A DNA stretch of 64,000 nucleotides from Blasia pusilla (lineage: Eukaryota). The first letter of the stretch is position 1. The number at the start of each line of letters is the position of its first letter. Location of the stretch: contig CM114271.1 of NCBI GenBank assembly GCA_050084515.1, positions 40,300,001 through 40,364,000 on the forward strand, read 5' to 3'. The notes below the pieces were generated by a model that was given only the letters and a program-made list of their open reading frames with translations, searched no databases and was not told the DNA's origin. Shown piece after piece: positions 1-64,000 of the stretch. The translations under genes and the position numbers were made by a program.

Positions 1-760
1 CATGAAGGCTACACTCTCCTCCGCCATGTTGCGCTCAATGTTCTCGGCGGTCCTAAAAACATCTCTCAATGTAGGGAAGGTGTTCATAAGAAGCACCCCC
101 TCCCGCACGCGTGTCCGCAAGGTCCGGTCTAGCATCGCGTACTATGACTGGATAGCGTGAGCCCCCGTCATCCCCTGAGTGACATTGATAAACCGGCGCA
201 AGCGAGTGTAAGCCTCACGCAAACTCTCACCTGGGCGCCTCTGGAAGTCGTGGATGCTTCGCAACTTCTCCATCCGTACCCCTTGGTAGCTCGCCCTCAA
301 CTCAGCAAAGAACTCAACCACAGGGTTGAACCTGGGACGAACCCGACTAGATGATGCAACTGCTCTAGTGCGAGTGACCCCTCCTAAAAAATCACTAGTG
401 GAAGAGGAAGAAGCCTCTCCTGACTCCTCCTCCTAATCTGGGAATGGCTCCGTCCATGACACATAGAGTGGGTCATATTTGAGTCGCCATGCCTCAATCT
501 CTTGGGCATATCTATGGGAGAACTCATGGTAATCGTCCATAGGCGCCCCCTCTAAATGTTGGAACATACCGTTCCATGCTGTAAATGGGTTGAACTTTCT
601 AGAGTTCTTAGCCCGCTGGGAGTCGCACCAACTCCTAAAATTTGCTATGAAATCGTGCAACTCAATCGTGCCTACTCCACCTCAAAACCTACGCGATCCT
701 CTACCCCGATCGTCCATCTCGTACACCCAATTGGTAGGACCACTCACAATGTATGGTGAT
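1..760 (-). pseudogene. gag: retrotransposon Gag (capsid), degenerate
   Basis: Peptides LHDFIANFRSWCDSQ...GMFQHLEGAPMDDY and DEKLRSIHDFQRRPGESLREAYTRLRRF...LRDVFRTAENIE resemble the retrotransposon gag major-homology region. Stops and frameshifts are present. Confidence 0.7.
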
Positions 761-3004
761 GTGCTCACAAACTCCTCTACACCCTCCCCCTCGTCTGACG
801 ATGACACAGAAGGAGGTCGAGGTGGTCCCTCACGTGGAGACCCTCGGAACCTCGTGGCACTCTCGGGTTCACCACCTCGCCTCTCAAAGTCCCAAACGGA
901 CGTCATGATGACCCTCGTGCTCCTCTCACCCGATCACTCTCAACCTCGCAAGTATCCCTCAATCACTCATTCCAAACATGCGGCACTCGATCTACACTCT
1001 CCCTCCGCGAGACGTGTAACGTGCGGCAACACGCGGCGTGGTGCGGCAAATCGACCAGGCTATCATCTCATCGACAAACTACCCTCAACTCCGGACATCC
1101 CACACAAGTCTATGTCCCCTAAACCACATATATGAATGATGCTCTCACCATCCACACAACCAAATATCCCCAAATAAACTACCCAAATCCCAAAATCCCT
1201 CACATGTGCAAGGTAAAGGACCAGAATGGGTAATTTGAACACATGTCGATGTCGCTCCTCAGCAAGTGCAAATCTTGACCCCAACTTGGTCGTGAAGACA
1301 ACTCCTCCAATCAGCAAGTTGTACTCCTCTCGTACTGACATTGCTCAACCTCCTTGATGTGCGGTGGAGGTTGAGCGGTCCGGTGCGACACTGGCGGAAC
1401 ATAACGGCTACAAACATCATGGCACTCGGGAAGAATGGGATGCGGCACTCGGCGGCATACCCTCCTCAATCAACAATTCACACGCTCTGCTCCTTAGTGA
1501 AGGAGCGGTTCCGCGATCGAGACGGTACGGTGCGGCCACAAGCAGCATGGCGCAGCAATCGGTGGTGTATTGCGGCTACGGGCATCATGACACGGTACTC
1601 GATCGTCGTCGAGCGGCTACCAATCACAACATAGCAACATGAAATCAAAACTCAAACACCATAACCGGAGGTCATCTGCCATCACTGGTTGATGACGAAA
1701 CTACGATGATAATGGCGGCCAAAACAAAATACATGGTGGTGACGCAAGTCAGAGAATCAACGAACGTCGTGAAAGACCTTCCACTCCGTGATGGCGGCAA
1801 TGGCAACCAAAGGGTGGAGAACGGACGGTGGACCGTTAATGGTGATGGCTGACCATTGATGGTGATGGCCAACCAATGATAGTGGCGGTGATGGTTGACC
1901 GTTGATGGTGACTATGACGGCGACGGCCGCGGCCAACGTGGCGGCTCGTTTAGGGTTTGAAGAATTTAACCCTAAAAAATTTCCTACCAATGGTAGTTTT
2001 GCAAGATTGAATGTGACTTTTTGTTCGCAACTCCAAATTACACATTGTTTGTTGCACAGCGTGCATAACTTCATGATCTACGACAACGTCAAAAAATATT
2101 TAGAATCGGACATTCCAATAAAAATTGACGGGGACTGTTGTAAAGCCCAATGTCTCTTTCTCCTACACAAAATTCAAAAGCGCTTCCGCGCTGATTTCTC
2201 CCAACGAAACTGTAAAACCTGTAAAAATACAAATCAGCAAGCTACATGGTGCTCTCAAGAGCGCCGGCATGGGGCAATCCGCCCCCATAAGTAATCCCTA
2301 TCAGAAATTGGGCAGCGCTTCCGTGCGCCATTCTTCCACACAAAAAATAGGCAAATGCAAAGAACAATCAAAGCAGCCCTTGCTCCGGTGAGCACTCCCA
2401 TGACCCGCTGAACAGGGAACACGGTCCCCAACCTATAAAAATAGTGAGTGACCAGCGAGCTCCCCCATGAAGCTCTCTCATTCTCTGTTTGTAAAGTAAG
2501 ATCCAATCTCTCTCTACACCATCTCACACCATAGCTCTCAAAGGTGTGCGCTTTCTCTCATGTCAAACCAAACCCACTCTCCTAATGAGAGGCTTGGGTT
2601 ACACTCATAAGGCAAGGGACCATAGCTCCCCCGCCTTATGCCAAGAGGTTCAACAAAGAGAGAATGAGCTCACAAACTCTCTCTCTTGGAGGTATATCCC
2701 CTTCCCTCTCCCAAGCCCTCTCAACAGTAACCTATGCTTGCAGGTCACCTCCTTGGCTCTTGACCTGCTGTAGCGGGTCAAGGGCCACTTCCCAAACTAG
2801 AAAGTCAAATATCCCCAATATGGAAACTTACCCAAAATAGTAAGTTTCTATATATGACTCCAAATGAGCCGAAACGAAGGGGAAATCTGCTCTCTCAAGT
2901 TTCTCGGGGCCTCAACAGATCATCCTCGACCTCCTGGGCCTGTCCTCCACTACTCGTGCAGACGCTTTGCTAGATCCCATCGATCTATCCTAACAGTCGT
3001 GACA
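1..3004 (-). mobile_element. Ty3/gypsy LTR retrotransposon, 5' part (continues beyond window start)
   Basis: The minus strand begins TGTCACGACTGTTAGGATAGAT at 3004, and gag-like peptides lie at 1-760. The terminal ~70 bp (2934-3004) closely match the terminus of the element ending at 52184. The LTR/PBS boundary was not resolved. Confidence 0.75.
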
Positions 3005-3810
3005 GATCTCTGATATTGAAAAATTACTACTTGAATTCAACCCAACCTTTACATGGAAGGATGCACCCGTTGAGTGTGCCCAATTCTTTCACCCACGCCT
3101 CCACACATTTTTGGCTCAATTCATTTTTTGTGGGCCATGTGTTCTTGGTAAAATAGTAGAGTGCATCATCAGATATGAGATATAAGGCAAGGGTAGCTTA
3201 CATTGTCATATAATATTTTGGGTTGAGAGTAAAGATATTGAACGAGTTACTTCAAAAATATGTGCTTATATTCCACATTCACCACATCCTCCTACATCTG
3301 ATTCACTTCCACTCAATTATTCTACATGTTCTTCCTGTTTGCGAGCATATGTTATGAATAAGCAACTTCACAAATGTAAGGATGGTGTTTGCATAATACG
3401 CAAAAAAAAGGACCAGCGACCTTTCTGTCGTATGGGCTTTCCAGCTGATGTTAACACTTCACAAATTCCTTTCATTCACCCTAAGACTATGCGTTGGGCA
3501 TACTATAGGCCTACTACTCAACATAGGAATGTCATTCCATACCATCTAGTTATCTTACTTCTCTAGGATGCCCATATGAACATCCAGCGTGTCACCAATA
3601 TGGACTGGTCTTTCTACTTACTAAAGTATGCCCTAAAGTCTGAGCCAACATGATCTCTTGATATATGTAATGAATCTGATCGTTACCTTGGCCTAGAAGG
3701 ACTAGATGAAGTACGTCTCAGACTTATATCTGGGGTAGTACTCAATAGATCTGTATCATCCACTGAAGCTGCTCTCACAGCATTACAAATCCCAATTATT
3801 TTCCGTTCTC
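3005..3810 (+). pseudogene. Helitron2/Helentron-type HUH Rep domain remnant
   Basis: Peptides DAPVECAQFFHPRLHTF...LGKIVECIIRYEI*GKGSLHCHIIFW (HUH at ~3201-3209), HKCKDGVC...CRMGFP and NVIPYHLVILLL*DAHMNIQRV...YLLKYALKSEP (YxxKY). There are in-frame stops and no helicase follows. Confidence 0.7.
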
Positions 3811-6560
3811 AATGTGTCAAGAAACTACTCTCACACGCTCTCAAGAAAACCGTCTTTTCTCACTTGCATCGGGAGGAATCAGGCTAGACCAGTTAAGGCC
3901 ACTCCGCCATGAATTCCGTCTATCATTTCACATGCTAATTGAACTCAGTTCAGTCAAAGCCTCCCAGCTACTAGCACGCATGAAATTGGCGCAGAGTAAT
4001 GGTGATCTGCCAGAACTCCCAATCATACCTCTGGATTCCAGCAAGTCTAGTACAATTCCCATCCTTCCAGAATTTGAATTGCCTTCAGCACAGAACCCTA
4101 AGACCACTCCATACATTAACAACAATATGGTGAACTCCCCAAGTAAGCGCAAATGCACTTGATTTTATCAGGTATGCTACTTCTCTCTTACAATTTTTTC
4201 ACTCCTTTCCATGCAAGTCCCTTATGACATCTCCATTTCCTATCTCTCTTCTTTTCGTCCATGATCTACTTTCCACTTACCTCTCCACTATTTTTTCCTT
4301 CTGTGTAGGTTCATGGATCATCTCTTCTCACTTCACTATGCTTCACTTCAAATTTACAAATTAAACTCTTACTCTTTCAAATTTTACCTCTCAATCTGAA
4401 CTGATTATATTCCCCCAATTTCCATTTCTAATTTCAACTTCAATTTCACTTTTTCCCTTGCTTTTGGCTACTTCATCTACATTCTGATTCTCTTCTCTTC
4501 ATAGCATTGTCACCGTTTCACAAGATGCTTCTTTTTTCATTGTCTCCATGTGGTTTGCATTATTAGCCGATCTTTCTTTCTATGCCCTCTATTTCATTAT
4601 ACTTTACTTCTCCTTTTGTGTTCTTTCCCCACACTTCACTATGCGTATCTGAAAAATAATAGAACATCAACTTTCACTTTCGCACATTGCACAAGCACAA
4701 GTACCATCTTTTCTACATGATGTTTGCCTTTCATTACACATATACAACTTCATTTCTACTAGATTTGCCTTCTCATTCTTTCTGACACTACTTCTTTCCT
4801 ACACTTGCTCTAAATTTTCTCCTTTCAATGGCAAATATGTTTGCAGATTCGCTACAGGAACCCATCCAGGAGAGCTCAGCATGCTACATCATCTTCTGGA
4901 CTTTCTACTTCCAACTATGTTCCAATACAGGTCCATGAGCAACTTTAGTCGAACCTGTATGAAGCTGAGTCTGAAGTTGGCAGATTGGAGAATGAGTTAA
5001 ATTTGCGTGGCGATCTTCTGTCATCTCTCTATAAAGAGATTGACCATCAAAAGGAGACTCCACAGTACTACACTGAGAAGTTGAAAGATTCCAGAAAATA
5101 CCTCAAAGACTTCTTGGCTGATATTCGCCCAATGATTGTTGAAAACCCAAGGCTTTCATTACAGGCCAACATAATTCAGTCATTACTACGTCAATAGAAT
5201 ATTCTAAATTCTTCTACCTATTAGCTTCTATTTTGTAATGCTACTACTATAGTATTCTACAAGGAGGAAAATTCTGCTCTACAAAATTTTTCGAGGGATA
5301 CTACTATACCACTGATTTTTCCATGATGATTGGGTTCCACTCTTAACTACAACATAAATTCAATTTTCCCACTGCGCACTTTCAATTTTATCTACTCTTT
5401 TCTAAATTTTGTATGTCTTATTAATTTCCTATCATGTACTTTGCTCCCTTTGCATTTTCTACCACAACATTTCACATGTTTCCATTGCAAATCTCCTTTT
5501 TCTTGTCTACTTTGCTTATGCTATATGTTCTTTTCAATTTCAGAACTTTTACTTTGTTCATGTCTACTTTGCATGTCTTTTGTTCCCTTTCTCTGTTATT
5601 CCGAATAAATCCTCTTTTACTCTGTTTCAAAATACTTCTTCCTCTTTTACTGGCACTATAAATATTCTTCAAGTTCATAATTTCCTCTTTCCTGTTCACT
5701 AAATTTCTTCTTTCCTGCTCTTTGCTTTTACTTTCCACGAATCCATAATTGCTGCATATCATATCCATGCACACATCTCTAATTCTTTTTTTCTTCTTTT
5801 CCTACACTGTATTCTTTTCTATTACTCTTTTACTTTTACTTTCGTGCTATGTACATCCATTTTTTGCTATTGCTTTACTGCTGTTTTTCAACTCCTACAG
5901 TTGGATTTCTCGACTTTTATTACTTCCACTTTCCTATTACATACACTCATTTCAATCTATTCCTCTACTACTGCATTTCAGATGATTCCATGACATCTCT
6001 TTTTCTTTTTGTACCTCCTTTACCTACACTAAATCTTCTTACCATGTTCATGGATTTGGTTCCCTTTTGCTCTCTGCATTCACATTAAATACAGTAGACA
6101 TGTTTATGCAAAGAGTAAGAGAACTAATGAAAGGAATTCTAATCTCCTATGCTTACAGTAGTTTCAGTACCATCTCCATCCATATTCTCATGCATTTCTG
6201 CATTTTACTCATGCCCTATTAACCATATTCATTTCACAATCCACTTTCCGTCTCTTGCCTCACATGAATCCAATCATTTCAACTCATATGAACAGTACCA
6301 TTTTATTTTTTACATCATTCATTAATACTATCTTCCATCTTTGGCCCTTCCAAAACAACCATCAATGGTCAATACCCACACTCTATCAATTTTTTCACAT
6401 CGAAGTATCTTCCATCTTTCCTCCTCTCATTTATTTCCTCCACCTTCCCATATCTCTAACTAGTAAGGTGCCCGTGTGATGCACATGTGCAAGAGGGAAT
6501 ACAAAAGATGCAAATAGGCATGAAGGAAAAAAATTCTGATCTGATTTTTAAATATTTATT

Positions 6561-9500
6561 TTATCCAAGAATTTCTTTATATACTACATTCCGTGTACAG
6601 TCACCTTCCTTATTTGAATGTTCATCGCTTCCAATTGTAATGTGGATAGAACTCCTCTTCCCTACTCTAGATAATGCTACATACAATTGGCCATGAGAAA
6701 ATACTGGAGTAGGCAAGTAAATGCCCACCTTTTGCAAAGTTTGACCTTGGGACTTATTGATAGTCATAGCAAAAGTCGGTCGAATAGGGAATTGAAACCT
6801 ACGTAAATCAAATGGCAAACCTGAATCTGATCCAATCAATGGGATACGTGGAATAAAAATTCGATCTCGAATATTCTTCCTTGTGATAATTTCAGCATCT
6901 ATGCAATGTTGCATAAATCCACGAATCACCAATCTTGTCCCGTTTGCTTGTCCATGTGTTGCATTCATGTTTTGTAACAGCATGATTGGTGCCCCATTCT
7001 TCAAACACAATCGGTGCGGAGGAAGTCCTGAAGGCAAGCATGTGTTCAAAAATTCAGTTGGATATATATGAGTCATCCCCTCGTTTGGAATAGAGTCGAC
7101 GCTGAGGTAAACTTGCTCCTGTACACAAAATATAATGAGTTTGTAAGAAAAGGTAATATTAATATCCAAACTTGTAATTGAATAACTCTTTTATAAAATT
7201 GAAAGGGATTACCTCTCCTGGAAACCGCGAACATTACGCTTGCATTTATGTCATCTACATCTTGATTTCTTAGAGTCAAAATTACCTTATCTCTCAAGAA
7301 ATCAATGTCATTGAATTCGGATGGAAAATTTTGATATATCAAATCAATAAGATCACATATCTTATTACTTCTAGTAACAATTTTAGATGGTAATTATATA
7401 AAATTTTCTCCCAAATGTGGATGCAAAGGTATACGACCCTCTCTCACTTCTAATAACCAATCAGCAAAAGCTTGTTGTTCACTACGCAAGTGACCTTCCA
7501 ACCTCTGAACTCGCATGTTTGTAGTCAACTTCATGACCTTTACATTAGACCAAAGAGATGACCTCTTTATGGTGGCTTGGATGATTTGCGGCCGATCCCC
7601 ATGACGAACAACAGGCAACACTTGACGAAAATCACCACCAAATACCATAATTTTTCCACCAAATGGTAATTGTCGGTGTTCATCAAAAACAACTCCCATA
7701 ATATCTTGTAAAGTCCGATTTACAGCCTCAAATGCGTGACGATGAGCCATAGGAGCTTCATCCCATATAATAAGCATTGCATCACGGATTAAGCGCGCTC
7801 CATCACTATTAACCGACAAACTACAGTAAGAAAAGGGGAGTAAATTAGAACTTGTGCCACCATAATTGGAGGAAATTAAAATTTTTGCATCACCAGAATT
7901 GGCACTTACTTGCAAGTAGAGCTCTCATGAAGATTGATGGGGATTTTGAATCGCGAATGTGCAGTACGTCCTCCGTCTAACAATAGAGCAGCTATTCCAG
8001 ATGACGCCACAGCCAAAGCTATACCTCTTGCACTCCTTACACTTGCAAGAAGAATATTATATAAAAATGTTTTTCCCGTTCCACCTGGGCCATCGATGAA
8101 AAAGACTTTTGGAGATGGTGGAGCATCCAAGCATATTTTATCAAGCTCATCATGTATAGCATCCCAAATAATACGTTGTCCTTCATTTAGACATGCTTCT
8201 CCTAATTGCACTTGCTCAAATAGTTCTTCCGTATCATACAAAAGCTCTTGTTCCTCCAAATATGAATTTGATTGAAGTCGTTGGAAGTCAGGTTGGGGCA
8301 TGTCTGGAAAGTCTGACAGTCTTTTTCCTTGATCTTGTAAATAATAATGGACTTCCAACAATGCAGTATTAACCATAGCATCTTCAACGGGAAGATTAGG
8401 AATTCCAATTTTCTACAAAATAGGATGATAACCCAAAATTTGTTAGACTGTTGAATGCTCAATAGAAGATACTATTAAGAATAAAAAAAATATGCAAGGA
8501 TATTAATGAATTCTTACCAGACGCCGTTCATATAAGAAATCTTCTACCATTGGAACCAAGGATTGACTCCAAAGTGTTGCAGGTTGAGCATGAGTGTTGT
8601 ACGCTAGAATAATTGCAAATAGGCGACGAAGTGAAGAACCTGTACGAATTGTAGAAGCTTCTTCAAAGCAAGAGAACACTTCCCTATCATCCTCTAGAAG
8701 TCCCAATTGGATAGAAGCCTCCTTGAATGTTGGACATAATATCCCATTAACAGTTCTCAAACATTCATACGTAGTTGCTCCTCGAACATGATGGAGAAAT
8801 AATCTCAACCAATGACGTTCTCCTTCACCCATGAGGAATTAAACTAAATGAGTTTATCCAAACATATAGATACATTGCTTTAGAGGTGGAATATAAAAGG
8901 AATTATGTACAAAGAAGTTGTGAGCATTTACCTGGATGAGTAAGGTATAAGCGACCAATGGGATGGCCACAACCATTTTGTTTTTGTCCCCTACAAATCC
9001 ATCTCTTGTTACTCCAACGATAATAAGAAGGAAAATCTATGTATAGATATTTTCAAGCGCTGGAGTTAGATAGATTGGTTGCAAACCATTGGGTCAATGT
9101 TGTCTCTCTTTTTCGTTGCAAAATATCTCCAGGAGCGTCAACATCATTGAAGTAGACTAATTGTTGTTCTGGAAGATGGACTGCTAGTCATACGATACTT
9201 GGAAGTTCAGCATGTAGACTAAACTTAAAGAGACGCCAACATGCTTCCGAAGAAGATATATATTTGGAATAATGAGAATTCCAAGTATTTGAGTGAGAAA
9301 TTATATGAGAAGGACTCTCCTATAATTACATGAAGTTGAGAAATAAAATATAATGCATCAGAGAAGTCAATCCATAAAATCATACCTCGCATCAAGATAT
9401 AACGTTGTCTCGTCAATAACTTCGATTACATTGGATGTATCCATATCCTTTGACAACTTAGATGACACGGCATCAAATCCTTTATAAACATATTTGTATA

Positions 9501-12500
9501 AGTACTTGACAGCAGAAATACTACTTGTAATCTCCAAATTAATGTGACAATCAAATAGGGTGCATAACATCGGATTGTAAGGTACAACCCAACGATTATC
9601 CAATGAATGTTCGCTCTTAATTATTGCCCTTCCATTCTCCAATCTACAAAAATACAATAACAATCGTAATTAATCATGAATGAATGTATTAGAGGAATCA
9701 TGAATACATATGCCTAAAAAATAAAAGGGTCCTTACCTACGATATATCGGATAACCATCTTCTGTTTCGGTCGTGTTGGCCGCAAAAGCTTTAGGATAGC
9801 CTTTTGTACATTTTTTTGTTTCCTTATCCATACACGGAGCATTTGGATTTAATGGTCCACATGGACCGTGAACCATGCAATTAGCAATGGTAGAATACAA
9901 CCTTGGATGGGTAGATTGATCAGGGATTTCAGCTGAAATGATACGATCATAATCACTTGTGGTACGTGGTTTATCCTCACGACCTAAAATAATAAGGACA
10001 TGCACATGCGGTAATCCTCTTTTATGGAATTCCACCACATGGATGCATCCTACAACTTGGCCTAATATCTGATTCTTGATGATAAGTCGTAACAACTCCT
10101 TCTTTTTCTTCTCAAAAACCCGCACAACCAAATCTGGTCTGTCTGCAGCTGATTGGCTCGGTAATAGGGCTGAAGTAATCTCCTTCCACTTTGGATTGCA
10201 TGTAATGGTTAAGAAGTAGTCAGGCTCCCAAAATTTCGTACAATTGCCATTGCATCCTGATACAATTGATGCATATGACGTGGCCCTCCAGTAAAAGAAG
10301 AAGGTAATATAATTCGTTTCCCAAGCCTTCGGCTATCCGCATCTTGTCGATGCATGGCATCCTATACACCTTGATATAATTCAGCCCTCAACTCCTTCTG
10401 ATTTAAGCGCACCCATGATAATCGTTGCATTTCCACAGTGGCATAGAGGTCAACCATATATTCTTGAGTAAGTCGACAAAGCCGCAATAAGCGATTGTCA
10501 TCTTCTCCTCCAAACTGAGTTTGAAGTCGAAAACATGCAAATTGCAAGGCCGTAACACATTTTGTTCTTCTTTCCTCAAAAATATCACCATAAACTATGT
10601 CCTCATCCATGCAATCATCTGCAGGTTCAGGATGTGCCTCCTCTCCATGAATAATGTGGCCCAATCGTCGGGATTCCCTACAACCTTCAATTCGCCCAAA
10701 GGGTATTCCAGGATGCCAACCTGCATCACCATAGATAAATAACAAAACAAAGTGTAAGGGAATATATGCTTCGTTGAGGTCGGACATACGTTTGACTCCT
10801 CCTCCATGTAGTCGTACAATTATATCACGATGCTCAACGTGTTCACTTCCATCACCCGGCAAAATAGCAGCAACTTCAGATGCAATTGGTAAGTTATAAC
10901 GCCTTGCATCAAGTCCTCTCTTACTTGCCTTGAGGATAATCCGCACATTAAGATCACTTGCTTCATATGCCATATGACGAAAGATCTTCACATATGGATT
11001 GCATTCATGTAACATGTCTTGAAGACCTTTCAAAATATCCATATTAAGAATAGAAGATGTAGACATAACTCTAGCACGATTTTCCAATTCATTTGCAGTA
11101 TCATGGATGTATAGTTGAGCAAATTGAGGATGTCCCCCAATATCAGGATGTAAAGGTCCAATGGAATGATAGATCCCGCCTTGGACCCTAAAGTGTCCAG
11201 AGCCACCAATTTGTTCGTTTACATATACCCCGGTAGATGCAAGTTGAAGTGCCGAATTATAAGCTCGAGCATGTGTAAGAAAATGAACGCTTCTAGGACC
11301 AACACCCGAAATCAAGGATTTCAGAAATGGAGGAGATGATCTCAAGAGAGGTAAGTATATTCTTCCATGGCCACAACACATGCCATATGGTGAGTCACCA
11401 AACTTACCTTTGACCACTTCACATTTCCAATACAAAGCACGACATGAGGGACATATCTCTGTCATAGAACCTAATGTATGACAACCGCTGGTACGATTCA
11501 AACTCCTTTGTAATCGCAACTTTCAAATATCACTTTCTTGAAAATTTGGCCTCCTTGCAAGATTGAGAGTTGTATTTAATCTTACAACTCTATCAAGGGT
11601 AGACGATGCACAAATTATAGAAGTGTTTGGTACAGGGGCACGTTGTGGAGATAACAAAACTCCATTAGGAGACATGGCATTTACTCTTGACCTTGATTCA
11701 TCCCCGAGTTGGGCAAAATTCGACGAATTGTTGAAAACTTCATCTAGAACAGGAATAGGAAGAGTGGTCGACGAAATGTCGAAAACTTCATCTTGAACTT
11801 GAATAGGAAGAGCGGTCGACGAATTTTTGACAACTTCATCTTGAATTGGAATAGGAGGAGTGGTAGGTAACTCAACTTGTGGTGGCCCAATCATGGATGT
11901 ATTCTCGATAACTTCATGAAATGCATTGTCAACTAACTTGAGTCTAGGTGATATATAAATATAATCCGTCGATTGTTCACTCACTTCTTGATTTTCTTCT
12001 ACTATTATTCCATCTTCATTTGAAGGCCTGAGAAAATATGTCAAAATATTGATAAGAATAAATAAAAATCAAATATGGAGTAAATCAAGTAGTTATGAAG
12101 TGAATAGTAGTTAGATATAGGTACCTATTCAATGGAATAGGTGCAATACTCTCACGCTGAACTTGACCACTAAGCCCTTTCCTTCTTTTTCTATACTCTC
12201 GATAGTAATTCCTCTTTTTTTCTTTGAGAGCTTCCATTCTATGAGCTTGAATAGCACGCTTTCATTTTTGGGCTTTGCCACATAGAACCTTCCGAAAGTC
12301 ACGTATATTGACAGGTTTCAATGGGATTGGAAGTCTGGAACAACACATGAATGTTAAAAGCTTACAAAATTAAATGAAAAGTCAATATTTGGTGGGAAAT
12401 TGGACAGGCTAAATAAACGTGGATGTAGTACACTTACGTTGGAGATGTTTCAGGTCGGAGTTCATCTTCGAGACGTGTTTTTTGAGCTAAGATTTCCTTG

Positions 12501-12610
12501 CGACGGACACGCCTTTTTTTGTTGTGCATTCGCACGCATCAATTTTCGGAAGTCACGCAAATCCGTAGGATTTGATGGAAGAGGAAGTGTGTGCAAAACT
12601 TGGGTTTAAT
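6561..12610 (-). pseudogene. Helitron Rep/PIF1 helicase (RepHel), multi-exon, disrupted
   Basis: Rep motifs VVEFHKRGLPHVH and KYLYKYVYKG. PIF1 motifs DGPGGTGKT, IIWDEAPM, GGDFRQVLPV, FAMTINKSQGQT and HGQLYVALSRV. Short GT-AG introns; in-frame stops (e.g. 10362, 11523) and a frameshift near 10228. Confidence 0.95.
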
Positions 12611-13649
12611 GCATGAGAAAAATATATTGTCGAGAAAATGGTATGTAAGGCATCATCATTGAAATGGAAATAAGGTGCTTAAGTCCCTACCCTAAGCAAA
12701 GGTTCTTACATTGGGGAGGTATTCTTCGATACTTCAATATGTCTTCCCGAACTTTGTTGCGAAATTGGCATATTTGTAATAATACCAAGTGGCCGTCTCT
12801 CCCTATTTAGTGACGATTCGCCAACACTCATCATCTACATGACACACAACGGAAGTATTGAGAATTGAAATAAAATGACCAAAAGAAGAAAGAATAAAAA
12901 GAAAAGAAAAGAAAAGAAAAGAGGAGAGAAGAGAAAGGAAATTAGTAAGGGAAATTTTTCATTTCCAATTTGATTTTCTTTAAAAATTATAAATTGAATG
13001 AAAAAAAAAAAATATGAAATTTATAAGATAAAATTTAGGAAAAGAAAAGAATTTAGGGAAGAAGAGTAAGGGGGGAGATTTATTTTAATAAAAATTACAA
13101 ATTGAAAGAAAAACAAAGAGAAAATGAAATTTATAAAATAAAATTTAGGGAAAGAAAAGAATTTAGGGAAGAAGAGTAAGGGGGAAGATTTATTTTAATT
13201 TTCTCAAAATTTAGAAATTGTAAATAATTGGGGAAAAATTGGGAAAAAAGGTTAAAAACGAGAAAATTACATTTAAAAAATTTTGTAAGGAAATTCATTA
13301 AAAAAAACCCAGGTTCCGTAGGCCTAACCTGGCCCTAACCTAACATTCCCAACCCTAGCCCTGAACCGAGCCCCGCCCCCGTGCATGCGCCGCCTTCGAA
13401 TCCTACGGTCGTTGTTTCCTGGCCGTCTTCCATCTAACGGCCAGGAAAAGGAGGCCGTTAGATGGTGCATCTGACGGCTCACGGCATGAGCCGTGAGCCG
13501 TCACCCACCCTACACCCTTCCCCCTTCCCCCTCCACCCTTCCCCCTACCCAATCCACTCCCTTCACTCCCACCCCCACTCTCAGTCTCTCGCCCTTGCGA
13601 GCTTGTCCGTCCGCCCTCCTCTCCGATCGCTCGCTCTCTGAGTGCGTCC

Positions 13650-14370
13650 CATCCCCTGAGTGTGCCCGCTCTCGGGTTGAGCACGCCCCTCCATCCGTCT
13701 CGTGCGCGCCCCTCCATCCGGCTCGTGCGCGCTCGAGCGCGCTCAAGCATTCCAGAAGCACGACTCCTCCTGGCTCGTGTGCACTCGAGCGCACGAGCTC
13801 GAGTGCGCTCATTTTTGGCTCATTTTCGGCTAGGCTCGAGCACTCCAAAACTCTGACTCCTCCCGGTTTGTGCGCTCCATAACTTTGACTCCTCCCGGCT
13901 CGTGCGCACTCGAGTGCGCTCATTTTCGGCTCATTTTCTGCTCGGCTCATTTTCGGCTAGGCTCGAGCACTCCAGAACTCCGACTCCTCTCGGCTTGTGC
14001 GCTCCAGAACTTCGACTCCTCCCGGCTCGTGCGCACTCGAGTGCGCTCATTTTTGGCTAGGCTCATTTTCCTTTAGGGTTTTCGTTGGGTACTATGCACC
14101 TTGTTGTCTGTCTTTCCCTAGGTAGCTGATTTACTCTCTTGCTAGCTCTCTCCGCCCTCATCTCCGATCCCTCAGGCGCCCGCTCTCTGAGTGCGTTATA
14201 CAGGGGCGCTTGAGTGCGCCCCTCCGTCTGGCCCGTGCGCGCTCGAGCCACTCGATCTGCAAAGTTCATTTTCGGTTCTAAGCTAGGCACTTGATTTGCA
14301 CTCCTCCCGGCTCGTGCGCACTCGAGCGCACTTGATCTGCAATCTTCATTTTTGGCTCTGAGCTAGGCTG
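13650..14370. repeat. GC-rich degenerate tandem repeats inside Helitron
   Basis: Recurrent modules CTCCTCCCGGCTCGTGCGCACTCGAGTGCGCTCATTTT(C/T)GGCT and GGCTAGGCTCGAGCACTCCA. Confidence 0.85.
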
Positions 14371-15682
14371 TCTTTCTAGTTTTGACTCGGGTACCTTTCG
14401 GCGAACGCTCAAGAATATCTTCGAATGTAGCTAACCTGCCGCAGCTCCTGGAGATCTGATTGCAAGCTATCCACGCTCATCCCCTTTCCAGTCCTGCTCT
14501 TCGGTGTTCTTGATTGACTTCTTTCCCTAACTCTCCGGCTCTCAGGTTATCTTGCTAGGCTCTCTTGCTACTTGTTCGACTCTCGGTATTTTTGACCGTC
14601 GGGCTCTCTTGCTAGTTGTTTGACTCGGGTGCTTTTGACAGGCGGGCTCTCACAACCTTGCAGATCGGGTCTCGAGGATTTCTTCGCGGTCTGGCTCTCA
14701 CAACATTGCACATCGGGTCTCGGGGATTTAGTTTGGCTACTGTGCTTTTGATGGTCGGGCTCGTTTGATAGTACACTCTTTCGGCATAGCGCAGCCCGTT
14801 CGGTAGGGTGCTAGGGATCGGTAGCCCGTTGGGCTACCGATCTCTAGCACTTCGGCTACAGTGTCTCTTTTGACAGCCAGGCTATTGGTCTCCGAAGCTA
14901 TTTCTCTCCTATTACACATGTACACCTGGGACAGGTAGGGGCAAAATGGGTGGAGTTAGTACTCAAGTTGAATACTGAAAGAGGGGTTGGCAGAGACATT
15001 CAAAAAAAATTTATGTCGCTTTCATTTCAAAGTAAGCAGTACATGACAATTTGATTTACTCTACTCCTGATCGGCATGCTCACCCTCTCCTAGATCCCAA
15101 ATTCAGATATGGATCTGAATATTCACTACAACTTCTTTCCCCTTCTGCCCTAAACGTGGGGATTTCTTTCTGCACTGTGGAGTTACCGCGGAACATCCCT
15201 TGGATGGTGAGCTTTGCTGATTTCGGTTAGTGTGCGGGGTCATTCTCCGCTTCTTAGCAGAGGCTCCCTCCTCGGTATGTTCCCTTTCTATGCCGGGCCT
15301 CCTTATGTGATAGGGAGGAGTCCCTTCCTCCTCTACAACATCTATTCCCTCTCCTCCAACTGGCTTCGGATCGTACCCTTTGTTGGAATCCATAGGGAGG
15401 ACTGCAGCGGGCATGGAGTCCTTTATTGCATACTCAAATCCCGGAGCATGCACGGGGGTTATCGGCTCTCCCCAAGTGGGACCATCACAGTGCAACTTGT
15501 TCCATTTGCTCAAGCGCATACAGTCCCCATGACTTATTGGAGACCATTTTGTACTCTCCAATGCTTCTAGATCTGGTGACTTTACACCGTAATGTTTTTT
15601 TGAGCTCGTTACCTTGGACAAACTCTTTCCTCTTCCTTGTGTTGACTTTTTTTCTGTGATTCTTGTTGCCATCTCTAGGTAG

Positions 15683-16500
15683 TTTTGTTCTGCTCCTTTG
15701 TTGTTTTGGATGTTGCACATGTCAGAAGCTGCCCGAAATGTGAGGAGCTCTGGAGGTGATGGAGCGAACGTCGAATGTGTAGGAGCTCTCGAGAAGTCGT
15801 TAAAGTTGTTGTTGTAGGGGACGTCAAGAACGCGGGAGCTGATCTTGAGATCACATCAAGGGCCGCTTAATCGGGGCAAACCAAGCCTGCTATGTTCATC
15901 CGCAACTACACCGAGCTCAATATTTTAGTTCATAGAGCTCGTAACCCTAAACCCTTTTGTTCTGCTCCTTTGTTGTTTCAGATGTTGCAGATGTCAGAAG
16001 CTACCCGAAATGTGAGGAGCTCTGGAGGTGATGGAGCGAACGTCGAATGTGTAGGAGCTCTCGAGAAGTCATTAAAGTTTTTGCTGTAGGGGACGTCAAG
16101 AACGCGGGAGCTGATCTTGAGATCACATCAAGGGCCGCTTAATTGGGGCAAACCGAGCCTGCTATGTTCATCCGCAACTACACCGAGCTCAGTATTTTTG
16201 TTCATAGAGCTCGAAGCAATGTAGACTTGTAAAGCAGAGACATGTCTTACTCTATCTAGCAATAAATGAAGTTCAACATGTATGAATGACAGTAGAGCTC
16301 GGGAAATGAGAGAGTTCACTTTACCAGGGTAGGGGACGTCAAGAACGCGTGAGCTAATCTTGAGATCACATCAAGGGCCGCTTATTCGGGGCAAACTGAG
16401 ACTGCTATGTTCATCCGCAGCTACATAGAGCTCAGTATTTTAGTTCATAAAGCTCGTAAAGCAGAGACATGTCTTACTCTATCTAGCAATAAATGAAGTT
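15683..16500. repeat. ~272-bp tandem duplication (2 copies plus partial) near Helitron 5' end
   Basis: TTTTGTTCTGCTCCTTTGTTG at 15683 and 15955; GTAGGGGACGTCAAGAACGCG at ~15813, ~16085 and ~16330. Confidence 0.9.
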
Positions 16501-17303
16501 CAGCGAGAATGAATGACAGTGAATGAATGAGTTTAGGGTGTTCGTGAGAAAAATGGGTACTGTAATTTGTAAGAGGGAATAAATAGGGTCAAGTTTGAAT
16601 CACAACCCTCGCACTCACTACTCGAGAAATAAGAAGCCAATCTCATCTGACGACGCTGGTTTGAAGGATTGAAACCGGAAAGGACAGAAAATTGACACAA
16701 AAGTTGCGGCAAAAAATGAAACCCTAAATTAGTCGCACGTGCTAGGTACGCTTCATACGCGCCAAAATTTCACGTTTGTTAGGAAAACTGTTATAGGAGG
16801 CTAGGGCGGCTATGAAGAAAACCCTAAAACAGATTACGTCAGACGTAAGCACGGAACACCCTGGTTTGCTTGAAGTGCCACGTGGAAGTTGGAGAGGTGT
16901 TTGCGCAGCGAGATAGGACTCTCCCATAATAGTATAGATTAAACGTTCTCATTTCTTCCATGCCACATTTTTCAATCCTTTTTTTATTTCCTGCACCTCA
17001 CTTTACCTTTTTTTCTTCATCTACACATTTTCATTACTATCTTCATATATAGTTTACTACTCCACCACCAAATTTACATCACATACATATACAATCTAAT
17101 CTACATCCCATACGCTACTCACTTACCTTCTCTCCATATTTCTGACTACTACAAAATAATTCCATACCCCCGTCACAAAAATATTTTCTCCTTATGTTTT
17201 TTGCCCTTCATTTTCCGCCCATTACCTTCTCTACTACTTAATAAAATTTAAATTCCCACAATCTTGTTTCATTATTTACTTCAAATAATTTTAATTTTTT
17301 ATC

Positions 17304-17371
17304 TCCCATGCATCTTGCGGAATATACGGGAATAGTTTTTATGTCCCATGCATCTCGCGGAATGTATGGGA
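17304..17371 (+). repeat. two tandem hairpins, 40-bp period
   Basis: TCCCATGCAT-CTTGCGGA-ATATACGGGA (17304-17331) and TCCCATGCAT-CTCGCGGA-ATGTATGGGA (17344-17371). Confidence 0.75.
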
Positions 17372-18192
17372 AATAAGAATCTTATGTTGGATTCTTTCGC
17401 GATGCAAAGAATCTGCCCTATCGACAAAAGCGATGGAGCGGGCGGAATCTGTGCAGATCCCGACAAAATTTGCGGAAGGGAGCACCGATACTCGACGCGG
17501 GCGAGGCAAACTTCCCACGACCGGACAGAGTCTCCTGTCCAACCATGGAAATTGGAGCGGGGGGGAGGGGGGATTGCAATCCATCGCAACGATTGGTTGT
17601 CACCGTCGCGCAGGGATGCGGGAAAGTGCCCACATATGCAAGAGATGTGCCACACGGCGTGGTGACAGATCTTCTCGGCTGCCACCGAGTACCTTGACAT
17701 CTGCGCTTGGCTCAAGGAGCGGCGGAAGTTCTTAGAAGTTGCTCATTGACCCTTGACCAACGTCCGGGGAGAACCGGCAACATGAGTAAAGCTGGCCGGT
17801 TAAAATCAGCAATTGACGACGCCCAAGAAAATTAGTCGGCTAAGATTCCGACGGCATCAGAGGATATTCCGGTTAACGGATGGCCGACATTTCTTAAGCC
17901 GGAAATGTGCCGTTTCCCGGGAGGACTACGCCGGAATGTTGCAGCTGCCGGTCACTTCCCCCGGATTCCGTCCGGAATGCTTTTAACGGCGATCGGTATT
18001 TTGCTGGACCACTTTCAGGTGGTCGGAAAACCGGATAGTAGGTGAGAACCATTAGATTCTCATGCGGAGATCTTGGCCGTCCGATGTAGGGCAGCCGCAA
18101 CTTAGGGATGAAGGAACGTTAGGGAGCGAGTGAGTGGGGGTGAGTCGGATGACCGAGCATCCGAGGTCTAAGACTCCGAGAGTCCGAGGGCT

Positions 18193-18460
18193 GCATTCGC
18201 CGAATGGGGTCCATTGGCGAAGTTGCTACCAAGCCAGACTGTATCACTGCGCAGCTCGAGCGGGTCGAGCGACTCAAGGATTTGCAATCTTGCACCTGTC
18301 TGTCTTGCTGCTCTTGCATTCGCCGAAGGGGGTCCATTCGCAAAGTTGCTACCAGAGTCGAGACTGTGTCACTGCGCAGCTCGAGCGGGTCGAGCGACTC
18401 GAGCGTGATTTGCAATCTTGCACCTTTCTCTCTTGCTTCTCTTGCATGCTGCTCTTGCAC
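18193..18460. repeat. ~123-bp tandem duplication in hAT 5' region
   Basis: GCATTCGCCGAA...TCACTGCGCAGCTCGAGCGGGTCGAGCGACTC...GATTTGCAATCTTGCACCT begins at 18193 and 18316. Confidence 0.85.
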
Positions 18461-18873
18461 TAGTGCTGCGAGTCCCGACTCCCGTGTCCCATGCTATATT
18501 TCATAAAATGCGTTATGTGTTGCGAATCCTTATCAATTTCTTCTTTGTTTGCATTACTCGGATGAGTCGGCTACTATCGGTGCTCCATCGTTAGCATCCG
18601 GAAGGAAAGACGCCACGGCAGCGGGCAACCATGGCCCACAATTCTAAACTCGACGTGAGCATCTTCGAAAAGTTGATTTTGGCTTGTGAACATTCTCTGC
18701 CGTCTTGTTCAGAGTTGCTCAGATTCATTGTGACAGTCGCCGCTGTGACCAGAGGCGCTCTCTCGAGTGCATTTCTATCAACGATTGTGACACTCTCGCT
18801 GTAACCGGAGGTGTGTTTTTGTCAATGAGAGCTCCTTTGCTGTGAGTTTTTCTCTCTCAATGAGCATCCGTTG

Positions 18874-18875
<2 letters not shown>

Positions 18876-18913
<38 letters not shown>

Positions 18914-18914
18914 G

Positions 18915-18950
<36 letters not shown>
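18876..18950. repeat. (CT)n microsatellite
   Basis: Two CT runs separated by AGAG. Confidence 0.95.
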
Positions 18951-18956
<6 letters not shown>

Positions 18957-19017
18957 ACACTCGAATTTTTCTCTCCTCCACATCTTATGTTGTGCTTTAC
19001 ATTTTTGTGAGCTCTCT

Positions 19018-20686
19018 ACTCTAGAGCTTTCATGTTTACACTCTCGTGACAGGGTTTAGGTTGTTTACACTTTGATGTTTAGACTTTCGTGACAAGGTTT
19101 AGGTTTAGGATTCGGGGGTTGCTTTGCACTCGGGTTTGGCACCCTGGCCAGTCAGAGGCCCTATTTATCATTCTTTATCTTGATTCGGGATCTGCTTTGC
19201 TCTCGGGTTTGGCAACAGAAAGTGAATTAGGTCCGAGTTTTGGGTTTTCTGACTTCGGCCTTTTGCTCCGAGTGTTGGACTCTTGGCTGCCACCTTTCTT
19301 TTGATGTGAACCAGTTTTGCTCTTGTCTAGAAGACGAGGCCTTGTAGCTTTACATTTTTCCGGATATTGCACTCTAGAGCTTTCATGTTTACACTTTCGT
19401 GACAGGGTTTAGGCTGTTTACACTTAGATGTTTAGACTTTTGTGACAAGGTTTAGGTTTAGGATTCGGGGTCTGCTTTGCACTCGGGTTTGGCACCCTGG
19501 CCAGTCAGAGGCCCTATTTATCATTCTTTATCTTGATTCGGGGTCTACTTTGCTCTCGGGTTTGGCAACAGAAAGTGAATTAGGTTCGAGTCTTGGGTTT
19601 TCTGACTTCGGCCTTTTGCTCCGAATGTTGGACTCTTGGCTGCCACCTTTCTTTTGATGTGAACTAGTTTTGCTCTTGTCTAGAAGACGAGGTCTTGCAG
19701 CTTTACATTTTTCCGGATATTGCACTCTAGAGCTTTCATGTTTACACTTTCGTGACAGGGTTTAGGCACATTTACACTTTGATGTTTAGACTTTGTGACA
19801 AGGTTTAGGTTTAGGATTCGGGGGTCTACTTTGCACTCGGGTTTGGCTTTTAAAGCAAGCCTGTGAGGCCCTATTTATCGTTCTTTATCTTGATTTGGGG
19901 TCTACTTTGCTCTCGGGTTTGGCAACAGAAAGTGAATTAGGTTCGAGTCTTGGGTTTTCTGACTTCGGCCTTTTGCTCCGAGTGTTGGACTCTTGGCTGC
20001 CACCTTTCTTTTGATGTGAACCAGTTTTGCTCTTGTCTAGAAGACGAGGCCTTGCAGCTTTACATTTTTTTGGATATTGCACTCTAGAGCTTTCATGTTA
20101 ACACTTTCGTGACAGGGTTTAGGCTGTTTACACTTTGATGTTTAGACTTTCGTGACAAGGTTTAGGTTTAGGATTCGGGGTCTGCTTTGCACTCGGGTTT
20201 GGCACCCAAGCAAGCCAGAGGCACTATTTATCGTTCTTTATCTTGATTTGGGGTCTACTTTGCTCTCGGGTTTGGCAACAGAAAGTGAATTAGGTTCGAG
20301 TCTTGGGTTTTCTGACTTCGGCCTTTTGCTCAGTGTTGGACTCTTGTCGCCACCTTTCTTTTGATGTGAACCAGTTTTGCTCTTGTCTAGAAGACGAGGC
20401 CTTGCAGCTTTACATTTTTTTGGATATTGCACTCTAGAGCTTTCATGTTAACACTTTCGTGACAGGGTTTAGGCTGTTTACACTTTGATGTTTAGACTTT
20501 TGTGACAAGGTTTAGGTTTAGGATTCGGGGTCTGCTTTGCACTCGGGTTTGGCACCCAAGCAAGCCAGAGGCACTATTTATCGTTCTTTATCTTGATTCG
20601 GGGTCTGCTTTGCTCTCGGGTTTGGCAACAGAAAGTGAATTAGGTTCGAGTCTTGGGTTTTCTGACTCCGGCCTTTTGCTCCGAGT
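19018..20686. repeat. ~353-bp tandem array (~4.7 units) inside hAT
   Basis: ACTCTAGAGCTTTCATGTT unit starts at 19018, 19371, 19724, 20081 and 20431. Units are highly similar. Confidence 0.95.
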
Positions 20687-20702
20687 CTTCATTGTCTGAG
20701 AT

Positions 20703-23029
20703 ATGGCTAAGAGACAACGAACCATGAGCGAAATGTTGGCCAAAGACTTTACTGAGAACTCAAGCCGGTCAGGGTCCTCGGATGGGAGGGAAAATGGGAA
20801 TTCTGGTACTCCTTCCAGTAGTCTAATTGAGAAGAATCAACTGGCTTGGAAGGATGTCCGGTATAGCTTATTTGACTGGATAGAGTTTCATGGAGAATCT
20901 GGTGGAATATTTTGTAAGATTTGTAGACAAGGAAAGAGTAAGAATTCCTTTGCAAGGGATGGTGCCATAAACTCTAAGGTTTCAGCCTTTACAAATCATG
21001 GCAAATCGATTGAGCATATGAAACTTTCTTGGGCTGCTAATATAGGACACAGGTCGATGGCCAAGGCCATTGCCACTACTAATCGGACTTGTGACGAAGC
21101 CTTGTTAACATTGTTCAAGTGTGCATACTTCATCGCCAAGGAATCATTGGCTTTTGCCAAATTCCCGAATCTGTGTAAGTTGTTACTCTCAGTGAATGCA
21201 CCAATTACCTAAGATTTATACCAAGATGAGAAGACTTGTGCTGATATGTGTTATTATATCAGTCAGGTAGTGCATAGAAGGACACTTTTAAAAGTTCAAC
21301 AATCTCCTTTCTTTGGGATCATGATTGACGAGTCCACTGATATTTCAGTAACGGGCCATCTCGTTGTATTTGCAACTTACTTGTTAGAAGGGAAGGTTGA
21401 GAATTCATTCTTAGGATTGTTGCAATGTCCAGAGAAGTGTTCAAATGCCATTACTAACAATCTTTTGGAGTTGATCAAGGACTTGGGACTAGAGAGTTCA
21501 AAGATGGTGGCTTTTGGATCAGACAGAGCCTCAACTATGGTAGGTAGTCAGAATGGAGTAGCATCTCTGTTGAAGTTGAAAGCAAACCCATTTTTGCTCT
21601 CTGTACATTGTGTTGCACATAGGACCAATCTTGCTTCTTTGACAACAGCCAAAGGACCAAGTTGTAAAGATGTATCTATAGAGATTGATTCCATCTTGAA
21701 TTCTGTAGCTGGATATTTTAGAAGGTCCTCAAAGAGGAAGTGTGCTCTTGCAACTTTGCAAGAGAAGTTGAATGACTCTCAAAAGGTCATGAGGAGATAT
21801 CATAAAATTCGTTGGTTGTCTCGATGGCAAGCCGTGACTACTTTGTGCGACTCCCTGTAATCTATTCTCACCTATTTCAGGGACATTCCCCGCTCTGAAG
21901 ATGATGGTAATGCTACTAACATGTACAACAAGCTCAGATTATTTGAAATGATCTATCAGTTGTACTTTTTGGCAGACATATTGTTTATCCTTGCTAATTT
22001 GAGTAAGGTTTTCCAATACAAATTTGTAGATGTTAATACTATTAGTAGTATTGTGAATTCTGAGATAGCCTCTATTACAATGAACTTTGTAATGGAGAAT
22101 CATGACTTGAATGCCTCTACATTCTCTGAAGAAACAGGTTATCATCTCTTATCTGATTTTGGACCTCATGGTGGATACCTGAAACGACTACAATCTGAGA
22201 TTAGGGAAAGAAATTTCCATAGCATTGAAATGTCGAGAGATCGTACGGGAAAGGATTTACAGGCTGCTCTAACTTTCCAGAAGAACGTTTCGAAAAAAAA
22301 AAAGGAAAATGGCCTTATGCAACGAAAATTTTTACGAAAAAGAGAATCTATGATGTAAGGCTACACATCTTTGCTGAGAATGTATGTGCAGCCTTACATG
22401 ATAGATTTAGGGATAATAGTTTGATAAGTGCAATGAAAATTTTGAATCCTCTTCATATGCCCTCAAGGTTAGTAGGGTTGAATAGTTGGGGTTGCAAGGA
22501 AGTGGATGATCTTTGCGCACATTTTGGAAGGGAAATGCCTTGTAGGGGTCACTTGCAACCACCTCTTGTGAATTCAGCAAGTGTGAAGTCTGAGTTTCAA
22601 TCCTTTAAGCTCATGGCCACCACATAATGGAAAGATAGAAACTTTCGAGATTTGTGGGCAATGGTAAGTTGGAGCCCATCTCTGCAATGTAAGTTCTCTA
22701 ATTTGCTTGTATTAGCTAACATTGCTAGGGTACAATGTGTGAGTACTGCAATTTGTGAGAGAGCTTTCTCTGTGCAGAATTTGATCAAGACAAAAAGTCG
22801 TAATCGATTGACGACTAAGCATTTAGATGCTGTTATCAGGATAGCTTTAGAGGGTAAGATACTTGATTATGAGGATTTGTTGGTAGAATCAGCAATTCTT
22901 TGGAAAAATTCTGCTAACTTTAGATATGTGTATTCTAATCCAGAGAAATATGTGAAAGGTAAGGATGATACTCCATTGGAAGTTGCAAATGTAGAGGATT
23001 CTCCAAGTGCCCCAATTTCAAATGTTTAG
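20703..23029 (+). pseudogene. hAT (ZNF862-like) transposase, disrupted
   Basis: N-terminal W..F...IFCKIC zinc finger, GIMIDESTDIS, FGSDRASTMVG, VHCVAHRTNL, IRWLSR, and C-terminal dimerisation motif STAICERAFSVQNLIKTKSRNRL. In-frame TAA at 21210, 21858 and 22625, plus an 83-bp frameshifting insertion at 22287-22369. Confidence 0.93.
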
Positions 23030-23655
23030 TTGGTGGGAAAAGAGAGATGTGAGAGGTCCCTTTCATAATACATTGAAGTTTTGTTTTAAATCTTCAATGT
23101 ATTATGAAGGGGTAGGATCCTTGGCTCCCGGTTGGGTGGAGGCCAGGCCAGGTTCAATTCATGCCAAGGATATTACATGTGGGGTTTAGGGAGGAAAGAG
23201 TTTAGGGACCCAAGGAGATGCAACCGGGAATTAGAAGAAATCATGGAGTGATTGTAGGAACTGCTTGAACAAGAAATATCAATGGGGAAAATGTTCACAG
23301 GGCAAAAAAAAAATTTTGCCGGTTCATATTCTAGCTACCGGAAAGTTTCCGAGGTTGTCTGAAAACTTTCTGAAATCTGCCGGGAAAGTTTTTTAAAAGA
23401 TGGATAATCACTGGAAAAAAATAATATAGCAGATATTTGCCGCTGGGAAAAATGCTGCCTTTTTTTCCCGATTAACATTTCCCTAAAACCGTCATACTTT
23501 CCGGCAACCAGCGGGTTTCCGCCAAAAACCTCCCCGGACCTTGCCCTTGACCTACAGGCACGAGCGTTGGTTGCCTCGGCAACTTCGTCGTATCAATATG
23601 TGGACGTTCTGCGTCGGAGATAGCGCTTACAGCGGAAAACGCTCACCATTCCAGC

Positions 23656-23703
23656 GCCTCCAAGATGCGCTGCGCTGATTGCAGCGCAGCGCATCTTGGA
23701 GGC
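23656..23703. repeat. perfect 22-bp inverted repeat with 4-nt loop
   Basis: GCCTCCAAGATGCGCTGCGCTG-ATTG-CAGCGCAGCGCATCTTGGAGGC. Confidence 0.95.
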
Positions 23704-24696
23704 CGCTCAAGGTGACAGTCGATCCGTGTCGATCAAATGGAGAATCGCTTGCACGCTTGAAAACGCTGAAGAGCTGGTGATGCGTTCGGAAAGTCGGTGG
23801 AGAAACAATATGATGTGGTGCAGGAGCGATTACCCCGGTCTGAAATACCTTTCGACATTTCGTCCAATCTTGACACCGGACGCCTGGGAAACCTATCATT
23901 TGTGCGACTACGAAGGCAAGTGGTTCTCTAAGCTCCTGAGGTCAGTGTGATGGTAATCGACTATGTCCTCGTTACAAAAGGTAAGCATTCTCAGCTAATT
24001 GCACGGCAATGCCAACCGATTCACAAAACGCACATATGTCCAACCATACTTCTTTGTCGAATGCACCACCTCCACAGTAGCTGTACTCCTTTCAGACCTT
24101 ACAATAAGTCGTTTCATATATTTTATGCCAAGAGAGAGTGTTCACTACTGTGCGATGACTCCTGATGGCCTGATCTGAAGGTTCCAAGGCATTCGATTTC
24201 CAAACGAGTCTCTTTTCATACATTCTTCTCCTTTACGGGAATTTTGCAACCTTCACACTTCCTGTACAGCCTGTCGCGACTCATTTGTTGACCGAGGACT
24301 GTTTTCATCCCAAGGGTTACGTAATAGGTGACTTCCAAGGACATTCGGAAAGCTTTTCTGTTCCCGAGAATCGCTGGCATGAGCCTGCAGCATGTTATGA
24401 CCATTTTCTCACTTTCCATGAATTATGCTCCCAAAGACATTCGCTTTCCAGTGTAGTTATGCGTCTCCATTTCTTGAGGGTCGATAGCTTTCTCCAGCAG
24501 CAATATCGGTGACATTGCTGTTCAGTGTACGAAGATGTGAGCCCGACGTCCCCAGCAACTGTGTTTAGACAGTCGAAGCATCTCCGATCATGTGGAGCCT
24601 AAGATTTGTAAGACTTCTTCCCCGGGAACTCCGACATATACCAACAGCTTTCTGAAGAACTAACTCGACGTTGCAACCTTGAACGATCAAGAGGAA

Positions 24697-26393
24697 TCAA
24701 GGGCCGCTGTCTCCATCTCCAATAAGATTACAGATTTCGCTGCATTCGATAAGACTGCCAAGAAAACGAAATTTTGTCATGGTAAACACCTCGTGAACGA
24801 GGAGACCTCCGCTTACTATGACGTCCCTAATTAGATGAAGAAAGTCTTCAACGCAAAAAGATGATCGGAATCTTCGGAAGAGAAGCAAAGACGACGATGG
24901 AGGGGTGACTGTTCTAGAGAGAAACTCAGATCTAGTACTCAAGGTCTTTCTTTGCGGACCTTGACAGTCATTCTTTCTTTCATCTATCCATCCGTAGTCC
25001 ATGGATATCAGCAAACTCGAGGACAAGCGATTGGCAGGGGCCGACATGTTTGAAAGAAGATTTCGAAAATTACCAGTATTGCCTACTTCGGAAGCCTTCC
25101 TTGAAGACAACCAAGGGCCTGCAGTTGAAAACACAAGAGGCGTGTGGTCAAAATATCATTATGGTCCTCGTCCAAGCCAAGAGGGCAATAGAAACATTCG
25201 AGTGAGATATGCGATTTTGAAGCTTTATTTGTGACTGGCCTCCGCATACACAACACAGTCTCAGTCTAAAGATTTGGAATGGTAGCGATTTTCTTCAAGC
25301 AACATTTTCGATCTTCTAAAATCCAAAAGTCGTGTCCGCAAGGACCAAAATCTGATATCATCAGTCGCCTGCTTAGAAGAAGTTCTGAACGGCAAGGACA
25401 CACGAGCTGCATGGGTTAAAACTCAATTTGACGTTTGGACGTGTTTTCCTTGGAGAATATTACATGTTGAGGACAAGGAACGCACCTCCTAACATTGAAG
25501 GGGCCTTCACCCGGGGATCCAGCGCCTCCACGAATGCAGGTGCCCAAGCACTTCTGCGTACAACCTTCAGCATTTCTTGATTTTGGCCTCTGGATTTTTC
25601 TCCTCTTATCTCCGCCTGCTCGTCACACTCGAAGAGATTACCTCATTCATTAGAAATGCGTATTTTCAGTCACGTCGTTTACGAGTAGTTCTCAACAACG
25701 TCATGTCGTCTACGACTGCTTTCTGGTCGAGATGGCGCAAGATTCCTCAATACCGCTCTCTGAGCTCTCGCCAAAGATGACTTGCAGTTCACTCAGCTGT
25801 GAGATTAGGATGGATGCAGAGGGAGGAAGAAGGGAAGGCAGTACTATAAGACAATGTGAGAGAGAACCTGAAAGATCTTGGGGAACATTTTCGAAAGTGT
25901 CGTTGGCATTGGGCGGTGCAATATCGGAGTAAAACGCATTGGCCAGAACGAGGACAGTCAGCAATTGAGCCACACCTTTTCGAGCTCCGTGCATTCGCCA
26001 CGAATCGCGTAGGAATTCTCGGACACGGGAGCCCAAGCAACCTAACCACGCTGAAATTGAAGCGGAACCCAGGACCTCATTTGGCTGATTCTCACCTAGT
26101 CGTGACGCTTGCTGGATTGACAACAACAGAGGTATGAAAGCCAAAGGGGGCAGCAACCAACAGTGAGTCCTCAGATGTGGTAGCAGCGAGGTCCATGATT
26201 CTGCCTCAGGAAGCATCAAATTGCATGAAATCTTGGCACGCCCAACATAGCCAAGTTTCGATGCGCGACGGCGCGAGTTCACAGGATTCCATATTGCACA
26301 GGTCAGGGCGGGGAGCGACGAGCACTGAAGACAGTCAGATGTAGGCAAGACACCATAAATCTGAGAGCAAGAAATGAGAGAAAGAGACGCCAT
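24697..26393 (-). CDS. conserved plant protein of unknown function with Cys-rich C-terminus, probably plastid/thylakoid targeted; 4 exons (26393-25868, 25615-25486, 25118-25074, 24754-24697), ~252 aa
   Basis: GT-AG introns join in frame: ...NANDTFENVPQDLSG|GDKRRKIQRPKSRNAEGCTQKCLGTCIRGGAGSPGEGPFNVRR|PLVVFKEGFRSRQYC|LIECSEICNLIGDGDSGP*. The N-terminus is Ser-rich and transit-peptide-like, and a hydrophobic stretch is followed by an ANA-type motif. Exon 1 may hide an extra intron. Confidence 0.85.
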
Positions 26394-27485
26394 GAAATGC
26401 AGATTTTGAGCTAGCTTCAGCGAAGCTCTAGGAGAATTCCAACAAGGAGTGTGAAGTCGGAAACGCTTATGACATCTGCGCAGAAAGGGAACAATATCCC
26501 AATCTCTGAAGACACGGTTCCCCTCTCTTCTTACATCCTCTTCTCTTCAAACGCTCTACTCTTCGCCCCGTCAGGACTCGCTCCAGCTCCCTCAATTCAA
26601 CTACTCGATGTCCACAATTCAGAGTTCCCACGATGATTACAGTCTCGGCATCCCTCCTCTCTCCAATGCCCACAATCTCACCCCAGTCTCACCGTCACAG
26701 CTCGGCACCACTGCGCTGCCAGAAATGCAGCAAAGCTGTCACCAGCTAGAGCATTTCTCACCTCCCAGACAGGCAACCAGAGCTTTCAGATTGTGAGGAA
26801 ACCACCCCTGCACAGATTTGGACCCCACTTCTGCAATCCAAGGCTCCAGCCATCCACCCACAGGTTCGAGAGCCCCGGTTTCTCATGGTGGAAGATCTGT
26901 GAGGGAGTGCTGGAGTGGTGGAGCCGCAAGGTCTCGATGGATTGACGGCAAGACAGCAATCTAGAGCAATGCATAGGTGCTGTGGGTACCTTGTTCTTTC
27001 GGCCCAAACTGGATAAGGTTTTTCTCACTCACGTAGGCGATGGATGGGTACAACTAACTACTTACTTTCATCTTAAACGCTTGTTCCTCCTTCTTTTCTT
27101 TTCTGTCTTCAACAGTTCTAATCTTCTTTTTTTCTTTTCTAATCTTCGAGGGGACACATCTTCATCGGCCTTGGGGCTATGGGGAAGGTTCGACTTTCGT
27201 TTTCATCATCTTCGAGAAATGGGTTGTCCTTAGCTAGTGAAAATCACAGGCCGGGCTCGTGAAAAGTAGTCGCTCTCTTAGTTAATTTAGGTTAGGGGGA
27301 ATGCCCCCTTCTTCCCGTTTTGTTCCTATTGTCCTGGGGTCAGTAGTGGTTTTTTGTTTGAGTCCCCCTTCTTTTTTTTCGATGTTTTAGTCCCCTCTTT
27401 TTAAACTTTCGTTTTTATCGAAGTGCATCTTTCTTGCCTCTCTTTAAATATTTTCTTTTAAGTACTAGTGAAAATCACCCGCGTG

Positions 27486-28010
27486 AAAAGGCGTCTCTTA
27501 GTTAATTTAGGTTAACCGTTTTCTATGTTAATTTAAATACGTGTTATAACGGGAAGAGAAAAAATCTTTAAATTCTTTCTTCTTTTAATTATATAAAATT
27601 TATAAAAATATTTACATTCAAGAGAAATTTAAATATTTTTAAAAATATTTTCTCTTTTTAGGAAATTTTCTTAAAATGATGTCTCATCCCTAAATTTTGT
27701 TTTCAAACTTCAAATTTTTTTTATTTCAAATATTATTTCTCAGCCATGTTTGTAAATTTCTCTTGAATGTAAATATTTTTTAAAATTTATATGATTAAAA
27801 GAAGAAGGAATTTAAAGATTCCGACACTTCTATAATTTTCTCTTCCCGGGATAACACGTGTTTAAAATAATAATAATAAAATTTAACCTAAATTAACTAA
27901 GAGACGACTTTTCCCTTTTTAGGAAATTTTCAGAAAATGATATCTCATCCCTAAATTTTGTTTTCAAACTTCAAATTTTTTTCATTTCAAATATTATTTC
28001 TCAACCTTGT
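27486..28010. repeat. AT-rich foldback: ~150-bp inverted arms plus ~100-bp direct repeat
   Basis: Arms 27486-27631 and 27753-27912 are inverted (e.g. GTCTCTTAGTTAATTTAGGTTAA / TTAACCTAAATTAACTAAGAGAC). The spacer ~27647-27750 recurs directly at ~27909-28010. Confidence 0.8.
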
Positions 28011-28240
28011 TCGTGAAGGTCACATAGAATCCAACTGTAAGGTTTCAAAAATATTTCGATTTTTTACATGCCATATTTTGTTCTCACAATTTCAGTCTTT
28101 TTGTGAGGAGGGAGGACTACTTAAAATATGATAATAATAATCCGCTCTCCATAGGGAATTTGTATGTAATGGGTACTAGTAAGGTGCCTGTGCGATAAAA
28201 TTTATTCCATGGAAAAAAATATTTATTATGAATTCTTATA

Positions 28241-31200
28241 TTATCTTAGAACTTCTTCGTAAACTACATTGCGGGTACAATAGAACTTTTTGCTTGAATG
28301 TGCTTCACTTCCAAGTGCAACATGGATTGATTTTCTATGTCCTACTCTAGACAATGCTACGTATAATTAGTCATGAGAAAAACAGGAGTAGGCAAGTAAA
28401 TTCCAACTTTGTGTAGGGTTTGACTTTGTGACTTATTTATGATCATGGCAAAATCGGGACGTAGAATCTAGAATTTAAGTCTACCTAGATCAAAAGATAA
28501 ACAGGAGTCAGACGCGATCAATGGGTAGTCCGGAAGGTAAGCAGGTATTCAAGATATGTGTCGGATAGATATGACTCATCCCCTCATTCGGAACGGAGTC
28601 AACACTTAGGTAAGTACACTCTTGTACATACATACATACATACATACATACATACGATATTGTAATGAAGATAGTCATTAAAATGAATCACAAAACATAT
28701 TTACCGGAATAGTATTGTATCTTTACCTTTCCGTGGAATCGAGACATGTCTTTGCATTTATCTCATCAACATCTCTATTTCTTGGTGCCAAAATAGTCGT
28801 ATCTCTCAAAAAATTGATGTCATGAAATAATTGAGGATCGTTTCCATATATAGTATCAATAAGAGCACTTGTCTTGTTACTATGGCAGACCATATCATGT
28901 GGCAATTGAATAAAATCATCTCCCAAGTCACTTCGCAAAGGTACATCACCCTCTCCCACCTCCAATAACCAATCAGCAAAAGCTTGTTGGTGAGCACGTT
29001 CATGACTTTCCAACCTTTAAACTCTCATATTTGTACTTAACTTCATGACAATCACATGAGGCCATAAAATTGATCTCTTTAAAGCGGCTTAGACAATTTT
29101 TGGGTAATCTCCATGATGTACAACACGTAGGATTTGGCAAAAATCGACACCAAAAATTATGAGTTTGCCGCCAAATGGTATATGCCTCAAGTCATTAGAG
29201 ACAACTCCCATAATATCTTGTAAGGTAAGATTCACTGCCTCAAATGCATGACGATGAGTCATGCATGCCTCGTCCCATATAATAAGCATGGCACGTCGGA
29301 TTAAGCGTGCACCATCACTATTAACTGGCAATCTTCATATGAAACGATGAAATAAATTAGCGCTTCTCTCTAAAGAAAGAAAGTTCTCGTAAATAAAAGA
29401 AGAATTTTTAGTACAAAGCACTTACTTGCAAGTAGAGAACTCATCAAGAGTTAGAGGAATCTTGAAGCGCAAATGTGCAGTGGGTCCTCCATCTAATAAA
29501 AAGGCAGCTATCCCAGATGATGCGACAACTAGAGCTATACCTCCACTTCTTCTAATGCTTGCAAGAAGAAGTTTGTATAGGAACGTCTTTCCTGCTCCTC
29601 TTGGACCATCAATGAAAAAGATTTTGGTAGATGGTGGAGCATCCGTAGAGATATCGTGAAGTTGAATATGTATAGCATCCCAAATAGCACGTTGCCCTTC
29701 GTTCAAACTTGATTCTCCTAATTCCACAAGCTCGAGTAGTTATTCTTTATCATAGTTATTTCTTCTTCCTCTAGATATGATTGTGATTGAGTTGTTCGGA
29801 AGTTAGCATAGGGCATGTCTAGGAAATCAGACAATGACTTTCCTTGATCTTGCACATAATAATGCACTTCCAATAAAGCGTGATTAATGATATAAGCATT
29901 AGGGGAAAATCAGGAATTCCAGTTTTCTGCAATGGAATGTGCACAACCTGTAATAAGTCCAAGGCAATATCAACATTTAGACCTTAAAATTACAGAAGAA
30001 TATAATTACCTCACATCGTTTATATATAAGATCTTCAATGCGTTGAACGAAAAATTAGCTCCAAAGTATTGCGGGTCGAGCACGTGTGTTATAAGCCAAA
30101 ATGAGTCAACAAAGTGAGGAGCTTGTATGGATCTGTGTAGCTTCTTTTAAGCAAAAGAATGATTCCCTATCATCCTTAGGAAGTCCCAATTGAATGGCAG
30201 CCTCCTTAAATGTTGGGTACAACACTCCATCCACTGTTCTCAAAAATTCGTATGTAGTTGCCCCTCGAACATGATGAAGAAGCACTCTCAACCAATGGCG
30301 TTCTCCTTCACCTACATGGAAGTCCAAGATAGGCCCACATATAATTCCGCTATTGAATATGTGGGTAGTATTATTTGACATCTTAAGTAAGGTAGGAAAT
30401 AGCATGTGAAAGTAAGATGAGGTTGTAAGAACTCCTTACCTGGATGGGTAAGGTATAAGCAACCAATAGGAAGACCGCAATAGTTCTTTTTGTTGTATCC
30501 TACGAAACCATCTCTTATTAATCCAATGATAGTAGGAAGGAAATTCAAGATACAAATACTTTCGAGCAGTGGGATCTAGCGAATTTGTTTCAAACCATTG
30601 TGTGAGGGTGGTCTCTCTATTTTTTTGCAGAATATTTTTCGGAGCATCATTATTATAGAAGTAAACTATTTGTGTCTCCGGTAAATGAACAGTCAATCTC
30701 ATAATACTCGGATGTTATCCATGGAGATTGAATTTGAAAAGTCTCCAACACGCCTCTAAAGAAGATATATCTTTGTGTATAGGATGAGAAAATAATAGTT
30801 ACATATATGAAATGTGAAAATTATTAATGAGTAGAAGGACATGGAAAAAGAAAAGAAAAATCTTACCTTGCATCAAGATACAATGATGTCTCATCAATTG
30901 TCTCTATGTTCATAGAATTATTCCTTCTTTGGACACCTTAAATGATACCGCTTGAAATCCCTTATACAGAGATTTATAGAGATATTTAACTACCAAAATT
31001 TTTTTTGAGATCTCCAATTAATGTGACGGTCAAATAATGTACACAGTAGAGGATTGTAGGGCACAACCCATCGATTTTTGAGAGAGTGTTCACGCTTCAT
31101 GACCTTCTTCCCATCATCCGTCTCAGAAAAGGAGATATTGCCAGAAATAAGTAAGTATATAAAATATTTATGTCTTAATCTAGAAAAAATGAAAGCAATA

Positions 31201-34200
31201 GACAAGATATTCCACGCAAAGATACATTTATGTACAAAAGGAAAAATTGAGATCTTGCGTACCTTCGACAGATTGGATAACCATCTTCACTTTCAGTTGT
31301 TGTATTTGTGAAGGACTTTGGATAACCTTTGGTGCAGTGTTTAGTCTCCTTATTCATGCACGGTACATTTGGATTTAATGGTCCACATGGACCATGTATA
31401 TACCATGCAATTACCTACCGTAGAATAAAGCCTCAGATGAGTGTTAGAATTTGGGATTTCAGCTGATATTGTAGCATCCTAATCAGAAGTAGTTCGTGGT
31501 TTATCCTCTTGAGCCAAAATTATCAAAATATGGACATGTGGAAGACCTCTCTTTTGGAATTTCACAACATGATTGCATCTAACAACCCGGCCTAATATAT
31601 GTTTTTTGATGATAAATCGTAATAACTCCCTCTTCTTCTTTTGAAAAACTCTTACAACTAAATCCGGTCGGTCTGCCGTAGTTTGACCAGATAACAATAC
31701 TGTTGTAATCTCCTCCCACTTAGGGTTGTATGTCATGGTCAAAAAGTAATCAGGTTTTCCCAAGTGTCTCACAGTGGCCATTGTGTCTTGATACAGTTGA
31801 TGCATATGTTGTGGACCTCCACTAAAGGAAGAGGGTAATACAATGTGTCTCCCAAATCTTGTGCTATCACCATCATGTCGATGTATGGCATCCTTTACAC
31901 CTTGATATAATTCAGCCCTTAACTCCTTTTGATTCAGACGAATCCAACAGAAATGCTGCATCTTGACAGTGGCACAAACGTCAACCATATGTTCTTGAGT
32001 AAGTCAACCAAATTGAAGTACTCGGTTATCATCTTCAGCTCCAATCCGTGTTTGAAGTCGAAAACATGCGAATTGTTAAGCAGTAACACTTTTTTTTTTT
32101 TTTCCTCAACAATCTCACAATGAACTCCATCCTCATCCGTGGACTCATTCAAGAGTTCCATATTCCCATCAACTTGGAAGTTGCTAATGGGTATTCCAGG
32201 ATGCCAACCTGCTTCACCATACATAAATATCAAAATGAAATGCAATGGAACATATGCCTCATTTAGGTCCGATATACGATGTACATCACCTCCATGTAGT
32301 CGTACAACAATATCACGATGATCAACGACGTCGGTCCCATCACTTGGAAAAATAGCTACAATCTCAGAAGTACTTGGTAAATTATAACGTTTTGCATCGA
32401 GATCCTTCTTACTTGCCTTCAAGATGATCCCCATATTAAGACCGTCTGCTTGATCAAAAGCACGATGAAACATCTTGACACAGGCATTGAATGAATGTAA
32501 CATCTCATGTAGCCCTCTCAAGATCTCGGGTTGAAGATTATGAGACATAACCCTTTCTCAGTTTTCCAATTCATTTTCACTATCATGAATGTATATTTGA
32601 ACAAATTGGGGACAATTTCCTAAATCTAGATGTGGTGATCTAATGGAATGATAGATCCCACCTTGAATCCTGAAATGGCCAATACCACCAACTTGCTCAT
32701 TCGCCTACGCTCCAATAGATGCTAGTTGGAATGCACAATTATAAGCTCGAGCATGAGTAAGAAAGTGAACACTTTGAGGGCCAACACTTGTCATCAATGA
32801 CTCCAAAAATGGAGGAGACTTCTTCAAGAGGGGCAAATGTACTTTCCCATGCTCACAACACATCCCAAAAGGTGAGTTGGGAAACCTTCTACTCTTCACC
32901 TTTTCACAAATCCAATGCAGAGCATGACATGATGGACATACTTATCTCATATAGCCAAGATATGATGATCAGTGATACAATTCAAAATCCTTTGTAGTCG
33001 TAGCTTTCTTACATCACTTTCTTGGAAGTTGGGCATGCGAGCAAGATTTAGCGACTTGTTGAATTTAGCAACTCTATGAACATTAGACGCATGAATGATT
33101 GTAGGTACATTTGGCATAGTATCAGTCTTCCTTGCCACAGGAATGCCACCGTCCATTACTTCATTTGATGGTATAGGCGCTTGAAATATTTCCACATGTA
33201 TTGAAGTAGAAGCATGTGCTCCACTCAAAGGAAGCGTATAATCGTTCCGAATACATATTTCATCCATAATAGGTGAGTTGTAAAGCAACTCAACAACTGG
33301 GAAATATGAGTAGGTACCTCAGGTATACAAAGCGTACAACCATATTGAATGAATTCATCTCCACCAGCTTGAAGTATAAAAGTATGCTCAACAGTAGGCT
33401 TGCAAAAAAACTCCAAAGTTATAATGATGAGAATAATAAGAAATGAATAGGATTATGAAAGATATACCTCATAGTAATTGGGTTGTCCTTTCCTACATTC
33501 CTTGGAATGCCTTCAATAGTGTCTATATTGGTAGTCAAAGTAAGGTCTACTTGACGACTTCGCTTTTTTCTTTCATACTCTTTATGATAGACTTATTAAT
33601 AGAGACAATCTAGTACCATAAGAAAGTACAAAAGGAATTAAATCAAGGAAGCAACTTACGTTGGAGATATTTCTTGAGCTTGTATTTCTCTTTGTTCCAC
33701 CAATTTCTTTGCACGAATAGCCCGTTTCCTTTTTTGTGCCTCCCCACGTAACACCTTTCAAAAATCACGTACATGTGTAGGATTTTATGGAATAGGAAGT
33801 CTAGAACATATATAATCATGCAAAAAAGGTCTCCAAGACTTGATTAAAAACATTCAGTACATGTACATAATAGAGGGTTCGGTGGAATATATAGGAATTC
33901 TAGATCATATACAATCATGAAAAAAAGATGAAAAAACTTCATAAAAAAAATAAGTAAATGTACATAATAGTAGAAAAATTAGGGACATGTATTCCGGAAG
34001 CAACTTATGTTGGAGATGTTTGAATGAACTCTCGATTTTGTCTATCTTGTTGTTGCACCAATTTTTCTACACGAATAAGATGATTTCTCCTTTGCGCCAC
34101 TACACGTAGCACTTTTCTAAAGTCGCAAACATGCGTTGGATTTGATGGCATAGGAAGTGTGTTGAGTGTGAAGCGAACCAAATAATTATTACGTACCATA
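28241..34200 (-). pseudogene. Helitron RepHel, multi-exon, disrupted
   Basis: Motifs VVKFQKRGLPHVHIL, DGPRGAGKT and IIWDEACM, with the same exon layout as the first copy. Many stops, and an internal deletion near 28525 joining LPSGLP to PLIASDS. Confidence 0.93.
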
Positions 34201-34859
34201 ATTTCAATATAAAACACATGCAAAAGTAGTATAGAAAAGGTAAATTTTGTGAATTTAACATACGTCGAAGATGTTGGAGCATGTTGTAATTCAGCTTGTC
34301 TTGGTGTGTGAGGTAGTTTCGTGATATTGCGAATCACCCTATTCTCCACGCACATTGCTATTTCATTAATGTTTTTCATCTACAAAACACACATTTGCAA
34401 TAATAGTAAAGAAACAATTCCGCCGTAAGTATATCTAAATGTTTTCTATGGTATAGAATGAAGTAAGGAAGATTAAAACAAAGGAAGAAATTTGATTAAA
34501 ACAAAGGAAGAAAGAAAGAAATTTTGAAAACTCAAAATGGGGATTGAAAAGAGCAGAGAAATAAGAAAAAAAAATCCCCAAAACCCCATTTTTTGGAGAA
34601 ATTTTGTTTTGGAAAGGAAATTTTTTGGGGTAAGATCCTAGCCGTTGATGTTTCCCCACATCTTTTCATCTTGGCCGCTCTTGATTGGATGAGATCTCCA
34701 CCGTTGGAGTCCATCGATGGCTCGGGAAAAAGCAGTAGGGCTAGGGCTTCGGACAATAGGGTGGTGTTGCGTAGGCGGAAGGGAGAGTCCGGCACACGGG
34801 GGTTCGGGGGCCAGGGCCTTTGTTCAGCCGCGATTAGGGAGCAGAGGCCTTACAAGTCT

Positions 34860-35500
34860 TGTTTGGTGGAAGTAGGTGGCAATGCGAAGCTGCTGCACCT
34901 CCGTTTTTGTCATCCCGTGTTTTGGCTTGTCCGCGCTGATCACATCCGCTCTCGTCGTTGCCACTCTCGTTGCTAGTTCAGTTGCTCCACCGTATCTTGT
35001 TGCCACGATTGTGTTGCTAATTAAGCTCCTGTGCTCCACATTTATGCACCGATCAGTGCCTTTCTTGCATACTCGATCACGGAGGGGGAGTAATTTGGGT
35101 CTCATTTGGTGGGAGTAGGTGGCAATGCAGAGGTGCTCCACCTCCACTTTTCTCTTCCCATGTTTTGGCTTCAACGCTGCTTCCATCCGCTCCAACTTGC
35201 GGCCGCTCTCGTTGCTTACCTAGCTGCTCCACTCTACCTTGCTTTGCCCTCATTGCTGGTGGATCAGCTCCTCCGCTGCACATTGCTGCCTTGATCGTAG
35301 CTTATCTTGCATAAGGCTGTAGGGCATTTTTATTGATGGGAGTGGGTAGCACCCCAGAGCTCCTCCCCTCCACATTTCCCTTCCCCCGTTTTGGCTTGAG
35401 AGGCTTTGCTCCACCTTGCTGCCACGATCGGGTTTACTTCAGCTGCTCCGCTCTACCTTGCTACCGCTCTTGCATTGCTGTTTTAGCTCCTCCGCTCCAC
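34860..35500. repeat. three degenerate ~230-240-bp tandem units in Helitron 5' region
   Basis: GGTGG(A/G)AGTAGGTGGCAATGC...CACCTCC...TTTTGGCTT at ~34865 and ~35108, and a more diverged copy at ~35335. Confidence 0.7.
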
Positions 35501-38500
35501 ATTGCTGCCATTTTTGTCGCTGCTTTGCATACTTGTTGAGCGGCGAATAGGTAGAGAAGGCCTTTCGGGCCTCAATTGGTTCTGTTACAAGTGGCAGTGC
35601 GGATTTTTAAATCTATTTTAGCTCTACCCTATGACCTAAATGCCATGCTCTCGGCTATGACTTTGCTCCTAGCCAGAACGTCATTGCTTCATTTTCCGCT
35701 CTGCTACTGCACCTTCGCTCCCAATCTCTTTGTTAATGAATTCGCTATTGTAGCCCTGCTCTCGGTTCACGTCCTCTCCCTTCACTCGCTACTTTTGCTA
35801 GTCTAACCTATGTAGCTACTTGCTACTTGTCGGCTCAGCTTGACTCGTCTCAACGCGGACATCTACTCATTTTGATGAGAAGGCAAGCTGCTATTGCAGA
35901 CTTGCGCTCTCTTGCTTGCTCCAATGTTACAATGTTGATTTTTGTTCAGAAAATGCAGGGAACCAGGCTAAGCACATTGATTAGATCGACCATCCTTGTA
36001 GACTTTCTCCATTCATGTGAGATCTCTACTTTGGGAATAGCCATAAATAGTGCGACAGTAGAGTGGAGCTTACTCCATTTACTTATTCACTCAAAGTGGG
36101 ATCTCAAATTAACATGTGGATCTTTAGTAAAACCAAGTTTGTTACTAGGTTTTTCTCTTCTTTTTTAATTGCGAAAGTGTTCTCACCAATGTCTGGACGT
36201 TTACATGACTCAGTGAAACCTTCTTTAGGGGATACTATTGGTTTTGTAGTCGTATATCTACTCCTACGATGTTCATACTTGGTAATCCACTAAGAGGTGG
36301 TATGTGTCGTGGTTCACACTCAGGGGACTGTGCATCCTCGACTTTGTATTCTGGTGATGACTCTTCACATAGAGAATCTTGCTTTGCATCTTCGATGCCT
36401 CCCTTCTTATCAAAAGTGCTTAGTCTTTGACCCCACAAAGGACTCGTATTGTCGTCAGATTTTGCTTCTCGCTCAAGAGACTGACCGGTAATTAATTGCC
36501 GTCTTCTTTGGACTTGGAAACTTATACACCTTGGACAAATTTGGATAGCAAGAAAAGCTCTCCTTCTCATATTGTGTTGATTTAGACCATCCAAAGTGAT
36601 GTGTCTGCATCTTTAACTCCAAAGTGCTTTTTGTACGTTGTCTGGTTAGTGGCTTTCTTCCCTTTCCCTTGCGTAGACTTCATTGCTATCATCTTGCAAG
36701 CCATGTTTTACCTTCTCGCCTGTTTGAAATTCTGAACATTTCCAAAAGGGTTCGTTAATAACATGGAGATGTTCGTCTTGCAGGTCTCTCTCTAGAAGAA
36801 AGACGAAGAAGATGGTGAATGACAACAGAAGTTGCAATAAGGAAGCTCAAAGACAATCAGCAAAGAAGTTGGAATGATGTTGGGGTTGCGTACCGCATGT
36901 GCCAATGAGTGTGATTGTTGTACCTCTTTGATCATGTGTAGACCTTCTGAAGTATAGGAAAGTAGAAATCAAGTGCCTATTAGAAAGTGGTATTACTGCC
37001 CATAAATGATTCAGAAAAATTACTATGGATACAGTGTAACAATAGCTCTAGAGATGAAAGGAAAAATTTCACACTATAAAATGTATATGAGAATCTCAGT
37101 GTGAGCAATGTGGATACACTAGGAGTAGCTCTACTTTTGAGAGCAAATATTTGAGAATCTGGAAAATTTTCTAAATGGCATGTTAATGAAAGAAATTTTT
37201 TGAAAGAGGCAATGCTTGAAAGTGGAATTGCTTGAAAGGAAACATACGCACTCACTTTTGGATACTCTACTGATAATACTCGTAGCAGTGATACTCTACT
37301 CAGTTTCCCACATCCTCCTATAAATAGTATAATACTTGAAGCAATGATTCAAACTTAAGTATCACGGTCCAGTTTGACACATGTCACAAAAACCCGGGTT
37401 TGGAGCTAAAACGCATGTCTCCAATAATAGTACATATTTTTCCACCAGTCTGTGTCATTGTGTATTCAGGGTCGCCTATTATTATATAGATATTATTTGT
37501 ATTATTACTGTAATAATAATAAAATATTTGAAATTCTTGTTTTTTAAATGTTCTTATATTATGATGCATGTGTAAAATTTAGAGGAGGAAAAGAAGTGAG
37601 AAATTATCATAAAAATTTACTTCTATTTCCAAAAAATTGAGGAGTGGAATATTTATTATTGGGTTAGAAAAAATAAAATATTTATTAAGAATGGAATCCA
37701 AAAATACTCCTACATGAAATTAGGCTAGGCATTAGAGCCAATGCCCGGTATGTTAAAGCAAGCCAAGTTACCAGACTACGGATAGGTGGGTTGGGTATAG
37801 TGGGGTTGGCGCTTAAATAGGTTTAGTGTCGACTTCACACAATGGTAAAATCTCCAAGTTCCCGTTAAGCGGCCGCGTTGTTGGGGCCACCATGCAAGGG
37901 GTATCTGTACTGGAGATTCCCATGGACAGCAAGGATTACCACGGGCATAAGCAATGCGGTGGGATGGGTCATTCCCACCACCATCATGCTTGAATGTGTA
38001 TCAAATTTCCAATGTGAAGTGATTAAAGGTTGGACCAGAGTGCACCATTCATACTTGCCATTGCCTTCAAATTGCACTCGTCTTGTCATGACACCACTAT
38101 GTTTCCTTGCAATGTCCATTCTAGTTGCTCCTTTATTCTACAAAGATGGTTGCGTTATGGTTGTTGGCCCTAGTTCAAGTCGTTGCACAACTGGATAATC
38201 TACGATTGATCCACTGCTCTATGAAGTGTTTGCCCTCTTTTCACCTTATGTAATTTATTTTGGATATCCGAGGTTTTGTGTGTGCTCCCTTGTATCTCTG
38301 TACCTTCGTGCATGGAAACTCTCTTTCCACCTTTCTCAACCGCCAACTCCCCTCCTATTGGTCCAAAGTGACATTGAAGCAGTTGAGTTGATGGTTTCCT
38401 CCTAGAGTCTGGCTCGCCTTTGTCATTGTAGGTAGAATGTTTTCCACTTGAAGGGTGAGGAAACCATTCCATGGAATTTGAGTGTCATTTGTTTACGAAA

Positions 38501-39989
38501 AGGCTCTTCCTCTTCAGAATGTTTCCTAAATAAATTGAAGGTCAAGGAGTTTAGTTGGGGTCCTACAATAATAGGATAATATTCCATCATTTTGGACTGA
38601 TGGTTTAGATAAGTACTTTGAAAGCCACATAATTTGATGGATCCACACTCAAAATACGATTCATCATTATGCATATGCAAAGAGAATTTGTTTGACGCCC
38701 CAAGTGAAAATGACGTTGCACTTGTAACATACTTTGTTGTGCATTAATCATTTACTTTATTTCTATTGATAATCTGAGAATGGTTTTGATGGCATGTGGA
38801 ATGCTTTATAGGGTGTGTGGAATGGTGTCCTTGACATGGAATGATGTCCACAACATAATTGGAAATGGCCGAGGGTTTATGGGTACTTTCTTCTACATAA
38901 ATAGTTGCATTCTCATACATTATTCCAATGACCATCTTTAAAAAAAAATCTTATATTTTTATCCATACTATGTGGATTCCTTTCAATGGTGTCTGGAGGC
39001 ACTCGTAACCTTACAATGATTTCCATGCCATGTGGGATGGATTTTTTTCTATGGTATGTGGAATGGTTTTCTGGATTTAGGGGAAGATGTCTAGAACACA
39101 TAATAAGTTCTATCATAAACAACCTCAAAAATATGGAAGCAAGGAACCAAAATAGCCGTAGGATCGTGGGTGGTTTCTTGTGCAAAAAAAATTCAATATT
39201 TATGCATCATGCTAATAATCATATTTAAGTTTTTTCATGTATTGGAAACTTGAGAATTATTTTTGCTATCTGATTGCTTTCAATGATGTGTGGAATGGTT
39301 AACAAGACATGTGGAATGGTTTCTACAATCGATAAAAAGTTCTAATATAGACAACCTTATAAACCTTCAAGGAAGTAATTGAAAATGACGCTACACTTGT
39401 AACATGCTTTTTTGTACATCAATCATTTACTTTATTTATATTGGTTACATGAGTTTTTTCCATGCCATGTGGAATGGTTGCCACAACATATAAATAGTTC
39501 TATTAGAAATAATCTGTAAAACCACCCTCACTTACTAATTGAGCCCTGAAGGAAGGAAGTGAGAATGGTGTAGGATCCTTGAGTATTTTCATTAGTGGTT
39601 TCTGAAGTAGAAGCTAAATATTCATATTCCATCTTGAAATCGTTAATTTTTATTCTTAACCTAAGAATGGTTTCCATGCCCTGTGGAAATGGTGCCGAGA
39701 ACATAAAACAAGTCATATTACAAATAACATTGAGAACCATCCTCAATCTGGATAAGAGAGAAACGAGAATACAATAAAATACAACATGAAATTTTTTTTT
39801 ATTCTCAACCTCCAAAATGAACATCAAATTTGTTGGACAAAATTTTATGCATCACTTCGTGAAAGTATAACAAGGCATGTCAACTTTTTCTTTTTGGACT
39901 TGGCATTGGGGAGTAAAGGTAGGTTAGTGAATGAGTTGTTTGGGTTTTGTGTATCATTCACATGTGTTATGGATTATGTTGATCTTATT

Positions 39990-42900
39990 CTACATAGCGA
40001 CCAACGTTCAATGCTTGATTGAACTCATGTAATGGAATAATTGTTAGAGAATCCATCTTGAAAAGTGGAGAATGGATTCCTTGGTTGAGGGATCATCCCA
40101 TTTTTAGCCGCTATTCTTGCACACTCAATCCTTCCTCTGAGCTCCCTAAGAGCTCTTATAGTCAAAGTGAGAAGGTGAGCATTGTCAGCAAAGGAAAGTG
40201 ATATACTTGAGAACAAGTTGTCGATTTCTTCGATATTGGAGTTAGTTACGGGGTTTGTAGTGTTCGAGGATAATTCACTTCCTGGTGGAATGGTGTCTTA
40301 GAGGCCAACATCAAGATGGAAAACACTTAGTTTTGAAGTAGCAACAACTTATATGAGACTTAAGATTGAAATATGAATATTTTGAGGATCCTAGAAGTAT
40401 ACATGATCGATGAATTATTGTTATTTATCTTCATTTGCATGCATTTCAATAGTGTTAGTTTGGTTTGGATCATTCTCCAATTCCTTGTTGGATTGCTGCC
40501 TTATGAGCTTGAGATGAGCCATCCCACCATGTTTTGTTTTCTAACCTTATTACCAAATTCTTCACCAAGTCTGCGTCATTGTAAATTTCCTTTAATAAGG
40601 CAGTAATCTGTATGGCAGTTCTCAAACAAAAAAGTCAATATAATACCTTTTCTTGGATGTGCAAACTAGTATTGAAGATTTTGTTTCAAAATTATGAAAA
40701 TAGAAGAATGTGAGAGGCCCTTACAATATGGTTGCATATGTTTCCCTTCAGAGACCATAGACAATCACAATGATCCCACTCTATATCATTGTTCCAGACT
40801 TCATACCATTTATTCTCCAAATTGTGACCCCTAACTCTTTCCTTACTCACTTAGAGTCATTCCCCCCTGGTGCATATGATCTCTACATCACTACCTGAGA
40901 TCGTTGTCCCTTTCAAGACAAAATTTCTTATGTATTTCTCATGAGTTGCATTAGTAATAAATCCCCTTCTTTTCAACAATTGGATGTGGAATACCATGCC
41001 TCAATGTCATTGCTAGGTTTCCAAACTAGGTAGTCCATTCTTCTCTTTGGTAAGGTTTTGTGGTCATCATGTAGGATAGCCTTCAAGCTTCCATGATAAT
41101 TTTTTCAATTGTTACATAGGTATTTTTGTTTGCATGAGGATTGTCCCTTGTTGCTTTTACCCACTTCACTAAAATCATTCCACCAAAGAAGAAATATTAG
41201 TTCCATTTTCAATGTACAATTTAATGGATTCAACCAGAACTCAAAGCAACAACAATAACCCATCACCAAATTTTGGTTCCTAGTATGTCTAAATGTAATT
41301 GAGCAACTCACTCTTTTCTTGAAAGTCTTCATAGAATTTTTGTACGTCCCTCTTGGAGTCATTAAAAATGACATGTTGTGGGTATGTGCCACAATGATTC
41401 ACATACATGATCTCTCCTAACCTTTGTGAAATATCGGCTCTTGTGGCATGACAATGCACCTTTTTCTTCAACTACTTCAACTAGTCATGTCGTACATGCC
41501 ATAACAAGGAATGATGAGTGTTGTTGGAAATGTCACTCTGTTGGAATGGTTTCCAAACAAGAAGGTTGCATTATGAACGTGGAGAATGGTTTCTACAAGG
41601 ATGGAATGGTTTCCGTTAACATAAAAAAAATGATCGGGATGAATACCTATCCAAACCTATTGTTGAACCCACACGCCAACTTTCATAAATTATGTAGAGG
41701 AATATGTTCTCACCTTTATGCGTTTTGCTTTACCAAAGCATCGTCAACAATGATCGTGTTTGGCTCCCAATTTGGTTGGATGGTTATACATTTATCTAGC
41801 ACACCTTTGAACAAATTTCCCAAGTACACTTCCTTTGCGCTAGATGTGAGAACCAAGTCCAAAGGTATCCCTAAGTAGTGATTGTCGAACACCAACAAAG
41901 TATATAGGCAAAACTAAAACATATTAATATAGTTGTTAGTAATATACTAGTAGTGAATCCAAAAAAAATGAATGAAACTAACTAGGAGACACAGTATGAA
42001 CTAAATATTTTCAACAAAAGAAATATGAGCATGTATCATGTTGCAATTAGTGCCCATTGTGCTATCCATGCTCAAAGAGATGCCACGTCCATACTTTACG
42101 AGAGCTTGAAGGTGCCATTGGCTTTGGTATCCCAAAATGAATGGACGCATCTCATCCATATAAGGCTCTTACATGAACACTTTCTCAAAAGATTAATCTA
42201 TGAATAAACTCAAGGACTCGTTCTTGCTCCTAGCATATAAAAATGTCTCCTTATTGATTTTTATTTTATTTTTCGTATATCATGCATTTGCATGACGTCA
42301 TCTCGGGTCAAACTCTACTGAAAGTTAGGATCCGTCAACAAGCGCTCTTTCAACATCTTTTAATACTCTGCTTGGATTTGGTGGGGCTTTACCCCCAAAC
42401 GGAGCCTCTCTCTAACAGAGTTCTTCAGAGCATCTGAAATCCGAGGAGCAAACATCTTGGGTCTATCTAAGGATGCTTCATCATCCTTTCAATGGCATGC
42501 TTGTTCGATTTATCCACATAACCTCTATTTTTTTAGGTGATTTTTGCTACATGTAAAGGAGTGATAATTTCAATGACTATAAAACGGCATTGACACCCAT
42601 GTCTGCAACTATCACCTCTATTTATAATTTGTCTTCGAGGCCTGCTTCCTCTTCCACTTTTGGGGAAAGCAGACCTATAAAAAACCAAAGGACATGATGT
42701 GAAAGAAACATTAGGAACCATTCCTAACTAACTACTCGAAACCATTTCGAAATAAACAAAACTTGAACTACATGTACATTAATGGATAGGAGTGGACACT
42801 TGTGCAAAATCTCTTGATGCAATTTGCGTAAGTCATTTGGGCCATACGTACAATAGTATGTTGTGTACAAGAGCCCCCTTCCATCCACCTCTCTTGAGGA

Positions 42901-43150
42901 GGCCTTACCCAATCTCGATGTTCCTTTCCACAATGTTGTGGGGTTCCTTCGTTCGCCATGACCCTTACCAAGAATAAAATTGTGTCATCTCTCCCAAGGT
43001 ATGTATTTCACATGATCATCATCCCATTAAAAGTCTTTGGCTTTGATAAGTCCGAAGGGAATATCTATTTGAACGAGAATCCTCTTCATGGACAACATCC
43101 TCCTTCTAAGAGAGCTACCACCTGCGGGCATATCTCATGTGTCCATGTCA
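39990..43150 (-). pseudogene. Mutator-like (MULE) transposase with SWIM finger, heavily decayed
   Basis: Peptides YYCTYGPND and SCRHGCQCRF (N-terminal Zn domain), LVFDNHYLGIPL...WEPNTIIVDDA (MULE DDE core), and SWIM-like HCDCLWSLKGNICNH at ~40725-40775. TIRs were not identified. Confidence 0.7.
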
Positions 43151-44321
43151 AGGAAGCCAAGTTGTTGATCAACCTTTCCATGTATCTTATTAAGAAGGAA
43201 GCAACATGTCTCAAAAACAATAAGATATAGTTTGCAGAATGGTTTCCATAATGCATAAACAACAAGAAGAGTGCAATTGAAAAAAATAAATATCCTCGGA
43301 CATGGTATGATAGCAAATATGTAATAGGTTTTTACGTGCATGAAAGAGTTTGGGGCAGGCATTGTAGAAGGGACACAACGAAAATGGAGGTGGAGAGAGG
43401 TCACCAAAAGTTTCAACAAACTATGTTGATCCATAACTAAAAGGTAGGGGAATGGGAAATGACCTTCTTCATGCTTTGTATCTCAAAAGGTCCCTCCTCC
43501 TCCACCTATGTCTCACAAGGGGAGGGTAGTGAGGGGAGAGGGTGGGGGGAGGGCATGGTAGAAGGAATACAACAAAAATGGAGGTGGAGAGAGATCATGA
43601 AGGGAAAAAAAGGATGGAGGGATTCCCTAAAGAGAGGAAAGGGATCACAATTGAAGGGGGAGGATGACATTCAAGGACATGGATCATCTTGAAGTAGGTC
43701 CAATGCATAGCACAAGCACCATCACACTAGTGTTCCTCTTGTTCTTACTAAAGTCTTAATCTGCATTATTCTCTCTATTGTGCACTCCAAAATTCTCCCT
43801 AGTAGTATTCCCTTCTTTGCTCTTCGTCTACTTTCCATATTACCACTTTTGGTGCTTGCTAAGATTCTTTCTACTTCCTCTCTTCTTTTCTCCTTGTTAA
43901 TTTTCTAATTGTTTCCCTCCATGTTAGGGTTCTTGGGCCGTATCCAATAATGGCTAGAGTGCATATGGAAAGCATGTATAGAACATTTCTTTACAAAATG
44001 AAAAGTAAGTCTTTCATACTTTTGGGGAGTAATTCTTTAAGGGAGTGCCCCATTACATGAAAATTTCAGGAGGAAAACATGAAGTTAAGATAAATGGAAT
44101 ATTTTAAATCCATATTAAAAGAACTAGAACATCATTTCGTTTTGATGAATAATCCCTTTTTCATCAAAATACATTATGTGTGTATGAGAAAGTAATTTTG
44201 TGCCCGTGGCATTAACTATGATGGATACAAACAACAGTAATGAAAAGACTCGGGCCAAAACGAAATTGCAACCCTCAAAGGAGTTTCAAAATCCTGTCAC
44301 CAAATGAAACTGAAAATGAAA

Positions 44322-44447
44322 CCTGACGAAAGCTGGATTGGCTTTCGTCAGGATCGAGCAGACAATTGCTGAAGTCGGGAACATAACCGAAGAAAGCTGA
44401 CTCCAGGTTTCTTCAGGTTATGTTCCCGACTTCAGAAATTGTTTGCT
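44322..44447. other. two adjacent hairpins (12-bp stem; ~43-bp imperfect stem)
   Basis: CCTGACGAAAGC-TGGATTG-GCTTTCGTCAGG (44322-44352), then AGCAGACAATTGCTGAAGTCGGGAACATAACCGAAGAAAGCTG-ACTC-CAGGTTTCTTCAGGTTATGTTCCCGACTTCAGAAATTGTTTGCT (44357-44447). Confidence 0.9.
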
Positions 44448-45707
44448 TCAAGAACTTTCAGCATCAAAATTCTGACTTGCTGCTGAATTAACAGTGCTTG
44501 CCATAAAAGGATATTCCAACGAAAGCTCGCAGAGATTACTGGAAGCAACATGTTAGGAGTTAGGTTTAGCTTGACTAGGATCAGATGGAGAGCTAATCAG
44601 TGGAGAACGAGCAATCACGAGTTCAGTTGATGTCACCCAAACATCCAGAGTGTCATGACATGTACATTACGTTGCTAGAGTCAGCCAAGCGCAGGACTTT
44701 AGGAACAACAACGTCCGCAGCAATCTTTGAATTAGTTCAGTTCATATGACCTAGGATCCAGATAATAACATTAGTTCAGTGAAGGTGGAGGTCGGTGGCA
44801 GGATTTAACAAAAACAAGACTTTTGGGTCAACAACGTCGACAATGAACCCTCGATTTCATTCAGTTACTGACCTTTCTTTCCGTATGGGAAAGAGTTTCG
44901 TGAGACTGCGAAAGGATGGAGAGGTTGAGGTCGTAGTTGCCTAAGTGAGTTGAAGTCGAGAAAATAACGTGCCAGTTCTGCATCTCCAAACATGGCACAC
45001 AGAAGAAGAAAACGCAAAGAAATGTCTCCGCAGCTGGGACCAAAAGAAGAGAAGCAGTAAAATGCTCGTAGACTAGATCCTGAACAAAGTAGGCAGATGA
45101 ATATTTTGAAGATACACTAAGCCCCCTGGACGAGAGATTTACGTGTGGGAAACCGGAGTCCACAAAATTGACCGGAAATCACCTAATCCACAGCCAAACG
45201 TCTCTACCCCAGGTGGAGGTACATTTCCCACGGAGGGGATAGGTGACAGACGTTGAATTGCCTAGAAAAAATTTGCAGTTATTGATTAATAAAACTTATT
45301 AGCTCTGTGAGCACCCAATTTCTTCCGAGTTCGTGGGAATCCACCACATCAAGCACGTGCCTCTGCTCTGGACTAGGTTTATCCAATCCAATCCAATCCA
45401 ATCGATGAAAGCAAAGAAACTAGGCATACAGATTGCGGTTGATACATGTCAAGCGGTCGGATGCCATCGGGGTCAAGAACTTGAGAACCCAAAGTATCAG
45501 AACACTTTTGAACGCCAACTCGACTTTTCTAATCGGAATAGCAGGCGGTCGTCTGCCCTGAGTTATAACGCTTATGAAAGAGGTCCAAGATTCCTACAGA
45601 AGAAATGACGGTCGCAAGAAGAACCAGAACTCCGTATCATTTCCCCTCAATAATTTGAGCAGAAAAGTCAAGAAAGGTTTCGCAGGTCCGATAGAACAGC
45701 TAAAACC

Positions 45708-46312
45708 CTATCCTTGCGCTTCGACGGTGATTTCTCCCTTCTCCAGAGCCGAGTAGAAATCCTCGACCTTCCGCCTTGAGTTGACATTGTATATCTTCCA
45801 GAACGAACCAACTACAATCACATGACGAAATTCCATGATTAGCGCCTGTCATGCGACGGCATGCCGCTCCCAAACCAGAATGTCTGGAACATCCTCGATC
45901 CGATCTGGAAAGCAACGAGCACACGACTCCGCCAGCCCCGACCGACTACTAGATGTACGAATCAGAGCGCGCACTGACGAATTCGCGGTGCCACGGAACA
46001 ACAAAGAGGCAATCTTCCAGAAAATGGACGCACGGTTTCCCACCGAAAGGCCGGACAGACCGAAGAAATTTGATGCCCGTGAGCGCGCAGGACGAGTGGA
46101 ATCCCCAAGAAGAGAAAACCGAAAAACACCAAACTAAAAACTCTGAAACACACGACGACCGCGCCACACATCCGTCATTCGAGAGCCGACGGTAGGGAAG
46201 TACCGAAAATGCCGAGGCCGGTGCCGTACATGATCTCCTTCACCACGCTGGGGCCGCTGGCGCCAGCGCTGGCCGCCTTGACCGCATGGTGAGCTATTCT
46301 CGCCTGCACCAT
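45708..46312 (-). CDS. COX5C: cytochrome c oxidase subunit 5C (exons 46312-46204, 45811-45708; 70 aa)
   Basis: Spliced product MVQARIAHHAVKAASAGASGPSVVKEIMYGTGLGIFVGSFWKIYNVNSRRKVEDFYSALEKGEITVEAQG carries the plant COX5C signature (RIAH..GPSVVKEI..G..LG...G..WK...FY..LEKGEI). The intron is a 392-bp GT-AG. Confidence 0.93.
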
Positions 46313-48542
46313 CGCGTCCCCGAGCACTGCGCTGCCTTTCCTCCCTCGTTCCTCCCTCCCTCGTTCCCTGGCAATCGAGACGCAATCGATCGCTCCGCTG
46401 CGCGCACTCTCCTTGTGCCTCCGCTCTCCACCGCAAAGACGCACCTTTGAATCGTCGCCTCTCTCTCTCTCTCTCTCACTCACTCACTCAGGAGGTCGCT
46501 CTCGCCGACTCCTGCGTCCCGCTGTCTGTGTGCGCCTTCCTGAGGCGCCGCTAACTCGGACTCGTGCCCGACGGAGCCCTTTACGGCCCCTTTAGCCTTT
46601 CGGGGACGGGCTCCTGTACATCCGTCCGGAGACGTCTAGTGACGATGGAGTGGGGCGCTTGCGACGCCGGCTATCGTCGCGGGACGGTCGTGAGAACGTG
46701 ACAAACTCGCGGAAGTCGTTTTACGGCTGTGAAGTAGGACAGCGATGGTCATGAGCGAGGAATCATTTCGGATGACTCACCTCCGGGTTATTCATCCGTG
46801 TAGACTACTCTATTCAAATCTAAGTCCAAATTAGAGGTTTCCTTTTTTTTCTTCCCCACAAAATTAGTGCTCTCTCACTGGTTTTGATTTTTGATTATTT
46901 TTTTAAATAACATTTTTTGAAAATTTATTTTATCATAATGATAAATCTTAAAAGAGGAGAAAGAAAGGTAATAACATTTCAAAAGAATAAGAGTCAATGG
47001 AATGCAAAAAGAAAATGGCAAATAGTTAACACCAACTCAGCCAGACACGCAATTAATAATCTATGCAAATTTGGCAAGAACACTAGTGGTTGATCAGACG
47101 TGAGTGGACGACGAGGAGAGCGACCCCCCACCACTTTTGCTTGACGTATCAACGATAAAGTTTGTGCACGTTGTAAGGCCTCTAACATGCATTGCCAAAA
47201 ATAAGTAGTGACTACACAAAGAGAAGGATTACAAGAAGGGGCAAGGTGATGATTCTCGAAGGAGTGTTTGAGCACATGTTTTCAGGATAGGATGAAAAGG
47301 CACATGTAAATGATCATATACTTCCAATGCAAAAGGAATAAATCCATCAAATGCATGTCTTATAGCATAACTTAACTCCTTGATGATTTTTTTTGCTTCG
47401 GATGCCGAACCTTTAGTACGTGACGCTCGATACACCAAGTCAGAACCTCTTGGATGAGCAACCACCACATCACATTACGTTCGAAATCCACCACGTATGA
47501 GCCACTAATGCTACCACCTTTCTAATCACATCACATGTGGCCGTTCGTTCTCCACCATGTGCATATCAAAGAAATATGGATATCTTTTTTTCAATAGGTT
47601 CCCCACGTACAAAACTCAACATCCCTAGCAGAGAAGGATGGAAAGTCCAAAGCATAACCGCAAAGTTGTCAAGAATATACCTCAAGGAAGCCGAAATAGA
47701 AGAATAAAAGGATTTGCAGTGAGCCATGCCCCCACTCTTATATCCGCACTTGAACAAGCATGAGTTTGATGAGTGTTAGAAGATACCTCAAAGAGAATGC
47801 TAGACAAGCTGATTTGATGCAAATTCTTGGAAATACGCTTTTGAAGTCGATCAAGCCCTTCCGTGATCAATTGACTAATAGGGGAAAGAATTACGTATGT
47901 AGTGAGAGGGAGAAGAGATCAAGCAGATCTAAATTGCTCTATCTGGGCGACATGATCCATCAAGAGAGGTCTATCTTCAGAGAAAAACCTTGAAGTCATA
48001 ATTTGTGCTACCAACGCCTAACTCTCAAAAAAAAATGCAGGAGGAAATGCAAATGTGGAGGAAAATTCCACCTCTCCAAAAAGAAATAGGCAAGATAGCT
48101 TTTCATGAAGCCAAGACACCATTATCTCCGAAAATGTATTCAAGCCAAGAATTTGACCAAAGGTTGCCACAATAGAAGCATCAAAAGAGGCCAACTGATG
48201 TAAGAGTGTTGAGTTAGGAGGACAAGTGTGTCGTGCGCATACACATCGCTACACAACATACATCGCTGTCACCAAACACACACACAAACACGTACGATCC
48301 CATGCTAACTCATGGCATCCAAACAACGAGACAAGAAGTACCAAAATATCTCCCATCGCCCCCCTAACTGGTGGTTAGGTCCCTCTAACTCCAGATAGCC
48401 ATCTATCCCTACCTACCATGACATACATCTCTCGGACGCTAAGAGCAAGAAGGCCGGGTGCTCATGTGGCCCCATCATTAGTCGCCTTCCTGTCATCCAT
48501 GTCAGAGAAAAAGTAGGGATCGAAACCTACCTAGTATCTCCC

Positions 48543-51500
48543 CTATGTACATCTGGGACACATCCATCGTCCCCGAGGAACCCTAGTGAGAGGTGGCGTC
48601 AGACATGCCATATTCCAACCTCTCGACCAACCATCACAGACTAGCATCGTGACCGCACCACGGGCAGAACCACACAACATACAACACAAGCGTGCAAGAA
48701 CTACTGCTAAGCCCGGATCCACTGTACCATCAATGTTAGGAAGGTGACATGGTGCACAATTACGCACATGTTCCTTCCATACCATACCATCGCGTCCTCC
48801 ACCAAGAGAACACCGGATGGCAAAACGTCACGCACTCTCAAGATAGTGCGCCATGCAGTCACATCCAACGTCGTAAGTGTCGTCTGCTGCAAGTAGACGT
48901 AATCTCCCTGATGAAACCTCCGGATAGTTGGTCCATAACCACCACCTCTAATAGTCGCATACCTCAACGTATCCCGATGCTACGCAATCGCCAAGTTCTC
49001 GAACGCCATGGGCATCACTCTCCGAAACAACTCAGCCCTCTGAGAACATGCTCGCATCCATACATTTGGGTCATCAAGTTCTAGCACCTCACCAGCATCT
49101 CGACGAATTTCCGAAGGTAAATCTAGCTCTCGGCCATAAAGTAGCAAGTACGGTGAAAAAGACGCTAAGGATGTCTGCCAGCTGAATCTGTATCCCATCG
49201 CCAACCACAGCAACTAGAGGTCCCAATCTCCTAGGTGACCTCTTTGCAAGCCATACTTGCGTAAACCCCTCTTCACCATATGCACAACTCTCTCCGCTAA
49301 TCCATCCGCCTCGGGATGATCTCGCAAAGTCGTACGATGGTTGATGAGCGCCTGATCACACAAGGCCTGGAACTCACCGCAAAACTCGGTACCCTGGTCT
49401 GTCAACACCTCAGCCGATGCGCCATAATGACTCACCACTCTGTCAACGAAGGCATAAGCTACTCCCTCACTCGCTTTGTCAGGCAATGCAACCAACTCGA
49501 TCCACTTCGAGAAGTGCTCGACCATCACTAACACATAACGACTGTGACGCTCCGTCAAAGGCAAAGGTCCGAAAAAATCCAAATTCCATCTATACCCTAA
49601 GCCCATGATTGGTAATGGATGCAACTGTGGAGTCGGAGCATTGAACGATGTTCGAACCCGATCACACACCATGCACTTGGCAACAAACTGCTGAACGTCA
49701 GTCTGCATGCCTCGCCACCAATACTGAATCTAGAGCAAGGTGTACGTCCGCTTCACCCCAAAGTGACCCAACTCCTCGTGGGCATGCTACACTAGTCGTG
49801 CTCTCAGCGAAGGATGTAGCACTACGCGTACTCTGCCATCCTCCCAAACCCTCAAAACATGTGTCCCCTCCCAACGGAACCGTCTGGCCCGCTGTAGGAT
49901 CCGATCTCGCTCTCTAGCACCCACAGTGCTCGCAATGCTGCCAGTACGAAGGTACTCCAAGACTACTCCATCATCATGAATATCTCGGCCATCTGTCGTC
50001 TCCTCACCGGCCTCGGGATCCAAGGACTCTCCACTAGACCTCGCCATCGAAGTCTCCACACTTTGGCTCTCCATAGCCAACATGCCTAAATAGGTTGACG
50101 CATGCCATCCTGGCACTGACTCCTCATCACTCTCTCCATGCCATCGAGCTCCAGTCGCATCTCGCTGACTCGGGCATGGGTTACAACTCAACCCATCTAC
50201 ATCCTGGTTGAGCGTCCCAGGTCTATGTACCACTTGAAAATCATATTCCTGCAACAACAGAGCCCATCTCGCAAGCTTCCTCGTAAGCTTGTCGGACTCC
50301 ATCAAGCACTTCTATGGTTGATGATCAATGATGATGGTCAAGGGGTTTCCAAATAAGTAACACCTGAAATACGCGACAGCCCACACCGCAGCCAAGCACT
50401 CACCCTCATACGAGGTGTACTTTGCCTTTGCAGCATTGTTCGAGCGGCTAGCATAAGCCACCACGAACTCTCTACCCTCATCATCATGTTGGGTGAGCAC
50501 CCCTCCAAGCCCCAACATGCTCCAATCTGTGTGCAATTGGAAAGGACGCCCCCGGATCGGTCTCCTCAAGATGGGCGCAGATCTCAACATGTCCTTGAGC
50601 AACTGAAATGCTCGCTCTTGCTCATCCCCCCAATGCCACTCATGATCCACCTTTGTCAACAAGGTCAGGGGCTTCGCAATCGAACTAAATCCCTTGACGT
50701 ACCGCCGATAGAAGTTAGCCAATCCCATGAATGCGCGAACACGGCTCACATCCATAGGACGTGGAATGCGTGAGATAGCCTCTACCTTTGTATGCTGAAC
50801 ACCAAGGCCCCCTGGGTATATCGTATGACCCAAGTACTCAATCTAGTCGTAGAAGAACTTGCACTTTCTTGGATGTAGCTTCACCCCATGTAATTGCAAT
50901 CGTCGAAACACCTCCTCTAGATGTCGCTCATGCTCCTCAACCGTGGCGCTAAAGACTATGATGTCATCAATATAACACCTAGCAAAATCCAGACCAGCCA
51001 AGATCCTATCCATGACCCTTTGAAACTCAGCCGGGGCGTTCTTTAACCCAAATGGTAAGAACCGCCACTAGTACAAACAATCCTTCCCGTGAGGATTGAT
51101 GCCCCAAAATGTCGTCTTCTGTCTGTCCTCCAATCTGATAGGCAGTTGATGGTATCCGGCTCGCAAATCCTATCAACTGAAGACCTTTGCCTAACCAATC
51201 CCATCAAAGATCTCCTCAGGGGTGGGCATGGCATACCTATCAAACTTCGTTTGTCGATTGATAGGTCGGTAATCCACACACATCCGCCTATCTGTCCAGT
51301 TGCTATGCACATCCTTATTGGCGGGCATGACAGTGGCAGATGCATACTCCCCATGGGACATCTCCACTAGTCCTGCTCTGACCAAGTCCTGGCTCCTACT
51401 CTGAATTAGAGCCCTCTCAATATCATTGTACCTGTAGGGTCGTCGGAAGAGCGACGTATCACTCGAAAACTCAATGCGGATCCCCAGTCCCTTCAACGTA

Positions 51501-52115
51501 CCCAAATCCTCCATGCTAAATGCAAAGCAGCTCCTATAACTTGTGAGGAACTGATGTATCCGGCGCCACTCTCCTCCTGTCAACTTAGAGCCCATATCTG
51601 GCTCCCAAGTCTCCATCGTTACTATGGTAGGAGTCTCTGGCATGGGTATCGGTGGTTGCTATGGTGCAACCCTGTCTCGAACAACAACGCTCGGCTGCTC
51701 TTCTGCAGCCAACTGCAAACTCTCATCTCCTCCACATGCAGTGCTTGGAACCATGCTCGATGTTGTGGCTATCATCTCTTCGCGTACTTGCAAAACATCC
51801 CAAGAAGTCCAAGGATGTCTCTCCCGATCTCCCTTGGTGTGTTGATCTCCTCGGGTCTCGCCCCCACCCACTGCCTCCACCATCGCGGTAGGCATGGGGC
51901 TCACCAACGCAACCGTTGTGATCTGTCGTAATCTCATCGGACGCTGCTCAGCCACTCCCAAGCTGAAGATCCATGTCCAGCAATTCAGGTCCATCGCTTG
52001 ACCCAAGACATGCCGTCGTGATGCCTCTGATACTGACGGTACTGCCGTCACTCCTGTGGAAAATCCCATCGCCCGCTCTCTCTCGTCGGCGTTGGGCTCC
52101 ACCAACTGCTGAACC
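48543..52115 (-). pseudogene. pol: pol polyprotein: C5-MTase C-terminus, RT, RNase H, integrase, PHD finger
   Basis: RT RRMCVDYRPIN...YIDDII, RNase H LHTDWSMLGLGGVL...YEGECLA, INT WNLDFFGP...LTDQGTEF...ADGLAER, and PHD CMLC...MLVCDGWSRGWNMACLTPPLTRVPRGRWMCPRC. Stops and frameshifts are present. Confidence 0.9.
51950..52115 (-). pseudogene. cytosine-5 DNA methyltransferase motifs IX-X remnant (DNMT3/DRM-like)
   Basis: QQLVEPNADERERAMGFSTGVTAVPSVSEASRRHVLGQAMDLNCWTWIF fits the E-x-ER-xx-GF-x4-T-x5-S-x3-R-x3-LG pattern of C5-MTase motifs IX-X. It is in the same frame as the downstream pol ORF 51191-51643, with one intervening stop. Confidence 0.75.
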
Positions 52116-55100
52116 TGGCCTGTCCTCCACTACTCTTGAAGACGCTCTACTAGATCTCACCAATCTATCCTAAATGACGTGACAAGTGCGAAGAAGACAA
52201 GAATGACGTTGTATAAAACATTGGGAGAGAATCCCATAAGCCACTTGGGGTTCCCTTAGGTTAGGTAACAAATGAAGCTATTCTACATCTCTCAAAAGGG
52301 CCTCATCCAAGAACTTGAAGACATAGTTGATGAAGCCAATCGAAATCCCAAGAACTCGAACTCCCTCGATGCAAATAAAAAATAGGCGGGGAGAAAATTG
52401 AGGGAAGGTATAAAGGATATCATAACTGACATTTACTAGAATGGAATTTATTTTTTAAGAAAGAGAGTTAAACCATAAAATGGGTATACGTAGGGACCAC
52501 TTTTGAAGGAGGGCCTATAATGTAGGTATCATCAACAATGGAAGGGAAGAAACAAGATGGAAATGCTTGGGCTGGTACTCAAAGGGCATAAAAATATGAA
52601 ATGGTAAAGAGTGGTCCACCCATGGGATTACCTTGACGCGTGCCGCAAGCTTATTCGGTAATACTATATTCCTCGGAAGTAGCATGTTGAGAATAGATAA
52701 TGGTTGTATCGTAGGCATAGAAGGAGGGGGGAAATGGAATAACACTCACAAGTTGTCTTCCTACGCAATGTAATTCCTCAAATATGGCTGCCGTAACGTT
52801 AACCACATTGACTTTAATTGCTACCCATTTTGGATGAATATCAAGAGTGGAGCCAATCCCATGAACAATAGCCTCACAACCACATGGGGTTGTCACTCCA
52901 AATTGATGAGGAAATAAGTGGGCATTGAAGTGAGGATGAAATTGTAAATAGAGGGATCGACTAACCAAGTAGTTTAAAACCTCTTTGATAGCCAAAGGGT
53001 GGACACTATAAGGAGGCTTATCCATAGCCAATAAATGAGTAGCCCCTAAGTGCCTGGAGATAGAGAATGGGAGACGACTTGTTATAATATGTGCACACAC
53101 CTTATATAGAGAGATAAAGCCACCTTCTGAATCTCTCTAGATAAAGTAATTACAAAGATGCTAAAAAACCATGCTTGATACCCCGCCTACTAATAAGCAA
53201 GAAGTATGAAGAAAATCCCTAGTGAAAACCTCCAAGTCAAGATCCATAGTCTTCCACAAAAGATGGTGCATCATCATTTGAAGAGCTTTTAAGAGTTGAA
53301 GAGGTTTTAAGAGTGCCACTATGTCCATACTTGGAACCATTGGAGAGAGAGGATTCAATACTCAAGTTACACATGAAAACTAACCAACTTGCCCAAAAAG
53401 TATACTTTAATCAAAGGTGTTGTATTGAAGGCCTCCTATGACTAGCATGTTTAGTGTATTGAGCCATAACTAAGGCCTCTACTCCAAGTAAATACTCATT
53501 TTGAAGATTCTCCCAATCTCCAAACATAAAGCGTTGAATATACATGGAGGTTTCACAATCATCTTGAGATGACGACTCATCGCACCACCCCTTAAAGGGA
53601 GGACTAAAACCCATTATGGGAAGTGTAGTAGGAGATACCAAACATTGATATTTTTGGGATCAAGCGCTAACCTTTATAATGGGAAAAACAATGCTTGTTA
53701 GGTTATGGAGCGAAGAGCAATAGGAATGCGAGTGTAGAGTCTGGGACAAGGGAGACATGGATGGAAAGAGTGAAGGAGTTCAATTTGGCTTAACCAAGTC
53801 CAAGAAGTTGTTTTGGGGAGTGTAGTAGGAGGTGATATCAGGTTAAGGTTTAAAGGCCCATGCATGGATCAATAGTACCGTTGATGTCTTTTGATCCCAT
53901 TAGGAGAAAACTCCTTACCACAAGGTTAGGTGTGCTACAAACCTTTGGCACAAATGTAGAGGTAGAACCATTACAAGGAGAGGAGGTGGCAGGTGCATGA
54001 GGTGATAATGCACGAGGATGAGGGGGTAAGAAGGTTGGGGAACGAGGAGGAGGAACATGGGAGATAAGGGTAGAAAATATGGGAGTTGGAAGCAATGACA
54101 CAAATGAGATATGTGAGGATGCTAAAGTAGTAGGATTCGATAATAATGGATTGAGATTAGACTCAATAGGAAGAGACAGAGAGGGGAGAAGAGGAAAATA
54201 TGGAAAAAAATGTAGCGAGTATAATGCGTGTATAAGTATTTGGAGGAAAATGACCAGATCTACGATAAGGAGGGGAATTAGGGGGAGAAGTTATGTCATA
54301 GGAGGGCGTTTAAAACCACAAAAGCGAGTAGATGGATTATCCAACTCCATCTCTAATTCCATAAAAGTAAAGCATCCATTTTTATTCTCAATTTTAATTT
54401 TAAAGCTTTTTTATGATGATTTTGAAATACTTTTTTGATTCTCTTATGTAGCTTTTTATGTTGTTTTTGCACTAATCTTGAAATCCTTTGTGATTCTTTC
54501 AAAACAGTTAGAAAACTTTTGCACAATTGCATTTGTGAAGACTTTTACATAAGTAGAAAAGATATATTAAAGCTTCTAGAGGGGCTTTGTAATTCTCATT
54601 TTAGTAGGTCATAGTGACCTACTACCTTGGGGATGACCCATGTATATAGGTCTCCATTGCCGTTATCGGCACTTTTCGAGGAGGTTGCCACTTATTATGT
54701 GTCTTATGACACATTAGTAGGGTTTTGTTTTTTATTATGACGATTGGACCTAAGCGCAAAGTGGGATATGTTATGTGGGGAGGGTATCCTCTTTTGAGAG
54801 GCCTTGCTCTCCTATAATGACTATTACAACATAGTTTGGCTAGTAGACAAAGTTCTATCGTGTTGATTGTGTACGGAGTGACTAATTTATTTGAGCATAA
54901 CTTCATCGTAGAGTCTGACCTCTACTTCTCTTAGCTAGAAGACTTAGATTGAGTTCCAAAGACTCAATCGATTGCACATTTTGTGGGTAGTAGAGAAACT
55001 GCCAAGTGCTAATCGGGTTGAGTTTCCCGCAGTGTGTACCATCTCCCATGTACTTGTGTTTCATATCTCTTATGGATACCGCTTGTCTTGATTCCCCATT

Positions 55101-56789
55101 CAGCATCTCATGGTTGTCTTGCTACCCTTTGTATTTTGTGACTAGTTTCTTGGCGTCTCGATCATCTTGACCACTCATATGTTCTTTGCTTCTCACCCTT
55201 GACTTGATGCTCAACTCCAAGGTCTCAAACCTTGCTTGCTTTGCCTCTGTCCCCACGATTATCTACACCCGTTTCTCGCCTAAGACTAGTCGCAAGACAC
55301 ATGCGCATCTAGACTAGTGTTAGTCCTACGTGCGCCTCCCTTCTTAGTCTCACAACTTGCTAGTTTAGGTTATGACTTTGATGGATCATACCAAGGTCTT
55401 TCCTCCTTAGATCCATGATCAGGACTCGCTTCTCGGATCCCACCTAGTATGGGCACCCTAGAGTTACCTATTCAAGACAAACTTTGTCTTGCATGGTAGG
55501 ATAAGGTTGGTTATATTTCTCTCCCTCTATTTTGCTATTTTAGGCCATATGACATCTTGACCAAGTCAACAATCATCCTAGAACATGTGTGTACAAGTTA
55601 TCGGGTTCTCATTGTTTTAGGTTTTTCCTAATGATATAAAAGGTTTGGAGAGGACTCTCACTAGTCCTCTTTTTCATTTTGAGCCATTGGACCACTTATC
55701 CTTTCAAGGTTTGATAAGAGCTTGCGTCAAAGTGCGGATTTTCCTTATGATGGAGGGTGGATGTGGTTTTATGACTATATGTAGATTTGAGAGTGGTGTT
55801 GGCCAAATGTGTTGTTTTTCCTTCAATTTTGTTACATGGTCTTGGAATATATTTGTGAGGGTAATTTTGTATGTGTACAGAATTACTCGTGTGTTGGAAA
55901 ATCAATATTTTTTCTTGTTTGGATATGAGCAACGATATGTAAGCACACGACATGATAAATGGATTAGGGTGCAAGTGTATTTTCAATTGAATTAAAAATT
56001 GAAACATAAAATAGAATATGATGGTCTTAATTCTCTCCTCACCTGAGCTATCCTCCCTTACCTTTCCTCTCCCCCTCTCATAAACATTCTCCCCTTAACC
56101 AACTCTCTCCCTCAAAATTACAAATGTCAACAATAGGAGGATAAACCACTCCTATGTTAATCTACGTTGTTATGAAGCAATGCCCTCTTGATTTTTGACC
56201 ATCTCCTCTTTTGACCTTCTTGACTAATAAGATGTAAGATCACCTTTGCACTTCAAAACACATAAACATTCGAATGCTAACATTTATTTCCTATAAGGCC
56301 TGTTTGAAAAAGGCAACAAGATCCGGGCAAGTAAAAAAAACGGTTTTCATGAATAAATACCAAAGCCCCCTACATATCATCAAATGTAAAAAATAAGCTA
56401 GAAGGGTCTGTTAATAAGTGCAGGCATGGCGGATTGGGTTCGAACCCTCATGTTGGTTCAATCTTTTGGCTCCTCTTACGGGCTGGACTCCCGAGCTCAA
56501 GCTGCCCCTCCAAGCAATAAATGTATGGAGTCAAATGTTTATGGCTTTTGGTGCACTTGCTTCCTATATAAATGTACACAACTAGCACTAGTGGGGTACT
56601 TATTTCATGTGTTATCCACACGTTCATGAAGAGTACCCCTTCTCGCATCCCTTTCTCTACATTAGTTAGATGAGACTAACCAATTACATGTCCTAAGTAC
56701 ATGTCACAATATGAGAGTAGGGAAATGTTTGTTGTTGAGATGTCTGTCATTCATAATATAGACTAGTTTAGACATGTTAAAATGATTTT

Positions 56790-57256
56790 TTCATAATATT
56801 TTTTATTTCAAATTTTAATTATAATTTCCACTTTCTTAAATCTTAAAAGAGTAATATCATTTCACTTTTAAAATAATTCTTATCCTAAATTAAAATTTAA
56901 AGAATGCCCAACTCTCCCAAATAATTTCACTCCTCCATAAAAGTTTAAAGAATACCTACTCTTCCCCCAAAATAACATCCACTAACTAAATTATTAGTTA
57001 ATAAAATTACTTCATTAATTAAAATTATTGATTTTCCTTTTCCAAAATATAAAAAATGAATTGACATAATTATCTCTAAATGTAATCATATTTTTCATTT
57101 CAAATTGAAATATAATTTCTATTTTCTTAAATATTAAAAGAGTAACAACATTCCACTCTTCTAAGTAATTCCACTCCTCAATTAAAATTTAAATGATATC
57201 CCACGCCCTTAAATAATTCCACCCTTCCATAAAATTTAAACAATATCTACTCCTCT
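56790..57256. repeat. AT-rich ~290-bp-period degenerate duplication
   Basis: ATTTCAAATT..ATAATTTC..TTTCTTAAAT.TTAAAAGAGTAA block at ~56805 and ~57096. Confidence 0.7.
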
Positions 57257-59616
57257 TGATGGTGGGAGGTAGGGAGAAGACTCTCCGATGCTTTTGTCCA
57301 ATCCAAGAGTGTTGAGGGTTGGTGGAATGTCGAGAAGCATGTGACAAACCTCAACAAAGTGAGTATCATTGGTCAAAAAGTCCAAGGCTCAAGGCTTCTA
57401 TGGCTCAAAACTTGTGGTCAAGCAAGAAGAGAATATCTTGCTACGGCGGTTGACCAGGCAATAAACCAGCCGCCGACCTTTATCGAATGCCTCGAAGCCT
57501 TCTAGAGCAGTAAGTCCTTCATGTGCCTTGGTTGAGCATATCATCACTTTTGTAGAGTGCCATTCACCCTCAATTTTTGCGACCCTCATAACCAAACGAA
57601 CACCAAATAGGTGCCAAACGGAACATCATAACTCTAGTGGACTCAGGCTACGATGATCGCGCTTTGGAGAGGCTTTTAGAAAGGTCTTTTGGAAAAGTCC
57701 AGGAGATGCAACGCGGAACAAAGTTGTGCATTTCATGCGTTAGTGGTCAAGAACAAGAAACCTAGACCAAACGCAAACCAAGACTTGAGATGAGTCGAGT
57801 CTTGGAAGGTTGGTTGCCAAAGAGGTGAGAACTAGTTTTGGAACACGAGTAACATTTGGGGAATTTGATTGTGTTTTGGACCATAAAGTTTAGCTCCAAG
57901 ATGCGTTTGAGACAAATAAGGGCGCGTTGGAAAGCTTATCTTGAGATGCTTCCAACGAATTATAGATCTTAGCAAATGCAAAAGTACAAGCTGAGATATT
58001 AGCCAAAAACAACTATGAGAGCAATCGGGTTGAAGGCCAATGTGAGGGGCTTGACTGTCTTTCCCTAAAGTTAAGGGGAGGGTAGAGATCCCCAAAAGTA
58101 CTAGTAAGGGGGAGTCTCTCCAAGGAGTCTTAGAACACAAACCCCACTTTGAGCACCAAACGGCATCTCAAGGGCATGAGATGGAACGGGAGTTTGGCGT
58201 TGGAACTCAAAACCCAAACCTGACCCAAGGGAGTGGACTTCATAAGCTACACTTGGATTCCAACCCGAGATTCATGTTTGTGACTTGTGGCTAGGGACTT
58301 ATTGGATGTCTATTGGAAAGTTGGAACCACCAGGCACAAAATGCCGTTTGAGGTTCCTGAACCGACCATAAAGTTTGTCCCAAGTCTTTCGAGACTTGCC
58401 TATGTTGTAAACTGCGAAACTAGGAAGGTTGAGATTGATGAGAAGCCGAGTCGAGGACTCGGAAAGTAGAACTGTTGATTGATCCAGACCTGAAAAATGT
58501 GAGTACGTGTTTGGATGCAGATCAACATTGAGAGCGTGACTGTCGCAACCCTCATAACCAAACGAGCGCCAAGCGGAACATCCAAACTCTAGCGAGCTCA
58601 CACTAGGATAGTTTGCGCTTTGGGAGTTAGAGAAACACAAGTGCAAGACACAATCGCGGTGAGCATTTCAAGTGTTTCATATGTTTATGGTTGTGACTAA
58701 AGAAATTGGAACCAAAGGCGGAACCCACACTTCAGGAAGATGAATCTCGGAAGGAGACGCGGCCAAGGGTGAGAACCGGACTTGGGGCATGACTAGCGTT
58801 TGGAGTTTTTTATTGTACTTTTAACCATAACTTTTAGTCCTAAGATAAATTTGGGACAAGTAAGGTAGTGTTGAAAAGCTTATGCAGAGCCGATTCCAAC
58901 GCATAAAAGATCTTGGCAAACACTTTAGAAAAAGCCGAGACATGGGCCAAAATCAATTGTATAGGGAGTCGGGTTGAGGACCAAAAAGAGGGGCCTGGGT
59001 GCTCTTTCCCAAAGGTAGGGGGACCCTAGAGATTCCCATAAGTACTAGTAAGGAGGAAGGTCTCCAAGAGTGCTTGGGACTCGAACTCCACTTTGGGCGC
59101 CGCGGGGCGACTCAAGGGCACGGAACGGATCGGGAGTTTTGGCGTTGGGATTTGAAACCCAAACCAAGTCCAAAATAGTGTGGATTTCGGAGATCCCTAT
59201 TGGATTCCAACTCGCAACTCATGTGGTTGATTCTGGGTTGGGGACTCATGCGAGGTTTGTCAGACAGTTGGGTCCACTAGGTGCGCAAACGCCATTTTAG
59301 GTGCCTAGACTAACTAGAAAGTCTGTCCCAAGTCTTGGAAGACTTGCTTGTGTTGGGAACCTAGGAATGAGGGAAGTTTGAGCTTGATGAGATGCCAAGT
59401 CGAGGACTCGGTGGGCTGGAAGGCCGCTTGACCCAAAGCTAGACTAACATGAGTGTGTTTGGGTGCTGGTTGGCAATGAGAGCGCATCCTACTGAACGTA
59501 CTCTTCCGCAACACTAAGATTGACGTTCGAGGAGAGTAGGCACATGACATTGACTTACTAAATGCACACTTCCGCAACAACAAAGATTAACGTTCAAGGA
59601 GAGTAGGCGCACGACA
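57257..59616 (+). repeat. 5' LTR (~2.36 kb) with internal ~965-bp duplication
   Basis: Begins TGATGG and ends ACGACA two nt before the PBS. 57621 onward matches 63759 onward. ACCCTCATAACCAAACGA recurs at ~57582 and ~58548. Confidence 0.8.
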
Positions 59617-59618
59617 CG

Positions 59619-59630
59619 TGGTATCAAAGC
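59619..59630 (+). other. primer binding site, tRNA-iMet type
   Basis: TGGTATCAAAGC, matching the canonical TGGTATCAGAGC at 11/12. Confidence 0.85.
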
Positions 59631-60022
59631 TTGTCCTTGGTAAGCGTGAACTTGGGGTTGTGGAAGATCCGGATGTTTAAGAAGAACTTAAGGTAGCAAG
59701 AAGACGCGACGCTCGAGGAAGAACGCAGGAGACGAGTAGGAGATCTGAGAAAGCGAGGACTCACAAATGGCAACCAAGGGCAAAGAACCAAGGAAGTCGT
59801 GAGTCAAACTAAAAAAATCCGAGAGACAAATCAATGACAGAACGCGAGCCATAGGAATAGGTAGTAACTCCCAAAGTGCCAAGTCCTAGATATGAGGATG
59901 TCCCAAACAAGCATCTTTTCACGAGGCCTTCGGCTCCAAACTAAAATGACCCGGCCTTTTATGTCCAAATGATGGATTTGATGAAGGTGATGATGGACCA
60001 CATGGCCCAATAGAGCAAGCTG

Positions 60023-63000
60023 ATGGTGGAACTCAAGTCGAATGGAGCAAAAATGAACTCACTTTCCACAACGGATGAGTTTAAAAAGAAGGCGATCTTC
60101 TTAATTGGACTCAAGCCTAGCGCCAAAAAGGCCCTCTTTTGTATGCCTCACCTACTAGAGATGTGCGCGGAGCTTTTGAGGCTAGCAGAGCGGATAGGGG
60201 ATGATGAAGTCCAAAGCAAAAAACCCTTTGAGCCGAAAACTTTTCTAACTTACCAAAAAACAAAGGGGCATCCAAGAGGGTTTGGAATGGGGGTGAGCAT
60301 GACCACAGATGGGTCTCTTGCCCCACCAGCAAAACGGGTGGAACTCAACGCGAAGCCAAGAGGGCCGATGTACCCAAAGTCAGCAAACGCAAAAGTGATT
60401 TGCTACACTTGTGGCAATCTGGGGCATATGGCTGGGGAATGTGTGAGGCCCAAGGTTAGTAAACCAAGTATGATTACATTTTTTGCTAAGCACTTATCGG
60501 CGGGAGATCTAGATACATCTCTCCAAGTCACCAAGAGAACCCCCAATTTGGTTTACCTAGGATCCAAGATTTTTGATCGCAATGTAATGTTGCTCGTCGA
60601 TACAGGTGCTTCACACTCCTTCTTGAGCCCGAGAATTATGAAGGCATCAGGATTTCCAACCACTAAGGCGGAAGAACCCATTAGGGTAGGTTTTGCGGGA
60701 GGCAAGTCTCACCAGACCTTTAGAGTTGGTTTTAGGACTAGCTGTGGGATGTGGAGTATTCGAGTTGAAGGAGAATTTCACAATTTGGGATATGGATAGA
60801 ATCAATGAAGTCTTGGGGAACACGTTCTTGGATGCGTATGAGGTGAAATTGAGGCGAAGACCTTTGAGGTTGAGCGTCTTGGTAAACAACAAACGGATGT
60901 ACTTCAAATTGGTTCGTGAGGTTCCTAGAAAGACGGAGTTTGTGAACGCCATCACGAGGATGAGTTTGAGCGAGTTAGAGGAAGGATTCCTTTGCTTGAT
61001 GAGACAAGTAGAGGATGATGCAAGAGCGAGATGCAGAGATCAGAACTCAGCTTCAAGGGAAATCCCTGAAACACTGAAGAGAGTTGTAAAAGAATTTGGA
61101 GATGTTTTGACTAAGGAGCTTCCGACTGAGTTGCCACCACATAGGGCGGTTGATCATAAGATAGAGGTGATACTCGGATCTCAAACACCTTCAAAGGCGC
61201 CATATAAGTTGAATCAAGAAGAACTTGCTAAGTTGAAGAAACAGTTGGGTGAACTCCTAGAGAGGAATTACACCTGAACTAGCAAGTCACCTTATGGAGG
61301 GCCCGTTCTCTTAGTGAAGAAGAAGGATGGAAAGTTGAGACTCGGTGTTAATTATCGGGCACTGAATAAAGTGACGATAAGGAACAACTATCCTCTTCTG
61401 AGGATGGATGGATGACCTCTTTGATCAATTTTCAGGTGCCAAGTATTTCAGCCGGATTGACCTGAAATCAAGATATTATCAGATTCGGATTGTCGAAGCG
61501 GATGTAGAGAAGACTGAGTGTAGGACAAGATACGGTTCGTTTGAGTTTGTGGTAATGCCTTTTGGTTTATGTAATGCGCCTCCCACGTTCACCACTTTGA
61601 TGAAATCCATCTTTCATAAGGAGATGGATAAGTATGGGATCATCTACATAGATGACATACTCATCTATTTGAAAACACAAGAGGAGCATTTGAAGACGGT
61701 GTTTGAGAAACTCAAGGAAAACAGGTTGTATGCGAATGCGGACAAGAGTGAGTTCACTTTGACAAAGATCAAGTTCTTGGTGCATGTGGTTACTGTAGAT
61801 GGAGTGAGTCCAGACATGGAGAAGTTAAGCGCAATTTCCGAATGGGAACCGCCTTCCACTGTGAAGGGGATGAGGAGGTTCATCGGAGCGGTCCAATTTT
61901 ACCGGATATACGTGAAGAACTTTTCAGGAATGGTGAAACCTCTCACAGATTGGACCGCCAAGTTTTCCAACATAACATGGACCAAGGAAGTGGATAAGGC
62001 ATTCAACCGAGTCAAGGAGCTCACAGGAACCAGTTTTAAAGTTGCCGGAGTTCGTCCAACCGTTCGAGGTGCACATTGATCGATGCTAGTAATTCCGCGA
62101 TTGCAGGAATGTTGGTGCAAAAAGGGAGACCTGTAGCATACAAGACCAAGAAGCTTAGCTACACCAAAAGGAGATGGCCCACTCATGAGAAAGAGTTGTT
62201 TGTGGTGGTTCATTGTTTGAGGAAGTGGCGTCACTATTTGTAATTGGGACTTCACAAGACTCGAGTATTCACCGATAACATTTCGCTCAAGTATTTTGAG
62301 ACCCAAGATCGCTTAGCACTGAAGCAACTTTGATGGCATGATACCTTGGCACTGAGGATTGTGGAGCTAATCCACAAGCCGAGGAAATACAATGTCATTC
62401 AAGATGCATTAAGTCCCAGGGATGAGCATATGCCATCGACGACACTAGTCTTGAGAGCAATGTTCCCTAAAGAAACAGACCTTGAAAGAAGGATCTGTGA
62501 AAAATACATGAAGGATGCGCAAGCGAGTGAGTACCTGAGGAAGTTGAAGCGGGGCGAGAAGGTGGCTAATCTAAGTTTGAGGCATGGTGTGCTAAGGTTT
62601 AAGTAGAGCAGGATCTCTGTAGGCCAAGGCAAGCTACAAACCAAAGTGTTTGCAGAATGTCATGACGGACCTTTGGCAAGACACAAAGGGGAGAAATCTA
62701 CTCTTGTTGTTTTGGCCAAGAGGTTCTTCTAGCCCAAAATGAAGGAAGATGTTGCTCAATATGTGAAGACCTACGTGACCTGTCAGGCGAATAAAGTTTC
62801 TTATGCGAAGAAGCAAGGCTTACTTTGTCCTTTGCCGATCCCGGAGGGACCCTTACAAAGCATTAGCATGGATTTCATTACGAGTCCTCAAGAATCTGAG
62901 GGATACAATGCTATACTTTTGATAGTTGATCGGTTTAGCAAGTTAGGGAGGTTTGTGCCGACGAGAGATTCTGCGACGGCCTATACAACTTCCCGACTAT

Positions 63001-63758
63001 TCCTGGATAGTTGGTGGCGAGCTCATGGATTGCCTAGGAGCATTGTATCGGATTGAGATCCGAAGTTTACTAGTGCCTTTTGGAAACATCTATTCATGAG
63101 GTTCAAAACCAAACTTAGCTTTAGTATGGCCTTCCATCCTCAAACGGATGGGCAAACGGAAAAATTAAACTTGGTCGTGAACCAATCCTTAAGGAATTAC
63201 GTGAGTTTGAACCAACGAGATTGGGCAAAGTGGCTAAGTATGGGTGAGTATTGTTACAACTCCACCAAGCATCCTGAAGAGAACCGCGCCAAGTGGCCCT
63301 TACGAGGGGCGCTACATTGGTACACACTCGTCAAGCAACAACGGAATTTTTGTTAGTGGAAATACTAGAATGACAAGAGCAAGCGAGAAGAAGTCTTGCC
63401 AAGGCTCAACTAAGGTACATGAAGCATGCTAACAAGAGTCCGCGCCAAGTGAGTTTCCAAGTTGGGGAACAAGTGTGATTGAGTGTAAAGAATCTCACTC
63501 TTTCGAAGGAATTGTCTGCGAAATTATCAGCCAAGTATGTTGGACCGTATGTGATCAAGGAAAAGCCGTTTGAGGATGTGTATACATTGGAGCTCCCAAA
63601 CAAGTTCAAGATTCACCCGACTTTCCATATGTCATTATTGAAGAAGTGTCTTCAAGACAATGTGCGTCTGAAATGAAGGATTGTGTTGAGAACACAACCG
63701 GTCATAAAAAATGAGGAACAAGAGTTTGAGGTGGAGACCATTCTCCGATCTAGAAGCA
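60023..63758 (+). pseudogene. gag-pol with truncated chromodomain
   Basis: CYTCGNLGHMAGEC knuckle, protease LLVDTGASHSF, RT FSRIDLKSRYYQIR/MPFGLCNAP/YIDDILIY, INT SISMDFIT...FHPQTDGQTE, GPY/F motif KYVGPY..HPTFHMSLLK, and chromo start EQEFEVETILRSR. Many stops. Confidence 0.93.
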
Positions 63759-64000
63759 GAACATCAAAACTCTAGTGGACTCAAGCTACGATGATTGCGC
63801 TTTGGAGAGGCTTTTGGAAAGGTTTCTTGGAAAAGTCCAAGAGACGAAACCCGGAACATATATAGTTATGCGTTTCATACGTTGGTCACAACCAAGAAAC
63901 CTAGACCAAACGCGAACCAAGACTTGAGATGAGTCGAGTCTTGGATGGTTGGTTGCCAAAGAGGTGAGAACCAATTTTGGAACACGACTAGCGTTTGGGG
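63759..64000 (+). repeat. 3' LTR, 5'-truncated
   Basis: GAACATCAAAACTCTAGTGGACTCAAGCTACGATG aligns to 57621 onward with scattered substitutions. Confidence 0.9.

Follow-up and report, generated by a model that had tools for sequence, protein, structure and literature searches.

A decayed Ty3/gypsy copy in Blasia pusilla retains the end of a DNMT3-type methyltransferase and belongs to a bryophyte element family

Positions 52184–48229 (−) of the window, the whole 64,000-nucleotide stretch of DNA that was analyzed, are a non-functional, internally deleted Ty3/gypsy LTR copy of a bryophyte element family. Homologues gave the family layout as Gag–protease–DNMT, a conserved in-frame stop, then RT–RNase H–integrase–PHD. 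In intact members, ORF1 runs from Gag, which has CCHC knuckles, through an aspartic protease to a DNMT3-type C5 methyltransferase in which every catalytic motif is present; ORF2 shares this frame and encodes reverse transcriptase, RNase H and integrase, ending in a PHD finger. We hold this identity and architecture with high confidence. DNMT-carrying gypsy elements are known from a freshwater alga and are apparently undescribed in land plants.

The copy in the window

All features noted in an earlier, sequence-only reading were located where it had placed them, on the (−) strand, and the ends that it gave, 52184 and 48229, proved to be exact element boundaries (base 1 of the LTR stub and the last base of the 3′ untranslated stretch). 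The features are listed from the 5′ end of the element, followed by a second copy.

52185–52188 (−): CACT outside the 5′ end; the same four bases lie beyond the 3′ end, at 48225–48228
52117–52184 (−): LTR 5′-end stub, 68 bp, starts TGTCAC; recurs at window 2937–3004
51941–52116 (−): DNMT3-type C5 methyltransferase C-terminal remnant, with motif IX ADERERAMGF, motif X LGQAMD and the following helix; from the alignment with 16 relatives
51662–51940 (−): variable linker, the end of ORF1 in intact relatives; aligned, poorly conserved
51653–51661 (−): family in-frame stop TAG, then CAA CCA; stop aligned across loci
50843–51658 (−): reverse transcriptase; four in-frame stops within, one at the end
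50312–50842 (−): RNase H; Pfam RT_RNaseH_2 4.4e-31, RT_RNaseH 2e-23
48828–50311 (−): linker, integrase zinc-binding domain, integrase core and integrase C-terminal part; five in-frame stops
48549–48683 (−): PHD finger, the polyprotein C-terminus; stop at 48545–48543
48229–48542 (−): 3′ untranslated internal region, 314 bp, without a 3′ LTR after it
10–3004 (−): second, separate family copy (its start); LTR start at 3004, Gag from about 717, runs off the window

The LTR stub is identical to window 3004–2937 at 58 of 68 positions, both matches stopping at the same outer base, and the LTR of locus L004 likewise begins TGTCA. In the window copy, these 68 bp directly abut DNMT motif IX. Motifs I–VIII had been described as missing, and tblastn with full-length relatives indeed found nothing upstream of 52114–52129. 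The 3′ untranslated stretch aligned end to end with L004 14455–14741, from the PHD stop to the 3′ LTR, with a score of 198 (mean 24.5 and maximum 36 in 200 shuffles). Downstream of 48229, nothing resembling either the LTR stub or the second copy was seen. RNA reads and one DNA contig, both from other copies, connect 48229 to 52184/5, the join at which the internal region normally meets the 3′ LTR. The flanking CACT pair fits a 4-bp target-site duplication, and taking out one CACT fuses the flanks into a single open frame (...HSCLLRT / CPPNSTLL...). Alternatively, a 2-nt spacer separates the LTR from the internal end in other copies, and it could account for two of the four bases here.

Within ORF2, Pfam matched RVT_1 at 51067–50843 (4e-19), Integrase_H2C2 (2.8e-06) and rve (1.1e-13), and tblastn with P0035 gave 60.6% identity over 586 columns in the RT. 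The copy has decayed by ten in-frame stops besides the family stop, one frameshift (within 48707–48827, where two frames overlap) and loss of two PHD zinc ligands. It makes no methyltransferase, because only the LTR stub, the last ~60 DNMT residues (motifs IX–X), the ORF1 tail, the stop, a decayed ORF2 and the 3′ untranslated region are kept. In the second copy, P0005 residues 18–241 matched Gag at 675–10 (tblastn, 50.9% identity, 1.3e-57).

Three runs with the same species label yielded 268, 432 and 305 RNA reads on the window stretch. As almost all were only 95–99% alike, these reads stem from other copies, and the family is transcribed under this species label. Reads over the LTR stub continue at 52117 into sequence resembling the second copy, not into DNMT.

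The methyltransferase

The 156-residue frame at 52129–51659 (−) reads WRTGQVQQLVEPNADERERAMGFSTGVTAVPSVSEASRRHVLGQAMDLNC... and, as noted earlier, shares its frame with the RT-proximal frame (51658–51191) across one TAG (51661–51659). The first peptide had been assigned to C5-methyltransferase motifs IX–X, but the profile match by which this was to be checked was not obtained: EPNADERERAMGF...LGQAMD alone retrieved no Pfam family at E ≤ 1 or at E ≤ 10, and phmmer with the 60-residue peptide against PDB returned no methyltransferase, the top match being adrenodoxin reductase (E = 0.048). The remnant is too short to score by itself, and homologues settle the question. Of 2595 candidates, 38 proteins matched the peptide at E ≤ 0.01 (best 3.8e-35), with about 55–84% identity to the matching stretch; where the source is named, it is Calypogeia fissa, Marchantia polymorpha, Riccia sorocarpa, Sphagnum jensenii or S. 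fallax. PF00145 is present in 20 of the 38, where it spans the motif IV–VI part only and never the C-terminus. When the window peptide was aligned with 16 relatives, E, ADERE, MGF, T and LG formed invariant columns.

Full-length family members provided the decisive evidence. Motifs I, IV and VI, together with IX and X, are present in 11 of the 38 relatives in unpermuted order (for example, I DLFGGISTG, IV GWPCQG and VI ILENVP), and motif VIII is also kept. Nine of these 11 are equally spaced, with 87 residues from I to IV, 44 from IV to VI, 137–138 from VI to IX and 27 from IX to X. The family profile matched DNMT3A (5.5e-19), DNMT3B and 3C (~1e-16), DRM (6.5e-10) and M.HhaI (1e-05). It set EREramGF...rralLGq on DNMT3A EMERVFGFPVHYTDV...ARQRLLGR, at residues 238–266 of 287, exactly the DNMT3A segment named in the sequence-only reading; this part of the alignment is a second, collinear stretch with an independent E of only about 1. 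A moderately confident AF2 model of relative P0018 (pLDDT 68.7, pTM 0.76; below pLDDT 50 at residues 263–303, just before motif IX) matched the DNMT3A/3B methyltransferase domains (Foldseek 3e-16, target TM 0.75, ~335 aligned columns).

The peptide is thus homologous to the C-terminus of the DNMT3-type domain in the relatives, and the motif IX–X assignment holds. The absence of Pfam families at E ≤ 10 and the chance-level PDB matches would suit an ordinary linker upstream of RT that resembles motifs IX–X by accident, but this highly improbable reading is refuted by the identity to the corresponding stretch of 38 proteins, its fixed distance after motifs I, IV and VI in 11 of them, the invariant columns, and the agreement of profile and fold on DNMT3A/3B. 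Catalytic motifs are retained in 13 of the 16 relatives displayed, the exceptions being P0078 (motif IV GPPCVG), P0058 (GWECQG, Pro lost) and P0089 (GGMCAG).

Family architecture, expression and possible function

Of 30 metagenome loci, 22 have RT after the DNMT end; seven were too short to tell and one had another order. P0058 carries CCHC, protease, DNMT, RT, RNase H and integrase in one uninterrupted 2318-residue frame, and Marchantia P0035 combines a protease, seen in motif and sequence, with DNMT, RT and RNase H. The DNMT of L004 is flanked by LTRs that share 94% identity over the 307 bp seen and are 8747 bp apart. The pol frame had been read as beginning with the methyltransferase peptide; the peptide does precede RT, but the DNMT ends the Gag–protease frame and does not stand at the start of pol. 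Some features would suit chimeras, produced in annotation or assembly, of a gypsy element and a neighbouring host DNMT3 gene: several gene models from Marchantia are partial or end right after the DNMT, and PF00145 gives no match in P0006 and P0008. Such an origin, which we regard as extremely unlikely, is refuted by the order and spacing repeated in 22 independent metagenome loci, the LTR-flanked DNMT of L004 and the single frame of P0058; moreover, the DNMT domain is intronless in these loci (ungapped matches of 1101–1104 nt), and many of 426 clusters at E ≤ 1e-30 lie within polyproteins of 1000–3456 residues. Few demonstrably intact elements were seen among the metagenome copies, most of which are broken.

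The polyprotein was correctly read as ending in a PHD finger after integrase: PF00628 is the last domain before the stop at 48545–48543 (4.3e-07, 30.3 bits against a cut-off of 24). An alignment with the PHDs of eight loci and five proteins showed that the window PHD keeps six of eight zinc ligands, with the fourth Cys and the His replaced. PHD after integrase is a family feature; it was present in all seven same-architecture loci that reach far enough, and Pfam found it in all four loci tested (three of those seven and L025, which has another architecture).

The one stop noted before RT is present, and it is a family-conserved stop, not a lesion. It stands at the same aligned column in 15 of 20 loci (11 TAG, 4 TAA) and within five codons of it in 19, of which 17 then read CAA CCN. 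Consistent positions were found in Marchantia gene models P0005, P0009 and P0040, which end 126 residues past motif IX, whereas the stop is absent from at least one relative, P0058.

This arrangement suggests a mechanism in which most ribosomes would halt after the DNMT and a minority would read through the leaky-looking stop, the methyltransferase being made in Gag-like amounts and RT–integrase–PHD in smaller amounts. The DNMT would be released by the protease and might methylate the element's own new cDNA or fresh insertions, and the integrase-borne PHD might tether integration to the tails of histone H3, in the manner of chromovirus chromodomains. We infer this whole mechanism (readthrough, protease release, cDNA or insertion methylation and PHD tethering) only tentatively.

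The DNMT could be real and yet not methylate element DNA, acting instead on RNA, as a structural or nucleic-acid-binding particle module, or on host chromatin to blunt or mimic silencing; we consider this rather improbable. Its place at the end of the Gag–protease frame, from which it would be made in structural amounts, speaks for such a role, and de Mendoza et al. (2018; PMC5890265) do not commit to a role in their Discussion, where they weigh RNA methylation for the LINE-borne enzyme. Against it, FxGxG, PCQ, ENV, RxR and motif X GQ/GN are kept across both architectures, and the closest solved relatives are de novo DNA methyltransferases. In addition, dN/dS of the DNMT (Nei–Gojobori) was below 1 in all 54 pairs with dS > 0.05, with a median of 0.40 that is inflated because most metagenome copies are themselves broken; the pairs came from the 11 of 30 loci with an ungapped match.

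Readthrough itself has a competitor that we regard as possible but doubtful, namely that ORF2 is made by termination–reinitiation at a nearby ATG, or from a spliced or subgenomic RNA. Two codons past the stop, 15 of 20 loci carry an ATG in the context CCCATGG, which makes reinitiation possible, and no conserved RNA structure was found after the stop (−6.8 kcal/mol, no covariation signal). However, ORF2 is always in the frame of ORF1, a constraint that readthrough alone requires; in L014 and L018, no Met occurs in the 10 codons displayed after the stop, and the window has its Met at +6. CAA is also kept directly after the stop in 17 of 20 loci and the window. Leaky stops are known between gag and pol of murine leukaemia virus and, in the context CAR-YYA, in plant viruses. 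Like them, the family TAG/TAA lies in-frame between an abundant upstream product and the polymerase and is followed by CAA. It differs from the former in following protease and DNMT rather than Gag, and from the latter in that most loci read CAA CCC; no downstream structure was found.

Relation to known elements

The kind of element is already known. KnitGypsy-Dnmt3 of Klebsormidium nitens is described as a gypsy element whose DNMT3-type domain is intronless and unpermuted, retains its catalytic residues and shows signs of purifying selection (de Mendoza et al., 2018; PMC5890265), in all of which it resembles the bryophyte family. The hosts here are liverworts and mosses, with cousins in chlorophytes, as opposed to an alga. 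Compared by description only, the bryophyte family differs in that the DNMT ends the Gag–protease frame, with a conserved stop before RT, and in that integrase ends in a PHD finger; L004 has ordinary direct LTRs, whereas DIRS-like repeats are stated for the Klebsormidium element (PMC5890265, Fig. 4 legend). In the literature searched, there was no report of land-plant occurrence, an ORF1-terminal DNMT, the stop or the PHD for such elements.

It is a serious possibility, though one we lean away from, that the bryophyte family and KnitGypsy-Dnmt3 share one ancient clade of streptophytes or the green lineage, in which case the family is no new capture and only the host range is new. Both are described as gypsy with an unpermuted DNMT3-type domain, relatives sharing this DNMT and PHD are found in the chlorophytes Chromochloris zofingiensis and Haematococcus lacustris, and the phrase 'streptophytes (Gypsy-DNMT3)' is used in later papers. 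On the other side stand the difference in repeats as described and the lack of any Klebsormidium-named protein among 38 and 63 matches, a weak point since the word-based search scored only part of the candidates. Chlorophyte-type elements (P0057, P0064, Chromochloris P0080 and L025) fall in the same DNMT clade, with 35–42% identity and motifs kept, and their RT, integrase and PHD are homologous to those of the bryophyte family; their order is RT–RNase H–DNMT–integrase–PHD in a single frame, with the DNMT between RNase H and integrase.

REM1 of Chlamydomonas, reportedly described by Perez-Alegre in 2005 (a work cited in PMC8557442), is said to be a gypsy element with a chromatin reader fused to the integrase C-terminus. 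Chromoviruses are described as carrying a chromatin-reader domain at the same place (preprint 10.64898/2026.05.21.726589). The reader of the bryophyte family differs from both in being a PHD without a chromodomain and in its combination with a methyltransferase. EpiLTRs of Cymbomonas and Euglena, as the same preprint describes them, are LTR elements that likewise unite a cytosine methyltransferase and a chromatin reader, but their enzyme is DNMT4-related and at the 3′ end of pol, and an adenine methyltransferase and a chromodomain are added. SymbioDIRS-Dnmt3 and SymbioLINE-Dnmt of Symbiodinium (PMC5890265) are also retrotransposon-borne C5 methyltransferases, the former DNMT3-type and, according to the Discussion of that paper, able to methylate CG de novo; they differ in element class (tyrosine-recombinase DIRS or LINE) and host kingdom, and no PHD belongs to their description.

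Mammalian DNMT3A/3B/3C (PDB 8te4, 2qrv, 6u8p, 8tci and others) were the best profile and fold matches, with the same motif order and with EMERVFGF...QRLLGR of DNMT3A aligned to family motifs IX–X. Identity is only ~20–24%, however, and the family DNMT has no PWWP or ADD domains, reads GQAMD at motif X and contains a longer, poorly modelled insert before motif IX. Plant DRMs (PDB 4onj, 7l4c) are DNMT3-related and matched the family profile at 6.5e-10 to 1.7e-07; they are circularly permuted, whereas the family domain is not, and only motifs I–VI align.

The window copy and the identity of its opening peptide

The Ty3/gypsy element at 52184-48229 (the window copy) is spanned by one reading frame, which is interrupted by a TAG and then continues, in the same frame, into domains recognised by Pfam. 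The RT–RNase H–integrase order of Ty3/gypsy elements is present, as it is in related loci.

Features of the window copy, all on the minus strand
52129 to 48980: single reading frame across the whole element, opening with WRTGQVQQLVEPNADERERAMGFSTGVTAVPSVSEASRRHVLGQAMDLNC
51661-51659: TAG interrupting this frame
RVT_1: Pfam 4e-19
RT_RNaseH_2: Pfam 4.4e-31
Integrase_H2C2: Pfam 2.8e-06
rve: Pfam 1.1e-13
48707-48827: overlap of two frames, within which one frameshift precedes the PHD finger
C-terminal, protein end at 48545-48543: PHD finger (PF00628), Pfam 4.3e-07, 30.3 bits against a cut-off of 24

The translation agreed, with exact coordinates, with the sequence-only reading that the pol frame begins with a methyltransferase-like peptide, in frame with the RT apart from one stop. 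The polyprotein also ends as that reading had it, with a PHD finger after integrase as the last domain before the stop. In total, the frame contains 11 in-frame stops (10 TAG and 1 TGA). Six of the eight PHD zinc ligands are kept, the fourth Cys and the His being replaced; the complete Cys4-His-Cys3 set was found in the PHD fingers of three metagenome contig loci (L013, L024, and L025) and three related proteins (P0057, P0064, and P0080). Gag and the aspartic protease are deleted from the window copy, as are DNMT motifs I, IV (PC, the catalytic cysteine), and VI (ENV), all of which are present in relatives. The loss of the N-terminal catalytic part (motifs I-VIII), already suspected, was borne out: an LTR stub adjoins motif IX directly, and nothing is left of the remaining LTR, of Gag and protease, or of motifs I-VIII. 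The window copy is a dead fragment without function of its own.

The peptide by itself cannot be shown to be a methyltransferase remnant; its homologues settle the identity. When the peptide alone was searched against Pfam, as a 156-aa frame or a 60-aa piece, no family was matched at E≤1 or at E≤10, so the C5-MTase profile match (PF00145) anticipated for the peptide itself did not appear. The 60-aa piece gave only chance-level matches in the PDB (phmmer). A homologue search among longer proteins returned 38 matches at E≤0.01 (best 3.8e-35), 55-84% identical over the matched part, with named sources among the liverworts (Calypogeia fissa, Marchantia polymorpha, and Riccia sorocarpa) and mosses (Sphagnum jensenii and S. 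fallax). PF00145 is carried by 20 of them, and in the sequences inspected the counterpart of the peptide is the C-terminal end of a complete DNMT domain.

Methyltransferase motifs in the family
Motif I, relatives: DLFGGISTG (FxGxG, AdoMet binding)
Motif IV, relatives: GWPCQG
Motif VI, relatives: ILENVP
Motif VIII, relatives: SRAHRPRLWWTN
Motif IX, relatives and window copy: ADERERAMGF
Motif X, relatives and window copy: LGQAMD

Simple patterns located motifs I, IV, VI, IX, and X in unpermuted order in 11 of the 38 relatives, nine with identical spacing; full-length members with motifs I, IV, and VI ahead of the peptide counterpart, as the sequence-only reading implied, therefore exist. This order differs from that of plant DRM, in which the motifs are permuted. 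The relatives matched PF00145 at 3.1e-12 to 1.3e-08, above the 22-bit cut-off. When 16 relatives were aligned with the window peptide, the columns E, ADERE, MGF, T, and LG were invariant. A profile built from the 16-relative alignment matched DNMT3A at 5.5e-19, DNMT3B and 3C at around 1e-16, plant DRM at 6.5e-10 to 1.7e-07, and bacterial M.HhaI at 1e-05. A second collinear stretch of the profile placed EREramGF...rralLGq on DNMT3A EMERVFGFPVHYTDV...ARQRLLGR (chain residues 238-266 of 287). For this stretch by itself the E-value is no better than ~1; its position is the one expected if the peptide represents C5-MTase motifs IX-X, as had been proposed. An AlphaFold2 model of one relative, P0018 (pLDDT 68.7, pTM 0.76; residues 263-303 poorly modelled), matched the methyltransferase domains of DNMT3A/3B in Foldseek at 3e-16, with a target TM of 0.75 over ~335 columns. 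Profile and predicted fold group the family domain with DNMT3.

A two-ORF layout shared by relatives

Thirty loci from a pattern scan of metagenome contigs were queried with segments of the window copy's own pol.

Domain order at the 30 loci
DNMT end followed by RT, the order of the window copy: 22 loci
Too short or without an RT match: 7 loci
RT-RNase H-DNMT-integrase-PHD: 1 locus (L025)

All seven same-order loci that reach far enough (L004, L009, L013, L015, L017, L018, and L024) carry a PHD finger after integrase, making it a feature of the family, and Pfam recognised the PHD in 4/4 loci tested (L009, L013, L018, and also L025; 8.4e-11 to 3.8e-14). Upstream, a Marchantia protein (P0035) contains the protease motif VLLDSGAQP, DNMT, RT, and RNase H, and a metagenome protein (P0058) combines zf-CCHC, Asp_protease_2, DNA_methylase, RVT_1, RNase H, Integrase_H2C2, and rve in one 2318-aa frame; in P0037, the Asp_protease_2 match was below the cut-off. 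L004 has direct repeats at 5997-6303 and 14744-15050, which are 94% identical, cut by the contig end, and start with TGTCATG, indicating that the family has ordinary LTRs ~8.7 kb apart. No direct repeats were found in L018 and L013, and only small ones in L017. In L015 (3245-4081), L016 (3252-4091), and L017 (3294-4130), a common ~840-bp insertion inside RNase H was seen as a gap in the tblastn matches; these three are probably copies of one already-broken element, or carry a nested insertion.

The single stop before the RT, noted in the sequence-only reading, is indeed present, and it is a family feature rather than a lesion. Among 20 loci, 15 have a stop at the column of window TAG 51661 (11 TAG and 4 TAA) and four more have one within five codons of it; L027 has none at that point in the 21 codons examined, and P0058 has no stop between DNMT and RT. 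CAA CCN directly follows the stop in 17 loci and the window copy, and L020 has TAG CAG TTA. Where the window copy has its ten remaining stops, sense codons stand in most relatives, and three loci have a stop at two of these positions. Gag-protease-DNMT gene models and metagenome proteins end 119-177 residues past motif IX (126 residues in Marchantia models P0005, P0009, and P0040). The conserved stop and these protein ends together define a family layout of ORF1 (Gag-protease-DNMT), a stop, and an in-frame ORF2 (RT-RNase H-integrase-PHD). The stop with its conserved 3' context between two frames may signify programmed readthrough. No conserved RNA structure was found 3' of the stop, and since 15 loci have an ATG two codons past it, reinitiation is a possible alternative.

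A sister architecture (L025 1-4495; P0057, P0064, and P0080) has the DNMT between RNase H and integrase in a single frame with the PHD last, and its DNMT belongs to the same clade as that of the family. Chromochloris P0080 also shows a G-patch match (5.1e-05) between DNMT and integrase. When long proteins were searched with the profile, 63 matched; they include at least 14 Marchantia models and a more distant group, at 35-42% identity, to which Chromochloris zofingiensis and Haematococcus lacustris belong and in which the order is RT-RNase H-DNMT-integrase-PHD. Against 1.84 billion cluster representatives, the profile matched 8417 proteins at E≤0.001, 1902 at 1e-10, and 426 at 1e-30, many of them within polyproteins of 1000-3456 residues. 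The catalytic motifs are kept in 13 of the 16 relatives examined, the exceptions being P0078, P0058, and P0089. Eleven of the 30 loci gave an ungapped full match and were compared by Nei-Gojobori over 316 DNMT codons: none of the 54 pairs with dS>0.05 reached a dN/dS of 1 (median 0.40, range 0.18-0.81). In the ten pairs with L020, dS was saturated. Most of the copies compared carry stops, so their dN/dS combines neutral decay and selection acting on active lineages.

The family is transcribed. Runs of one species label, three of them RNA, were used; the RNA runs yielded 268, 432, and 305 reads on the element. No more than 2, 4, and 5 of these were at least 99% alike, and almost all of the reads therefore come from other copies; they attest transcription of the family rather than of the window copy itself. 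The first mate lay on the plus strand in most read pairs; in the usual stranded libraries, this orientation denotes sense RNA of the element. At one stop position and at the frameshift site, the reads of other copies do not have the window's sequence, in keeping with private lesions of the window copy. Read depth was greatest at 48283-48604. A core of ~37 bp that contains a purine-rich tract (48356-48392) stands far above the rest in both DNA word depth and RNA depth. The match of many reads is confined to this core, and they diverge on both sides, leaving loose ends at 48356 and 48392, and the core seems to be common to other, more abundant repeats of the same genome.

Relation to known elements and a possible mechanism

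To our knowledge, a transposon-encoded methylation writer has been documented so far only in dinoflagellates and one charophyte alga. According to the main text of De Mendoza et al., 2018 (PMC5890265), in which the word Marchantia is absent, KnitGypsy-Dnmt3 of Klebsormidium nitens has an intronless, unpermuted DNMT3-type domain in gypsy Pol, is under purifying selection, occurs with DIRS-like repeats, and represents an acquisition 'in the K. nitens lineage'. The accessible portions of PMC12344493 and of a 2026 preprint (10.64898/2026.05.21.726589) mention 'streptophytes' with no detail, and those of PMC8557442 describe PHD fingers as a common accessory domain of Chlamydomonas transposons. In the literature as accessible, we found no description of an element-borne DNMT in bryophytes, and supplementary DNMT trees (PMC5890265, PMC12344493) may contain such sequences; supplements aside, the ORF1-terminal position of the DNMT, the stop before RT, and the DNMT-plus-PHD combination were likewise not found described there. 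No literature mention was found for six Marchantia gene identifiers, and no Klebsormidium-named protein was among the 38 and 63 matches of the homologue searches. Elements of this kind are known but rare, and the window copy reveals a branch of them in land plants whose layout is distinctive.

Plants hold transposons in check mainly by cytosine methylation, which makes a transposon that encodes a writer of this mark a paradox. We infer a mechanism, each step of which is conjectural and which builds on ideas in the Discussion of PMC5890265: an abundant Gag-protease-DNMT product would be made, readthrough of the stop would yield RT-integrase-PHD, the DNMT would methylate the element's own cDNA or new insertions, and the PHD would guide integration. 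In its fullest form, which we put forward as tentative and on balance doubtful, a transcribed gypsy family of land plants, the laboratory model Marchantia polymorpha among them, would make an active de novo DNMT as the C-terminal domain of Gag-protease at Gag-like abundance; the enzyme would be packaged with the replicating element and methylate its cDNA before or as the PHD-guided integrase inserts it. The lineage would be shared with chlorophyte elements that have the enzyme elsewhere in Pol, so that the module would have persisted, and changed place, over hundreds of millions of years. If so, the transposon would be setting its own epigenetic mark, and part of the host methylome may come from it.

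Occurrence in liverworts and mosses brings this question into genetically testable organisms, as the Marchantia gene models illustrate, and the layout, with a DNMT ending the abundant Gag-protease frame, a conserved stop, and an integrase PHD, is a clear architecture. Automatic annotation labels such proteins as host 'DNA (cytosine-5)-methyltransferase' (P0009, one source), which can distort DNMT repertoires in comparative studies.

Origin and surroundings of the window copy

The 68 bp at 52184-52117 recur at 3004-2937 (58/68 identical); the two stretches end at the same outer base, and each reads TGTCAC in coding orientation. The second is followed downstream by a family Gag fragment (675-10; 50.9% identity to residues 18-241 of P0005), which identifies the 68 bp as an LTR start. 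At the other end, the PHD stop is followed by 314 bp that align over their full length with the L004 sequence leading up to its 3' LTR, and no 3' LTR was found after them in the window copy. Both LTRs are present in L004, whereas the window copy has only the 68-bp LTR start; beyond TGTCA, the LTR starts of the two showed no likeness. Local alignment of the post-PHD sequence with the 68-bp stub and the second copy scored 23 and 39, against shuffle maxima of 33 and 43, and an LTR match placed by eye at 48423 was dropped, its alignment scores being within the shuffle range.

Position 48229 is joined to 52184/5 in one DNA contig and in 4+4 RNA reads; this join is the normal internal region/LTR junction of other copies. 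Reads covering the stub continue at 52117 into sequence like that of the second copy. CACT stands outside both ends (48225-48228 and 52185-52188) and is a possible short target-site duplication, but two of its four bases may belong to the element's own spacer. The insert is in a sense circularly closed, its first base being LTR base 1 and its last the internal-region end that normally abuts it (with a 2-nt spacer elsewhere). It looks like the integration or break-repair capture of a one-LTR-type or unfinished cDNA opened at the internal/LTR junction, together with a jump from LTR base 68 to motif IX. Two separate deletions may equally have led to this shape.

The ten private stops are biased to TAG (nine of ten, none TAA; crude binomial P = 3e-4 for nine or more), the comparison being the other two minus-strand frames of 48980-52129, where TAG makes up 35 of 108 stop triplets. 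Our guess is that the excess reflects C-to-T change in CAG/CTG (CHG) context, as from deamination of methylated transposon DNA.

The second copy (10-3004, minus strand) has its LTR from 3004 and Gag from ~717, is cut off by the window edge, and already has a stop in frame; LTR and leader together fill the ~2.3 kb between its LTR start and Gag, with short internal repeats at ~1800-1950. Around the window copy, removing one CACT restores a single minus-strand frame across the flanks (47900-48224 and 52189-53136), reading ...PQVAYGILSQCFIQRHSCLLRT / CPPNSTLLHQLASFD..., and the joined flanks appear to resemble the part of plant LINE-like elements that follows RT. No match was obtained with Pfam on six flanking frames, with a homologue search using the 161-aa left flank, or with Rfam on the whole window. 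An Atlas lead of RVT_1 type (score 0.95) covers 53136-52651, and on the plus strand 61435-62034 holds part of an RT from a different retroelement (26-30% identity to the RTs of P0035 and P0038).
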